From positions 64,001 through 128,000 of the forward strand of contig CAVPBK010000003.1 of NCBI GenBank assembly GCA_963701855.1: DNA of 64,000 nucleotides. The letters are read 5' to 3'. The DNA comes from Nitrospirota bacterium. Its GTDB lineage: Bacteria > Nitrospirota > Nitrospiria > Nitrospirales > Nitrospiraceae. Both the position numbers and the translations under genes were made by a program. Below are positions 1 to 64,000 of this stretch, piece by piece. Each line of letters begins with the position of its first letter. Within the stretch, counting starts at the first letter, position 1. The notes beneath the pieces were generated by a model. That model made no database searches, had not been told where the DNA came from, and saw only the letters and a list, made by a program, of their open reading frames with translations.

Positions 1-37
1 CCTTCAGCCTGAACACCTGAGTAGGCTGTCTTGTAGC

Positions 38-67
38 TTGACAGCATTCCTCCTGCTTCCGTAAGAT
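38..67 (+). promoter_or_regulatory. Putative sigma70 promoter of the pyr operon
   Basis: TTGACA (38-43), 18 nt spacer, TAAGAT (62-67), immediately upstream of the PyrR-binding leader. Confidence 0.6.
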
Positions 68-74
68 GCAGAAG

Positions 75-106
75 CCTTTAATGCTCATCCTGCGAGGTGA
101 GCAAGG
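75..106 (+). promoter_or_regulatory. PyrR-binding RNA stem-loop (pyr attenuator)
   Basis: CCTTTAA-tgctcATCCTGCGAGGtgagcAAGG matches the PyrR binding-loop pattern (CUUUAA...UCCNGNGAGG...AAGG); tgctca/tgagca stem; lies upstream of pyrR. Confidence 0.8.
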
Positions 107-151
107 AGTGGCCATGAGTTTCAATCAGGTTTGTGTCTGCAGGCATACCTC

Positions 152-187
152 AACCTTCTCGTCGGATATCGATGGGAGGGTTTTTTT
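152..187 (+). terminator. Attenuator intrinsic terminator in pyr leader
   Basis: aaccttctcgtcg-gatat-cgatgggagggtt 13-bp stem (with GU pairs) running into T7 at 181-187. Confidence 0.75.
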
Positions 188-198
188 ATGCCAGCCCC

Positions 199-323
199 CA
201 GGATGCTGAAAAAGTCCGCCAGCGGCGGTTTCGGTTCATCGAAATCCTCAACGTACCCCTGAGGGTACGCCGCCGGTTTCGATTCGCCTGTGGCCTTGCC
301 GGACAGCCTTTTTGAGCATCCTG
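199..323. repeat. Family A intergenic palindromic repeat (MITE/REP-like)
   Basis: Terminal inverted repeats CAGGATGCTGAAAAAG / CTTTTTGAGCATCCTG; internal hairpin cgtaccc-ctga-gggtacg; further copies in this window. Confidence 0.8.
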
Positions 324-363
324 CTTAATGTGAAACGTTTGCAATGTGGTGCGTTGCGGATGA

Positions 364-921
<558 letters not shown>

Positions 922-934
922 GGAGGAGGGAACG

Positions 935-1855
935 ATGAGTCTCAAACGCAAAGACCTCTTAAGCCTCGCCCCTCTGTCGGTGGATGAGATCCGATTGATT
1001 TTAGAAACGGCCGATTCGTTCAAGGAAGTGACCGGCCGGGAAATCAAGAAAGTTCCGGCTCTCCGTGGTCGTACCGTGGTGAATCTGTTCTTTGAGCCCA
1101 GTACCAGGACTCGTACCTCGTTTGAGTTGGCGGCGAAACGGCTGAGTGCTGATGTGATCAATTTCTCACCGTCGTCGAGCAGCATCGTGAAAGGGGAAAC
1201 GTTACTCGACACTGCGCGTAATATCGAGGCGATGCAGGCGGATATTATCGTCTTGCGTCACCCCTCTGCCGGTGCCGCAGAGTCCCTGGCCCGCGGTGTG
1301 AAGTCTTCCGTGATCAATGCTGGAGATGGGTGGCATGAGCATCCGACGCAAGCACTCTTGGATCTGTATACGATTCGCGAGCGTGGGTTGTCGTTCGAGG
1401 GGCTGCGGGTGGCGATCGTCGGGGATGTCGCCCATAGCCGTGTCGCGCGTTCGAACATTCACGCGCTCGTGAAGTTGGGAGCAGAGGTTCGACTGGTAGG
1501 GCCGCCGACAATGATGCCCTGTGGCGTAGAGAAATTGGGCGTGCGCGTCTACTATGATTTCGACGAGGCGTTGCGCGGCGTGCAGGTCATCATGATGTTG
1601 CGATTGCAGCTCGAACGGCAGGGGATTGCGCTATTTCCGACCATTCGAGAATATGCGCGGCTGTATGGGTTGACGACCGAGCGGGTCGAACTGGCCGATC
1701 CTGGGGCGATTGTGATGCATCCGGGTCCGATCAACCGCGGGGTCGAGATCGCTCCGGAGGTGGCCGATAGTTTGTCGTCGGTAATTCTAGAGCAGGTCGC
1801 GAACGGTGTGGCGGTTCGCATGGGGATTCTCTATCTCATGTCGGGCAGCAATTGA
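935..1855 (+). CDS. pyrB: Aspartate carbamoyltransferase catalytic subunit
   Basis: [30 protein letters not shown]. Confidence 0.98.
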
Positions 1856-1876
1856 ATGATCATGAGGCAGGTCGAT

Positions 1877-2011
1877 AGGCTGAAGGTGTTTAGGGGTCGG
1901 GTTTCCTGCGCAACGAAGACGTATCGTTACTTGAACCCAAGGTCGTAGAAACTGAGAAGGTTTTGAATGGCTTGATTCGTGCTCTGCGAGATAATGTATA
2001 GCCTTCAGCCT
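1877..2011. repeat. Intergenic inverted-repeat element (AGGCTGAAGG...CCTTCAGCCT)
   Basis: 10-bp inverted ends; right end ccttcagcctgaacccctgagt is nearly identical to window bases 1-22. Confidence 0.5.
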
Positions 2012-2062
2012 GAACCCCTGAGTCGTGACACGCATTGAATCATTGAAGGAAGCAGCGAACCT

Positions 2063-3367
2063 ATGAAGCCATCGTCCAATCAGCCTATTCTTATTGCAGG
2101 CGGGCACGTGATCAATCCTGGGCGGTTCAACGGCGTGGCCGACGTGCTGATCGATGAAGGTCGAGTGGTCGCGGTGGGGCCTCACCTCAAGGTTCCCGCA
2201 GGAGCCACGAAAATCGATGCCAGGGGACGATTAGTTCTTCCCGGTTTTGTCGATCTCCACGTTCATTTTCGTGAACCGGGCTTTGAATACAAAGAGTCGA
2301 TCCAGAGCGGAGCGGCGGCGGCGGTGGCCGGCGGCTTCACCTCGGTCTGTTGTATGCCCAATACGAATCCTGTCAATGACAACCAAGCGATTACGGAGTT
2401 TATGCTCGATCGCGCAAGGGCTGCTGGGCTGGCGAATGTGTTTCCGATCGGTGCGATTACGAAAGGTTCGGAAGGGAAAGAGCTGGCGGAGATTGGCGAT
2501 TTGCGGCGTGCAGGCTGTGTGGCGATTTCGGATGACGGAAAGCCGGTGATGAATAGCCTGGTCATGCGCCGAGCGATGGAGTATGCCTTGGCCTTCGACG
2601 TGCCGGTAGTTGATCATTGCGAAGATCTGCATCTTGCCGAGGGGGGCTGTATGAACGAAGGGGCCGTCTCGACCGAGTTGGGGCTCCCCGGGATGCCGGC
2701 AGCAGCGGAAGATGTGATGGTGGCGCGTAATGTTGCCTTGGCGGAACTGACCGGGGCTCGGCTGCACCTGGCCCATATCAGCACCGAGGGATCGGTTCGG
2801 ATGGTGCGGGAGGCCAAGTCACGCGGGCTGAAAGTCACAGCCGAAGCTTGTCCCCATCACTTTACGATTACGGAAGAAACCGTCCGAGGCTATAATACCT
2901 ATGCCAAAATGAATCCTCCGCTTCGGACATGGAAGGATGTGCAAGCGATCAAGGAAGGTCTTCGCGACGGCACGATCGATGTCATTGCGACGGATCATGC
3001 TCCGCATGCTTCCCAGGAAAAACAGCTGGGATTTACCGAAGCGCCGTTCGGGATCGTCGGACTGGAGACTGCGCTGCCATTAACCCTTGCGCTGGTCGAT
3101 GAAGGGGTCATATCGTTGGAGTCGGCTGTCGATAAGTTGAGCACGGCTCCGGCGAAGGCATTTGGATTAGCCAAAGGCACGCTGGCGGTCGGTGCCGATG
3201 CCGATGTGGCGATCGTCGATCAGCAGGAACAGTGGGAGGTCGATCCAGCCAAGTTTCGCTCAAAGAGCCGGAATACCCCGTTTGCCGGATGGAAGGTGAA
3301 GGGCCGGGTTACGATGACGATCGTGGGTGGCCGGGTCGTATTCGAGGCCGGTCGGGAAGAGTCATAG
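2063..3367 (+). CDS. pyrC: Dihydroorotase (multifunctional-complex type)
   Basis: PGFVDLHVHFREPG, KMNPPLR, ATDHAPH. Confidence 0.97.
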   Translation: MKPSSNQPILIAGGHVINPGRFNGVADVLIDEGRVVAVGPHLKVPAGATKIDARGRLVLPGFVDLHVHFREPGFEYKESIQSGAAAAVAGGFTSVCCMPNTNPVNDNQAITEFMLDRARAAGLANVFPIGAITKGSEGKELAEIGDLRRAGCVAISDDGKPVMNSLVMRRAMEYALAFDVPVVDHCEDLHLAEGGCMNEGAVSTELGLPGMPAAAEDVMVARNVALAELTGARLHLAHISTEGSVRMVREAKSRGLKVTAEACPHHFTITEETVRGYNTYAKMNPPLRTWKDVQAIKEGLRDGTIDVIATDHAPHASQEKQLGFTEAPFGIVGLETALPLTLALVDEGVISLESAVDKLSTAPAKAFGLAKGTLAVGADADVAIVDQQEQWEVDPAKFRSKSRNTPFAGWKVKGRVTMTIVGGRVVFEAGREES

Positions 3368-3893
3368 CACTGTGCTACGTCTGTCCCGTTGGGGGATGAT
3401 CGGTTGCCTCACGCTTGAATGGCTGGCACTGGGAGTTTGGGTTGGCGGCGGACTGGTGCTCATTGGAGCGGTCATTCCTGCGGTCTTCAATACGTTCGGC
3501 GGGCAGGACTCAGGCGGACTGTTTCTGACGAAGGCGTTTGAGGGCTATCATCGCTTTATGGTCGGAGCGCTGGCGATCATGGGTGCCGCATTGTGGTATC
3601 GCTGGTGGAGTGGAAATCCGGTGGTCGGCGTCGGTCGGGGCGAGATGATGGTGTTGGCCGGGATGCTAGTGATCACAGGCATCATTATTGTGTGGCTGCA
3701 TCCCTCTGCTGCGGCGCTTCAAGCTCAGGCCTTCGCAGTGCAAGAGGAGGCGGCGAAGAAGGCGGCCTTCGAAGCCTTGTTTCGTATGCTGAAGCCAATC
3801 CGCTGGATCTACATGGTTGACCTTGTACTGGGCATTCTCTTGGTCGGTATCAAGGCGAAACGGTCCCTCTGTCGGGACGGAGTGTTCTCGTGA
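3327..3893 (+). CDS. DUF4149-like membrane protein (true start possibly ~3372)
   Basis: Four hydrophobic segments, W..G...GAV.P.VF pattern; overlaps carA start. Confidence 0.7.
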
Positions 3894-5065
3894 AAACGGC
3901 ATTGTTGGCACTGGCAGATGGCACAATTTTCGAGGGCCGTGCCCTTGGATACGAAGGGGAGACGGTGGGAGAAGTCGTGTTTAATACGGCCATGACCGGC
4001 TATCAGGAGGTTTTGACCGATCCTTCATATAAGGGGCAAATCATCACGATGACCTCTCCCCATATCGGAAACTATGGGATGACAACGGAGGATGCCGAGT
4101 CACGGCGGGTTTGGGCTGAAGGATTCATTGTGAAAGAGGCAAGCCGACTCGCCAGTAACTGGCGCAGTCGGCAGCAGTTACACGATTATATGCATGAGGC
4201 GAAGATCGTCGGCATCGAAGGCTTGGATACGAGGGCTCTGACCCGCCACTTGCGCGAACATGGTTCGCAGCAGGGCCTTATCACTCATGTCGACGAGGAT
4301 CCACGGCGGGCCGTTGAGAAGGCACAGGCAGCTCCGAGTATCGTTGGGCGCGATCTGGCGGCAACTGTTACCTGTGGGAAGGCTTATCGGTGGACTGAAG
4401 GATCAGGCGAGTGGCTACCTTCGCTCGGCGACAAGCCACGGGCTAATGCGACCAGGCGGTGGCATGTCGTCGCCTACGATTTCGGCGTGAAACGGAACAT
4501 TCTTCGCCGGCTTGTGGATGTGGGATGTGACGTAACCGTCGTTCCGGCTTCGGCCACCGCAACGCAGGTTGAAGCCCTCAAGCCTGACGGGATCTTTCTG
4601 TCGAACGGTCCGGGGGATCCGGAGGGAGTGCCTTACGCGGTTGAGGCGGTGCGGCAATTGATCGGACGCCATCCGGTCTTCGGCATTTGCTTGGGGCATC
4701 AGATTCTTGGTCTCGCGCTGGGGCTCAGCACCTATAAATTGAAGTTCGGCCATCATGGGGCGAATCATCCGGTCATGGATCTCCGCACAAGACGAGTCGA
4801 GATCACGTCGCAAAACCACAATTTCGCGGTAGAGGTGGCCAGCCCGATCAGCGTGATGCCGGAACGACCGCCAGTGGTGGAGACATCGTTCGGTCAAGTT
4901 CTGGTCACACATCTGAGCCTAAACGATCACTCGGTTGAAGGATTGGCCTGTGTTGATCGCCCGGTGTTTTCGGTACAGTATCATCCAGAGGCGTCTCCTG
5001 GTCCCCATGACTCCGCCTACTTATTCACCGAGTTTACACAATTGTTGGAGAATCAGCATGAATAG
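3890..5065 (+). CDS. carA: Carbamoyl-phosphate synthase small subunit
   Basis: [45 protein letters not shown]. Confidence 0.98.
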
Positions 5066-6026
5066 AGTGTACCCAATGCTTGGTCGGTTCTGCCTCCTCG
5101 CAGCTATCTCTCTGCAAGCCGGTTGCATCACGGTCAATCTTATCGAGCCATCGGGGCCAGTGAAGGAAGTGCAGCTTAGCGGTACGGGCGATGGAAAAGT
5201 GCTGCTGCTCGATTTGTCAGGGGTCATCAGCTCACAAGATAAAGAGGGCCTCGTTCCACAGCCCAACATGTTGGCTACGTTCAAGGAAGAGCTGACGAGA
5301 GCCTCGAAAGACGACAAGGTCAAGGCTGTGGTTGTCCGCATCAACAGTCCGGGCGGAACCGTAACCGCGTCGGATATCCTGTATCACGAGTTGCGGGAGT
5401 TCAAAACTAAAAGGAAGATTCCTGTGATTGCCTCGATGATGGACGTGGCGGCATCAGGGGGCTACTACCTGGCCATGGCAGCGGACAGCATTTTAGTCCA
5501 TCCCTCGACGGTGACAGGCAGTATCGGCGTCATTATGTTGACCGTCAACGCCAGGGGATTGCTCGAAAAAGTGGGTGTCGAGGCCAACGCTATTACGTCT
5601 GGCCCCCGTAAAGATATGGGCTCGCCCTTTCGAGTCATGACGGCTGAGGAGCGGGGGATCTTTCAAAGCGTGATCGATTCGTTCTATCAGCGGTTTCTGG
5701 GAGTTGTGCAGGAGGGGCGCCCTAATCTGTCGGCTGAGCAAATCAAGAAACTGGCCGATGGACGGATCTATTCCGGAGATCAGGCCAAGGCGGCAGGCTT
5801 GATCGACGAGATCGGGTATCTCGATGACGCGGTCGAAATGGCTAAAAAGAAAGCGGGTCTCACAGAAGCCCGGGTCGTGACTTATGGGAGGCGTGGCGAA
5901 TATCAGAATAATATCTACTCGCGCCTGTTCGGGACGAGTTCAGGCATCACTGGGTTGGCCAATCTAGATTTGTTGTCGATGGTGCGGGGTGGAACGCCCC
6001 AGTTTATGTATCTCTGGATGCCGTAA
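5058..6026 (+). CDS. sppA: Signal peptide peptidase SppA (S49), lipoprotein
   Basis: RINSPGG, AASGGYY, TGSIGVI, ADGRIY; lipobox LQAGC; ATG 5058 overlaps carA end. Confidence 0.92.
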
Positions 6027-6069
6027 TCCAGGAGTTGATGAGAGCACCATTGAATCATTGCATTGAGGA

Positions 6070-7047
6070 GTGAAACCTCCAATGGCTCAGCCCTCACATG
6101 ACACGATGCGTCAATTCCTCAACGCGCCGATCGGACGCCGGGGAATGCTGGCTCTGGGCGCTCATGGGGTGATGGGCCTTTGCACAGCCCTTGGGGCTGG
6201 AGCGGCCGTGAGTCTGTTCGGCAGCCTGAGCGGTTGTTATCGGGCGCCGGGCACGGCTCGCGACCAGGTGATCTTTTTCTCCGAAGAGAAGGAGTTGCAA
6301 CTCGGAGTGAGCGCGTTCCGCGAGGTGTTGCGATCCGCGCCGCTCAGTGACGATCCGGAAGTGAATGAGTTGGTGCACCGCGTGGGACGAAAAATCGCTG
6401 CAGCCGCCAACAAGCCGGAGTATCAGTGGGAATTTGCGGTCATTCAAGACGACAAGATGGTCAATGCCTTCGCGCTGCCAGGTGGGAAGGTCGCCATCTT
6501 CACCGGGATTCTCAAACATACAAAAGACGATGCTGGATTGGCGACAGTGATGGGGCATGAGGTCGCGCATGCGTTGCAGCGCCACGGGGTAGAGCGGATG
6601 AGCCGGAGTATCCTGGACCAAATTGCGCAATTGGGCGCATTGGGTGCTGCGGCAACTGGACGTGTCAACTCCGGTGCGATCCAGGGCTTGTTGGGGGCCT
6701 ATGGGGTCAATGTGTCGTTGCCCTTCAATCGGACACAAGAGTCGGAAGCCGACCACATCGGGCTTCGATTGATGGCGCAGGCGGGGTATAATCCGCGGGA
6801 AGCCGTGCCGTTTTGGGAGCGCATGAGCGGTTGTCCGAGGCTGATGATCGGGAAGCTCTGTTTTCGGTCGCAGCAAGCGGTACCTGAATTTCTTTCCACC
6901 CATCCGTCCGATTTGACACGCATCAATCAGATCGAGGCCTGGTTGCCCGAGGCGCTCCAGTATTATCATGGGCCTGGGGGGGGTATAGCGCCACCATCGC
7001 TGGCGCCATACAAGCCGACGATCGGGCCGATGCCAGAAGCTAGCTGA
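6070..7047 (+). CDS. M48 family metalloprotease, probable Tat-exported lipoprotein
   Basis: NAFALPGGK, HEVAH zinc motif, ESEAD, FLSTHP; N-terminal GRRGML and LSGC. Confidence 0.9.
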   Translation: MKPPMAQPSHDTMRQFLNAPIGRRGMLALGAHGVMGLCTALGAGAAVSLFGSLSGCYRAPGTARDQVIFFSEEKELQLGVSAFREVLRSAPLSDDPEVNELVHRVGRKIAAAANKPEYQWEFAVIQDDKMVNAFALPGGKVAIFTGILKHTKDDAGLATVMGHEVAHALQRHGVERMSRSILDQIAQLGALGAAATGRVNSGAIQGLLGAYGVNVSLPFNRTQESEADHIGLRLMAQAGYNPREAVPFWERMSGCPRLMIGKLCFRSQQAVPEFLSTHPSDLTRINQIEAWLPEALQYYHGPGGGIAPPSLAPYKPTIGPMPEAS

Positions 7048-7065
7048 CTCTGAAACGAGGTCTCT

Positions 7066-10326
<3,261 letters not shown>

Positions 10327-10335
10327 AGGACGTCG

Positions 10336-10818
10336 TTGATTATGCCGACACCGATTACGAGAAAGGGGCACGAGGCGCTCCAAGCAGAGCTTGATCGTCT
10401 TCGCAAAGTCGAGCGTGCTAAAAACATCGAAGCCATTGCTGAAGCGCGTGCCCATGGGGATTTGAGCGAGAATGCGGAGTACGATGCTGCAAAAGAACGC
10501 CAGGGATTCATTGAATCGCGGATCGTGGAACTGCAGTCGAAGCTGGCCGATGCCCGCATCATCGAAACGTCAGGGCGAGTCTCCGACACCATTGTGTTCG
10601 GTGCCACGGTACTTGTGATTGAGCAGGAGTCGCAGTCAAAGCGGGAGTATACGCTGGTGGGACAGGATGAAGCCGACATGAAAGTGAACCGCATCTCGAT
10701 TCAGTCTCCGGTCGGCAAGGCGCTGATCGGAAAGCGTGTCGGCGATTTTGTGGAAGTGAAGACTCCGGTGAAAATAGTCGAGTACGAGGTGCTGGAGATC
10801 CGTTTCGAGGAGTTGTAA
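10336..10818 (+). CDS. greA: Transcription elongation factor GreA (ATG at 10342 also possible)
   Basis: ARAHGDLSENAEY, ISIQSPVGKALIG. Confidence 0.97.
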   Translation: MIMPTPITRKGHEALQAELDRLRKVERAKNIEAIAEARAHGDLSENAEYDAAKERQGFIESRIVELQSKLADARIIETSGRVSDTIVFGATVLVIEQESQSKREYTLVGQDEADMKVNRISIQSPVGKALIGKRVGDFVEVKTPVKIVEYEVLEIRFEEL

Positions 10819-10819
10819 G

Positions 10820-11617
10820 GTGCCGCCGACACGTCTCCTGATTACCCTCCTGACGGATTTCGGCGACCGTGATTGGTTCGTGGCAAGCATGAAAGGGGCG
10901 ATCCTCACCATCAATCCCCACGCCACCATCGTCGATCTCTCACATCATGTGCCGCCCCATTCGATTGAAGACGCCGCCTATTTCCTGAAATCCTGCTATC
11001 GATATTTTCCGGAGGGCACGGTGCATGTGGCCGTCGTCGATCCTGGCGTCGGAACCAGGCGACGACCGCTGGTTGTCAAAGCGGCCCGGCACTATTTTCT
11101 CGGTCCTGACAACGGATTGTTCTCGTATATTTTTAGCGAAAAACATGAAGTGGAAGTCAGGGAGATCGAGAATCAACAATATCGTATCGAGTCTATCGGG
11201 CACACTTTCGACGGTCGAGATATTTTTGCGCCTGCTGCTGCCTGGCTGACGACTAATCAGCCCTTTGAATCATTTGGTCGAAGGATCGAGGAGCGGGTGG
11301 CATTTCCGATCGTCGAACCGAAAGGGGGAGCGAATGGCTTTGTCGGGGAGGTTGTCTATGTCGACCATTTTGGGAACCTGATTACCAATCTTATGCTCAA
11401 ACACGTTAATATAGTACGAAGTATGGCCCCAAACGAGGGCCTAGCATTGCAGATTGCCGGGCATAGGGCTGGACTTGTCGCCAACTATGCTGAAGGGTCA
11501 AAGGTCAAGCCGTCTGCGTTGATCAACAGCAATGGGGCAATAGAAGTGTTCATCAAGGAAGGCAATGCCGCACAACGGCTCAAGGCGGGGCGTGGAGTGG
11601 AAATAACTCTTTCATAG
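10820..11617 (+). CDS. SAM-dependent hydroxide adenosyltransferase / chlorinase-fluorinase family (DUF62)
   Basis: ITLLTDFG, VVDPGVGT.RR, GPDNG, TFDGRDIFAP, VDHFGNLITN. Confidence 0.93.
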   Translation: MPPTRLLITLLTDFGDRDWFVASMKGAILTINPHATIVDLSHHVPPHSIEDAAYFLKSCYRYFPEGTVHVAVVDPGVGTRRRPLVVKAARHYFLGPDNGLFSYIFSEKHEVEVREIENQQYRIESIGHTFDGRDIFAPAAAWLTTNQPFESFGRRIEERVAFPIVEPKGGANGFVGEVVYVDHFGNLITNLMLKHVNIVRSMAPNEGLALQIAGHRAGLVANYAEGSKVKPSALINSNGAIEVFIKEGNAAQRLKAGRGVEITLS

Positions 11618-11716
11618 ATCCTGAAAAATAATTTGGAACTGCGTCACAGTTCTAGCGGCGTAATGAGCAGCGGGAGTCGCGCCGGTGGGCTAATGGTCGT
11701 GCCACGATGAAGGCAA

Positions 11717-12370
11717 CTATGGTGTCGACTCTCGATCGGACTTGCCGATAGTTGTCTCTACTCCCGTAGTCGTGGCGCGAATCTTGACGGACGATGTGTC
11801 GAGGGCAGTGATCACATACCTGCCGTCTACAGAGTCGCCGTTCGCTACGACATAGAGTTCATTCCCCCGCGCAAGAAAGGCTTGCGCGACCCCGTTCTGA
11901 TCAAGAAATCCCAAGAATCGAAACGCCCCCAATTCACGCATCGTCTCCAGTCGGGCCATCTCTGTCTGCTGGGCGGCTCTTTGGGCGGCGATTTCTTGTT
12001 CCGATGGTGATGCGGGCGGTTCTGCAACGATCGGCGCAGGACTGGGTGATTGAGAAGGTTTCGCCTGACCTGAAACCGTGTGTATATTCATCTGACGGAT
12101 GGTGGCTTCCGGCGAGGGAGTATCAATGGGCGCAAATATATTGTGCGACGGTAAGTGAGGCAACTCATGTGTTTTGGCTCTGGCGAGTCGCACGGTGAAG
12201 GGATTATCGGATTCATGCGCGTGCTTTTCGGCGATGTCTTGAACCGGGCCGGACTTGAACTTCAGCGGCACACGCTCTGGAGAGGGTTGACTCATGACTT
12301 CGAAGATCACCAGCGCCGACCATGTCGCGCAGAGGAAAACGGCAAGCCATCCCTTGGTTCTCTTCGTCAT
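11717..12370 (-). CDS. PilP/GspC-like accessory membrane protein of T2SS/T4P cluster
   Basis: N-terminal TM segment, Pro-rich linker, C-terminal FRFLG...AFL...LYVV..GD beta domain; follows pilO. Confidence 0.6.
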   Translation of the reverse strand: MTKRTKGWLAVFLCATWSALVIFEVMSQPSPERVPLKFKSGPVQDIAEKHAHESDNPFTVRLARAKTHELPHLPSHNIFAPIDTPSPEATIRQMNIHTVSGQAKPSQSPSPAPIVAEPPASPSEQEIAAQRAAQQTEMARLETMRELGAFRFLGFLDQNGVAQAFLARGNELYVVANGDSVDGRYVITALDTSSVKIRATTTGVETTIGKSDRESTP

Positions 12371-12966
12371 GATTCCCTCTGTGTTGTGGGGTCTGGCCGT
12401 AAGAAGGTGACTATACGAACATTGAGTTCGACCAAAGACTTGCCCGCGGCGGTACGTCCTCTGGAACTGGTCACGTCGAGGCTTTCGATGACCAGATACG
12501 ACTGTGCCGTCTCAAGCCGATGAATGAATCGATAAATGTCGGCATACTCACCGATCGCGCTAAACCGAAGCGAACCTTCAACAGCAAGCCCGGTTTTTGA
12601 AGGTTGGATTGAGTATGTCATCCCAGGAATGGAGACTCGTAGCTGTTTGCCAAACTCTGAAATTGCGACAGCAAGTGCAGGGAATTGACGCTGGGTCGGT
12701 AACGTCTGCCATAATTTTTCGAGGTCGCGCTGACTGTCTCGAACCAGTCCCTGGACCCGTTTGGCCGCGACGCGTTTCCCCTGGGCCTGTTTGGCCTCCT
12801 CATAGGCCGCTTGCAATGTTTCGACGCGCGATCGGGATGGTTCGAGGAGCAGCCAATAACTGCCGAGAACGCAACCGATTCCTACGGCAACAAAGGCCAT
12901 GAGCGGGACGAGCCCATAGAGTGCGGGATATGGAATCTGCGAGAGTGGTGATTTGACGAGCGCCAT
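12367..12966 (-). CDS. pilO: PilO/GspM-like protein
   Basis: TM + coiled coil + GEYADIYRFIHRLE ferredoxin-like motif. Confidence 0.75.
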   Translation of the reverse strand: MALVKSPLSQIPYPALYGLVPLMAFVAVGIGCVLGSYWLLLEPSRSRVETLQAAYEEAKQAQGKRVAAKRVQGLVRDSQRDLEKLWQTLPTQRQFPALAVAISEFGKQLRVSIPGMTYSIQPSKTGLAVEGSLRFSAIGEYADIYRFIHRLETAQSYLVIESLDVTSSRGRTAAGKSLVELNVRIVTFLRPDPTTQRES

Positions 12967-12977
12967 GCTGCAGACAC

Positions 12978-13757
12978 CTACAATGTTTGGTGGTATGTCA
13001 CGGTGAGCGTAAAGTCGATGACATCGGTCGATCGCTGATTCGGCCGGTCCTCTGCAACCGCTTCAGTCGATCTGCGGGCTGGCCCGACATTCGTATGGAT
13101 GTTGTGCTCAGTCAGGCCCACTCTCGAGAATGTTCCTGCCTCGTTGAGCTTCGTTACCAACGCGTCCAGGTCTTGTATCGTTTTCACCGTGCCTTGCAAC
13201 CGTATCGTCGAATCCTGAAAATTGAGACGGACTGAATTGATCGATACGCGGGGAGGCATTCCCTCCTCAAGGTTGTGGAGCATTTCGGTCCAAGAGAAGT
13301 CGCGCTTTTCCGTTAATTGGTTCGCGAACGCGATTTCTTTGCGCACCGCATTGATCTGTTCGTCCGTCAGCGTGAGCCCCGCACGTGCCATATCTTCTGC
13401 AAACAGCTGCGTGACTCGGTGCTGGCGGGTCAATGCGTGTTCGTAATAATCTGACTGCTCGTCGAGGAACCGGCTTTCCTGCATGAACGAAACGGCGAAT
13501 CCAAGACTCGTTAGGACAATGAGGGAGAGGGTCCACTGTATCCGTCTTACAACGGCGATGGCAGGAGACCGGAAGGACAGATGCATGGTCGGGACCCATT
13601 GCTGCCGGCTGAATATGGGGTAATCTTTCATGATTCTCATCACAGAGCGTCTATTCGTTACTGCATGGTAAGAGATGCCAGTGCCGATAATCCTGAAGTC
13701 CAGTGAATGTCCGAAGCAGGCCAGGCAATCGGCAATAAATCTTTCTTGAGTGAGCAC
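12978..13757 (-). CDS. pilN: PilN/GspL-like protein (true start probably downstream, ~13640 or ~13590)
   Basis: TM, coiled coil, SW...L..LE...P..V.I..V motif. Confidence 0.75.
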   Translation of the reverse strand: MLTQERFIADCLACFGHSLDFRIIGTGISYHAVTNRRSVMRIMKDYPIFSRQQWVPTMHLSFRSPAIAVVRRIQWTLSLIVLTSLGFAVSFMQESRFLDEQSDYYEHALTRQHRVTQLFAEDMARAGLTLTDEQINAVRKEIAFANQLTEKRDFSWTEMLHNLEEGMPPRVSINSVRLNFQDSTIRLQGTVKTIQDLDALVTKLNEAGTFSRVGLTEHNIHTNVGPARRSTEAVAEDRPNQRSTDVIDFTLTVTYHQTL

Positions 13758-14668
13758 ATGTTGATGCGTAAGGAATCAGTCATGGTCATTTCCAGAGCGG
13801 CAGGGGAGGCGTCTCCAATCGTGGCGTCCAGGCGTTCTGATGGATGGACAGAGTCGTTTCCCAAGATATAGAGAGACCTTGGTGAGGATTGAGGCTTGGC
13901 GCCCATTGAGGCACAAAGTTCATCGTAGTATTGAATCGAAGCCATCAATTCAAGTTGTCGATGGGCTGGAGCCTTTGGCAAGGGCTTACTTCGCAGCAGG
14001 AACGGACAGGCATGGCGGATTGCCACAAAGAAAAATTGATCGTCCAGAAAACTTGCAAAGAACCACTCGTCATCTTGACGAATCATCGCTCGACTGAGGT
14101 CGAAAAGCTGAAGCCCCTGAATCCCCACCGCCACAGGCAGCAGACCAGCCTGTTCGCATGCCTGTTCGTATTGAGTGAGCACGTTGTTCCGAATGGCGGC
14201 CGCAAGGATGCGATGTTTCGAGCAGTCTAAAAGTTTGTCTCCAGCAGGCAGTCCAAATGCACGGTAGGCAACCCGGCAATCGGCGGCGGGGATCTGCAGA
14301 TCCTTTTCGAGCTTCCAACGGACAAGGGATGCGCACTCAGTTGGGTTCTCTGGAAGCACGTCGAAGTCCAACAAGGCTATGTGGGCACATTGATTCGGGA
14401 GGCTCAGGGCTACGGACGCACAACGGCGTGATCCAATCAACGTGGTGAGATCCCTGGCGAAGGCGGCGACCTCGGAGATATTGTTTTCTTCTGTGGATAG
14501 GCGGACGAGTTGGGTTGCGAGATGATGCCGCTTCAGTGCCCGGATGCGACGGCGTCGCAACGGCCAGAGTGAAGGGGAAAGCTCTACAGAGGTGACTGTC
14601 TGGGCGGTCAGACTTAAGCCGATGGAGGGTTTTTGCGCAGGGAATAATTGCATCATGTTACCCAACAA
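13658..14668 (-). CDS. pilM: PilM/GspL-cytoplasmic-like actin-fold protein
   Basis: IGLSL, VALSLP, YEQACEQAGLLP; position between ATPase and pilN. Confidence 0.65.
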   Translation of the reverse strand: MLGNMMQLFPAQKPSIGLSLTAQTVTSVELSPSLWPLRRRRIRALKRHHLATQLVRLSTEENNISEVAAFARDLTTLIGSRRCASVALSLPNQCAHIALLDFDVLPENPTECASLVRWKLEKDLQIPAADCRVAYRAFGLPAGDKLLDCSKHRILAAAIRNNVLTQYEQACEQAGLLPVAVGIQGLQLFDLSRAMIRQDDEWFFASFLDDQFFFVAIRHACPFLLRSKPLPKAPAHRQLELMASIQYYDELCASMGAKPQSSPRSLYILGNDSVHPSERLDATIGDASPAALEMTMTDSLRINMCSLKKDLLPIAWPASDIHWTSGLSALASLTMQ

Positions 14669-16379
14669 ATGTGATTCGATTCATCTCTCGCAAGGTCGTC
14701 TGACCTTTCAGGACTTTCTCCAGACCCGCCTCACGAAGTGTGGTCATGCCGTCTGCAAGAGCGGCTTTGCGAATCTCGGCGGTCGGTTTCCGATCCAGGA
14801 TCAGAGCTTTGATGGGATCACTCAGAGCAAGAAACTCCGTAATGGCCTGCCGTCCCAGATACCCGAGACCATGGCATTCCACGCATCCCTTTCCCTCATA
14901 AATCGGCTGATCCTTGAGGCCGTCGTAATCCAGATCGAACTCCTCGCATTGAAGACGAGTCACTGATACCAGCGTCTTGCAGGAAGGGCAGATCGTTCGA
15001 ATCAGTCGCTGGGCCATAATACAGTTGAGTGACGACACAAAGTTATACGGCTCGATCCCCATATTAACGAATCGGCCGATGACATCGAAGGCATTGTTGG
15101 CGTGAACGGTTGTAAAGACCAGATGACCGGTCAAGGCTGAAGCGATCGCGATCTGGGCCGTTTCTGCATCTCGAATTTCCCCCACCATAATCTTGTCCGG
15201 ATCGTGGCGCAGGATGGAACGAAGTCCCCGCGCAAATGTGAGGCCTTTTTTCTCGTTCACCGGAATTTGTATGACCCCCTTGAGAAGATACTCGACCGGA
15301 TCCTCGATGGTGATAAACTTATCTTCCTTGGTGTTGACCTCGCTGATGGCGGCGTACAACGTCGTCGTCTTCCCGCTCCCTGTCGGGCCTGTCACCAGGA
15401 TCATGCCGTAGGAGGCAGTGATCGCCCGCCTGAATCGGCGAAGGTTCTCCGGTTTCATACCGAGTGAGTCGAGGTGCAGGCCTTTCGGACTCGTGGTGAA
15501 CTCTTCCTTGGCCAGAATGCGAATCACTGCAGATTCTCCGAACGCACTCGGCAGGATTGAGACCCGGAAGTCCACGAGGCGTTTATCCAGCCGCAACTTG
15601 AATCGCCCGTCCTGCGGCACGCGGCGCTCGGCGATGTCTAATTCCGACATGACCTTGAGGCGAGAGATGAGCGAGTTGTGGAACTTGCTGTCGAGAGGTT
15701 CCATGGCCAGGTAGAGAATTCCGTCGATCCGATATTTCACCTCGGTCAAGCCGTCGGTCGGCTCAATGTGAATATCGCTCGCCCGTTTCCGCAGGGCATT
15801 GAGGATGATGGTGTCCAGCAGACGGACGACGGGGCTTTGATCATTGTTGATCCGCTCGATGGAAAGAACTTCGTCGCCTTCTTCGCTCTCCTGCACGAGG
15901 ACTGGGCGAAACTCATCCTGGACCCGCGCGACCATCTTGCTGTTCCGCTCGTTTTTCTTGATTGCCTCGAGAATCGCCGAACGAGGCGCCACGACAAGGG
16001 ACAACTCCTTCTTGAGCAGATGTTCGAGATGGTCGAAGGTTGCCAGGTCGTGGGGGGTCGGCACGGCGATGGTCAGAACCTCTTCATGGAGATGAAGGGG
16101 AGCGAAGCAGTAGCGTGTCATCCATTCCGGCAAGATGTCTGAATAGGCCTCAAAATCCACTTGGAAATCCTGAAGCGCAGTATATTCAAGACCATATTGC
16201 TCCGCGAGTGCTGCAGCTAAGTCCGACTCGGAGAGCAGGCCTTCGGCCATCAACATGTCCGCAAGGAGACGTTCCGAGCGGTTGGCCGATTGAAAACGAT
16301 CCTCGAACTGGTCGCGGTCGATCAGGTTCCTGCGGATCAGGATGTCGGCGAGCCGTGAGTGTTTGACGGTGCTTGGCAT
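14658..16379 (-). CDS. GspE/PilB family secretion ATPase
   Basis: ASDIHIEP, ERRVPQDGRF, Walker A GPTGSGKTT, EDPVE, LRHDPDKIMVGEIRD, tetra-Cys motif CPSC...CVEC. Confidence 0.96.
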   Translation of the reverse strand: MPSTVKHSRLADILIRRNLIDRDQFEDRFQSANRSERLLADMLMAEGLLSESDLAAALAEQYGLEYTALQDFQVDFEAYSDILPEWMTRYCFAPLHLHEEVLTIAVPTPHDLATFDHLEHLLKKELSLVVAPRSAILEAIKKNERNSKMVARVQDEFRPVLVQESEEGDEVLSIERINNDQSPVVRLLDTIILNALRKRASDIHIEPTDGLTEVKYRIDGILYLAMEPLDSKFHNSLISRLKVMSELDIAERRVPQDGRFKLRLDKRLVDFRVSILPSAFGESAVIRILAKEEFTTSPKGLHLDSLGMKPENLRRFRRAITASYGMILVTGPTGSGKTTTLYAAISEVNTKEDKFITIEDPVEYLLKGVIQIPVNEKKGLTFARGLRSILRHDPDKIMVGEIRDAETAQIAIASALTGHLVFTTVHANNAFDVIGRFVNMGIEPYNFVSSLNCIMAQRLIRTICPSCKTLVSVTRLQCEEFDLDYDGLKDQPIYEGKGCVECHGLGYLGRQAITEFLALSDPIKALILDRKPTAEIRKAALADGMTTLREAGLEKVLKGQTTLREMNRITFVG

Positions 16380-16390
16380 TGTGTCTATAC

Positions 16391-16913
16391 CTAAATTAAT
16401 ACATCTGTACACGTCGGTGATGGGAGGATCAGCCTCCGTCCAGCCTGTATATATCGGTGGTCAGCCCATTGATCCGTTTCAGCTCTTTTATATTTATGGC
16501 GTGTTCGTGAGCCAGCTTCCAGAGAGTCGTCGGCTTGGATTGAATGAGGCACTGTTGGGGCGATCGGTCCGATGTGTGGCCTGGTCGGGGCGTCGGCTTT
16601 GGCGAGGCCAAGAGCACCGCACGCGGGACAATCTGTGATTGCGTGGTTTCGTTTTGGGCCACAAGCACTGGACAAGCCTCCGTAGCGTGTCCAGACGATT
16701 CGTGACTAGGTCTCACAAAAGTTGCCCGGACTTTGTTCGAGATCTCCTTTTTCATTTTCGCCACTTCCATCTTATGGACCGTGAACGACTGCTACAGCAA
16801 GCATTCAGCGAGAGGCGGACCAAGAAGACCATGCTGAATCCGATGGTCCTGTTTATCGATGTGCTGCTCATGAGACTCCCGTTCAATTGTCGGCGTGCGT
16901 TTCTGATCCTCAT
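16391..16913 (-). pseudogene. Degenerate, internally deleted paralogue of the LysM gene at 22233-23168
   Basis: Begins MRIRNARRQLNGSLMSSTSINRTIGFS (cf. MRIRNGRHQLPGSLMSSTSMNRAIGFS), stops after ~53 codons; downstream frames give SGHATEA...HTSDRSPQQ...LWKLAHEHAINIKELKRINGLTTD...RLILP; coiled-coil middle is missing. Confidence 0.85.
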
Positions 16914-19900
16914 GTTCCGATCGGCGTTGCCATGTCAGCCTGAATCTCGGCTACGGACAAGGCGCGGTTGTAAATCCGCACCTCGTCGATGATCCCTTGG
17001 AAATAATAGCCGGCGGGGCGGCGCCCGATATTCACGTTTTGGGGGGAATTCACCAGGGCAGCCGGCACGGTGCCACTTAAGACCCCGTTGTCTAAGACGC
17101 CGTTCACATAGATGTCCAGTGTTTGGGCCGTGGCGTTGTACACCCCCGCCACGTGATACCAGGTATTGAGGGCCCGGGTGGTGGTGCTGTAGCGCTGGAC
17201 GTTGGTGGACCCGTTGGGAGAGACCGCCACGGCAAACCTGTGGGGCCCCGTATCGGGGCTCGTCTTCAATTGCCAGCCGTCGGGGCCGGCCGACTTGGCG
17301 ATAATCTGTCCGTCATTGGGCGGATTGCCGGTGGCGAAGACCCAGGCGCTCCAGGTCATGCTGCCGGTGAGTTGGAGTGGGATCGGATTGCCGAGATCCA
17401 CATAACTGGTCATCCCGTCGAAGGCGAGGGCATTTCCGTATTTGCCCGCCGGGGTCCAGGTCGCGCCAGCCAGCGTGCCGGTGAGACCATTGCCGGAGGC
17501 ATCCGCGGTGGTCGTGCCGGTCCCCGCGTCGAAGGCATAGGCGGCCACCCGGCCGGTGGCGGCCGTGGTGGCGCTGGCAATATTGGAGTACCCGCTGAAG
17601 TTGCCTGCCGCATCGGTGGCGCGCACCTGATAGCGGTACGTGCTGGCAGGCAGCAGGCCGGTGTCACTGTAAGTTGTGCCGGTGGGGGTCGCGATCTGCA
17701 CAAAGGTGGTGCAGGTCGTGCCTTGACACCGTTCGACCGCATAGCCGGTGACGCCGATGTTGTCCGTGGCGGCGGTCCAACCCAGAGTGATTTGGCTGGT
17801 GCCAGCCGCGGTCGCGGTGACGCCGCTCGGGGCCGTGGGCGGAGTGGTATCCGACGCTTGAGTTGTGGCCCCGGCAATTGCGGAATAAGGCCCCAGATTG
17901 CCCACCGCATCGGTGGCGCGCACCTGATAGCGGTAGGTGGAGGAGGAGGTGAGGCCCGTATCGCCAAAGCTGGTGCCGGTCGGCTGTCCCACTTCGACGA
18001 AGTTGACACAGGCGACGCCTTGGCAGCGCTCCACGCGATAGCCCGTGACACCCACATTATCCGTAGCCGCGGTCCAGGTGAGATTGATCTGCGTCGCGCT
18101 CGCCACCGTCGCGGTGACGCCAGCCGGGGCGGTGGGCGGGGTCATATCTGAGCCCTGCGAGCCCACCGGCGTATTCATATCCGTCGCAACTTCGGCTGCG
18201 GACAAGGCGCGGTTGTAAATCCGCACCTCGTCGATGATCCCTTGGAAATAATAGCCGGCGGGGCGGCGCCCGATATTCACGTTTTGGGGGGAATTCACCA
18301 GGGCAGCCGGCACGGTGCCACTTAAGACCCCGTTGTCTAAGACGCCGTTCACATAGATGTCCAGTGTTTGGGCCGTAGCGTTGTACACCCCCGCCACGTG
18401 ATACCAGGTATTGAGGACCCGGGTGGTGGTGCTGTAGCGCTGGACGATGGTGGACCCGTTGGGAGAGACCGCCACGCCAAACGTGTGGGGCCCCGTATCG
18501 GGGTTGTTTTCAATTGCCAGCCGTCGGGGCCGGCCGACTTGGCGATAATCTGTCCGTCATTGGGCGGATTGCCGGTGGCGAAGACCCAGGCGCTCCAGGT
18601 CATGCTGCCGGTGAGTTGGAGTGGGATCGGATTGCCGAGATCCACATAACTGGTCATCCCGTCGAAGGCGAGGGCATTTCCGTATTTGCCCGCCGGGGTC
18701 CAGGTCGCGCCAGCCAGCGTGCCGGTGAGACCATTGCCGGAGGCATCCGCGGTGGTCGTGCCGGTCCCCGCGTCGAAGGCATAGGCGGCCACCCGGCCGG
18801 TGGCGGCCGTGGTGGCGCTGGCAATATTGGAGTACCCGCTGAAGTTGCCCGCCGCATCGGTGGCGCGCACCTGATAGCGGTACGTGCTGGCAGGCAGCAG
18901 GCCGGTGTCACTGTAAGTTGTGCCGGTGGGGGTCGCGATCTGCACAAAGGTGGTGCAGGTCGTGCCTTGACACCGTTCGACCGCATAGCCGGTGACGCCG
19001 ATGTTGTCCGTGGCGGCGGTCCAGCCCAGAGTGATTTGGCTGGTGCCAGCCGCGGTCGCGGTGACGCCGCTCGGGGCCGTGGGCGGAGTGGTATCCGACG
19101 CTTGAGTTGTGGCCCCGGCAATTGCGGAATAAGGCCCCAGATTGCCCACCGCATCGGTGGCGCGCACCTGATAGCGGTAGGTGGAGGAGGAGGTGAGGCC
19201 CGTATCGCCAAAGCTGGTGCCGGTCGGCTGTCCCACTTCGACGAAGTTGACACAGGCGACGCCTTGGCAGCGCTCCACGCGATAGCCCGTGACACCCACA
19301 TTATCCGTAGCCGCGGTCCAGGTGAGATTGATCTGCGTCGCGCTCGCCACCGTCGCGGTGACGCCAGCCGGGGCGGTGGGCGGGGTCATATCTGAGCCCT
19401 GCGAGCCCACCGGCGTATTCATATCCGTCGCAACTTCGGCTGCGGACAAGGCGCGGTTGTAAATCCGCACCTCGTCGATCAAGCCCTGAAAGAACTCGGT
19501 GGGATAGGTGTTCCCGCCGATACGCAGTGAGGTCGTGGTCGTCTGGATCAGTCCCGTGGCCGGCATGCTGCTCACCAGCCCGCCGTTGATGTAGAGCTGA
19601 ATCAGCGTGCCGTTATAAGTGGCGGCGACGTGGGTCCAGGTATTGGGCACCAGGGCCGCGGTAGCATAGACGTTCGTACAGCAGGTGGTGCCAAAGGTGG
19701 CGCCGCTGGCCGGCCGATTCTGCTGACTCGAGCTGGCGGTTAGGAAGTAGGCGTCCGCTTCTTTTTGGAGAATGGCCTTCCAGCCCGAGAGGGTCGCCGT
19801 GGGGTTTACCCAGGCTTCCAAGGTCATGGCCGTGCTGAGATTCAACGAGGCACTGGCGGGGACGAGAATAAGGTCATTGACCCCATCGAAACTGACTGCG

Positions 19901-22170
19901 GCACCGAATTTTCCTGTGGCATTCCAGGTGGGGCCGTTGGTCAAGGTGCCGGTGTTGGCGTTGCCTGAAGTATCGCCGGTGGTGGTGCCGGCCCCTTCAT
20001 TGAAGGCGTAGGCGGCAACCAAGTCCGTGGTGGGGGCGGCGGTCGTGGTACTGGCCACATTGGAGTAATTTACACTTAGATTCCCGGAGACGTCGAGGGC
20101 TCGGACGCGGTAGCTATAGCTGGTCCTGGCTGTCAGGCCTGGATCGCTATAACTGTTCGTGGTCGGGGTCGCGATCTGCACAAAGGTGCTGCAGCCGGCC
20201 CCTTGGCAGCGCTCCACCTGATAGGTCACGCCCCCGCCTCCCGGATCGGTGGAGGCGGTCCAGTTGAGGTTGACCTGAACAGGACCAGCAGCGGTGGAGA
20301 CCAGTACAACTGGATCGGTTGGTGGAGTCGTGTCGGTATGACTGGCAGGTTAACGCTCGTTGTATGGGTTAAGCCGCTCGAATCCGTCGCGGTCAATCGA
20401 ATCTCATAGGAGTAGGTGCCGATGATGCCATGATTTTGAATGGTGACTGATCCCGTTGGCCCGATGGTGAACAGTTGCGTATGGGTGTGGTCGTTATGGT
20501 GCAAGAGAATGATCCAACTGAGGCCCGTCGACGGATGGCGCCGTCCTCTGGGTCGATTGCGGAGCCTTGATAGGTGATGATCTGTCCGGGTGTGACGTTA
20601 GTCCCGTTGAGAGGGGCCTGGATGGTGGCGGTCGGAGGCAGGCTGCCGACCGTGACCTTGACGGTCGCAGAGGCGCGCTGACTTGTATTATTGGTGACGG
20701 TCAAAGTGGCGGCAAAGGTTTGGACCGTGGTCGATGCATAGGCATGAATTGGATTTGCCGCGGTTGAGGTCTGCCCGTCCCTGAAATCCCAGAGGTAGGT
20801 CAAGGGACTAGCGTTCGGATCGCTCGACCCGGCACTGGAGAAATTCACTGAGAGCGGAGAATAACCGGAGGAGGGGGTGGCAGTGGCCACAGCCGAGGGG
20901 CCGTTATAGCGAATCCTTTTGACCTCTCCTGTGAGGATCGAAACATAGTACAGCATGCCGTCCGGTCCTAATTCCATATGGACCGGGCCGGAGAGTCCAG
21001 TGGCAAAGGGCACGGTGCTTGTGAGGTTGCCGGCCCCGTCGAAGACCATCCGCATGATCCAACCCTGGCTATAGTCCATAATGAACCAATTGCCTCGATA
21101 CACTTCCGGGTATAGGGTTGCGGTATAAAAGGGCCCCCCAATGATGCACACGCCGACAATCGGTGCGCCTTGCGCTGGGGAATTCCAGTGTGGGGGTACG
21201 AGAGGAGTGGTGCCGTCACCACACTGGGTGTCAGGGGGGCGCATTGAGCAGGGAAGGTGGCTTGGTAGGATGGTTGAGGATCGACCCCTTCATAGCAAGG
21301 CCAGCCGAAGTTCTTGCCACGTCCGCGGCCGAGTTCTTCCCAGGTATTCCACCCCACGTCTGCAAAATAGGGTTCTCCGGAGATCGGGTGGAGGGTGAAT
21401 CGATAGGGATTGCGGAGTCCATAGGAGTAGACTTTCGACTTGATCGAATTGGTGCCATCGTCGAAGGGATTGTCTCCAGGGGCGGTGCCGTCCTCATTGA
21501 GACGCAGGATTTTTCCACGCAGATCATTGAGGTCTTGCGCGACAAATGAGTGGACATCGACAAAGCCTGCATTGGAGTCATCTCCGTACCCCATAAAGAG
21601 TTTGCCGTCGGGCCAACAGCAGGGTGCCGACCGAATGATTATGAGCGTCATTGGGAATGCTCAACAGAATCGTTTCGCTGTTGGCCAGGGCGACATCGGG
21701 GGTTTGGGGATTAACCGTAAATCGGGAGAGCCGGGCAACTTTTGGGCTTGAGTCGTTGGGATTGCCGCCATCTTCGCGGATATAGCTGACATACACATAC
21801 CCGTTCGCAAGGAAGTTGGGGTGAACGCGAAGCCCAACATGCCACGATCGTCAAACCCGTTGACGTAAGCGCTGATGTCCAAGAACGGGGTGGCGAGCAG
21901 TTGGCCGTTCTTATAAATTCGAATCACGCCATTGCGCTGCCAGATGAACATACGTCCGTCGCTCGCCCACGTGACTCCGACCGGCAAGAATGGAGGGAGG
22001 GTCGTGACGACTTCCGAAGTAAAGCCCGGGTCGCTAAACGTTTGGGCCTGTGCTAGAGGAGGGAATGATTGTCCGACTGCACCACAGACGATCGTGAGAA
22101 TGAGGGCAGCCATCAGCGCCGAGAACTTTCTCAGAGAACCCCGAAATCTGTTGTTATTCACGATGGTCAT
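16910..22170 (-). pseudogene. Giant secreted protein B: sugar-dehydrogenase-like beta-propeller + PKD + FN3/LamG repeats, split by several frameshifts
   Basis: Collinear fragments 21661-22188 (signal peptide, GRMFIW), 21578-21796, 20968-21651 (GKILR, YGLRNPYRF, NFGWPCYEG), 20393-21244 (GPDGMLYY, PKD YLWDF), 20226-20504, 18349-20229 and 16910-18475 (FN3, LamG IDEVRIYNRALS). Confidence 0.88.
16954..19479. repeat. Two near-identical ~1245-bp tandem units (FN3-FN3-LamG) in protein B
   Basis: Anchor cggacaaggcgcgg at 16954, 18199, 19443 (periods 1245 and 1244). Confidence 0.95.
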
Positions 22171-22232
22171 TTTCCCTAGAGAACGCACTTTCTTTCTTCA
22201 GATCCTGTCCGCCCCCACAGGGGACAGGTTGT

Positions 22233-23168
22233 TCAGTTGACAGAATCGTTGCACGACGAAGCGAGAGAGCACTGACGATCGCCGGGCCCGCCACTTGATG
22301 GCAGGATCAGCCGTTGTCCAACCTGAACCACGTCGGTGGTCAGCCCATTGACCCGTTTCAACTCGTTTATGGTTGTAGCGTGATCGTTGGCCAGCTTCCA
22401 GAGAGAGTCGCCGGGGCGGACTCGAATGAGCCTCTGCTGGGGAGATAGATCCGATGTGTGGTCTGGAGAGGGCGTCTGTTCTGTTGGGGCTAGGAACAAC
22501 GCACTCGGGACGATCCGTGGTTGCGCAGGTTTGTCTCGAACCACACGCTCACGAGAAGCCTCCGCATTATGTCCAGACGATTCGCGACTAGTTCTCACAG
22601 CAGTCTCTCGGACTGTGTTCGCGAAACGCTGTTTTATCTGCGCCAGCTCATCGGTCAATATCACCATGCGAGCATTGAGTTCCTTCATGTCCGTTTGAAC
22701 GTCGGCCCCATCGAGCTTCGTCGAGGCGCTCGAATCCTGGCGTCCGAGGCTCAGGGTCTGAGTCTGCGCCAGAGCCTGTTTCAGTTCATCCCGTTCGATT
22801 TGTAGCGCGTTCACGGCGGAGTGGGCCTGCTCCAGCATTTTCCGAAGTTCCCCCCGATCAGCTTCTAGGACAGTGGCTTTACGACTCAACTCCGCGGCTT
22901 CTCCTTCCTGTTTGGATGTCGCAATGCGAGCTGCTGCAAGGTCTCGACGGAGTGCAGCAACCTCTGCTTGGGCGTTGTGAACCAATGCGTCCGCCTGAGC
23001 GCGGCCGGTCGTGGTCTCGAGAAGCCCGGAAGCCGATCGTTCACTGCTACAGCCGACAGTCAATGGGAGACAGGCCAAGAAGACTATGCTGAATCCGATG
23101 GCCCTGTTCATTGATGTGCTGCTCATTAGACTCCCGGGCAACTGGTGGCGTCCGTTTCTGATCCTCAT
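22233..23168 (-). CDS. Lipoprotein with coiled coil and C-terminal LysM domain
   Basis: Lipobox LTVGC, long heptad region, VRPGDSLWKLA...ELKRVNGL..D.VQVGQRLILP LysM motif. Confidence 0.9.
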   Translation of the reverse strand: MRIRNGRHQLPGSLMSSTSMNRAIGFSIVFLACLPLTVGCSSERSASGLLETTTGRAQADALVHNAQAEVAALRRDLAAARIATSKQEGEAAELSRKATVLEADRGELRKMLEQAHSAVNALQIERDELKQALAQTQTLSLGRQDSSASTKLDGADVQTDMKELNARMVILTDELAQIKQRFANTVRETAVRTSRESSGHNAEASRERVVRDKPAQPRIVPSALFLAPTEQTPSPDHTSDLSPQQRLIRVRPGDSLWKLANDHATTINELKRVNGLTTDVVQVGQRLILPSSGGPGDRQCSLASSCNDSVN

Positions 23169-26100
23169 GGGCCCACCGGGGTATTCATATCCGTCACGAC
23201 CTCGGCGGCCGACAAGACGCGCGTGTAGATCCGCACGTCGTCGAGCGTGCCTGAGAAGGTGTTGTTTTTAGCCGCGACTCGAGCGTGCCGAACTTGACGA
23301 GATGATCGGCGCCGTCTGCTGTGAGACTGAGCGTCGCCGTCGTCGTCAGCACGCCGTCGATGTAGATCTTGAGCGCGTTCGTCGTGGCGCGTGCGTGACC
23401 GCGTAGTGATGCCAGTTGAGATCCGTGATCGTGCTCGACAGGACGTCGGTGTTGTTCGCGCCGAAGGCCAGCACGTTGTTGGCCTTGAAGTAGAACTCTT
23501 TGTAGCCCGCCGTTGAGGTGGCATTGTTGAACTTGCTGAAGAGGTGCTGCTGATGCCCGTCCAGGACGTTGCGTTGCGCCCAGAGCTTGAGCGTAAAGTC
23601 TTGCGTGCCGAAGTTGAAGGTGCTCGGATTGGTGACCGCCAGCTCGTCGTCAACGCCGTCGAACGACAGCGCGGTGCCGTGGGAGGCCTGGCCCGCGACC
23701 CAGGCCGGGCCGTTAATCAGCGTGCCGGCGTGGCCGTTGCCGGACAGATCCGCGGTGGTGATGCTGGTCCCTTCAGTAAAGGCGTAGGCGTCCACCAGGC
23801 CGGTGGCGGCGGCGGTGGTGGCGCTGGCAATATTGGAGTACCCGCTGAAGTTACCCGCCGCATCGGTGGCGCGCACCTGATACTGGTACGTGGTTGAGGG
23901 CAGCAGACCAGTGTCGTTGTAGGTCGTGCCGCTCGGGGTCGCGATCTGCGCAAAGGTGGTGCAGGTCGTCCCCTGACACCGTTCGAGCCCATAGCCCGTC
24001 ACCCCGACGTTGTCGGTGGCGGCGGTCCAGTTCAGCGTGATTTGGCTGCTGCCGGAGGCGGTGGCCCCTAGCCCCGTTGGGGCCGTGGGCGGGGTCGTAT
24101 CGAGCGCTGGCGTGGTGGCACTGGCAATCGTGGAATAAGGTCCCAGATTGCTCGCCGCATCGATGGCTCGTACCTGATAGCGGTAGGTGGTCAAGGGGGT
24201 GAGGCCCGTGTCGCCGAAGCTGGTGCCGATCGGTTGCCCCACTTCGAGAAAGTTGACACAGCCGGCGTCGGCGCACCGTTCGACGCGATAGCCGGTGACG
24301 CCGACGTTATCGGTCGCGGTCGTCCAGGTGAGATTGATCTGCGTCGCATTCACCGCCGTCGCGGTCGGCGTTCCCGGCGCGGTGGGCGGCGTCGTGTCCG
24401 GGCCCGGCGGACTCACCGGGGTATTCATATCCGTCACGACCTCGGCGGCCGACAAGATGCGCGTGTAGATTCGCATGTCGTCGAGCGTGCCTGAGAAAGT
24501 GTTGTTTTGAGCCCCGGACTTGAGCGTGCCGAACTTGACGAGATGATCGGCGCCGTCTGCTGTGAGACTGAGCGTCGCCGTCGTCGTCAGCACGCCGTCG
24601 ATGTAGATCTTGAGCGCGTTCGTCGTGGCGCTGTGCGTGACCGCGTAGTGATGCCAGTTGAGATCCGTGATCGTGCTCGACAGGAACGTCGGTGTTGTTC
24701 GCGCCGAAGGCCAGCACGTTGTTGGCCTTGAAGTAGAACTCTTTGTAGCCCGCCGTTGAGGTGGCATTGTTGAACTTGCTGAAGAGGTGCTGCTGATGCC
24801 CGTCCAGGACGTTGCGTTGCGCCCAGAGCTCGAGCGTAAAGTCTTGCGTGCCGAAGTTGAAGGTGCTCGGATTGGTGACCGCCAGCTCGTCGTCAACGCC
24901 GTCGAACGACAGCGCGGTGCCGTGGGAGGCCTGGCCCGCGACCCAGGCCGGGCCGTTAATCAGCGTGCCGGCGTGGCCGTTGCCGGACAGATCCGCGGTG
25001 GTGATGCTGGTCCCTTCAGTAAAGGCGTAGGCGTCCACCAGGCCGGTGGCGGCGGCGGTGGTGGCGCTGGCAATATTGGAGTACCCGCTGAAGTTACCCG
25101 CCGCATCGGTGGCGCGCACCTGATACTGGTACGTGGTTGAGGGCAGCAGACCAGTGTCGTTGTAGGTCGTGCCGCTCGGGGTCGCGATCTGCGCAAAGGT
25201 GGTGCAGGTCGTCCCCTGACACCGTTCGAGCCCATAGCCCGTCACCCCGACGTTGTCGGTGGCGGCGGTCCAGTTCAGCGTGATTTGGCTGCTGCCGGAG
25301 GCGGTGGCCCCTAGCCCCGTTGGGGCCGTGGGCGGGGTCGTATCGAGCGCTGGCGTGGTGGCACTGGCAATCGTGGAATAAGGTCCCAGATTGCTCGCCG
25401 CATCGATGGCTCGTACCTGATAGCGGTAGGTGGTCAAGGGGGTGAGGCCCGTGTCGCCGAAGCTGGTGCCGATCGGTTGCCCCACTTCGAGAAAGTTGAC
25501 ACAGCCGGCGTCGGCGCACCGTTCGACGCGATAGCCGGTGACGCCGACGTTATCGGTCGCGGTCGTCCAGGTGAGATTGATCTGCGTCGCATTCACCGCC
25601 GTCGCGGTCGGCGTTCCCGGCGCGGTGGGCGGCGTCGTGTCCGGGCCCGGCGGACTCACCGGGGTATTCATATCCGTCACGACCTCGGCGGCCGACAAGA
25701 TGCGCGTGTAGATTCGCACGTCGTCGAGCGTGCCTGAGAAAGTGTTGTTTTGAGCCCCGGACTTGAGCGTGCCGAACTTGACGAGATGATCGGCGCCGTC
25801 TGCTGTGAGACTGAGTGTCGCCGTCGTCGTCAGCACGCCGTCGATGTAGATCTTGAGCGCGTTCGTCGTGGCGCTATGCGTGACCGCGTAGTGATGCCAG
25901 TTGAGATCCGTGATCGTGCTCGACAGGACGTCGGTGTTGTTCGCGCCGAAGGCCAGCACGTTGTTGGCCTTGAAGTAGAACTCTTTGTAGCCCGCCGTTG
26001 AGGTGGCATTGTTGAACTTGCTGAAGAGGTGCTGCTGATGCCCGTCCAGGACGTTGCGTTGCGCCCAGAGCTCGAGCGTAAAGTCTTGCGTGCCGAAGTT

Positions 26101-29100
26101 GAAGGTGCTCGGATTGGTGACCGCCAGCTCGTCGTCAACGCCGTCGAACGACAGCGCGGTGCCGTGGGAGGCCTGGCCCGCGACCCAGGCCGGGCCGTTA
26201 ATCAGCGTGCCGGCGTGGCCGTTGCCGGACAGATCCGCGGTGGTGATGCTGGTCCCTTCAGTAAAAGCGTAGGCGTCCACCAGGCCGGTGGCGGCGGCGG
26301 TGGTGGCGCTGGCAATATTGGAGTACCCGCTGAAGTTACCCGCCGCATCGGTGGCGCGCACCTGATACTGGTACGTGGTTGAGGGCAGCAGACCAGTGTC
26401 GTTGTAGGTCGTGCCGCTCGGGGTCGCGATCTGCGCAAAGGTGGTGCAGGTCGTCCCCTGACACCGTTCGAGCCCATAGCCCGTCACCCCGACGTTGTCG
26501 GTGGCGGCGGTCCAGTTCAGCGTGATTTGGCTGCTGCCGGAGGCGGTGGCCCCTAGCCCCGTTGGGGCCGTGGGCGGGGTCGTATCGAGCGCTGGCGTGG
26601 TGGCACTGGCAATCGTGGAATAAGGTCCCAGATTGCTCGCCGCATCGATGGCTCGTACCTGATAGCGGTAGGTGGTCAAGGGGGTGAGGCCCGTGTCGCC
26701 GAAGCTGGTGCCGATCGGTTGCCCCACTTCGAGAAAGTTGACACAGCCGGCGTCGGCGCACCGTTCGACGCGATAGCCGGTGACGCCGACGTTATCGGTC
26801 GCGGTCGTCCAGGTGAGATTGATCTGCGTCGCATTCACCGCCGTCGCGGTCGGCGTTCCCGGCGCGGTGGGCGGGGTCGTGTCCGGGCCCGGCGGACTCA
26901 CCGGGGTATTCATATCCGTCACGACCTCGGCGGCCGACAAGATGCGCGTGTAGATTCGCACGTCGTCGAGCGTGCCTGAGAAGGTGTTGTTTTGAGCCCC
27001 GGACTTGAGCGTGCCGAACTTGACGAGATGATCGGCGCCGTCTGCTGTGAGACTGAATGTCGCCGTCGTCGTCAGCACGCCGTCGATGTAGATCTTGAGC
27101 GCGTTCGTCGTGGCGCTGTGCGTGACCGTGTAGTGATGCCAGTTGAGATCCGTGATCGTGCTCGACAGGACGTCGGTGTTGTTCGCGCCGAAGGCCAGCA
27201 CGTTGTTGGCCTTGAAGTAGAACTCTTTGTAGCCCGCCGTTGAGGTGGCATTGTTGAACTTGCTGAAGAGGTGCTGCTGATGCCCGTCCAGGACGTTGCG
27301 TTGCGCCCAGAGCTCGAGCGTAAAGTCTTGCGTGCCGAAGTTGAAGGTGCTCGGATTGGTGACCGCCAGCTCGTCGTTGACGCCGTCGAACGACAGCGCG
27401 GTGCCGTGGGAGGCCTGGCCCGCGACCCAGGCCGGGCCGTTAATCAGTGTGCCGGCGTGGCCGTTGCCGGACAGATCCGCGGTGGTGGTGCTGGTCCCCT
27501 CGTTCATCCCGTACAACAACACCGGGGCGGCGGGGGGTGGAGGATTCACGGGAGTCGTGATCGATTTCGTGTCGGTCAGTCCAGAACTATCGGTCGCCGT
27601 GAGAATAAATTCATAGGCCCAGGTCCCTAAAGGATCGTGGTTATCGACGGGAAAGCTGCCGCCACTGCCGGTGGTGTCGATAAACGGATGGATGTGCGTG
27701 TTGTGGTGGAGCAGGACCGTCCAGTGCAACGCAGTACTGGGCAACGGCCCGACGACATCGGGGTCGGTGGCTGCCCCGTGGTAGGTGGCCGTCTGGCCCA
27801 CCGTAAATTGGGCCCCTGTGGTCGGCAGGTCAATGGTGGCGACTGGGGGTGTGCTACCCACCACGACCGTGAGCGAGGCTGTGGACTTCGCGCCGAGGGG
27901 GTCCGTCACGGTCAAGCGCACCGGGAACGTCGCGACGCCACCGGCGGTATAGGTATGAACCGGATTCGGATCCGTATCGGTGGCGCCATCCCCAAACTCC
28001 CATAGATAGGTCAGCGCGCCGCCTTCCGGGTCGGACGACGCGGCGCTGGAGAAGCCGACCTGGAGCGGCGAATACCCAGCGGCAGGCGTCGTCGTCGCGG
28101 CGGCGGCAAACGGCGGGAAATTCGATCCGGTGCCACTGGTATTCCGAATGCGGGCGATTTCCCCCGTCGTGAACACCACGTAATAGAGTAACCCGTCCGG
28201 TCCCAATTCGATCGCCACGACCCCCCCATTGACATTCCCAATGGCCGAGGCGAAATCCAGCACACTCTGCACATTGCCGCTGCCATCAAACACCATCCGC
28301 TTCATCCACCCCTTGGGGTAATCCGCAAAGAAGAAGTTGCCCCGATAGGCGACCGGATATTGCGCACCGGTAAAAAACGCACCGCCGATCGCCGCACTCC
28401 CCACCGAGTGATCATAGGTGTAGCTGGGACTCGTCACGACCGCCGACGTGACCGGCTGACATTGGGCGGGAAAGGCGGCCTGATACCCCGGCTGTTGCCC
28501 GTTGCCCTCCCAGCAGGGCCACCCATAATTCGCCCCGGGCGTCCCTATATTGATTTCCTCCCAATTGTTCCACCCGACATCCCCGATATACGGCAGGCCG
28601 GTGGTTGGGTGCACGCCAAACCGAAAGGGATTCCGGAGCCCATAGGCCCAGACCTTGGACCGAATGCTATTGGTCCCGTCATTAAACGGATTTACGGTCA
28701 GCGGCGCTTGGGGCGCACTGCCATCGGGTTTAATGCGCAGAATCTTCCCGGCATAGCTATCGAGACTTTGGGACCGCAGGGCCAGCACATCGGCAAAGCT
28801 CGCCGACGCGCCGTCCCCGTGACTGGCAAAGAGCGTCCCGTCCTGGAGGAAACGGAGACTCCCGACGGAGTGCGTATAGCTATCTGTTGGAATACAGTCC
28901 GTCCCCACGGGATACTGGCTACAGGGGGGCACATCGACCGTGCCTAAGAGAATCACCTCGCTATTCGCCAGCATCACGTCGGGATTGTTGGGATCGGCGG
29001 TCACCCGACTCAGGTGGTCGGTCTTGGGGGTCGTATCGTTGGGATTGCCCCCGGCCTCGTACGTGTAGAACAGGTACACCCAGCCATTGGCCGCAAAGTT

Positions 29101-29424
29101 CGGGTCCAACGCCACGCCCAAAAATCCATGATCGGTATAGGTGTTGACCTTGCTGGAAAAATCCAAGAACGGAGTGGGCAGGAGGACGCCATTCTTGACA
29201 ATCCGAATGACTCCGTCCCGCTGCCAAATAAACAGTCTCCCGTCCGGCGTGAAGGTGAGCCCCACCGGCTTAAAGGGCGCAAGGGTAACGACCGGCTCCG
29301 AGAAAAACCCCGCACCAGCATCCGTGAAGGTGATGGCCGCGAGGGGCGGCGGCGCTAGCGTGATCAGGAAGAGCAGTATGAGGCCCTGCAGCAGCACCGT
29401 TATGTGTCCACGTTTCGTGCCCAT
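23165..29424 (-). CDS. Giant secreted protein A (~2080 aa if repaired): sugar-dehydrogenase-like propeller + PKD + LamG-(FN3-FN3-LamG)x3; three 1-nt indels in the distal repeats
   Basis: ORF 24307-29547 (likely start ATG 29424 with AAGGA RBS and signal peptide), GKILRI, YGLRNPFRF, NYGWPCWEG, YLWEFGDG; continues in 23346-24896 and 23165-23653. Confidence 0.9.
23175..27500. repeat. About 3.5 near-identical 1242-bp tandem units in protein A
   Basis: Anchor tcggcggccgacaaga at 23202, 24442, 25685, 26927 (periods 1240, 1243, 1242). Confidence 0.95.
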
Positions 29425-29619
29425 CGCGCGTTTCCTTCTTCTTAGAGAACATGGTGGGGTCCGCGTCTGGGCGGGCTCCCACCTAGGGAGTCCGCCGGGT
29501 TTGTTACCTAACCGGGTGGCGAGGTTCGTGCGACGATGAGCATGCACCGACTCCTCGATAGCTTGGAGGGAATGGCCGTGTCGGCGAGGACCGGCACGGG
29601 GTGAACTCTTACGAGCAAT

Positions 29620-32019
29620 TTACCGGACATGGATGGTTACCTCCTGGTCCGGCGCGGCTGGAAGGGATTGCCCGGCTGGGGTGCGTTGCCGAAGATGAAT
29701 CGTATGCGTGCCTGGAGTCACGGCTTGAAAAATGAGGCTGGCGACCGTATTGCCCTGGTTGTTCGCGGCTTGGATCGCGAGGTCGATTTGTCCGGTCGTC
29801 GCGCTCGTCGCGACTTGGGCTGCTCCAGACACCACGCGCTGAAACTGGAGCCCGGCGCTGTCATAGGTTATGCGGGCGATAGATCCGACCAGGTTGTTCA
29901 ACAGGGTTCCGTCGATGTCGAGCCGGAGTTCCTGACCCATGGTGGCTGAAAGTTCTCCCGGCGCAATCCTAAGTTGGTTTTCAATGCGGGCCACTTTATC
30001 CGGACCTTCTCCGGACTGCTGCGGCGAGAGAACTGGTCCGGATTCTCGTGGTGCCGGAGTAACCTTGGCCGTCGACCGTCCCTGGTCCTGTGAGCCGAGT
30101 GCATCAGTTGGTCGCGATGAGGCCTGGGCTATCGCCGAGGGGTGTCCCGGTTCTGTTGAGAGCGGCGTCGATTTATATGTGGTCGGAACGACGTACGGTG
30201 CAAAGAGAGGCGTGGTGGAGTAGTTTGTTTCCGTGCCGGACCAGAAGGCCTGAGCTTCCAGTCCCGGTGTGTCCAGTTTACGGACAATATGCGGCGTGAT
30301 CGTCAACACAATCTCGGTGGCAACTGTGTCTACCTGCGTGGTTGAAAAGAGCTGCCCGATCAATGGAATGTCGCCCAGGATGGGGACCGACTGACGAGTC
30401 TTTTTCACGTCGTCTTGAATCAGTCCTCCAAGGACAATGGTTTCATCGTCCCTGAGCATGAGGACTGTTTCTGCTGTGCGGGTGCCGAATCTGAACTGTT
30501 GGATTAAGGGACTGGTCTGAAGCGTCACCTGGTCTCCCAGTCTCGTGACCTCCACTTTGATCTTGAGAGTGAGCTGGTCGTCGAGATGGATAACCGGTTC
30601 GACGGTGAGCTTTACGCCGGTGTCCTTAAATTCGATGGAGGTGACCGTCAACGTCGTCGGAACGGCTCCGGTTGCGGCCTGACCCGGCAAGACGTTGGTG
30701 GTCGAGAGGAGGATCGGTTGTTTGTCTCCGATCTGGATCGAAGCCGGTTTGTTATTCAAGACTCTCAATTTCGGTGCCGCCAACGTTTTGGCGTTGGTAT
30801 CATTTCGGAAGAAGTCGACCAGCACGCTTCCGGGAATTGTAAAGAGATAGCTCCCGCTTCCGAGGCTCGTTAGTTGTTGGAACGTGAATTGGCTGGTGAT
30901 GGGAGATGTGGTTGAGACCGTGCCGTTGAAGCCGGGAGGGACGACTGCGGCGCCGGCCACCTTGGCGAAGTTGACTCCGTACTTCAGGCTCTTGTTACGA
31001 TCCACTTCGAGGATTTCCACGTCAAGCAGGACTTCGGGGTCCGGACGGTCCACCGCATTCAAGGCTCGTTCAGCCAGCTGGAGCTTGGCCGGCTCATCCC
31101 GAATGACGAGTGCATTGATCTTCTCGTCCACGTAGACCCGTTTGCCATCAATCATCAATCGAACAAGATTCGCGACATCCTTGGCTTTGGCATGTGAAAG
31201 ATAAAAAGTGCGGATCATGAGGTCCTGGTATTGCGCCTGTTTCGGTTTGGTGTTCGGCAAGATCAACAGGGTATTGCGGTTGAGGCGTTGGGCCGTAACG
31301 TTATTGGTATTCAGGATGAGGTTGAGGGCCTCATCAAACGACATGTCTTTGATAAACACGGTCACAGGGTCGTCGGAGACTTCCTTATCGAAAATCACAT
31401 TCAGGCCCGCGGTCCGCGCGACCACTTGAAATACTTCTTTCAGCTTCGCATTCTGAAACCGGAGCGTAATCGGTTGGCTTGACGTTCCGATGCTCTTGGC
31501 TGAGAGCTGTTGGGCCGTGACCTGAGTAATGCCGGTCAGTGCCTCGGCCAGATCGGGATCCGCCTCTGCAGCCTGTTCATACGCTGTCATCGCCTCGTCA
31601 AGGCGACCAACGCCCTGCAGTTTTTTCCCTGCTTGAACCTGGTCGCGCGCAAACTTCATCCGCATAGCATCGCCAACCGCCGTTTGGTGTAGGCGCCGAG
31701 ACGGATCGAAACCCAGTGCAATCTTGAATTCGCGAAGCGCCCCGAGGATGTTGTCCTCCGAAAGATATTGTTTCCCCTGGGCGTGATGTTGGTCGGCAGC
31801 CTGCGTCTTCGCCTCATCAAGATGACGTTGGATCTCTGCATCAAACGGATTGTCCTTGGAGGCTTGTCTGTAGGCCGCCACCGCCTCCTCCCATTTGCCC
31901 TCCTGTGCCAACCGGTCAGCCCGTTGTAAATTCGAGTTAGCACAGCCCGATGTTAGAAGTGCGGCGAGCAAGAACAGGAGAGATACGCTTGTAAAGTGTT
32001 GTGGGTGAGTCACAATCAT
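29620..32019 (-). CDS. Secretin (GspD-like) lipoprotein with N-terminal TPRs, STN/N domains and a C-terminal cohesin-like domain
   Basis: Lipobox LTSGC, TPR-like helices, TLAAPKLRVLNNKPASIQIG, ETIVLGGLI, VPILGDIPLIGQLF, EIVLTITPHIVR. Confidence 0.94.
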   Translation of the reverse strand: MIVTHPQHFTSVSLLFLLAALLTSGCANSNLQRADRLAQEGKWEEAVAAYRQASKDNPFDAEIQRHLDEAKTQAADQHHAQGKQYLSEDNILGALREFKIALGFDPSRRLHQTAVGDAMRMKFARDQVQAGKKLQGVGRLDEAMTAYEQAAEADPDLAEALTGITQVTAQQLSAKSIGTSSQPITLRFQNAKLKEVFQVVARTAGLNVIFDKEVSDDPVTVFIKDMSFDEALNLILNTNNVTAQRLNRNTLLILPNTKPKQAQYQDLMIRTFYLSHAKAKDVANLVRLMIDGKRVYVDEKINALVIRDEPAKLQLAERALNAVDRPDPEVLLDVEILEVDRNKSLKYGVNFAKVAGAAVVPPGFNGTVSTTSPITSQFTFQQLTSLGSGSYLFTIPGSVLVDFFRNDTNAKTLAAPKLRVLNNKPASIQIGDKQPILLSTTNVLPGQAATGAVPTTLTVTSIEFKDTGVKLTVEPVIHLDDQLTLKIKVEVTRLGDQVTLQTSPLIQQFRFGTRTAETVLMLRDDETIVLGGLIQDDVKKTRQSVPILGDIPLIGQLFSTTQVDTVATEIVLTITPHIVRKLDTPGLEAQAFWSGTETNYSTTPLFAPYVVPTTYKSTPLSTEPGHPSAIAQASSRPTDALGSQDQGRSTAKVTPAPRESGPVLSPQQSGEGPDKVARIENQLRIAPGELSATMGQELRLDIDGTLLNNLVGSIARITYDSAGLQFQRVVSGAAQVATSATTGQIDLAIQAANNQGNTVASLIFQAVTPGTHTIHLRQRTPAGQSLPAAPDQEVTIHVR

Positions 32020-32717
32020 TGAAGGCGCTTTCTTCTAGGGCTATGCACGTGGACGGTCTAGGACATTTCCTGGTTGTACGTTCAATCTAGGCACGTTCAA
32101 GGGGCTATTAAACGCGTGGCTCATCGTTTGCGCAATGCCCACAAAGAGCTAATGCTCCCTCCAAAGTATTTACGTAATTCTATTGTTATGAGGCAGGAAT
32201 TGAGAGGATAGCTTGTCCCATGAGGGGATTTGCCAGCAGTTCGGGTGTACAGTTTTGCTCTAGAAAGGTCGCGGAGAAATCTTGATCCTCGGCCATTGTC
32301 TGGGATTTGCTGAAAGGCAGCGAAGGCGAATATATAGGAGGGTGACAAACGCGAGAATATTTGGAACCAATCGAATGGTGTGAGGACTGCTAAGCTGTTG
32401 TTCCGCAACCGAGACAGATTGGACCAAGGCAGGCTGTTCAGCAAGGGGGCGGTTAGGGGCACAGCTAAGATGGCCAAGATAGAGGGAGCGATCCAAGTGC
32501 TGGGTTTTGACATAGGAATCGTTGAGGATGTTCGGTAACATCTCAAAGTGTAGCGGATGGGATTGGAGAGTCAATGAATTGGGAGAAATGAGCAGAGGTG
32601 TGATCGTGAGTACGTGAGAAAGGGCGAGATGTCTAGCAGGATTATGAAAACCTGCCGAGCCATAACAAGCGATAGAACTCCTTTGGCCTGCTCGTCTGGG
32701 AGAAGAAGAGCTCCCCG

Positions 32718-32847
32718 TAGGATGCTCAAAAAGGCTGGATTCCTCCTCACTCAGCCCTGGCGCGTGGAGATGCACCTTGTCCCAAGCAAGGCCGTAGTAA
32801 GCGAAGAAGCGGTGCGTGCTTGGTTTGGTGTGGGGAGCCTTTGAGCG
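32718..32847. repeat. Family A repeat, partial
   Basis: aggatgctcaaaaaggc...ccctggcg...gtcccaagcaaggccg matches the reverse complement of 42716-42837. Confidence 0.65.
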
Positions 32848-32862
32848 AAGGCTGACACGACC

Positions 32863-33265
32863 AGGCCACACCTTCGATGGACGCTATCTCTTTGCGCCAG
32901 CTGTTGTCAGACTCGCAACGCATGAGCTCTTCGAGTCGTTCAGGCCGATCATCGGAGATTACCGGACACTTTCAATTGTTCAGCCACGATGGGAACAGAC
33001 CATCCCGATCGGCGAGATCATCTACGTGGATCGATTCGCCAATCTTATCTCAAACCTCACGCCGGCCCATCTTGAAGAGGTCTCCTCGGCCACGAAACGG
33101 CGGAAACTCTTCCTTCGGATCGGTGACCGAGTTGTCGAGGGGTTGGTGAATAGTTACAGCGAGGGGATAGAGAAGAAGTCCTCCGTACTCATCAATAGCG
33201 ATGGCAAACTCGAAGTCATTCTGAAAGAAGCCGCTGCCGCCGATCTCCTCCAGATAAAGAAGTGA
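32863..33265 (+). pseudogene. 5'-truncated second copy of the DUF62 / SAM hydroxide adenosyltransferase gene
   Basis: GHTFDGRYLFAPA, GEIIYVDRFANLISNL, GLVNSYSEG, LINSDGKLEV align with the C-terminal half of 10820-11617. Confidence 0.85.
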
Positions 33266-33299
33266 GGGCGCATCGAAGTTTCGTGAGGTTGCACTTTTG

Positions 33300-33951
33300 A
33301 ACTCAGACCAACCATTACAGACTATCCCACTTAATACTGAGACCCTCGATAAATCCATCAAGGTTTCTTTTGGCCTCGTCGAATAGGGCATCCTCAGATT
33401 GTCCCTGCGAGGCTGTGATGCCGGCGGAGACTTCATACATATAGATGCCATACATGAAAATACTGTCCGCTTTATATCAATCGTTTTTCCGTGTGATCAG
33501 CTCGCCTCCCTCCATTTCTTGAGAGACCAGCGGACTCCCTTCCTTCTTTAATCCAACCAGCCGTAATTCTTTCCCGCGAGCTGAGTCTACATAGCGGTTT
33601 TCGCGGAACAACTCGCTTGCCATGGAATCGTCCGATATTTTCTCAACGGTGAATTTCTCGACGGTATTATCGATGCGGAGTATGCGATAAGCCGTTTCAG
33701 AAGCATCGCTAAAACTGACACCATGGTTTTCATGGCCTATTATGTAGTGTTCCTCAACCTGCCGGCGTTGAGGTGAGGGAGGGTGACCCTGTAACCGCCA
33801 TCTGGGCTCGTATAGGTTTCATTGCTCAGCCGATCCGAAGGAACATTTGTTTTGACCGAAGCCGAGGGAGGGGTGGCACTGCCGGTCAATGTCGCGAGTA
33901 GGAACAGGCTCAATACACAGAGCAAGGATAGGGTCATGCGGGTGCGTATCA
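33300..33951 (-). pseudogene. Frameshifted secreted hypothetical protein
   Basis: Signal-peptide-like start MIRTRMTLSLLCVLSLFLLA with AGGAG RBS; ORF ends at 33740 but coding-like sequence continues in another frame; 3' end uncertain. Confidence 0.45.
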
Positions 33952-34201
33952 TCGTGTGTCTCCTGTGCAGGCAGAATGTTTTGGGAATGCAGTATTGAGT
34001 CGTGAATGTTAAAGAGGGGAGAGGAATGTTCAATGTGAATTTGTGATCATTCAGGTTAGTGACGAATGACGATGTGCGATTGACGAAGAAGGCTGGACTG
34101 CGATGTGCTACGAAACCTAAGATTCTAAAACCTGAACCTGTTCTTGTGCCCCCGCTATTTGTGTTGTCGTGTAGTCCTGCGACACGGTGCCCGTTCGTTG
34201 C

Positions 34202-35473
34202 TTACATCATTGCAAGCTGAGCCTGCGCCCAGGCGTTGCCCTGGGCGGCGGCTTTTTCGTACCAGCCCCGTGCCATTGTATAGTTCTGCGGTACCCCCCG
34301 CCCGGTGGCATAGAGCTGTCCGATCTGAGCCTGTGCCCAGGCATTGCCCTGAACTGCGGCTTTTTCGTACCAGCTCCGTGCCATTATATAGTCCTGTGGT
34401 ACCCCTCGCCCGTTGGCATACAATTGTCCAAGGTTGTATTGCGCCTGCGAAACACCTTGGGCTGCCGCTTGCTCCCACCACTGTCGTGCTTTCTTATAAT
34501 CTTGCGGCACACCCAGCCCGTCGGCAGATAGCTGACCGAGTTGGTTCTGCGCCCACGCATTACCCTGGGCTGCGGCTTTCTCGTACCACCTTTGTGCCGT
34601 GGTATAGTCCTGCGGCACGCCCCGTCCATTAGCATACAGCTGACCGAGCTGGTTCTGCGCTGACGCATTGCCCTGGCTGCCCAACGTCTTCAGTTGTTGC
34701 AGATCTACGGCTGAGATCATCTCCGCTGGGGAAGCCGGCACACGCCCAGGGGCCTGCGCCAGTTGTCGCTGCATTGCATCAAGGCCATTCAGACGCTCCC
34801 GTTGGGTTTCTGCCATTGGCACACTCCTCGGAGTTGCCACTTGTTCATCTGTCTGAGCGGAGCTGTTGGAAACACTATCCCGTACATCCACGGCGTGGTG
34901 AACATGCGGGTTGTCTTCATCTACAAATGACTCAGCTGTTGGGATCGTCTCCTGTTCAACCTTCTGAGGAGGTTTATTCGAAATAATCACTTTAGATGGT
35001 TTCGTTAGTGCGAATACGATGACGAGGGTAAAGAGTGCGCCTATGGCTAGTATGGCCATTCTGGCACGGGGGAACGGTTGATTTCCTTGAGCCGTTGCGC
35101 CGGCAGTGTGGTCGCCCTCTTTCTTTGTTCGGTGCCGGCGCTGGTAGGTATCCCAGCTCTCACCTTGCTCGGGAGCGGGGCGAATCGGTGCTTGACAGGA
35201 AGGGCAGGTCACAGGCTCAACAGGCTTCGCACTCCGTCCACCGCGGGCACGAAGCCAGTCGTCATACCGCTGTTTCAAGACAGGGTCACTGAGCGTCTCG
35301 AAGGCCACATTAATTTTTCCGGACTTCTCCTCTGCCTTCTTCAGCAGCGTGGGCCGATGGTGGAAGCGGTCGGGGTGCCAGACTTGTAACAAGAGTCGAT
35401 AGGCCTCCTTGATCTCTTCAGGAGTCGCTGTATCCTGAACTTCAAGAATGGTGTAATGGGTCTCCATGCTCAA
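34202..35473 (-). CDS. J-domain + TM + Sel1-repeat protein
   Basis: HYTILEV...EIKEAYR...WHPDR J domain; TM segment; four tandem AQxxLGQLYAxGRGVPQDY...WYEKAAAQG Sel1 repeats. Confidence 0.92.
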   Translation of the reverse strand: MSMETHYTILEVQDTATPEEIKEAYRLLLQVWHPDRFHHRPTLLKKAEEKSGKINVAFETLSDPVLKQRYDDWLRARGGRSAKPVEPVTCPSCQAPIRPAPEQGESWDTYQRRHRTKKEGDHTAGATAQGNQPFPRARMAILAIGALFTLVIVFALTKPSKVIISNKPPQKVEQETIPTAESFVDEDNPHVHHAVDVRDSVSNSSAQTDEQVATPRSVPMAETQRERLNGLDAMQRQLAQAPGRVPASPAEMISAVDLQQLKTLGSQGNASAQNQLGQLYANGRGVPQDYTTAQRWYEKAAAQGNAWAQNQLGQLSADGLGVPQDYKKARQWWEQAAAQGVSQAQYNLGQLYANGRGVPQDYIMARSWYEKAAVQGNAWAQAQIGQLYATGRGVPQNYTMARGWYEKAAAQGNAWAQAQLAMM

Positions 35474-36094
35474 TGCTCCAACAAATTGAACCTGGGCATT
35501 TCCTACGAGCCCAGCGGAAAAGGGAAAAGATCAAGAGCCACATGATACCCTAGTGCAACAATCGGTGAAAAGCATGGACAAGGCAGCGCCAACAGATTAC
35601 TTTTCATGGCCGTTTTGGTCCATCGTTATGTGAAGGGGAGTGAGGGGGTGGGGGCGGAATGATTAATGATTCAGTTGAGTGACGATTTACGAATGACGAA
35701 GAAGGCCGGATCGCCATGCGCTACAAGGTGTTGGATGGCAAGATCCTTACTCTTAGTCTGAAATCGCCGCGACTCTGGCAAGAAAGGATTTCCAAGCCCT
35801 TCCCCTTGACCCTCAGGTTGAGGGCTTGTTCTCGATGTAGGGATCGCGACCGCGCGATCCAGAATTTCCCATGCACCACCTTGTGGTTTGACCGTCCCGC
35901 CTCTAGAGTGGGTTGCCATGAGCTGGATTGATGGCTTAAGGGGCCTGACGGAAGGTCAGTGGGTCACGGTTGGGTTCATGAGTTCCGCCCTGACGTGGCT
36001 TATAATGCTGGTGGCATGGTATATGCGGACGAGGCTGAATACAAACACGAAGCAGCACTTGCCCTTACCAGCGCATCTTCCGTGACCATCTTGT

Positions 36095-36301
36095 TCAACG
36101 ACTTTGACTCGACAGTGGCGGCTCAACTGGTCCGGCCCATTCGCCGGTTAAGTCATTCAGTGTCCGATCATCTGACGTTGCGAGGTAGAGCCCATCTCCG
36201 TCGTCATCGATGAAGTGCAGAACCTTCGCGGTGTTTCCGTCGGATTGACCGCGATACCAATACCACCCTGTTTTTGTCGGCTTCGCCGTCGTCCAGGTCA
36301 C
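36095..36301 (-). CDS. Small hypothetical protein (W..KP...GWYW...WAGP.EPP type)
   Basis: Trp-rich motif pattern, GGAG RBS upstream of GTG. Confidence 0.55.
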   Translation of the reverse strand: MTWTTAKPTKTGWYWYRGQSDGNTAKVLHFIDDDGDGLYLATSDDRTLNDLTGEWAGPVEPPLSSQSR

Positions 36302-36550
36302 TCCGCTACCTCCCCAACCCAGGTCAATGAGGGTTTATTGCAAATGTTCCGTTACTGCTTACTGCTATTCAGCAGCAGCCTCTTCTTCTCCACCTCCTGT
36401 GGGTAGGCTTTCCTCCTGATTCCGTCCATCTTTGTGCCTGCGAGGATCTATCTATATATATAGCCTATTACTTTACTACCCAACGAAGTCAACAGTCATG
36501 CCTGGTCAAAAATATTCCGTTTCGAGTTGTGCGATGGTTCCGACGATGGC

Positions 36551-36697
36551 TCAGCCGGCTTTCGCGGTCACGTGCAGCTTTACGTGGGCCTTCTTCTGGA
36601 GGGCGCACACGATACTAAAAAAGTTTTCCGTGCTCGGGTTGCCGCGTGGAGCCAGCATTCGGTGCAGGCTCTTGCTCGGCTTTTTGAGCGTTGCAAG
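36551..36697 (-). pseudogene. 3' fragment of an addiction-module antidote / HTH regulator
   Basis: Translates LATLKKPSKSLHRMLAPRGNPSTENFFSIVCALQKKAHVKLHVTAKAG*; no 5' part present. Confidence 0.6.
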
Positions 36698-36903
36698 GGA
36701 AATAAACGGGGACATTCTGAGTTTTTACGGGTGACCATGCGAGATTTGCGAGAAGAAATCAGAATATCCATATAAGTCCTTCCCTATCAAGGCGCTCCAG
36801 CCGACCGCCAGGCAAGTTCCTCCATGCTGTCGTGGCGGGCGGCGGATGAGTTTAGCGGTCGATTTCATAGAACATCGCTGGTACAGTTTCGGGTGACTGT
36901 TAA

Positions 36904-37140
36904 ATGGAGGTGGTTATGCCTCAATCAGCAAAAGCCATTTTGCATCAGGCTCTTGAACTCCCGTCCAATGACCGTGCGGCGTTGATGGAGGGTCTGATTG
37001 CCAGTCTCGACATGCCCAATCCCGCGCTTGATGCGATGTGGCTCAAGGAAGCGGAAGATCGCTTGGCTGCTTACCATGCCGGTGAGCTTGGCGCGATCGA
37101 TGCGGAGCGGGTCTTCGCGGAGCTTGGGAAAAAAGTTTGA
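36904..37140 (+). CDS. Addiction-module antitoxin component (TIGR02574-like)
   Basis: ALELPSNDRAAL...LIASLD...W..EAEDRL..Y..G pattern; overlaps toxin start. Confidence 0.85.
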   Translation: MEVVMPQSAKAILHQALELPSNDRAALMEGLIASLDMPNPALDAMWLKEAEDRLAAYHAGELGAIDAERVFAELGKKV

Positions 37141-37438
37141 AGACTAGATTCCTGCCGCCCGCGCATCAAGAGCTTATTGAAGCAGTCCGGTACTACAACG
37201 CGTAGCGCATTCGGCTGGGGGACGAGTTTCGTGATGAGGCCTGGGAGACCATCCGGCGTATCAACGATTTTCCGATGGCATGGCACTCGCTGGGTGGCTC
37301 GATCGCCGTTGTCAGATGCAGTGGTTTCCCTATGGCCTGATCTATGAGCCGACAAGCGTCGCGATCATATTTATCTCAGTCGCACACCTGCATCAGGAGC
37401 CCAGGTATTGGCGCATGCGGCTGAAATCTAACATTTAG
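37137..37438 (+). pseudogene. RelE/ParE-family toxin, inactivated
   Basis: MKTRFLPPAHQELIEAVRYYNA*(37203-37205)RIRLGDEF...FPMAW, then frameshift to RRCQ..FPYGLIY...VAHLHQEPRYW. Confidence 0.8.
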
Positions 37439-37751
37439 GGGGGCATTCCCAGGCCGTTTCCATGGTCAGCAAGCGTTTCGTGCAAAGGGTGCCGCGTTTG
37501 CTCCACGCGCGCTTGATCGCCTGCGCGAAGGCGGAGGGCGGTTCGCTCAACATTCTGTTGGTATCGCTCGTGTCTCGGGGAATTGAAAAATAACAAGTGG
37601 CTGAGCGCACAGATCGCCGTTTAACCACACATGAAACCCGAACCCGAGCTAAGATGGCGCGCACCGGTTAGCGTGGCTTCCGTATCTTCCATTCATCGCT
37701 CCTATCCTTTACTATAAGCCTCAGATTTCCTTCTTATTGAGGCTTCTCTGA

Positions 37752-39113
37752 ATGCGGGCGAAGACTAGTTTTTCCTGCCAAGCTTGCGGCCACCAGTCGC
37801 CACGATGGCTTGGCCGCTGTCCTGATTGCAGCGGCTGGAATACCATGAAAGAGGAACGGCAGGCGGCGACCGGCAAGGGACGGCCTGCTGCGATGAAGAC
37901 GGCTCAGGCTAAGGCCACGCCGATTGCCGAGATCGAAGTGGTCGGTGAGGACCGGCGGTTGACGCAGATTGGTGAATTCGACCGGGTGTTGGGTGGCGGA
38001 GTTATTCCTGGTTCGGTGATTCTGATCGGCGGCGATCCGGGGATTGGGAAGACGACCTTGTTACTCCAGGCGCTTCCGCGCCTGTCTTCCAAGGAAGAAC
38101 CGGTGCTGTATGTTTCGGGAGAGGAATCTCCCAGGCAGATTAAGATGCGTGGACAGAGACTCGGCATTGAGCATCCGAATTTGTTAATTCTTGCGGAAAC
38201 CTCACTCGAACAAATTCTCAAAGCGGCGCAGGAGATTCAGCCGGCCGCAATGGTTGTTGACTCGATCCAAACGGTCTACACGGAACAGATCACGTCCGCC
38301 CCGGGCAGCATCAGCCAGGTGCAGGAAGTGGCGGGCCAATTGATGTGGTATGCAAAGCGCAGCAGCGTGCCGGTCTTCATCATCGGGCATGTCACCAAAG
38401 AAGGAGCGATCGCCGGACCGCGGTTGCTGGAACATATCGTCGATACTGTGCTCTATTTTGAAGGAGACAAGGGCCACAGCTTTCGTATTCTTCGCGCAGT
38501 GAAGAATCGCTTTGGTTCGACCAACGAGATCGGCGTGTTTGAAATGAAAGATTCTGGGTTGGAGGAAGTGAGCAATCCCTCCGAGTTGTTTTTGGCAGAG
38601 CGGTCCCAGCGCACAACGGGATCGGTGGTGGTGTCCAGTCTCGAAGGGTCGCGGCCAATTCTGGTCGAACTACAAGCATTGGTGTCGTCCACGAGTTATG
38701 CGATGCCGAAACGCATGGCGAACGGTGTGGAGCAGAATCGGGTTTCGCTGTTGCTTGCGGTTATGGAGAAGCGGCTGGGCATGCATCTGTCCGGACAAGA
38801 TGTCTATGTCAACGTCGTCGGTGGGATGCATATCGACGAGCCAGCCATCGATTTGGGCATTGTGGCGGCGGTCACATCGAGTTTGCGCGAAGTGCCGATT
38901 GAGCCGGGATTGTTGGTATTGGGTGAGGTGGGGCTCGGCGGTGAAGTGCGGGCAATCAGTCAGGCTGAGATGAGAATTCGTGAAGCGGCAAAGATGGGAT
39001 TCAAACGCTGTCTGTTGCCGGAACGGAATTTGGCCAAGCTCGATCCCATCGATGGCATCGAATTGGTCGGCATACGGGAAGTGGGGGAGGCGTTGGATGT
39101 TGTTTTGGCTTAA
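37752..39113 (+). CDS. radA: DNA repair protein RadA/Sms
   Basis: CQACG...CPDC zinc finger, GGDPGIGKTT, KNRFG, GEVGLGGE. Confidence 0.98.
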   Translation: MRAKTSFSCQACGHQSPRWLGRCPDCSGWNTMKEERQAATGKGRPAAMKTAQAKATPIAEIEVVGEDRRLTQIGEFDRVLGGGVIPGSVILIGGDPGIGKTTLLLQALPRLSSKEEPVLYVSGEESPRQIKMRGQRLGIEHPNLLILAETSLEQILKAAQEIQPAAMVVDSIQTVYTEQITSAPGSISQVQEVAGQLMWYAKRSSVPVFIIGHVTKEGAIAGPRLLEHIVDTVLYFEGDKGHSFRILRAVKNRFGSTNEIGVFEMKDSGLEEVSNPSELFLAERSQRTTGSVVVSSLEGSRPILVELQALVSSTSYAMPKRMANGVEQNRVSLLLAVMEKRLGMHLSGQDVYVNVVGGMHIDEPAIDLGIVAAVTSSLREVPIEPGLLVLGEVGLGGEVRAISQAEMRIREAAKMGFKRCLLPERNLAKLDPIDGIELVGIREVGEALDVVLA

Positions 39114-39237
39114 CAGGATGCTGAAAAAGTCCGCCAGCATCGTTCTCGTATCGTTCAGACCCTCAACGTACCCCAAAGGGTACGCCTCGGGCCTTCACTC
39201 ACTGCGGCCTTGCTGGACGAACTTTTTAAGCATCCTG
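39114..39237. repeat. Family A repeat
   Basis: CAGGATGCTGAAAAAGT...ACTTTTTAAGCATCCTG, starts immediately after the radA stop. Confidence 0.85.
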
Positions 39238-39270
39238 CGGGATCGTGTCTTCTTATCCGGGACGCGCACA

Positions 39271-40065
39271 ATGGCTTCAGTCAGTGGTTCTACTGTCGTG
39301 GCTGTATTGGCTCTTACCTTTTTATCCGGCTGTGGGCTATTTACGCCGCGTGAGGAAGTTCAGCTTAAGAAAGCGACGGTGGAGGAGTTGACGGCCTTGC
39401 TGAGCCAGCGGGAGGCGGCGATTCAGACGATGAAAGGTCTCTTCAGCGCAAAGGTGCGGGGAGGCATCATTCCTATCGCGTCACGGGTGGAGGGCTCGCT
39501 GTACTATCGCCGTCCAAACGCCATGCGTCTGCGCGGGTTCACCGCGGTCGGCGGCGAACTCTTTGAATTCGTGCAGGCAGGTGATCAGTTCCGGTTGCGA
39601 CTCCCGACGATGGGCCGTGTCCTGTCCGGCAGTCCCTCCGATATGAGCGAGATGGGAAAGCTCGCTCGGCCGTTTCAGTTGAGTGTGTGGGCAATGGGGG
39701 GAGTGTTGGGCATCGGCACGATTGCGAAAAACGAAACGGTCACTCTCGTGGAAGAGGGCGATCGTTACCGGCTGGAGGTCTTCGGCCCATCTCCCAGCGG
39801 AGCGCACCTCATGCGCCGCCAGCTGTGGTTCGAGCGGCAGACATTGCATGTGGTCCGGGAAGATCGATTCACGGATTCGGGAGCAGTTGAAGCGACCATT
39901 CAGTACGAGGACTTCCGTGCGATCGGTGAGGGGCGTCTGCTGAGACCGTTTCTGATCATCCTGGAAGATGGAAAGGGGCAGGGGAGCGTGCGGGTGACCT
40001 TTCACGAGATGATTCCGAACCAACCGTTGACCGCGGGCGATCTCGCACAGGTCTCGCTCCGATGA
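39271..40065 (+). CDS. Lipoprotein, possible LolA/LolB-like fold
   Basis: Lipobox LSGC after a hydrophobic stretch; beta-rich; ATG 39271 preferred because the longer ORF runs through the repeat. Confidence 0.7.
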   Translation: MASVSGSTVVAVLALTFLSGCGLFTPREEVQLKKATVEELTALLSQREAAIQTMKGLFSAKVRGGIIPIASRVEGSLYYRRPNAMRLRGFTAVGGELFEFVQAGDQFRLRLPTMGRVLSGSPSDMSEMGKLARPFQLSVWAMGGVLGIGTIAKNETVTLVEEGDRYRLEVFGPSPSGAHLMRRQLWFERQTLHVVREDRFTDSGAVEATIQYEDFRAIGEGRLLRPFLIILEDGKGQGSVRVTFHEMIPNQPLTAGDLAQVSLR

Positions 40066-40859
40066 AAGTATTGGCAGTCGAGACGGCAACTTCATGGCAG
40101 AGTGTGGCGATCCTCGATGGGTCGCGCGTCCTTGCCCGTCACGACCAGGATGCTGCCGGGTCGCATGCCAAGCTGTTGCTGCCCACGATCGATCGGCTGT
40201 TTCGTGAGACGGGTCTGACGCTCAAGCAGTTAGATGGTCTTGTTGTGTCGATTGGTCCCGGGTCTTTCACGGGACTTCGTGTCGGTCTGGCCACGCTTCT
40301 CGGGTTCCGGACGATCAGTCGGCTCCCCTTGGCGGTGGTGCCGACATTGGAGGGGATGGCGTGGAACCTCAGAGGAACCCCGACGCTCCTCTGTCCCATT
40401 CTCAACAGTCGGCGCGAAGAACTCTACTGGGCGTTGTTTCGCTGGACCGGTGACGATCGGTTGGAACGAGTGGTATCAGAGCAGGTGGGCACACCGATCA
40501 TACTAGGAAGCAGTCTCACAGAATCAGTCCTCGTGTTCGGCGAAGGCTGGACGGTTGAAGAGTCGGCCATCCGTGCGTCGATTTCTCTCTCCGTCACGGT
40601 GACCGAGGCCCAGGACTCTGCCGGGAAGCCCTCGGCTGTCTCGATCGGGTTGGCAGGGATCGAGCGGCTCCGGCGAGGCGAGTTTGCCGGAATCGGCATC
40701 AGTCCGCTGTATGTGCAGCGTACCGCAGCAGAGCTGAAGTACGAGGAGTCCGGCGGTATTTCGCCAGTGGCTCTGCGTCAGGAACGGGTCGCAAGAAAAA
40801 TAAGCGCGCGTCAGGATGCTCAAAAAGGCCGCTTAGCAAGGCCGCGGCGGGCGAGGTAG
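40062..40859 (+). CDS. tsaB: tRNA t6A biosynthesis protein TsaB
   Basis: LAVETAT, IGPGSFTGLRVG, PLYV. Confidence 0.95.
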   Translation: MKVLAVETATSWQSVAILDGSRVLARHDQDAAGSHAKLLLPTIDRLFRETGLTLKQLDGLVVSIGPGSFTGLRVGLATLLGFRTISRLPLAVVPTLEGMAWNLRGTPTLLCPILNSRREELYWALFRWTGDDRLERVVSEQVGTPIILGSSLTESVLVFGEGWTVEESAIRASISLSVTVTEAQDSAGKPSAVSIGLAGIERLRRGEFAGIGISPLYVQRTAAELKYEESGGISPVALRQERVARKISARQDAQKGRLARPRRAR

Positions 40860-40913
40860 GCTGAAGCCTGAACCTCAATCTTCTTCGTGCCGGCTGGCTG
40901 TTTCAGCATCCTG
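40812..40913. repeat. Family A repeat overlapping the tsaB 3' end
   Basis: CAGGATGCTCAAAAAGG...TTTCAGCATCCTG. Confidence 0.8.
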
Positions 40914-40923
40914 CAGATAGGGA

Positions 40924-41466
40924 ATGGCCATGGGCGAGTGGATCATTGAACCGGCGACTGTCGAGGCTCTGCCGGATATTCTGCATATCGAAGAAGCTTG
41001 CTTCTCAGCCCCCTGGACGCGCAAAATGTTGGAGGCGGAACTGAGCGGCAATCCTTTCGCACACTTTTTATTGGCCAAGCGGGTTTCGCCGGGCGAAGTT
41101 GGCTCCGTTTCGATTGTCGGGTATCTCTGCTTCTGGGTCGTCTTCGAAGAAGTGCGGCTAATGAACCTGGCAGTCATCGAGACAATGCGGCATAAAGGTA
41201 TCGCCAGGGCCTTAGTCATGCAGGCCCTGGAGGTCGGGTTGGCACAAGCTGCGAGGTGTGCAGTGCTCGAATTGCGGACTTCGAACCATGCCGCGCATGC
41301 CCTCTATCAAAGCCTTGGGTTTCACGACGTGGCAACCCGGCCAACCTACTACACCAATCCCATAGAAGATGCGTTGCTGATGGAACTGGACCCGATTGTG
41401 TCGGAGTCGGGCCGATTGACAGAGGAAGTCGGTCGCGAGGGAGGACATATCAGGCCGCGGCAGTAA
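40924..41466 (+). CDS. rimI: Ribosomal protein alanine N-acetyltransferase RimI
   Basis: IEEACFSAPW, NLAV, LELRTSN..A..LY..LGF, YY..P.EDALLM; follows tsaB. Confidence 0.92.
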   Translation: MAMGEWIIEPATVEALPDILHIEEACFSAPWTRKMLEAELSGNPFAHFLLAKRVSPGEVGSVSIVGYLCFWVVFEEVRLMNLAVIETMRHKGIARALVMQALEVGLAQAARCAVLELRTSNHAAHALYQSLGFHDVATRPTYYTNPIEDALLMELDPIVSESGRLTEEVGREGGHIRPRQ

Positions 41467-41488
41467 TTTCATAGCCAGGAGGTGCGAC

Positions 41489-41740
41489 ATGCTGACAGAC
41501 AGTATGATTGCGACAATTGCGGAACGGTTGCGCCAATCCAACCACGAATTTCGTATACTGGAAGAGGCGCACCACCGTCTGGACCTGGAGTTGGTCCAAT
41601 TGCAGAAACGACACGTACTGACTCCCGCCGAAGAATTGTCCATGAAGGATTTGCACAAAGAGAAGTTGGCGAAGAAAGACAAGATGGCCGAGCTGATTCG
41701 TGCCTATCGAGACCACGAGTTGCAGGCCGCTCCGCAGTGA
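41489..41740 (+). CDS. DUF465/YdcH-like small coiled-coil protein
   Basis: F..L...HH.LD...KEKL..KD pattern; AGGAGG RBS. Confidence 0.8.
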   Translation: MLTDSMIATIAERLRQSNHEFRILEEAHHRLDLELVQLQKRHVLTPAEELSMKDLHKEKLAKKDKMAELIRAYRDHELQAAPQ

Positions 41741-41788
41741 GAAACATCGTCGTGGAGCCTGCGTCAGCCAGCAACCGAGACCGGAGTC

Positions 41789-42562
41789 ATGGCACAGATT
41801 CTCAATCCCCTTGCTGCACATATCCAGACCATCAAGAAGCGTCTGATCATCATCGGGGCCACGATTCTGATGGCCCTGATGGTGGCGTTCACCTTTTCTG
41901 GCGAGATGGTTGCGTGGTTGAATCGTCCGTTTCCCAACCCGCTGGTGTTCTACGGACCGACGGAAGCCTTATTCGCCTCGATCAAAGTGTCCTTTCTTGC
42001 GGCGATCCTGGCGAGTCTGCCGGTTATCTTCTATCAGTGTTGGAAGTGTATTGAACCAGCGCTGCTCCCTAAGGAGCAACGCTGGGGCGTTCCGCTGTTT
42101 GTGCTGGCGGGAGCGCTCTTTGCCTTCGGTTTGATCTTTTGCAATCTCGTCATTCTCCCGCTGGTCATCGATTTCTTTGTCAGCTTCGGCATGGATCACG
42201 ATGTCACTCCGGAATTGAGCGTCGGCACCTATATCGACTTCAACGTCAAATTTCTTCTGATATTCGGCTGTGCGTTTGAATTGCCACTGGTACTCACTAT
42301 CCTGGCGCGGGTCGGGGTGGTTTCGGCGCAGGTGTTAGCGAAGTATCGGAAACACGCAATCGTGGCTTCGTTGATCCTGTCGGCCATCGTCACGCCCGAT
42401 GCAACCCTCTTTACCATGCTCTTGATGGCCGTGCCCTTGATGGTGTTGTATGAGATCGGAATTCTTGGTGCACGCATTTTTGGACGGGGAGGCCCGCCGG
42501 AAATCAGCTTGCCGCTCAATCCGGATTTGCCGATGGGACCGGCGGGGCATCGTGTCCGATAG
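41789..42562 (+). CDS. tatC: Twin-arginine translocase subunit TatC
   Basis: YQ.W..I.PAL, FG.AFELP, RK.AIV, VTPD, LYEIGI. Confidence 0.95.
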   Translation: MAQILNPLAAHIQTIKKRLIIIGATILMALMVAFTFSGEMVAWLNRPFPNPLVFYGPTEALFASIKVSFLAAILASLPVIFYQCWKCIEPALLPKEQRWGVPLFVLAGALFAFGLIFCNLVILPLVIDFFVSFGMDHDVTPELSVGTYIDFNVKFLLIFGCAFELPLVLTILARVGVVSAQVLAKYRKHAIVASLILSAIVTPDATLFTMLLMAVPLMVLYEIGILGARIFGRGGPPEISLPLNPDLPMGPAGHRVR

Positions 42563-42837
42563 CAGAATGCTGAAAAATGGAGCGGGGAGCGGCGAGGTGC
42601 TCTTCTTGCTCGCAGAGCCCCCACGATGAAGCAGTGGTCGCTCGATGCGCGCAGTAAAGGGCAGCCTCGGCCACTCCCCTTAACTGAGGCATAAGGAGTC
42701 GGAAGGTTCTCGCTGCGGCCTTGCTTGGGACCAGGCGCGTCCCTGGGTAAATAGTCTGTCTTGGCAGACTCAGGGCGGGAGGGTGAAGTAGCCGCCAGGG
42801 TTGGGCGGGTAAGACGTCTGCCTTTTTGAGCATTCTG
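42563..42837. repeat. Family A repeat with nested family B element
   Basis: CAGAATGCTGAAAAA...TTTTTGAGCATTCTG ends; internal ttcttgctcgcag...cgatgcgcgcagtaaagggcagcc..ggccactccc (about 42598-42680). Confidence 0.8.
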
Positions 42838-42894
42838 CGGGCGGCTTCGCTGGTTCTAACTGTGCAATCATCGGATAGCGGGGTAACGGGATAG

Positions 42895-43992
42895 ATGAAG
42901 ATTTTGGCTCAGGTTATATCTACGGTCCTTGCGCTGAGTATTTGGAGTGCAGGTGGAATATTGGAGGCTGCCACTCAGGCGCCCTCTCCGGTCCCACCAT
43001 CTCCGCCGCAAGCTCCTGGCCATGGAGAAAGCCAGCCTCAATACGATTCCTTCGGCCAGCCGGCCACGAGCATTCAGGCGCTCACGTCTGTCGGAAGCGA
43101 CCTGGTCTATGCCGGCTCCTTCGGTCTCGGTCTGTTTCGCAGTGAGGATCGCGGCGTCAGCTGGACGAAATCGGGCCAGGGTGTAACCGATCCATTTATT
43201 TTGACGCTTACTACGGGGAAAGATGGCGCGGTTTATGCCGGAACTTTCCGTGGTGGGGTCTTTCGTTCCCGCGATAGAGGGAAGAGCTGGCAGGCGATCA
43301 ATAGTGGGCTCAAGCATCTGGAAATCAAAACCCTGCTTGCTGTGAGTGATGGGGTGTATGCGGGCACGAGCGACGGGGTCTATCGACTTGTCGCCGACCG
43401 CTGGTCGGTGGTCACCACCGGTCTCGACGGCATCCTGGTCCATGCCTTGGCCTTCTCATCCGACGGGACGCTGTTTGCCGGAACCTCAGGAAAAGGCATC
43501 GTGCGATTTAAGGTTCCGTCGACCGGTTGGGTGCGTCAGCAGCATGGGCTCAAAGATCATGAAGGCATGACGGAAAACTTTATCCGTGTGTTGACGATCG
43601 ATCCAGAAGGCGGCATTTATGCCGGCACGTTCGATGGAGGTGTCTTTTGCAGTGCCGATGGGGGAACAACCTGGCGGCCCATTAGCCGTGCGCTCCCGAA
43701 CGATTCGATTCGCGGGATTCTGTTCAACAGCCGGGGGCTTTTTGTGGCGACGGGGCACGGCATTTTCAAAACTACCGACAAGGGGCGTCAGTGGGTGCCG
43801 CTCAATAAGGGGCTGACGAGTATGGCTATCCAAGTGTTGATCGAGTCCGGCGCCGGAGTGCTCTATGCCGGTACGAGTGATGGGGCATTCCGAAGCGACG
43901 ATGACGGACGGACGTGGAATCCCATCAATCAGGGTCTTGAGGGGGGGGGAAGCTCCGGCGCCCTTCCATTTTCGTTAACCAAGAAAGGGTAG
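42895..43992 (+). CDS. Secreted BNR/YCF48-like beta-propeller protein
   Basis: Signal peptide; repeated YAGT..GG.FRS.D.G.SW (Asp-box) motifs. Confidence 0.88.
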   Translation: MKILAQVISTVLALSIWSAGGILEAATQAPSPVPPSPPQAPGHGESQPQYDSFGQPATSIQALTSVGSDLVYAGSFGLGLFRSEDRGVSWTKSGQGVTDPFILTLTTGKDGAVYAGTFRGGVFRSRDRGKSWQAINSGLKHLEIKTLLAVSDGVYAGTSDGVYRLVADRWSVVTTGLDGILVHALAFSSDGTLFAGTSGKGIVRFKVPSTGWVRQQHGLKDHEGMTENFIRVLTIDPEGGIYAGTFDGGVFCSADGGTTWRPISRALPNDSIRGILFNSRGLFVATGHGIFKTTDKGRQWVPLNKGLTSMAIQVLIESGAGVLYAGTSDGAFRSDDDGRTWNPINQGLEGGGSSGALPFSLTKKG

Positions 43993-43998
43993 AGGACG

Positions 43999-44508
43999 AT
44001 GGCAGAGCCGACAGCGAACACGCGAGCCACCATTTCCGTCAGCAGCAAGGGGACACAGTTGGGCGAAATTGTGTTGCGATTCTTTCATGATGTGGCCCCT
44101 GGGCATGTGAAGAATTTTACGAAATTAGCCCACGAAGGTTTCTATAATGGCACGACGTTTCATCGGATCATTCCCGGCTTCATGATTCAGGGCGGCGATC
44201 CCAACAGCAAGAATCCCGACCGTGCGTCGCATGGCATGGGGGGGCCTGGACATAGGGTCAAAGCTGAGTTCAACAGCAAGCCGCACAAGCGCGGGGTGCT
44301 CTCGATGGCCCGCTCGAACGATCCAGACAGCGCCGGCTCGCAGTTTTTTATTTGCGTCGCGGACGCGAACTTTCTCGATTGGCAGTACACGGCATTTGGC
44401 GAAGTGGTTAGCGGGATGGATGTGGCAGATAAGGTGGCCGGCATGAAGCGTGACGGCCGGGATAATCCCCTCGAACGAGTCGAAATGACCGTCACCGTCA
44501 CAGACTGA
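43999..44508 (+). CDS. Cyclophilin-type peptidyl-prolyl cis-trans isomerase
   Basis: FYNGTTFHRIIPGFMIQGGDP, LSMARS..PDSAGSQFFI. Confidence 0.96.
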   Translation: MAEPTANTRATISVSSKGTQLGEIVLRFFHDVAPGHVKNFTKLAHEGFYNGTTFHRIIPGFMIQGGDPNSKNPDRASHGMGGPGHRVKAEFNSKPHKRGVLSMARSNDPDSAGSQFFICVADANFLDWQYTAFGEVVSGMDVADKVAGMKRDGRDNPLERVEMTVTVTD

Positions 44509-44519
44509 AGTGCTGAGCA

Positions 44520-45260
44520 ATGAGTGCTGAGTCCAAAAAAAGAGAAACCAATAGATCGTGGATGCCGAGACTGATCTCCTACTCAGCACTCAGCACTCAG
44601 CTCGCAGCACTGCTTGTTCTTTCCGCGTGCGCCATTCCTATGGTGCCCTATCGCATAGTCTATGAAGATCCTGTGAATTATGTTCGACTGGAGGAGGATG
44701 ATGCCGTTCTGCCGGAGTGGCCTCCCAGTGCGCATGCGCATCCGAAGGCCATGCGCGCGGAGGACTTGTCTCGCATCCTCGGCAGCATCTCGGTGAAAGA
44801 ACATCGGATCTGGTTACAGAAAAAGCTGCAAGGCGAGGCGCCGCTGGTTCCGGTGTTTCGTCCTGAGGAACTCGCTCTCTTATCTCACCAGATCGCAGAG
44901 GCTTTTGCCGCAGCCAAACCGGACGAACGAGTAACGTTCTATCTCAGTCAACCGCAAACGTCCGTCAAGCGCGTCATCACCACGGGGGGATTATACGTCC
45001 ATGGCACTGAGTTGCATTTTATTTTGGGGAATTGGCAGGTCGTCTATGGCATTCCGACCTATGGGATGATCTATGATCGTCGCTATCCCATGCGACCGAC
45101 GGCCGCCAAAGGATTTTACTTGTACTTCTATCCAGCTGAAGCAACCGTAACACAGCACCACAGTCTCTGGGATACGTTGCTGGCCAACGCCACTGACGAA
45201 CTCGTAATCGATTTAACGAAGACTGTCTCCGAGCCTGTCGTTTCTTTAGCAGGACGCTGA
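44520..45260 (+). CDS. Hypothetical lipoprotein (start may be 44562)
   Basis: Lipobox LSAC; long ORF in operon context. Confidence 0.7.
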   Translation: MSAESKKRETNRSWMPRLISYSALSTQLAALLVLSACAIPMVPYRIVYEDPVNYVRLEEDDAVLPEWPPSAHAHPKAMRAEDLSRILGSISVKEHRIWLQKKLQGEAPLVPVFRPEELALLSHQIAEAFAAAKPDERVTFYLSQPQTSVKRVITTGGLYVHGTELHFILGNWQVVYGIPTYGMIYDRRYPMRPTAAKGFYLYFYPAEATVTQHHSLWDTLLANATDELVIDLTKTVSEPVVSLAGR

Positions 45261-45405
45261 AAAGTCTGCCAACGTATGAAGCCGTTATTTGGTTTGTCTC
45301 GTTTGTCTGGTTGAACAAGACCAACTCGATGAACGAAACAAATCAGCTGGACCAGATGACCCAGACAGACCACGCACGAAGTAGACGGTTTTTTTGAGCA
45401 TCCTG
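45250..45405. repeat. Family A repeat containing a 9-nt ladder (family C)
   Basis: CAGGACGCTGAAAAG...TTTTTGAGCATCCTG; interior ggtttgtct/cgtttgtct...aacaagaccaa...cagacagacc; extra right end at 45470-45483. Confidence 0.75.
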
Positions 45406-45681
45406 CGGGAGCGTGCTCCTGTTGTGATGCATGCGCGGATCATCTTAGATTTCGCAAGCCTCAACAGATTTTTCAGCATCCTGCCAGTCCCGCTTGTTGC
45501 GCCGGTCGCTCGCTCGTATGCGGGTGGTTTCCTTATCATCCTGCCGACTGTTAAGCGTGAGAAGCGGAGAATTCCCTGTCAAGACAAAGGCTTCGTAGAT
45601 TTCATGCAGGTGATTCGGTAAGATGACGCACCCGCAATGCTGCGGGTTACCCACCGAGCATGATCCATCCAGGGAGCAGGA

Positions 45682-48600
45682 GTGGTCCGAACTCGCGTTG
45701 TTGTCGCTCTTATTGCCATTCTGCTGATCGGCGGCGGCGCGTTTCTCATTTTCTCGCCCTACCTGACTGGCGGCGAATATCTCAAAGATTTTTTCCTCCA
45801 ACAGCTGGAACAGAGTATCGGGCGCAAGATTGACGTCCAACGGATCAAACTGGTCCTGTTCCCCAGTATCCGATTGGAGCTGACGCAGGTCGCGATTCAT
45901 GAGAGGGATTCCGATGACATCGTGTTATCGGCCACGAAGCTGGATTTGGTCTTGCGGTTTCTCCCGCTATTGCGCAAACAGATAGTGGGGAAGCGGCTGC
46001 TCATCGAAGAACCGATCTTAACGCTTCGGCGCAATCGTGGCGGACACTGGAATCTTCTCGATCAGGTTGTCCAGGGGGGCTCAGCCGATCACGATGCCGT
46101 GCAGACGATCAGTCGGATCTTCCGCATTCATGAAGCCACACTGGTGAACGGGAAGCTGATCATCATCGACGACGCGCGGTCTGACGGGACTCGATCGATG
46201 ACATTCGAGTCGGTGGAGGCGTCACTGCTTATCAAAGCGGAGCGGGGACAGGCGGTTCTGAATGTCACCACCGGTTATGCGGGCGACAAGGGCCTGTCTG
46301 CCATTTCCCTGTCCGGGACGATCAGCACCGCTCAGCGGCAGACATTAGTGATTGGAGATTCCTCTGCTTCCGCGGTCACACTACAATTCGATGGCACCCT
46401 CGAAGCAGCCAATCTCGACCTTCGACAGGTGGCCGATTTATTCGGGCCGCGCCCGGTTCCGGAGCAGTTACAGGGCGCCGTCAATCTGCACAGTCACGTT
46501 CGGGCTGTCCCTGGCGTCGCGGGCTATGATGTTGTGTTGTCAGATCTATCCGCGAATCTCGAACAGCTGAGACTCGCAGGCCAAGCAAGCCTCTCAGGTG
46601 TGCTGACGCCTCAGCCCACGTTTGCAATCACCTTTGCGGCATCCCCGATCCAATTGAGCCAGTTGTTCACGACCGTGCCGGCCGAGTGGATGCATCCGGA
46701 GCTGCCGGTGATGATCAAAGACCGGGAGATGGATGGGATGGTGGAGGTTGTCTCGGCGACCATCACGGGAGCGGTGGCAGCAGGACCGCAGCTGTCGTTG
46801 ACGGGGGAATTTCGTGTGAACCAGGGGCAAGGCCTGATCGGAGACAATCGTGTCCCTGCCAAGGATTTGACGGCGGTGGTGTCGGTCGAAGCCGGCCGGG
46901 TCAAGGTGTCGAATCTGAACGGACTCTATGGCAGGATTCATATGAATGAGAGCAAGGCGCTCGTTTCATTTTTGGAGGCGGGGCCCTGGATCGAGTGGGA
47001 TATTACCGGGACGATGACCGCCGCAGACCTGCTGCAGCATCTTGCAAAAACCGTCAAGTCGGAACAGTTGTCGCATCTGTTGGCCGCCTCGCGTGACGTC
47101 GAAGGTATGACCGCTCTCACATTTCGTTTGGTCGGTCCGCTCAATCAACCGGGCGGTGTCACTTTTGCCGGGGGGGAGATTACCGTTCAGCATGCCAGTC
47201 TGACCCATCCGTCGTTGCCCGAACGGCTAACGGAGGTGCAAGGCCGATTCGTCCTGTCGGATGGAGGGACCATGTTCGATCAGGTGACAGGGCATTTTGG
47301 TGATCTGGACTTGCGGATCAATGGAGGTATCACGGAGGGCAGGGAGAGCGCGTTTCAAGATTTCCTGATTCGGATCACGGGCGATGCGCATCATATGGCC
47401 AAGTTGCTGCCTTCGCAAGCCGTTCCAGCCGGGATGATCGAAGGCTTACTCAACTGCGCCGTGGTGTTGACCGGGCCGACCCTATCGCCGCACGTACGGG
47501 GTGAGGTCGTCCTGACCGAATCAAAAGTAACGCTTCCCGGTCTGGCCGAAAAACCGATCGGCGCCCAAGCGACGGTGGAATTCGAGGGTGTGATTCCACA
47601 GGGCTCGGGGGTCTTGCTCGATCGACTTGAGCTGATCGTGCCGCCGATCCGACTGCCGGTCAAAGGTAAGATTCAACTGGGTGAACGATTCTCCATCGAC
47701 GCGGCGCTTTCTACCGGCACGCTGTTATTGTCCCGCGTGCCGGAATGGATTGCGAAGGGAGGGTTTGAGGCGGGGAATATTGAATTGTCGCTCGACATGA
47801 AGGGGAAAGGTCTCGACTGGAAAGCCTGGAGGAACACCGGGTGGCTTGCGTTGACCAATGGCCTGATGAACGTCAAGGGGGCCGAGGGACCGATCCAAGA
47901 CCTGTATCTGCGTGTCCACTTCGTGAAGAACGGCGTGGAGATCAAGCGGGTGTCGTTTCGTTTGCTCGACAGCGACGTTGATCTGGAAGGGACGATCCGC
48001 AACTGGGCGGTGAAACCGACGATTACCGCCAAGATCGAGTCCAATCAGATGGATCTCGACCTCCTCATTCCGAAAGGCGAGCGGTCGCCGATTCGAGAAT
48101 TTCTGGAAACTCTCGCAGCCACCAGCAAAGTTCAGGCAACCGCGTCGATGGCGCGCGGCCATTACAAGCATCTTAAATTTGGGGGTTTCTCCGCCAGGAT
48201 CACGATTCAAGACGGCGTGCTGGATGTGGATCGTTTGTCCAGCCGATTGCCCAGTGGAGAAGTGGCCGGACGTATTGTGGTGCAACTGCCTCGTAACGAG
48301 CCGGCAGAAGCCGAGCTCTCGGTTCGGGCAACGGGCTTACTGGTGGAAGATCTGTTGAAGTTTTTGGGCCCGAAAGCGCAAGAGGTTACGGGACAAGCTC
48401 GAGTGACGGGGACAATCCGCGGCCATGGGAAGAATCCGCACGGGCTCTATCCCACGTTAAACGGCAAGGTGGATGTCCTGCTCGAAGACGGACGCTTTTT
48501 AAAATCACAGGAACGAGCGATCTGGAAAATCATCAGCATTTTGAATCTGCCGGCTGTGCTGCAGGGAAAAGTGGATCTGGAAAAAGAGGGACTGCCCTAT

Positions 48601-49044
48601 CGCAAGATCACGGCGACGGTTCTCTTACGAAACGGGCTTTTCGAGACCGAGAACCTGATCATCGATAGCCCGATCGTCAAGATTACCGCTGCCGGCAACT
48701 ATGATCTGCCGACGGATCAAATCGATATGGTCTGGGCTGTCAGTCCGTTCGGATCCTATTCGCAATTCCTGAAAACCATTCCACTCTTCGGGCGGCTCTT
48801 TGCCGGCGACCGCAAAGGTCTTGCCACTGCTCTGTTCTCCGTCAAAGGATCAATCCAGGATCCAGAGGTGACATACTTACCGATGAAATCGTTCGCCACC
48901 GGCTTGACGGGCCTGGCGCAACTGGCTTTTGACATTTTGAAGAACACGGTCATGCTGCCGATCGACCTGATGACGCCCGATGAGGAGAGAGATACCGTCA
49001 AGGGCAGCGTACCCTCACCTGAACCTGTTCCCTCCGCGCCTTGA
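45682..49044 (+). CDS. AsmA-like / DUF3971 large periplasmic beta-taco protein
   Basis: N-terminal TM anchor, AsmA-like N domain (GRKI.V..I.L.LFP, GHWN), C-terminal AsmA_2-like region (IPLFG.LF.G...F.VKG...PEV). Confidence 0.85.
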   Translation: MVRTRVVVALIAILLIGGGAFLIFSPYLTGGEYLKDFFLQQLEQSIGRKIDVQRIKLVLFPSIRLELTQVAIHERDSDDIVLSATKLDLVLRFLPLLRKQIVGKRLLIEEPILTLRRNRGGHWNLLDQVVQGGSADHDAVQTISRIFRIHEATLVNGKLIIIDDARSDGTRSMTFESVEASLLIKAERGQAVLNVTTGYAGDKGLSAISLSGTISTAQRQTLVIGDSSASAVTLQFDGTLEAANLDLRQVADLFGPRPVPEQLQGAVNLHSHVRAVPGVAGYDVVLSDLSANLEQLRLAGQASLSGVLTPQPTFAITFAASPIQLSQLFTTVPAEWMHPELPVMIKDREMDGMVEVVSATITGAVAAGPQLSLTGEFRVNQGQGLIGDNRVPAKDLTAVVSVEAGRVKVSNLNGLYGRIHMNESKALVSFLEAGPWIEWDITGTMTAADLLQHLAKTVKSEQLSHLLAASRDVEGMTALTFRLVGPLNQPGGVTFAGGEITVQHASLTHPSLPERLTEVQGRFVLSDGGTMFDQVTGHFGDLDLRINGGITEGRESAFQDFLIRITGDAHHMAKLLPSQAVPAGMIEGLLNCAVVLTGPTLSPHVRGEVVLTESKVTLPGLAEKPIGAQATVEFEGVIPQGSGVLLDRLELIVPPIRLPVKGKIQLGERFSIDAALSTGTLLLSRVPEWIAKGGFEAGNIELSLDMKGKGLDWKAWRNTGWLALTNGLMNVKGAEGPIQDLYLRVHFVKNGVEIKRVSFRLLDSDVDLEGTIRNWAVKPTITAKIESNQMDLDLLIPKGERSPIREFLETLAATSKVQATASMARGHYKHLKFGGFSARITIQDGVLDVDRLSSRLPSGEVAGRIVVQLPRNEPAEAELSVRATGLLVEDLLKFLGPKAQEVTGQARVTGTIRGHGKNPHGLYPTLNGKVDVLLEDGRFLKSQERAIWKIISILNLPAVLQGKVDLEKEGLPYRKITATVLLRNGLFETENLIIDSPIVKITAAGNYDLPTDQIDMVWAVSPFGSYSQFLKTIPLFGRLFAGDRKGLATALFSVKGSIQDPEVTYLPMKSFATGLTGLAQLAFDILKNTVMLPIDLMTPDEERDTVKGSVPSPEPVPSAP

Positions 49045-49085
49045 CCGACCTTCCCCCCCGTGCTAGATTCCGACCAGCATTCACT

Positions 49086-50231
49086 ATGGCGTCATCCACT
49101 TCGCACTCTCAACGTGCCACCGTGTTCATCGCTGCCAGCGAGATCGACTCCAATCTCTATTACGCCACGAAGTTTATTGCGCCGGACCCCTTTATCTATT
49201 TGGAGATTAAGGGGGAGCGGATCCTGGTGATGAGCGATCTAGAAATGGATCGAGCGAAGAGTCAATCGTCTGTCGATCGGGTGCTGTCGTATTCAGAAGT
49301 AGAAGGGCGTGCAAAGACACAAGGTATTGCCGAGCCGGGTACGGTCGAGGTAGTTCATATTCTCTTGAGAGAAGCCGGCATCACTCAGATCCTAGTCCCG
49401 GCAAACTTTGCTTTCGGCCACGCCCTCAAGTTTCAGTCCTTAGGGTATCAGCTGTATCCAAAACGAGACCCGTTCTATGAAGAACGGGTTGTGAAAACTG
49501 CCGAGGAAGTCCGCTATATCGAAGCCGCTCAGCGCGCGACTGAACAGGCGGTTGCGGCTGCCCACGACATGCTGCGTCAGGCCTCGATCAATAAGGATCA
49601 ACTGTGGTTCGATGGGATACCGCTGACGTCGGAGCGTGTGAAGAAGCTGATTAATGTCACATTGATGGAGTGCGATTGTGTTGCCCAGCATACCATCGTC
49701 GCCGGGGGAGAGCAGGCCTGCGATCCGCACAACGAAGGTAGCGGGCCGTTGCCGGCCCACCGCAGCATTATCTTCGATGTGTTTCCTCGGTCGGCCACCA
49801 ACCGGTATTTCGCAGACATGTCCAGAACCGTGGTGCGGGGGATCCCGAGCCCCGAACTGAAGCGGCTCTATCAAACGGTCTTGGATGCGCAAGAAGAGGC
49901 CATCACGAAAGTCAAAGATGGCGCGGATGGGAAGAGGATTCATCAAGGAATCTTGACCAGGTTTGAAAAAGCCGGATACAAGACAGGCTTAGTGAACGGT
50001 CGCATGCAGGGCTACTTTCACGGCACTGGCCATGGGGTCGGACTCGACATCCATGAAATGCCGCGCATTAGCCGTACCGGGTCACTGCTTCAAGAAGGCC
50101 ACGTCGTCACCGTCGAGCCGGGTCTCTACTACCCCGGCCTCGGAGCCGTGCGGATCGAGGACATGGTGCTCGTCACGAAAGACGGGTGCCGCAATCTGAC
50201 GAACTTTCCGAAGATTTTCGAGCTGGACTGA
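49086..50231 (+). CDS. Xaa-Pro aminopeptidase family (M24)
   Basis: YFADMSRT, HGTGHGVGLDIHE, TVEPGLY, RIED. Confidence 0.94.
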   Translation: MASSTSHSQRATVFIAASEIDSNLYYATKFIAPDPFIYLEIKGERILVMSDLEMDRAKSQSSVDRVLSYSEVEGRAKTQGIAEPGTVEVVHILLREAGITQILVPANFAFGHALKFQSLGYQLYPKRDPFYEERVVKTAEEVRYIEAAQRATEQAVAAAHDMLRQASINKDQLWFDGIPLTSERVKKLINVTLMECDCVAQHTIVAGGEQACDPHNEGSGPLPAHRSIIFDVFPRSATNRYFADMSRTVVRGIPSPELKRLYQTVLDAQEEAITKVKDGADGKRIHQGILTRFEKAGYKTGLVNGRMQGYFHGTGHGVGLDIHEMPRISRTGSLLQEGHVVTVEPGLYYPGLGAVRIEDMVLVTKDGCRNLTNFPKIFELD

Positions 50232-50282
50232 CATGAGCTATCAGCTTTCAGCTCGCTGATGGCTGAAGGTTGAACGTCACCC

Positions 50283-51257
50283 ATGCACCTGACCTTCACG
50301 ATTCAACGATTCAATCCTGAAGTCGATTCCACCGCCCATCCTCAAGAGATCCGGCTTGACGTTGGCCGCGGGATGACGGTGCTCGATGCATTGATTCGTA
50401 TCAAGAACGAGTGCGATGGAAGTTTGGCCCTCCGCTATTCCTGCCGCTCTGCGATTTGCGGCTCTTGTGCGATGACGATCAATGGCAGCGAGAAACTGGC
50501 TTGCCGCACCTCCCTCCGAAAAGAACTTGAACGGCACGGACATATCGCGATCGCGCCGCTTCGCAATTTGCCGGTGATCAAGGACCTGGTCGTGGACATG
50601 GCGTCGTTCTGGGAGAAGATTCGCGACGGACATCCATGGCTGGAGTCAGGAACCCGGCCTGCAGATGAGGGCGTGCCTGTTCAGATGCAGGCGCAAGGCC
50701 ATGCCAATCCGCAGTTTCACAACGTGGATGCCTGCATCATGTGCGGCGCCTGTGTTGCGGCTTGTACCGTGTATGAAGTTTCAAAGGGGTTTATCGGCCC
50801 GGCAGCCTTGGCGAAGGCCGATCGCTTCCTGTCCGACCCACGGGAGTCTCATGCGTCGACAAGGGCTAGACTTTCGGTTCTTCAAGACGAACATGGGATC
50901 TGGGACTGCACACGCTGCAACTTCTGCGTGGAGGTTTGTCCGAAAGATGTCAAACCCATGGAGGCGATTATTCGGTTGCGGCGTGCCTCACTCGAACGAG
51001 GCATGACGACGACCGGCGGCGCGCGGCACATTCTCGGCTTTACCGAGTTGGTTGAACAGCAAGGGCGATTGAACGAAGCGATCATGCCGCTGAAAGTAGT
51101 CGGGTTCGCACCGCGAGGTCTGTTGCATATCCTGCCTCTGGGTATGAAGATGTTCTTCAGAGGGAAAATACCCAACCCATTTGGGCAGGCGCTTCCCGGG
51201 CTTAGCCAGCTCCACTCCTTTATCGAGCGAGTGCGACGTGCCACGTCGCCGGGCTGA
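50283..51257 (+). CDS. sdhB: Succinate dehydrogenase/fumarate reductase iron-sulfur subunit
   Basis: SCRSAICGSC, LAC, CIMCGACVAAC, CTRCNFCVEVCP; C-terminal extension. Confidence 0.9.
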   Translation: MHLTFTIQRFNPEVDSTAHPQEIRLDVGRGMTVLDALIRIKNECDGSLALRYSCRSAICGSCAMTINGSEKLACRTSLRKELERHGHIAIAPLRNLPVIKDLVVDMASFWEKIRDGHPWLESGTRPADEGVPVQMQAQGHANPQFHNVDACIMCGACVAACTVYEVSKGFIGPAALAKADRFLSDPRESHASTRARLSVLQDEHGIWDCTRCNFCVEVCPKDVKPMEAIIRLRRASLERGMTTTGGARHILGFTELVEQQGRLNEAIMPLKVVGFAPRGLLHILPLGMKMFFRGKIPNPFGQALPGLSQLHSFIERVRRATSPG

Positions 51258-51262
51258 CGTCG

Positions 51263-51697
51263 ATGGCCTGGACATTTCGATTTCTTGAAGAGATTGCCCT
51301 GGCCGATATCGCTTTCGAGGCCGAGGGGGAGTCGGTCGAGGAGGTCTTTCGCGGTGCGACGCAGGCCATTCTAGAGAGCATGGCAAATCCTTCTACGGTG
51401 TCGGGAGAATGGGAGCGCGCGATTGAACAGAGCGATGTGGACCTGTCGATATTGTTATTCGATTGGCTGTCGGAGGTGGTCTATTGGAAAGACGCCGAAG
51501 GAGTGGTCTTCCGAGAGGCGCCGCTCACTCTGGCGTGGGAGGGGGACGTCTGGCTGTTGCACGCACGTCTGATCGGTGCCCCCGTGGATCATCAGACGCA
51601 AGAACTCCACGCCGATGTGAAAGGCGTCACGAAACATCTCTACGAGCTCAAGCAGACAGACAGTGGCTGGAAGGTGCGCGTAGTGCTCGACGTATGA
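51263..51697 (+). CDS. Archease
   Basis: AD..FEA.G, LLFDWLSE, DVKGVT.H, VVLDV C-terminus; adjacent to rtcB. Confidence 0.92.
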   Translation: MAWTFRFLEEIALADIAFEAEGESVEEVFRGATQAILESMANPSTVSGEWERAIEQSDVDLSILLFDWLSEVVYWKDAEGVVFREAPLTLAWEGDVWLLHARLIGAPVDHQTQELHADVKGVTKHLYELKQTDSGWKVRVVLDV

Positions 51698-51734
51698 TGG
51701 GACGTGAGAAGGGCTGAGAGCTGAGAGAAGCGCC

Positions 51735-51776
51735 ATAGACCAGATAGACAAAACAGACGAGATAGACGAAATAGAC
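51735..51776. repeat. Family C 9-nt degenerate ladder
   Basis: atagaccag atagacaaa acagacgag atagacgaa atagac. Confidence 0.7.
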
Positions 51777-51786
51777 CCTCTCTAAC

Positions 51787-53238
51787 ATGAATCTCAACAC
51801 CGACATGACGGTCAATCGAATTACGGACGAGATCTGGGAAATCCCCATCTCTGAAAAACCAGGCATGTTGGTGCCCGCCAGGATTTATGCTGCCGGGGAG
51901 ATTCTTCAGGCCATGGACTCCGGGGTCTTCGATCAGGTCACCAATGTCGCCTGCCTGCCCGGTATTCGCCGGTATGCGCTCTGTATGCCTGACGGGCATT
52001 GGGGCTATGGATTTCCGATCGGAGGTGTCGCGGCGTTCGACGTGCAGGACGGCGTCATTTCTCCCGGCGGTGTGGGCTACGATATCAACTGCGGCATGCG
52101 GCTGATTCGAACAGATTTGACGTTGGCGGACGTGCAGCCTCATCTGGAACAGCTCATGACCGAACTCTTTCGGAAGGTGCCGGCCGGCGTCGGGGCGAGC
52201 GGATTCGTTCGGCTCTCAGGCGAGGAGTTTGGCCGTGTGATGACCCATGGGGCCAGGTGGTGTGTGGAGAGAGGATACGGCTGGCATCAGGATCTCGCCC
52301 GTATGGAAGAAGGCGGCTGCATCGAAGGGGCCGATCCATCGAGTGTGACCGATCACGCGATTAAACGAGGCATCAATCAGCTGGGGACTTTGGGGTCGGG
52401 CAATCACTACCTCGAAGTCCAGGTGGTCTCGAACGAGCGGATATTCGATCCGGTCACGGCGGCGGCGTTCGGCATCACCGGCCACGAGCAGATCGTGGTG
52501 ATGGTGCATTGCGGTTCGCGCGGGTTCGGCCATCAGGTGGCGAGCGACTATCTAAAAGTATTTGAAAAGTCCATGCGCCGCTACGGCATCACCGTGAAGG
52601 ATCAGCAATTGGCCTGTGCGCCGTTTCGATCTCCCGAGGGGCAGGAGTATTTTTCCGCCATGAATTGTGCCGCGAACACAGCCTTTGCTAATCGTCAAGT
52701 CATCACGCATCAGATTCGCGAGGCCTTTGCGACGGTTTTCGGTCGGTCCGCCGAGGCACTGGGAATGGAGTTGGTGTACGACGTGGCGCATAACATCGCC
52801 AAGGTCGAACGGTATCCGGAAGGGGAGCTGGTGGTGCATCGCAAAGGAGCGACCAGGGCATTTGGGCCGGGGAGTCCAGAATTGCCAGAAATATTCCGGC
52901 AGACAGGCCAGCCGGTTATCTGTGGCGGTTCGATGGAGACCGGCTCATACCTGTTGGTGGGAACCGATCACGCGGTGCGCGACACGTTTGGATCGACGAT
53001 GCACGGGGCCGGGAGAACAATGTCCCGCGCGCAAGCGAAGAGATCGGTTCGTGGCGCGGAGCTGCAACAGCAGATGAAACAGCGCGGCATTCTGGTCAAG
53101 GCCGTGTCGATGTCGGGTCTCGCAGAGGAAGCCGGCTTGGCCTACAAAAATATCTCTGACGTGGTGGAATCGGTCGATCGTGCGGGAATTACAAAAAAAG
53201 TGGCAGAATTACGTCCAATAGGGAATATAAAAGGGTAA
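51787..53238 (+). CDS. rtcB: RNA ligase RtcB
   Basis: PDGHWGYGFPIG, GYDINCG, GTLGSGNHYLE, HCGSRG, HRKGATRA, HGAGR. Confidence 0.97.
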   Translation: MNLNTDMTVNRITDEIWEIPISEKPGMLVPARIYAAGEILQAMDSGVFDQVTNVACLPGIRRYALCMPDGHWGYGFPIGGVAAFDVQDGVISPGGVGYDINCGMRLIRTDLTLADVQPHLEQLMTELFRKVPAGVGASGFVRLSGEEFGRVMTHGARWCVERGYGWHQDLARMEEGGCIEGADPSSVTDHAIKRGINQLGTLGSGNHYLEVQVVSNERIFDPVTAAAFGITGHEQIVVMVHCGSRGFGHQVASDYLKVFEKSMRRYGITVKDQQLACAPFRSPEGQEYFSAMNCAANTAFANRQVITHQIREAFATVFGRSAEALGMELVYDVAHNIAKVERYPEGELVVHRKGATRAFGPGSPELPEIFRQTGQPVICGGSMETGSYLLVGTDHAVRDTFGSTMHGAGRTMSRAQAKRSVRGAELQQQMKQRGILVKAVSMSGLAEEAGLAYKNISDVVESVDRAGITKKVAELRPIGNIKG

Positions 53239-53262
53239 CAGTCTGCCATTCTTGAAGGCGCG

Positions 53263-53619
53263 ATGATGGAACAACGAAAGAACCTCCGGTTTCCCGTCAA
53301 GTTTTGTAGTTCATTTTCTTCCATCGGCATGGTCGGCGGAGAGGGCAGCGTCCTCGATCTCTCCTTTAGGGGTTGTCGCATCGAAAGCTCCATCGATGTT
53401 CAGCCAGGAGCCTCCCTGGATGTTCGGATCAAGGTGGTAGAGAACGAATCCCCCATTCATATTCAGGCTGCGCTTGTTCGGTGGAGCCGAGGACGGGAAT
53501 TTGGCCTTGAGTTTGAGGTGATTGCTCCGACAGAATGGGCTCACCTTCAGGAATTCGTGAAGCAGCTCGAACTGGAACCCTACCAACGAACGCAACAGCA
53601 AAAAGAAGCCGGCATGTAG
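53263..53619 (+). CDS. PilZ-domain protein
   Basis: EQRKNLR (RxxxR) and DLSFRG (DxSxxG) motifs, VRW...FGLEF. Confidence 0.9.
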   Translation: MMEQRKNLRFPVKFCSSFSSIGMVGGEGSVLDLSFRGCRIESSIDVQPGASLDVRIKVVENESPIHIQAALVRWSRGREFGLEFEVIAPTEWAHLQEFVKQLELEPYQRTQQQKEAGM

Positions 53620-53865
53620 CAGAAAACCTCAAAAACTCTGTTCTCATCCGACCAATCCCAGCGGCTCCTTCCTCATCTGCCACGAATTTTCCAAGACCGC
53701 CTCTTTGCCCTGGGAGATATCGTTTGCCCAGCGGTGTTCTCGCGTCGTTCAGATCCACAACGTACCGACCTCCTCGGTTGGCCCGTCTCGCTCTTCACGG
53801 TTCGTGCACGGTGACTTTTCACAATGCGAAAGTTATACTTCGAGTGATACGTGTAAGCCGGTGGG

Positions 53866-54330
53866 ATGGAGGCCAGTGGTGTGAAGAGTTATATCGAAGG
53901 GTTAGGGTTATGGGGGATAATAGGAATCGGGTTGCTTGCCATATCCATTGCGGTCGCAGCTGAAGCATCGGATAAGCCGGTGACGGGTGACACGGTGATC
54001 CGGGAAACGCAGGAGGCGGTGACGGCTACTAAGGACTATACGATTCAGCAGAAAGATGCGTTTCAACGAAAGATTCAGACGGAACTGGACGAAATGCAAG
54101 TGCGCATCACGCAGTTCCGTGGACAGGTTAAACATGCGTCTACTGAAACACGAACAGATATCCAGAAGGCGATCGCGGAATTAGAAAAGAAAAAATATTT
54201 GGCCAATAAAAAAGCGCAAGACATTCATTCTGCAACGGCTTCTTCCTGGGAGCAGGTGAAGTCGAAAACGACGGCTGCGATGGACGACCTTCGAGATTCT
54301 TTCACACGAGCCCGGTCTCATCTCCCGTGA
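53866..54330 (+). CDS. Secreted helical hypothetical protein
   Basis: Signal-peptide-like N-terminus, amphipathic coiled coil ending SWEQVK...A.DDL...F..A. Confidence 0.7.
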   Translation: MEASGVKSYIEGLGLWGIIGIGLLAISIAVAAEASDKPVTGDTVIRETQEAVTATKDYTIQQKDAFQRKIQTELDEMQVRITQFRGQVKHASTETRTDIQKAIAELEKKKYLANKKAQDIHSATASSWEQVKSKTTAAMDDLRDSFTRARSHLP

Positions 54331-54340
54331 CGGTCGATCA

Positions 54341-55225
54341 ATGAAATATGCCCTCTACCCTGGTTGTGCAGCCCAAGGGGCGACGCCGGAACTCTATCAA
54401 TCGACAAGGGCGATCATCGGCCGATTGGGGATCGAGGTCGTCGAACTCTCTGCCGCGGCCTGTTGTGGCGCGGGAGTTGTGACGGAAGCGCATCCCGATA
54501 TGGCGCTGGCGCTGAATGCCAGGACATTTGCGCAAGCGGAGGCGCTCGGTCTAGATGTTATGACGATCTGCGGCACCTGCCAAGGGGTAATGAGCGCAGC
54601 CAACCGACGATTGAAGACAGAGACAGAGACCCTGGATCGCATCAACACCCTCCTGGCGCCGGATGGCCTGGCCTACCACGGTCATGTCCAAGTCAAACAT
54701 CTGTTGTGGATTGTGGTGCGGGATATCGGGCTGGCTCGCCTGGGCGAACTGACCTCCGTGCCGATGCGAGACTTTCACATCGCTCCGTTTTACGGTTGCT
54801 ACATCCTGCGTCCATCATGGGATCTGGGATTCGACGATCCTGAGAACCCCCAATCCCTTGAGCGCCTCATCACAGCGGTCGGTGGCGAACCGGTGGCTTA
54901 TGAAGGAAGGACCAAGTGCTGTGGGTTTCCCATCATCCTCGAAAAGGAAGCTATTGCCGTGGCCATGTCAGGGATGCATATGAGTGAGGCCAAGAATCAC
55001 GGGGCAGATTTCATGGTGACACCCTGTCCACTCTGTCACATGAGTTTGGATATTTATCAGGAACGGGCTGGTCGCGCGGTAAACCGTGAACTCCACTTAC
55101 CGATCTTGCATGTGCCGCAGCTACTCGGTCTGGCGATGGGGCTTCCAGCCAAGGATTTGGGGCTCTCGCATCATGTGATCTCGGTCGATTCTATTTTGGC
55201 GACGTTGGAGCGGCGTCGAACATAA
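54341..55225 (+). CDS. CCG-domain protein (HdrB/SdhE-like membrane anchor)
   Basis: YALYPGC, CCGAG, CGTC, FYGCYI.RP, CCGF, TPCPLC, QLLGLAMG. Confidence 0.92.
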   Translation: MKYALYPGCAAQGATPELYQSTRAIIGRLGIEVVELSAAACCGAGVVTEAHPDMALALNARTFAQAEALGLDVMTICGTCQGVMSAANRRLKTETETLDRINTLLAPDGLAYHGHVQVKHLLWIVVRDIGLARLGELTSVPMRDFHIAPFYGCYILRPSWDLGFDDPENPQSLERLITAVGGEPVAYEGRTKCCGFPIILEKEAIAVAMSGMHMSEAKNHGADFMVTPCPLCHMSLDIYQERAGRAVNRELHLPILHVPQLLGLAMGLPAKDLGLSHHVISVDSILATLERRRT

Positions 55226-55316
55226 CAGCAACCCTCCTAGCAGGCTGCAGGAAAACTCGGTGTATACATACAATACTCTTGTGCTATTTCAGATGGAGTG
55301 AATGCCTCAATAACAT

Positions 55317-55437
55317 CAGGATGCTCAAAAAGTCTGTCCAGCAAGGCCGCAGCGAGCGAAGAGGCGAGGCGTACGCTTCGGTACGTTGAGCCTCTGAGCG
55401 ACGTGAGAACGCCGCTGAGGACTTTTTCAGCATCCTG
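55317..55437. repeat. Family A repeat (opposite orientation to 199-323)
   Basis: CAGGATGCTCAAAAAGT...ACTTTTTCAGCATCCTG; internal gcgtacgcttcggtacgttgag. Confidence 0.85.
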
Positions 55438-55453
55438 CTAAAGGAGTCGGCGA

Positions 55454-55774
55454 ATGAAGGTGGTCAACCTTTCGGACTATCAGCAGTTCAGTAGTGAGAA
55501 GATGAAGAAGAACAATCTGTTTCAGACGCCACGATTCTTCTGCGACATCTACTGCTTCGAACCGGGACAGGAACAGAAGGGCCATATCCACGGTGAGCAG
55601 GATAAGGTCTATCTCGTGCTTGAGGGACAGGGCACCTTTCAAGTCGGCTCAGAAAAACAGGTGCTGGGTCCAGGGCAGGGAACCATGGCGCCGGCCGGGG
55701 AAGAGCACGGCGTGAAGAACCACACAGGCCAGCGTCTGAAAGTCCTTGTGTTCGTGGCGCCGAATCAGATGTGA
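55454..55774 (+). CDS. Cupin-domain protein
   Basis: PGQ...HIH...Y.VLEG.G and P.GE.HGV.N cupin motifs. Confidence 0.9.
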   Translation: MKVVNLSDYQQFSSEKMKKNNLFQTPRFFCDIYCFEPGQEQKGHIHGEQDKVYLVLEGQGTFQVGSEKQVLGPGQGTMAPAGEEHGVKNHTGQRLKVLVFVAPNQM

Positions 55775-55776
55775 GG

Positions 55777-55872
55777 AGGGAGCGGCCAGGTGCCCTTCTT
55801 GCTCGCAGGACGCGCACGGTGAGACGGTGCTCGTCCGATGCGCGCAGTAAAGGGCAGCCTTGGCCACTCCCT
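55777..55872. repeat. Family B intergenic repeat
   Basis: gagcggccaggtgcccttcttgctcgcag...cgatgcgcgcagtaaagggcagccttggccactccct; copies at about 42598, 57390 and (inverted, partial) 61984. Confidence 0.75.
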
Positions 55873-56196
55873 CCAGGAGAAGCATTAGAAATCGGGAGAC
55901 CCTCACCTGGGGAGATGGGAACCCGATCTGTCAACGACGCGCCAGTTCTGCTTGTCGCTCTTGTCCATGTGGGTTGCCCGTCCGGCCAACAAAGTTGACC
56001 AGATAGCCCCCCTCGTACTTCATAGTCCATGGCCGCTTTCGTATGAAGCTCTGGGCAGCAGCTCCTTATCGCAGCGTTTGACATGCTATCTCCACGCGAA
56101 ATGCTTCCATTTCCGTTTTCCGTTCGTTGATTTTATAGAATGAACAGGGTATCTACTTTCAGCTTTGTGGTGGAGTGAGCATCGTGGAGGAGAAGC

Positions 56197-56700
56197 ATGA
56201 GCGATCTGGTGCCTCGTGAACGGATTGAGCAGACGATCTTCGTCATTCGTGGTCATCGAGTCATGCTGAGCACAGACCTTGCCGATCTCTATGCAGTTGA
56301 GCCGCGTGTGCTTGTCCAGGCTGTGAAACGTAACAGGACCCGATTTCCAGCCGACTTCATGTTTCAATTGACGGAGCAGGAGTTCAACCATTTGAAATCA
56401 CAAATTGTGATTTCAAGTTGGGGCGGCCTCCGAAGAGCCTATCCTTATGCCTTTACCGAACAGGGCGTTGCAATGTTATCCAGCGTGTTGCGAAGCAAGC
56501 GCGCCATTGAGGTGAACATCGCCATTATGCGTACCTTTGTCCGCTTGCGCGAGATGATCAGTTCGAGCAAAGTCCTTGCCCGGCGCCTCACAGATCTGGA
56601 GAAGAAGTATGATGGCCAGTTTCAAGTCGTCTTTGAGGCCATTCGTGAATTGATGGCGGAGCCCACGCCAAAATCCCGCCGCATCGGATTCAAGACTTGA
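56197..56700 (+). CDS. ORF6N-domain DNA-binding protein
   Basis: [14 protein letters not shown]....[49 protein letters not shown]. Confidence 0.93.
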
Positions 56701-56912
56701 GGGAACAGGAGAGGGCAGGCTGGACGGTCTCCTGTGCTCGTGCAACGCGTCCGGGTTCGTCTGTCTGGTTGGCTGGTCTTTCTGGTCTGGCTAGTTCTTC
56801 TGAATGAATTTCCAGTCCGATCAACCAAACAAACCAGATAGACGAGATAGACTAAATGAACAAGCATTCGTTGGACACGCGCAGTGGGTGACCATCTAGC
56901 CAGCCCTCAAGG
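56701..56912. repeat. Composite repeat (family D shell with family C ladder) after ORF6N copy 1
   Basis: ggtctcctgtgctcgtgcaacgcg...cgttggacacgcgcagtggg..accatctagccagccctcaaggg repeated at 57304-57541 and inverted at about 61825-61958. Confidence 0.75.
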
Positions 56913-56935
56913 GGAAAGGTGGCCGCTCTTGGCTT

Positions 56936-57303
56936 CGCTTCCCTTTAGATTTCATGTTTCAGCTGACATCAAAAGAGAAAGTCGAGGTGGTCGCAAATTG
57001 CGACCACCTCGCAACGCTCAAGTTTTCGCCTGCAAAGCCATTTGCCTTTACCGAACACGGCGCGGTGATGGTGGCGAGTGTGCTCAATTCGAAGAGGGCG
57101 ATCGAGGTCAGCGTTTATGTAGTCCGGGCGTTTGTGAAAGTGCGTGAGGTGCTTGGGGCCCCAGCGAGCTCGCACAGAAACTGACCGAGTTGGAGCGAAG
57201 GGTCGAATCACATGACACCCACATTCGTTCCTTGTTCGATGCCATCCGTCAACTGATGGAGCCATCGGCGACCAAATCACGCCGCATCGGATTCAAGACA
57301 TGA
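56936..57303 (+). pseudogene. 5'-truncated, frameshifted second ORF6N gene
   Basis: RFPLDFMFQLT...PFAFTEHGAVMVASVLNSKRAIEVSVYVVRAFV, frameshift near 57160, then ELAQKL.ELE...FDAIRQLM...SRRIGFKT*. Confidence 0.88.
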
Positions 57304-57541
57304 GGGAACAGGTGCGGGCAGGCTAGACAGGTCTCCTGTGCTCGTGCAACGCGCGGCCTGAGAAGGATGAGAGGGAGCAGGCAACCATCCTTCTTGCTCG
57401 CAGAGCCCCCACGATAAAACTGTGGTCGCTCGATGCGCGCAGTGAAGGACAGTTCGCCTACTCCCTCTAGAGAAGGTGAAGAATCAGAAGGCCCTCGTTG
57501 GACACGCGCAGTGGGTAACCATCTAGCCAGCCCTCAAGGGA
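57304..57541. repeat. Composite repeat (family D shell with nested family B)
   Basis: Same ends as 56701-56912 but the interior carries ttcttgctcgcagagcccccacgat...cgatgcgcgcag. Confidence 0.75.
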
Positions 57542-57736
57542 GAGGGCTGGGACCGGCGCGGTGTGGGAGTGGCTGGCCGCTCTCATGCGACCGTGAGGGG
57601 CAAATTTAAGAAACGACCTCAGTAGCTTCCATCTGAAAATTCAGAATGTCCCAGTTTTCTCTGCCACCCAGGCGAGTTCGAGCTTAGTTAGGTTGTGGTT
57701 GCCCATATTTAGGAAGCTGGCTAAAAATTTGCGCGG

Positions 57737-60336
57737 CTACTTTTTTCTCCTATCTTTGACCATTTTCACAACCCCTCTCACATCTGCGATATCAATACCC
57801 AATTGCTTGGCATCAGGGACCGGGTCATTTTTTACTGAGGAAGGATCATGGGAGTCTATTACCTCACAACACGCTTTATGAATTCTTTCGATTTCTTTGA
57901 ACTCAGATTCTGTGAAACCCACCACGACATTAAGACGATCAATACTGATCCTGTCTCGATAGCGGTGTAGCACCCCATTGAACACGACGTCCTGGATGAT
58001 GCGTTCGATTGTGGCACGTAAGAGACTATATTGCCTTTGAATTTTTGTACGGTCTTCTTCGTTTGGATGGGCTGGCCAGATTTTTTCTAACCTTTTCTGC
58101 TCTTCATCTAGCTTGTTCAATCGGTCCTTGTAGTCCATGTGTGCCCAAGGAAGCCCTTCAATAACATGACCAGGGTGATCATTCATCCATTCGAGGTGGT
58201 GCATAAGGTAACCAATGCTCTGTTGCTCGATTGCGTCGATCAATTCGCAGAGAAATACCGTTTCATGCGTTAGCACAATTACCTGTCGATTTTTAGCTTC
58301 CTCGATAAGGCGACGTGCAACTCTCTTGCGTCGGTGATGATCAAGTGACGAAACAGGATCGTCGAATACAATCCCTCCTCCGTTCCCTGCCAAATGTAAT
58401 TCCGCCATGAACGAACCAATGGCGATTGCCCGCTGTTCGCCTTCGCTTAGAATCTCTTCCAGTTTCGTAGAAACGGGAAGGTCTAACACAAGCTTGTGCT
58501 TCATTTTCCCTTTTTCAACGCGTTCGACGAGCTTGGTCTTGATGTGCCCTATCCCCAAGGACTGAAATTCCTTATCTAATGCACTCTTTAGCGCCGCCGT
58601 TACAGCTTGGCTTGCGAACTCCTTCGCCTTATCCGAGATCGATTTTGTTTTGAGATCATCCTTGCATTTGGTCAACTTAGCTTTCGTCCGCATTCTACCG
58701 ATGAGATCCAAAACACTTTTCAGTCGAGGAGCTAGCTTGGCTCTTGCGCTCAGCTGTGCTCGTTCAGTTTCAAAGGGTTTCCTTTTGGTCTCATCGCCCG
58801 CCTTTTCTAGATCGTCCGCTTGGGCCAAAAGAGTCGTAGAAATGGTATTCAATCCTGGACATGGATCATCATTGAGGGTTGGGGGGCATTCCAATTGTGG
58901 CTTTTCAGAGTAGCCAACATCCACTTTCTTCTCGCCTCAATTCTCTTCTCGTACTCCTGAGTTGTCTGAAGGAGACTGGGGTCCAACTGTTTGAGTTCTT
59001 CAATCGAGGCTTCGTCTAGCCCGAAGCCGAGAGATGCATGTGTGATTGCCTTTTCCGCAACGGCAAGCTGTTCGCGTTTTTCTGCAACTACCTTGGAGGT
59101 ATCGGCTTTAATGAATTCCTCGAAGCGCTTCATGCGATTTACTGCATCCGAGTCCAGTAATTGCTGACATAGCAAGCACCTTGCATCCGCACATACGTGG
59201 GGGAACGGCTCGCCAGGGTAAGCTAGTTCGGTTGAAAATCGACGGGCTGTCTCGAAAAGCGTTTTCCATGCCTCTTCACCAGTCCCTGAAAGTAAAGACT
59301 CACCAGCTTGAAAAGATTTAGCCGCAACTGCTTCGGCCTTTAGTGCCAGTTCAGTTTTGTCATCATAGGACTTCAGGCTTGTGACAGCAGCTTCATTAAC
59401 ACAAGACAGAGCTGCCTCGATTCGACCAATAAGGGCATCGAGTCGTTTTGCCCCAAGCTTAATGGCTTTGGCCTTGGCCGTTGGATCGCTCTCATTCAAA
59501 GATTTGTCAAGCTCAGCAAGCCTCTGTATTTCGTTTGCAGTGAGTGTCGCAAGTGCGGCGACCACTTCAGGCTTCGTTACTTCGCTGAGGGAGGATATTA
59601 GCTTTCCAACGGTGGTGTCGCCTTGGAGATCAATAAATGGGCTAATGTCTGTGTCTGTTGAATTGATCTCCGCATTTAATCTCTGTGTTAGTTCGGGCAT
59701 TACTCGCTGGCCAAGATTTTCGACGATGTCGAGACCGTAAGGGAGATAGGCAACGTCTTGCTCATCTAAGTAAGCACGTGCGCACCGCCCATCAAATACC
59801 GCTATACTGGAAAGCTCGTCTGGAGAAGGAGAGTCGTGTTTCCAGTTGAGCGACTCCGGCTTTCCCCCTACCGTAATGTCGAAAACTGCTTCTGGAATTT
59901 TCCCTGATACTTGCGGATCACTGGCATCAGTATGAACGGTCTCAGAAACATCGCGGGCACGGCAAGCACGCTTTAGTACCCGAGAATACCCTGATTTACC
60001 AGAGCCATTGTCGCCATAGATGATCGTTATTCCCTTTTCCGTAAAGACAAGTTTTTGTCCATCCGCAATTCGGTTGACATGTTTAAGATCTTTCATCGCT
60101 ACTAGTATTACGGTTTCGCCAGAAGAGGAAAGCGTAGGGAGATGGTTTTGCGCAAGCGGAACAGGCTGACGATTCTGAGCATCCGACAGTCCGCGGGCCG
60201 ACTTCAGCATCGCATATAAATCATCGATGTCTTGTGCACTAAGTTTCTGTTGCTGAAAAAGACGGCGCAGGGCATCGCGCTGCCAGGGACTTAGATAAGC
60301 GGTTGACCAAGCGAGAATGTCTGTCAGGAGCGACAT
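57737..60336 (-). CDS. Rad50/RloC-like ABC ATPase with coiled coil and Zn hook (~866 aa if repaired); 1-nt frameshift at a C6 run near 58885
   Basis: Walker A GDNGSGKS, CLLCQQ hook, LSEGE signature, FDDPVSSLD Walker B/D-loop, LTH; ORFs 58849-60336 and 57737-58924. Confidence 0.88.
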
Positions 60337-60376
60337 GTGTACCCTCGGTTCCTTATTTAAGAATCAAGGAGCCATT

Positions 60377-61663
60377 TCACCTAGTTGAATCGTTGTCCGC
60401 AGTGGATGGGGGATTCAATGCTCGCAATTCAAGCCCTTCGATTTCCTGTATCGTCTTTCCCGCAATGCCTTGAAGATCCCCATACATGCCAGCGGTTGCT
60501 TGCATGACCCGCTCGATTTGTTCTTCCCGTTTGGCCCACTGCTTAATAATGGCCTTCTTCTCCTTGTCGAGATCCTCCTGCATCGAGGAGAATGCCTCGA
60601 CGATCGCTTCCACTCGATGGCGAAAGCGTGGGCCGGTGAGGTACTGATAGACCATTTCGGTCTTGGTCTGCTGCCCTTCCAACGCCTGCCGAGCTGAGGC
60701 AACTTCGATTAGGGAGTGGCGCAATGCGACCGCGACGGAGAGCATTGACCGTGAGTGTGTAACCCAGACTCCTTCGATGAGATCAAACGACTCCATGCCT
60801 TTTGGGAGTGTCTGACTGACGATAACAGCAATTTCTGCCTTGGCAGTCCGCTGATCGTCGCGTAGTTTGACTAGCCAGCCGTCGCTCCAGTTCTTGGTTC
60901 GCTTGGACTCCCATAAGATCGTTCCACAGGGATGACCGAGCGGGCCTATGACCCGCTGTAGTGCATCGCCACCGTATTCGCCTTTGGGAACAGGCTCGAT
61001 GGTGTCCCTTGGGAACTTTATCCTGAGTAAGGCTTCCAGTTCTAGTTCCTGGACTTCACCTTGGAGTTGCTGTGATCCCTGTTCAGCCCTGCGCTTGAGT
61101 TCTTCGATCTGGGTCTGCATGGAGGCGATGGTTTGTTCCTTCTCCATCACCTTGAGTTTGAGTCCTTCCTCGGCCTCTTTCTTGGCCTGCTCGCGGGTGG
61201 CAGAGAGCCCCTCTTGAACTCGGTTTTCGACCGTGAGTTCTAGCTCCCGTTTGGCATCGTCCAGTTCCCGCTTTTGCCGGATGAGATCAGCCTGTGCTTT
61301 TTGAGCCTCGGCGAGTTTGACTTCGCGTTGATTGAGGACATCCTGAAGTTCAGCCAGTTCTCTTGTTTTCTGGTCAATATCCGTTTGCAGAGCGAGTTTG
61401 GCCTTCTTCGATTCCTCTGTGGCAATCTTCGCGCGCTCCAGCAGCAGCTTCTCGGCCACCTGATCGTCAATCGCTTGCGTAGCTTTTGAGACAGCGGCTT
61501 CTCGATCACGCAAAGACTCTTCTTTCTTGGCAATGTCCGTGTCTTTCTGCGCCAGCCGCTTCTCGTAGTCGCGGCGGGTTGACTCGATTAATGGAGCGGC
61601 GAGAGATTCTGTCAGCTTGATCTCGGTCTTGCAGTTCTGGCAGATAATTGTGGGCTCTGACAT
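60377..61663 (-). CDS. DUF2130 family coiled-coil protein with C-terminal PD-(D/E)xK-like region
   Basis: I.C.NC..EI.L N-terminus, QGSQQLQGEVQE, GGD...ILWESKRTKNW. Confidence 0.88.
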   Translation of the reverse strand: MSEPTIICQNCKTEIKLTESLAAPLIESTRRDYEKRLAQKDTDIAKKEESLRDREAAVSKATQAIDDQVAEKLLLERAKIATEESKKAKLALQTDIDQKTRELAELQDVLNQREVKLAEAQKAQADLIRQKRELDDAKRELELTVENRVQEGLSATREQAKKEAEEGLKLKVMEKEQTIASMQTQIEELKRRAEQGSQQLQGEVQELELEALLRIKFPRDTIEPVPKGEYGGDALQRVIGPLGHPCGTILWESKRTKNWSDGWLVKLRDDQRTAKAEIAVIVSQTLPKGMESFDLIEGVWVTHSRSMLSVAVALRHSLIEVASARQALEGQQTKTEMVYQYLTGPRFRHRVEAIVEAFSSMQEDLDKEKKAIIKQWAKREEQIERVMQATAGMYGDLQGIAGKTIQEIEGLELRALNPPSTADNDSTR

Positions 61664-61824
61664 AGAAAAGTCCCGGTAAGACAGGTGTATCTTTTGGCTG
61701 AAGTCCTACGCTCAACGGGTAGATAAATCAACCGTACAGAAGGGGGTAGCGGGGTCAGGAAGGCTAAATGTTCCCCCTCCAAGCTCGCTCGTTACCTCCC
61801 AGGGATGATGCCTGATTGATCCTT

Positions 61825-62012
61825 CCCTGCGCGCGTTCAACGAATGCTGGTTCATCTGGTCTATCTCGTCTATCTGGTTTGTCTGGTTGATCAGACTGGA
61901 AATTCACCCAGAAGAACCAGATAGAAGTGCACGAGCACGTTGCGCGAGCACAGAAGATCATCAGGCTCCATCCCTCCTCTGTTCTGCGAGCAAGGAGGGC
62001 ACCTGGCCGCTT
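61825..62012. repeat. Inverted composite repeat (families D, C, partial B)
   Basis: Reverse complements of gcattcgttgaacgcgcgcag, the tatctcgtctatctggtttgtctgg ladder, tcttctgtgctcgcgcaacg and ccttgctcgcag. Confidence 0.7.
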
Positions 62013-62077
62013 CCCGCCATTGCATGACCTTGCACCTTGGTTCTCCAAGTCGCAAATGTGTTCTGAAGGCCCTGGAG

Positions 62078-62116
62078 ACCATGTTTGAGGTCACAATTTG
62101 CGACCTCAAACATGGT
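62078..62116. other. Stand-alone 39-bp palindrome related to the ORF6N internal palindromes
   Basis: accatgtttgaggtcacaa-t-ttgcgacctcaaacatggt, 19-bp arms with one mismatch. Confidence 0.85.
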
Positions 62117-62183
62117 GCTCAGTTGGCTGCGAGAATGTATCTTACGGCGTTCTTTAGAAGATTGGTGACGAGACGTAACGCTG

Positions 62184-62623
62184 TTAAGCCACTGGCTCTC
62201 GTTTCGGGACTATTCGGCCTTCTTCTAAATCTTGGAGGTCAGACCAAGCGGTGAGGTCGGTTCGAGAGGGATCGACGGCGTCGCGGAGTTTGTTGAAATA
62301 CTTCTGCTTATCCGGCGTGCTTGGTCCCCGCGTCAACATCATCTCATTCCACTCGTTTTGTTCTACCTGCGGTGAGGCGTTGCGGCCTTCTTGAACCATT
62401 GGGCCACGCCCTCATCAGTGGGATTGGCCTTCACGGTCTCGGTGAATTCCTTGTCCGTAATACCGGAGAATTTCATGAGCCGGTCATCCATGGGGCAGGG
62501 GTAGATGTATTCGCCTTCGGTCTTGGCCAGCACGGCGCGGCACTTGTCGATCATGCGCGCGAGATGGACATAGCCTTCCATCTTCACGCGCATGCTGCGA
62601 GGGAAACTCTTCCTCAGATCCAT
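62184..62623 (-). CDS. DUF5069-like protein, split by a single frameshift near 62370
   Basis: PRS....GYVHLARMIDKCRA...GEY.Y.CPMD in 62363-62623; C-terminus W.DL.DLEEGR in 62184-62399. Confidence 0.8.
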
Positions 62624-62625
62624 GA

Positions 62626-63300
62626 TTAGATCAATTTATGATTCGTGAACGTCAGGTTCTTCACGATCACTCCGCCATTTTCATATGTAATGATGCGGCG
62701 GGTAGCCGGCAGATCCGATGATCCGATGCGCACATGGGTGTCGGTGAAGCTTTCCACGTTGTTCAGCTTCCCATCGGTGGGTGAGTAGTAGTACACGCTG
62801 TACTTCGTCGTGAGATTCTTCTGGTCTTGGGTTACCGCGCTCTCTTCCACGTTAATCGTAAAGGCAAAGGGGGTCATGCCGGGGTGCGCCATGGTGCGAT
62901 TGATCTGGGTGATGCGATTGTCTTTGACGCGATAAAACGAGTTCGACCCGTGAATGATCAGTTTCGTGCCGAATGGGTGCCCGTCCTCTTCCATGGTCAA
63001 TGAGTACTTGCCGTCCGATTCCTCGAAGGTTCTTGGGCCACGGTGCACCGCGATCATGCCGAGCTGTTCTTGCACCCACTTCTGCACGTCGGGCTCTCCC
63101 AGTTGGACCGATACTTCACGAGGGCCTTTCACCATGACGGGTCCACTGGTTTCTTTCCCATTGATATTCACGGTCAGATCGGCCGTGAATCCCGTAAAGT
63201 CTTTCTGCCAGCGCGCGGTGTTTTCGAAGGCGCGGCGAAGTAATTCGCGGGCCTTCGGATCGTCGGCAACCGTGGGCTGTTCCTGTTTCTGATGTTCCAT
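62626..63300 (-). CDS. DUF3386-like protein
   Basis: ARELLRRAFEN..RW..DF.GF.AD, HR..R.FEE; AAGGAG RBS before ATG 63300. Confidence 0.75.
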   Translation of the reverse strand: MEHQKQEQPTVADDPKARELLRRAFENTARWQKDFTGFTADLTVNINGKETSGPVMVKGPREVSVQLGEPDVQKWVQEQLGMIAVHRGPRTFEESDGKYSLTMEEDGHPFGTKLIIHGSNSFYRVKDNRITQINRTMAHPGMTPFAFTINVEESAVTQDQKNLTTKYSVYYYSPTDGKLNNVESFTDTHVRIGSSDLPATRRIITYENGGVIVKNLTFTNHKLI

Positions 63301-63387
63301 GGTGGTCTCCTTATAGGAAATGGTGTGAGCGGGATTATAACCTCTGGATGAAAATAGCCTCAAGTGGTATCCGCGATGCAAAGTATC

Positions 63388-64000
63388 TGTAGTCCCACAA
63401 TGACAATGTCCGCTTATGCCAAAGTAGAAATGTCCTCTTCGTTGATAGACTGCTGGCTTTCAGTCGGAGGGCCGGATGGTCGGAGAGGACACAGTCATCA
63501 TGAGTGTGAAGGAACTCAGGCGGGTGTATGTGATTCGGCATACGATGGAGAAGAAGTTGACGCAGGTCAAGGCGGGCACCTTGCTGGGGCTGACAACACG
63601 CCATATCCGGCGCCTCATCGAGCGGGTGGAGCAGGAGGGTGACCAGGGGCTGGCGCACCGGGGACGGGGGAAGCCGTCGAACCGACGGCTTCCGGAAACG
63701 GTCAAGGCCAAGGCGCTGACGCTGTATGCGCAGCGGTATGGAGATTTTGGGCCGACGTTGGCGGCGGAGAAGCTGGCCGAGTGCCACGGGATCCCGATCA
63801 GTGATGAGACCCTGCGGCGGTGGCTGCACGTGCGTGGGGTCGATCATTTCACACGGCGGAAGCGCCCGCACCGGGCATGGCGGGCGCGGAAGGCGCATGT
63901 GGGTGAGCTGGTGCAGCTCGATGGCTCGCACCATGACTGGTTTGAGGGGCGCGGGGCCCGCTGCGTGCTGAGGGCCTACATCGATGATGCGTCCAGTCGG
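63388..64000 (+). mobile_element. Left part of an ISNCY/IS1202-group insertion sequence
   Basis: TGT terminus at 63388 with two subterminal direct motifs (aatgtccgctt, aatgtcctctt) followed by the transposase ORF. Confidence 0.8.
63476..64000 (+). CDS. DDE transposase (ISNCY/IS1202 type), truncated by window end
   Basis: MVGEDTVIMSVKELRR...HRGRGKPSNRR...YGDFGPTLAAEKL...ETLRRWL...GELVQLDGSHHDWFEGR...IDDASSR. Confidence 0.92.
   Translation, partial: MVGEDTVIMSVKELRRVYVIRHTMEKKLTQVKAGTLLGLTTRHIRRLIERVEQEGDQGLAHRGRGKPSNRRLPETVKAKALTLYAQRYGDFGPTLAAEKLAECHGIPISDETLRRWLHVRGVDHFTRRKRPHRAWRARKAHVGELVQLDGSHHDWFEGRGARCVLRAYIDDASSR

Follow-up and report, generated by a model that had tools for sequence, protein, structure and literature searches.

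We report that ORF6N genes carry a palindrome at one fixed site within their coding sequence, that it is conserved beyond what the genetic code requires and irrespective of the reading frame, and that the identity of two of its bases follows two residues in the predicted recognition helix of the encoded protein (the helix-base rule). We consider it probable that the ORF6N protein of the same gene recognises the palindrome as its cognate site in double-stranded DNA, which would make the palindrome an operator situated within the coding sequence. One of three options raised in the initial annotation of this DNA was that the ORF6N protein binds an operator inside its own gene, and the data lend this option support. 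No published description of an intragenic ORF6N palindrome was found in the literature.

The window, i.e., the whole stretch of 64,000 nucleotides that was analysed, contains an intact ORF6N gene (copy 1; 56197..56700, + strand) encoding 167 amino acids, which matches PF10543 (E 1.7e-32; 112 bits over model positions 2-86 and 113.3 bits in the genome search), the PADLOC candidate PDC-S05 (profiles PDLC04856, E 2.5e-54, PDLC04869, E 7.1e-53, and PDLC04849, E 1.7e-35) and the PHROG annotation 'anti-repressor'. Within it lies palindrome 1 (TTGAAATCACAA-A-TTGTGATTTCAA, with the half-site TTGAAATCACAA; 56392..56416), which has the form 12-1-12, is perfect and covers codons 66-73 (LKSQIVIS). Palindrome 2 (CGAGGTGGTCGCAA-A-TTGCGACCACCTCG; 56983..57011), of the form 14-1-14 and likewise perfect, is read as EVVANCDHL in copy 2 (56924..57303, + strand). 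The sequence and the repeat finder bear out the initial annotation with respect to both palindromes, their shared position, their common core and their different frames: they occupy the same place in the ORF6N sequence, between FMFQLT and P(Y/F)AFTE, which are spaced 23 codons in each copy, and their centres, at 56404 and 56997 (the latter being the middle base of a codon), are at distances of 33 and 31 nt when counted from base 1 of the Thr codon. Since these offsets are 2 nt apart, the two palindromes are read in different frames. The common core, TCRCAAATTGYGA, occurs twice in the 4.3 Mb genome, in palindromes 1 and 2.

Copy 2 had been taken for a second ORF6N gene, but the profile search identifies it as a 5'-truncated and frameshifted remnant of the VxNCDHL subfamily. 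It scores 28.1 bits against PF10543 (curated cut-off 27.8 bits), over model positions 44-86 only, and 39.5 bits in the genome search; ORF6N profile positions 45-122 match at 56924-57160 and positions 125-165 at 57166-57297, copy 2 lacks the 5' part and with it the recognition helix, and a frameshift lies between 57160 and 57166. Full-length relatives of copy 2 in other genomes show 60-86% identity. A 24-nt block just 3' of copy 1 (56726..56749, + strand) is repeated with 100% identity after copy 2 (57330-57353) and belongs to a duplicated 3' flank together with two further repeated blocks detected by the repeat finder, D1 (56609-56725) and D2 (56855-56913). A third palindrome, which the initial annotation had alluded to, was located by the genome pattern scan at 62081..62113; this orphan copy of 33 nt has the form 16-1-16 with one mismatch (A.C on the + strand) and lies in a decayed stretch adjoining the block found 3' of copy 1 in inverted orientation, and no ORF6N match was obtained there with the Pfam model. 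The neighbouring cargo is a PDC-S06-type AAA_13 ATPase (57737..60336, - strand; PADLOC, Pfam), which is split into two frames (58849-60336 and 57737-58924) matching PADLOC PDLC04891 at positions 1-474 (E 1.1e-93) and 477-857 (E 8.2e-92).

The genome has 55 perfect palindromes with arms of at least 11 and a loop of at most 3; five of these represent one AT run and four lie within ORF6N genes, while TCRCAANTTGYGA occurs four times in the 4.3 Mb. Palindromes of the family number five when the second, 3-nt-centred one of the C1 gene is counted (from a looser TCRCA-N3-TGYGA scan). Among viral contigs, at least 119 stretches match the pattern GGTCRCAAWTTGYGACC, and of 80 viral loci examined that have the 17-nt core, 6 have the site inside an ORF6N gene, 6 upstream of one and 68 in unrelated contexts (raw counts). 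Of 62 distinct unrelated sites, 46 are intergenic, and after several of these comes a T run; 13 of the distinct sites are inside other genes, e.g. those for ribonucleotide reductase and a PD-(D/E)XK nuclease; in a very large collection the 17-nt core alone is thus not diagnostic of ORF6N. Five metatranscriptome runs contained at most 0.10 of the sampled words, as contigs only.

The initial annotation had proposed codon-shuffled controls and an analysis of arm covariation and frame distribution. When copies 1 and 2 of the window were recoded synonymously, 0 of 500 recodings reached the observed arm length for either copy. Across the family, 166 of 196 ORF6N genes have at most one mismatch over 10 arm positions at the palindrome site, the sampled genes being mostly better-scoring members, with low-scoring ones from 10 genomes only; as these genes are related to one another, all raw counts given here overstate independence. 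Among 201 distinct coding windows representing many phyla and anchored by peptide only, a mean of 10.97 out of 12 arm positions pair (at least 11 in 153 of them) compared with 4.89 after synonymous recoding, and mean pairing falls to 1.2-3.4 when the centre is slid off the site. For 194 of 200 windows at most 3 out of 300 recodings reach the observed pairing, although, when only perfect arm length is counted, which is a stricter measure, 38 of 114 genes do not surpass their recoded controls. The arms also covary: among 148 sequences, 87.2% of the cells pair vs 67.1% in shuffles and 26-43% in controls with a slid centre, and both sides have changed in 402 cells vs 121 in shuffles (0/500 shuffles as high). 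Moreover, a second subfamily, VxNCDHL, reads the palindrome one frame over, with the centre on codon base 2 in 15/15 genes and perfect arms of at least 10 in 13/15, and in one viral gene the letters that are translated as NLSQFVISS in two others are translated as ELITICDKL.

The family palindromes are 25-35 bp in size, and arm pairing reaches 13-17 bp. Arms of this length exceed the reach of one helix, and hence the symmetry of the outer arms must have a further cause. G.U pairs are found in 14 of 1628 inner cells of the coding copies, vs 105 other mismatches; since G.U is not tolerated, the feature is one of DNA and not of an RNA fold. The original claim that selection acts on DNA or RNA structure rather than on the peptide consequently stands in one respect, in that the nucleic acid is what is kept (as seen from codon choice, covariation and the two frames), but not in another: what is kept is no DNA or RNA fold as such, given the intolerance of G.U and inner bases that follow helix residues.

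The AlphaFold2 model of copy 1 has helices at residues 25-32, 36-45 and 60-69 and a low-confidence loop at 70-83. The predicted recognition helix corresponds to codons 36-45 (56302..56331, + strand), and the residues that predict the site bases, R37 (codon 56305-56307) and Q41 (codon 56317-56319), are four apart on it; palindrome 1 encodes the transition from helix 60-69 into the low-confidence loop. KilA-N-type and ORF6N domains are described in the literature as related; the domain call for copy 1 is Pfam ORF6N, not KilA-N. A Foldseek search of the model against the PDB gave no match at E ≤0.001, the best being weak winged-helix likenesses (Ski/Dachshund, MarR; best E 0.39), and the homodimer prediction scored 0.32 vs a mark of 0.42.

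In 195 genes, the base at pair 4 from the centre (k4) follows the helix residue at position 41, with Gln-A in 109/113, Glu-G in 34/34, Arg-C in 30/33 and Lys-C in 15/15 cases (C in 45/48 for Arg and Lys pooled), and the base at pair 7 (k7) follows the residue at position 37, Lys being accompanied by G in 88/88. The preferred contacts known from textbooks are Gln-Ade, Arg/Lys-Gua and Glu-Cyt. The two rules, with mutual-information (MI) z values of 57 and 33, are for the most part independent of one another. In columns 33 and 37, which adjoin the column of position 41, the values for the k4/k5 core are 28.5 and 26.3; the highest value outside the helix is 10.6 (column 20, on k7/k8) and all others are ≤7.4. 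In genes that use the other frame the rules hold in 12/12 and 11/12 cases. Phylogenetically independent pairs, from a tree built without the tested columns, changed the same way vs the opposite way in 6.3 vs 0 of 7 for Q with A, 6.0 vs 0 of 7 for K with G, 3.4 vs 0 of 4 for E with G and 4.0 vs 0 of 4 for R/K with C, and among the control columns, of which three out of five are listed, the values were 0.3-0.6 the same way and 0.6-0.7 the opposite way for those listed. Specifically, for the R..Q helix of copy 1 AATCA is expected and palindrome 1 carries AATCA, the C1 gene of the same genome (K..Q) carries GGTCA twice, and palindrome 2 has the half-site GGTCG, which belongs to the type that goes with a K..E helix; such a helix is no longer encoded by the copy 2 remnant.

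The mechanism that we propose is as follows. The ORF6N protein, in which a long helical tail comes after a helix-turn-helix, would bind as a symmetric oligomer with each recognition helix reading one half-site; residue 41 (copy 1 numbering) would read base pair 4 from the centre and residue 37, one helical turn away, base pair 7. A change in the helix would then be followed by changes in both half-sites, which would appear as 'compensatory' arm changes and would drag the encoded loop peptide along (SQIV, SQFA, FQFG, CQFG etc.). The loop presumably puts up with such peptide changes and even with a local change of frame, as in the VxNCDHL subfamily, and this tolerance would explain why the two copies in the window keep the same core in two frames. 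The most likely use of such a site is, we infer, negative control of the protein's own dose through a roadblock that travels with the gene, an arrangement that would fit a gene which is solitary, moves horizontally and comes to lie behind foreign promoters.

A protein's binding site inside its own reading frame has been reported for parS within spo0J/parB and for HK022 Roi. Each of these is a single system that differs from ORF6N in fold and purpose, and to our knowledge they are not known to show a family-wide residue-to-base rule or a site that is retained across frames. Controllers of restriction-modification (R-M) systems with their C-boxes and antitoxins, e.g. YefM-YoeB (PMC1802561), resemble the proposed arrangement in having a symmetric site, a dimeric helix-turn-helix and control of their own dose, often within defence or addiction modules, whereas their operators are located at the promoter and outside the coding sequence; the candidate cognate site of ORF6N is mid-gene and its leader copies are non-cognate. 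When the distinct upstream copies in non-coding DNA, 45 in number, were compared with the helix of the adjacent ORF6N gene, k4 matched in 18/45, k7 in 19/45 and both in 5/45. This poor match means that a simple operator in the gene's own leader is not supported for the upstream copies; a cognate site at the own promoter was accordingly not found, neither for copy 1, before which sequence inspection revealed no upstream palindrome copy, nor generally elsewhere given the 5/45.

As the main alternative use, the site could instead serve as a self-immunity mark like that of BstA/aba. An anti-phage effector would act on replicating DNA, and a cognate site on the carrier replicon would switch the effector off or mark 'self'; binding would be as for an operator while the purpose differs. 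We regard this as possible though rather doubtful. BstA is a prophage-encoded, larger abortive-infection protein that was experimentally shown to work (Owen et al. 2021, PMC8585504), and it is described there as having a KilA-N-like domain and a DNA-based cognate element that overlaps its own coding sequence, one per variant. The likeness to ORF6N lies in a defence-linked protein, a short cognate element in or over the own coding sequence that acts as DNA, and matched variants of protein and element (PMC8585504), such that a described relative does exist where the initial annotation was aware of no mechanism. For ORF6N the matched specificity consists in covariation of helix residue and site bases, which is a matter of sequence statistics and not of function, and the variety of helix/site pairs is the expected product of a need for cognate specificity. 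The match of copy 1 to PDC-S05 also fits, as do defence genes among the neighbours of some ORF6N genes (type I R-M, GmrSD, PDC-S06); one PDC-S05 representative was reported to cut T7 and T5 plating about 1000-fold, but that protein has a RhuM domain according to the same preprint (10.1101/2024.09.26.614923) and may thus differ from the one studied here. Against a self-mark, aba as characterised in PMC8585504 is a non-palindromic 63 bp element with terminal direct repeats that spans the start codon and works only at high copy number, whereas the candidate ORF6N element is a mid-gene palindrome at codons 66-73 of a solitary 167-aa gene. The prophage setting of BstA is also lacking: no phage genes adjoin copy 1 in the window annotation, a protein search of the phage collection gave only 5 matching records, all unannotated, and many ORF6N genes sit singly between chromosomal housekeeping genes (purH-purD, carA-carB, nuoM-nuoN) rather than on prophages in need of replication.

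The palindrome might also maintain itself without any function, through template switching at quasi-palindromes that copies one arm onto the other, keeps the repeat perfect and drags the peptide along. Such a mechanism has been documented, also in coding sequence (PMC8794818, PMC8604942), and it would be in keeping with pairing that is Watson-Crick only, with perfect arms of up to 17 bp and with a palindrome that outlives its gene, as in copy 2, palindrome 3 and the relics at three other loci (L250, L005 and L033). Perfect inverted repeats in reading frames with arms that change together, like those of ORF6N, are described for mitochondrial genes of Nematomorpha (PMC6649704) and in PMC8794818 and PMC8604942, but they are ascribed to a mutational mechanism or left unexplained, and none of them, as presented in these sources, is tied to the recognition helix of the encoded protein. 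Template switching predicts neither that inner bases follow two residues encoded about 75 nt upstream, in both frames, nor that the non-coding copies have invariant C-A at pairs 3 and 2 and T at pair 6 (43/45), and long perfect palindromes are otherwise rare in the genome. As an explanation of the whole it is therefore improbable; it may, however, be a cause of the symmetry of the outer arms.

We hold it to be quite improbable that a folded nucleic acid is the functional unit, be it an mRNA stem-loop for control of stability or translation or a cruciform or single-stranded DNA hairpin recognised by its shape. The predicted hairpins are strong, with folding of palindromes 1 and 2 as single-stranded DNA at -11.2 and -17.2 kcal/mol (z -5.9 and -6.6; 0/200 shuffles as good) and z values of -4.5 and -4.9 for 62068-62112 at palindrome 3. 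Consistent with a role in the mRNA, leader copies end 2-5 nt before the Shine-Dalgarno/ribosome-binding site in at least 9 loci and lie downstream of the best promoter-like hexamers, e.g. at +31 and +41 in the two best-scoring loci, albeit a simple sigma-70 hexamer scan of the leaders gave few convincing promoters; stems also differ between copies within one locus. On the other hand, G.U is not tolerated in the coding copies and not clearly favoured in the non-coding ones (GT+TG 38 vs AC+CA 26), a fold alone would have no need of fixed bases at pairs 2, 3 and 6, and the helix-base rule points to sequence read-out. The Rfam 15 scan of 55500-62600 returned nothing relevant, with one chance-level match elsewhere in that interval (mir-1420, E 3.1).

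That the palindrome serves recombination or breakage (loop diversification, or exchange in the manner of cassettes), or that ORF6N genes are colonised by a small palindromic element, is in our opinion very improbable. The former option of the initial annotation finds weak support in lesions that cluster at the palindrome: in broken copies 5/13 frameshift or stop junctions are at profile positions 62-80 (11% of the length), and four further copies are truncated, deleted or shifted at the palindrome's 3' edge (L405, L406, L407, L414). At L250, L005 and L033, moreover, relics end at the palindrome and are directly followed by an intact gene, some loops contain 2-3 palindrome copies (L003, L095, L107), and arrays of 5-7 copies are present at L018 and L028. 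Fragility is, however, expected of any palindrome and requires no function, other recurrent breakpoints are away from it at profile positions 45-52, its position is one and the same across the family, and the neighbourhood survey revealed no recombinase linked to ORF6N genes. The mobile element is not supported, as 5/5 palindromes in the genome are within ORF6N genes or relics, and a pattern of dispersed repeats (REP, RPE, MITE-like; many copies in unrelated places) was not seen in the 4.3 Mb. Rickettsia palindromic elements are in-frame insertions that are translated as part of the protein. These and REP/RAYT (PMC3733652) are, like the ORF6N element, short palindromes that are translated or flank a small gene, but they are dispersed over unrelated genes or intergenic regions of one genome, whereas ORF6N has one fixed site per gene across phyla. 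Two further ideas were rejected, a Shine-Dalgarno/anti-Shine-Dalgarno pair (GAGG in the left arm, CCTC in the right), because about half of the sites including that of copy 1 are without GAGG, and a likeness to integron attC (AAC...GTT ends), because extrahelical bases are absent and no integrase is located in the vicinity.

Returning to the operator within the coding sequence, a more far-reaching version can be offered as a speculation that we think unlikely to hold in full. ORF6N genes would be self-contained 'lock and key' units in which an in-frame word is read by the gene's own helix and a residue-to-base code diversifies both; the site would be an identity tag of 'self' for a defence protein, as aba is for BstA, and the non-cognate copies in leaders and arrays would tag sister proteins, so that paralogues would be linked in a network by recognising one another.

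Annotators can use the palindrome as a marker of dead ORF6N copies, and they should expect a local hotspot of frameshifts and truncations at it. If the proposed reading is true, the specificity of a whole widespread DNA-binding family would be readable from genome sequence, and every gene, being a matched pair of protein and site, would contribute to a natural data set on the recognition codes of this fold. An operator that is kept in frame long enough to dictate the local peptide, and that survives a change of frame, would provide a clean case of selection at the DNA level overriding selection at the protein level. Finally, the anti-phage mechanism of the PDC-S05 candidate would become testable via its cognate site, be it dose control or self-marking like that of BstA/aba.

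The intact ORF6N gene of the window (copy 1; 56197-56700, + strand, 167 aa; PF10543, E 1.7e-32) carries a palindrome with perfect 12-1-12 arms at 56392-56416 that encodes LKSQIVIS, and an ORF6N remnant downstream (copy 2; 56924-57303) carries one with perfect 14-1-14 arms at 56983-57011 that encodes EVVANCDHL. FMFQLT and P(Y/F)AFTE enclose 23 codons in each copy, and both palindromes fall in this segment. Counted from base 1 of the Thr codon, the palindrome centres lie at 33 and 31 nt, respectively, so that the common core TCRCAAATTGYGA is translated in two frames. The coordinates, arm lengths, peptides and differing frames reported in the initial annotation match the window sequence, while copy 2, which it took to be a gene, was rejected as such: profile positions 1-44 are missing and a frameshift lies near 57160-57166. 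A third palindrome (33 nt with one mismatch; 62081-62113) is located in a decayed stretch and adjoins an inverted version of the block 3' of copy 1; ORF6N-related sequence therefore brackets, in inverted orientation, the cargo related to the PADLOC candidate defence system PDC-S06. Here, a PDC-S06-type AAA_13 ATPase is encoded in two frames of 495 aa and 395 aa that overlap (57737-60336, - strand); together they cover the 858-position PADLOC profile and probably represent a frameshifted defence gene, as judged from the sequence. Upstream of it is a gene for a 428 aa coiled-coil protein (60377-61663) that gave no family match. Repeated blocks (families D1-D7, one of which is 24 nt long and 100% identical) make up the ORF6N flanks (55800-57550 and 61764-62048).

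In the 4.3 Mb genome the core TCRCAAATTGYGA has only two occurrences. Relaxing the centre base gives four occurrences and a looser scan adds a fifth, the second palindrome of an ORF6N gene on contig C1; each of the five falls within an ORF6N gene or a relic of one. Two further ORF6N genes stand elsewhere in the genome, one on C1 with two such palindromes and one on contig C15 with a weaker 7-1-7 palindrome. Perfect palindromes with arms ≥11 and loop ≤3 number 55 genome-wide, four of them within the ORF6N genes, and in synonymous recodings of palindromes 1 and 2, 0/500 reached the observed arm length in each case.

ORF6N genes and their DNA were collected from a further 400 genomes within the phylum (30 loci and an additional 60 regions), a scan of 185,579 species genomes (80 loci, many phyla), viral contigs (80 loci) and a search with the copy 2 peptide as query (30 loci). 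Perfect arms of at least 9 were present in 65 of the first 117 distinct genes, the longest being 17-1-17; by this measure 63/114 genes were above all 500 recodings and 38/114 were not significant. As a better measure we counted Watson-Crick pairs at positions 2-13 with the centre set by the peptide motif alone. In 153 of 201 distinct windows 11 or 12 of the 12 positions were paired (mean 10.97), compared with 1.2-3.4 for slid centres and 4.89 after synonymous recoding, and in 194/200 windows the observed pairing was reached by ≤3/300 recodings. The arms also covary: when 148 sites were aligned without gaps, 87.2% of the cells were paired vs 67.1% in shuffles (slid controls 26-43%), and cells changed on both sides numbered 402 vs 121 (0/500 shuffles as high), although the sampled genes are interrelated and mostly better-scoring members, such that these counts overstate independence. 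The aligned ORF6N proteins also share a conserved basic stretch followed by I-G-F at the C-terminus (RRIGFKT in copy 1).

Moreover, in 195 ORF6N genes with a single site each, two residues of the protein predict bases of the palindrome. The residue aligned with Q41 (copy 1 numbering) predicts the base four positions from the centre (Q with A, 109/113; E with G, 34/34; R with C, 30/33; K with C, 15/15), and that aligned with R37 predicts the base seven positions from the centre (K with G, 88/88; R with A, 52/60; S with A, 17/17), with mutual-information z values of 57 and 33, respectively. Columns 33 and 37, beside that of position 41, gave z values of 28.5 and 26.3 on the core at pairs 4 and 5, and among the remaining 101 columns outside the helix the maximum was 10.6 (column 20, pairs 7 and 8; others ≤7.4). 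The two rules are largely independent, with weak cross terms, and all residue combinations occur with matching DNA. On a tree of 77 columns, with these columns and the palindrome segment left out, phylogenetically independent pairs went in the predicted direction for Q and A (6.3/7), K and G (6.0/7), E and G (3.4/4) and R/K and C (4.0/4), with none in the opposite direction for any of the four rules, albeit in small numbers; of five control columns run, the three with summaries listed gave no trend. In the AlphaFold2 model, residues 37 and 41 are one turn apart on a predicted helix (36-45) that follows helix 25-32, and together these two helices are, as modelled, a helix-turn-helix. Preferred contacts are Gln with adenine and, both on the other strand, Arg or Lys with guanine and Glu with cytosine; the observed pairings are the same. 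Within the genome, copy 1 has R..Q in its helix and AATCA in its site, as the rule predicts, and the C1 gene has K..Q and GGTCA in both its palindromes. At copy 2 the site reads GGTCG, the kind that accompanies a K..E helix; the remnant itself no longer encodes this helix.

The copy 2 type (VxNCDHL) is a real subfamily with full-length members. Its palindrome is centred on the middle codon base in 15/15 genes (perfect arms of at least 10 in 13/15), as distinct from the first codon base in the main subfamily. The sequence AACTTATCACAATTTGTGATAAGTT encodes ELITICDKL in one viral gene and NLSQFVISS in two other genes, and in a pseudogene (L413) a shift 5' of the site yields the reading of the other frame. 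In the copy 1 model the site encodes the last residues of helix 60-69 and the first of loop 70-83, the sole low-confidence loop, which fits a segment whose peptide sequence would matter little. With its different local codons the VxNCDHL frame still follows the helix-base rule (12/12 and 11/12), and the window contributes this second reading frame as a natural control.

With respect to the constrained form, G.U accounted for 14 of 1628 cells of the eleven inner pairs vs 105 other mismatches, below what is expected from neutral transitions alone, and searching Rfam gave no family match; G.T thus counts as a mismatch under this constraint, and the sequence data point to double-stranded DNA. At up to 17 bp the outer arms exceed the reach of a single helix. 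Arm homogenisation by template switching, coding sequence included, is documented (PMC8794818, PMC8604942) and may maintain the symmetry of these arms. There are also signs of fragility at the palindrome: 5/13 frameshift or stop junctions of broken copies map to profile positions 62-80, and at its 3' edge another four low-scoring copies show a truncation, deletion or shift. Among broken copies (L405, L406, L407, L414, L262, L280, L106 and L016) the frameshift, stop, truncation or edge of a deletion often coincides with the palindrome or lies within a few bases of its 3' end. By contrast, profile positions 45-52 (RFPxDFMFQL) are where several independent 5'-truncated copies, including copy 2, start.

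Such palindromes are also present outside the genes: upstream of 249 ORF6N genes, at ≤300 nt, there are 45 distinct ones. Their commonest distance to the start codon is 25-60 nt, and at nine or more loci they end 2-5 nt short of the ribosome-binding site. Pair 6 is T in 43/45 and C-A is kept at pairs 3 and 2 (the latter a requirement of the search filter), but the bases do not fit the helix of the gene that follows (agreement at both positions in 5/45). Some are visibly relics in which an older ORF6N fragment ends at the palindrome (L250, L005, L033 and L059); upstream copies may be relics or sites for sister proteins. Others form arrays of five to seven palindromes, with seven copies at ~54 nt spacing upstream of the ORF6N genes in L028 (1100-1460) and five at ~31 nt in L018, where the array is intergenic on both sides of two tandem ORF6N genes; the copies of both arrays differ in inner bases. 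In unrelated phage contigs among the viral matches listed (L285-L364), the 17-nt core GGTCRCAAWTTGYGACC is also present between genes as a hairpin, often with terminator-like A and T runs on its flanks; some of these contigs have T4-like gp23 or gp32 genes. The core lies inside ribonucleotide reductase and PD-(D/E)XK nuclease genes as well.

Literature searches for operators or palindromes embedded in the coding sequence of the protein concerned, or for KilA-N combined with a palindrome or hairpin, gave no account of the ORF6N palindrome; the papers found to mention ORF6N do not have it in title or abstract. The copy 1 protein matches the PADLOC candidate defence system PDC-S05 (E 2.5e-54) and PHROG 'anti-repressor' families. 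An alternative purpose of the embedded palindrome would be a self-mark as in BstA, which has a KilA-N-like domain and is switched off on the carrier phage by a cognate DNA element (aba) over its own gene (PMC8585504). The likeness is that a cognate element overlaps the gene of a DNA-binding protein, as proposed here for ORF6N. One PDC-S05 representative was reported to reduce T7 and T5 plating ~1000-fold, but the preprint describes this representative as a RhuM-domain protein (10.1101/2024.09.26.614923).

As the likely purpose we favour dose self-control by a putative operator embedded in the gene. Relatives are solitary at diverse sites, such as purH/purD, carA/carB or nuoM/nuoN gaps, or stand beside type I R-M genes, GmrSD, DUF4143 ATPases, integrase or transposase. 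Six solitary genes from different phyla (L025, L054, L072, L061, L070 and L087) are tight between conserved housekeeping neighbours (three at purH-purD, one at carA-carB and two flanked by a pair of nuoM/N-type genes) with spacers of only 20-40 nt. The housekeeping-operon insertions have room for the gene itself and nothing else, and the sequences suggest that a bare ORF6N gene has been inserted repeatedly by some route. If the operator is carried within the gene, a copy that transfers singly and comes to lie downstream of foreign promoters would still be able to regulate its own dose.
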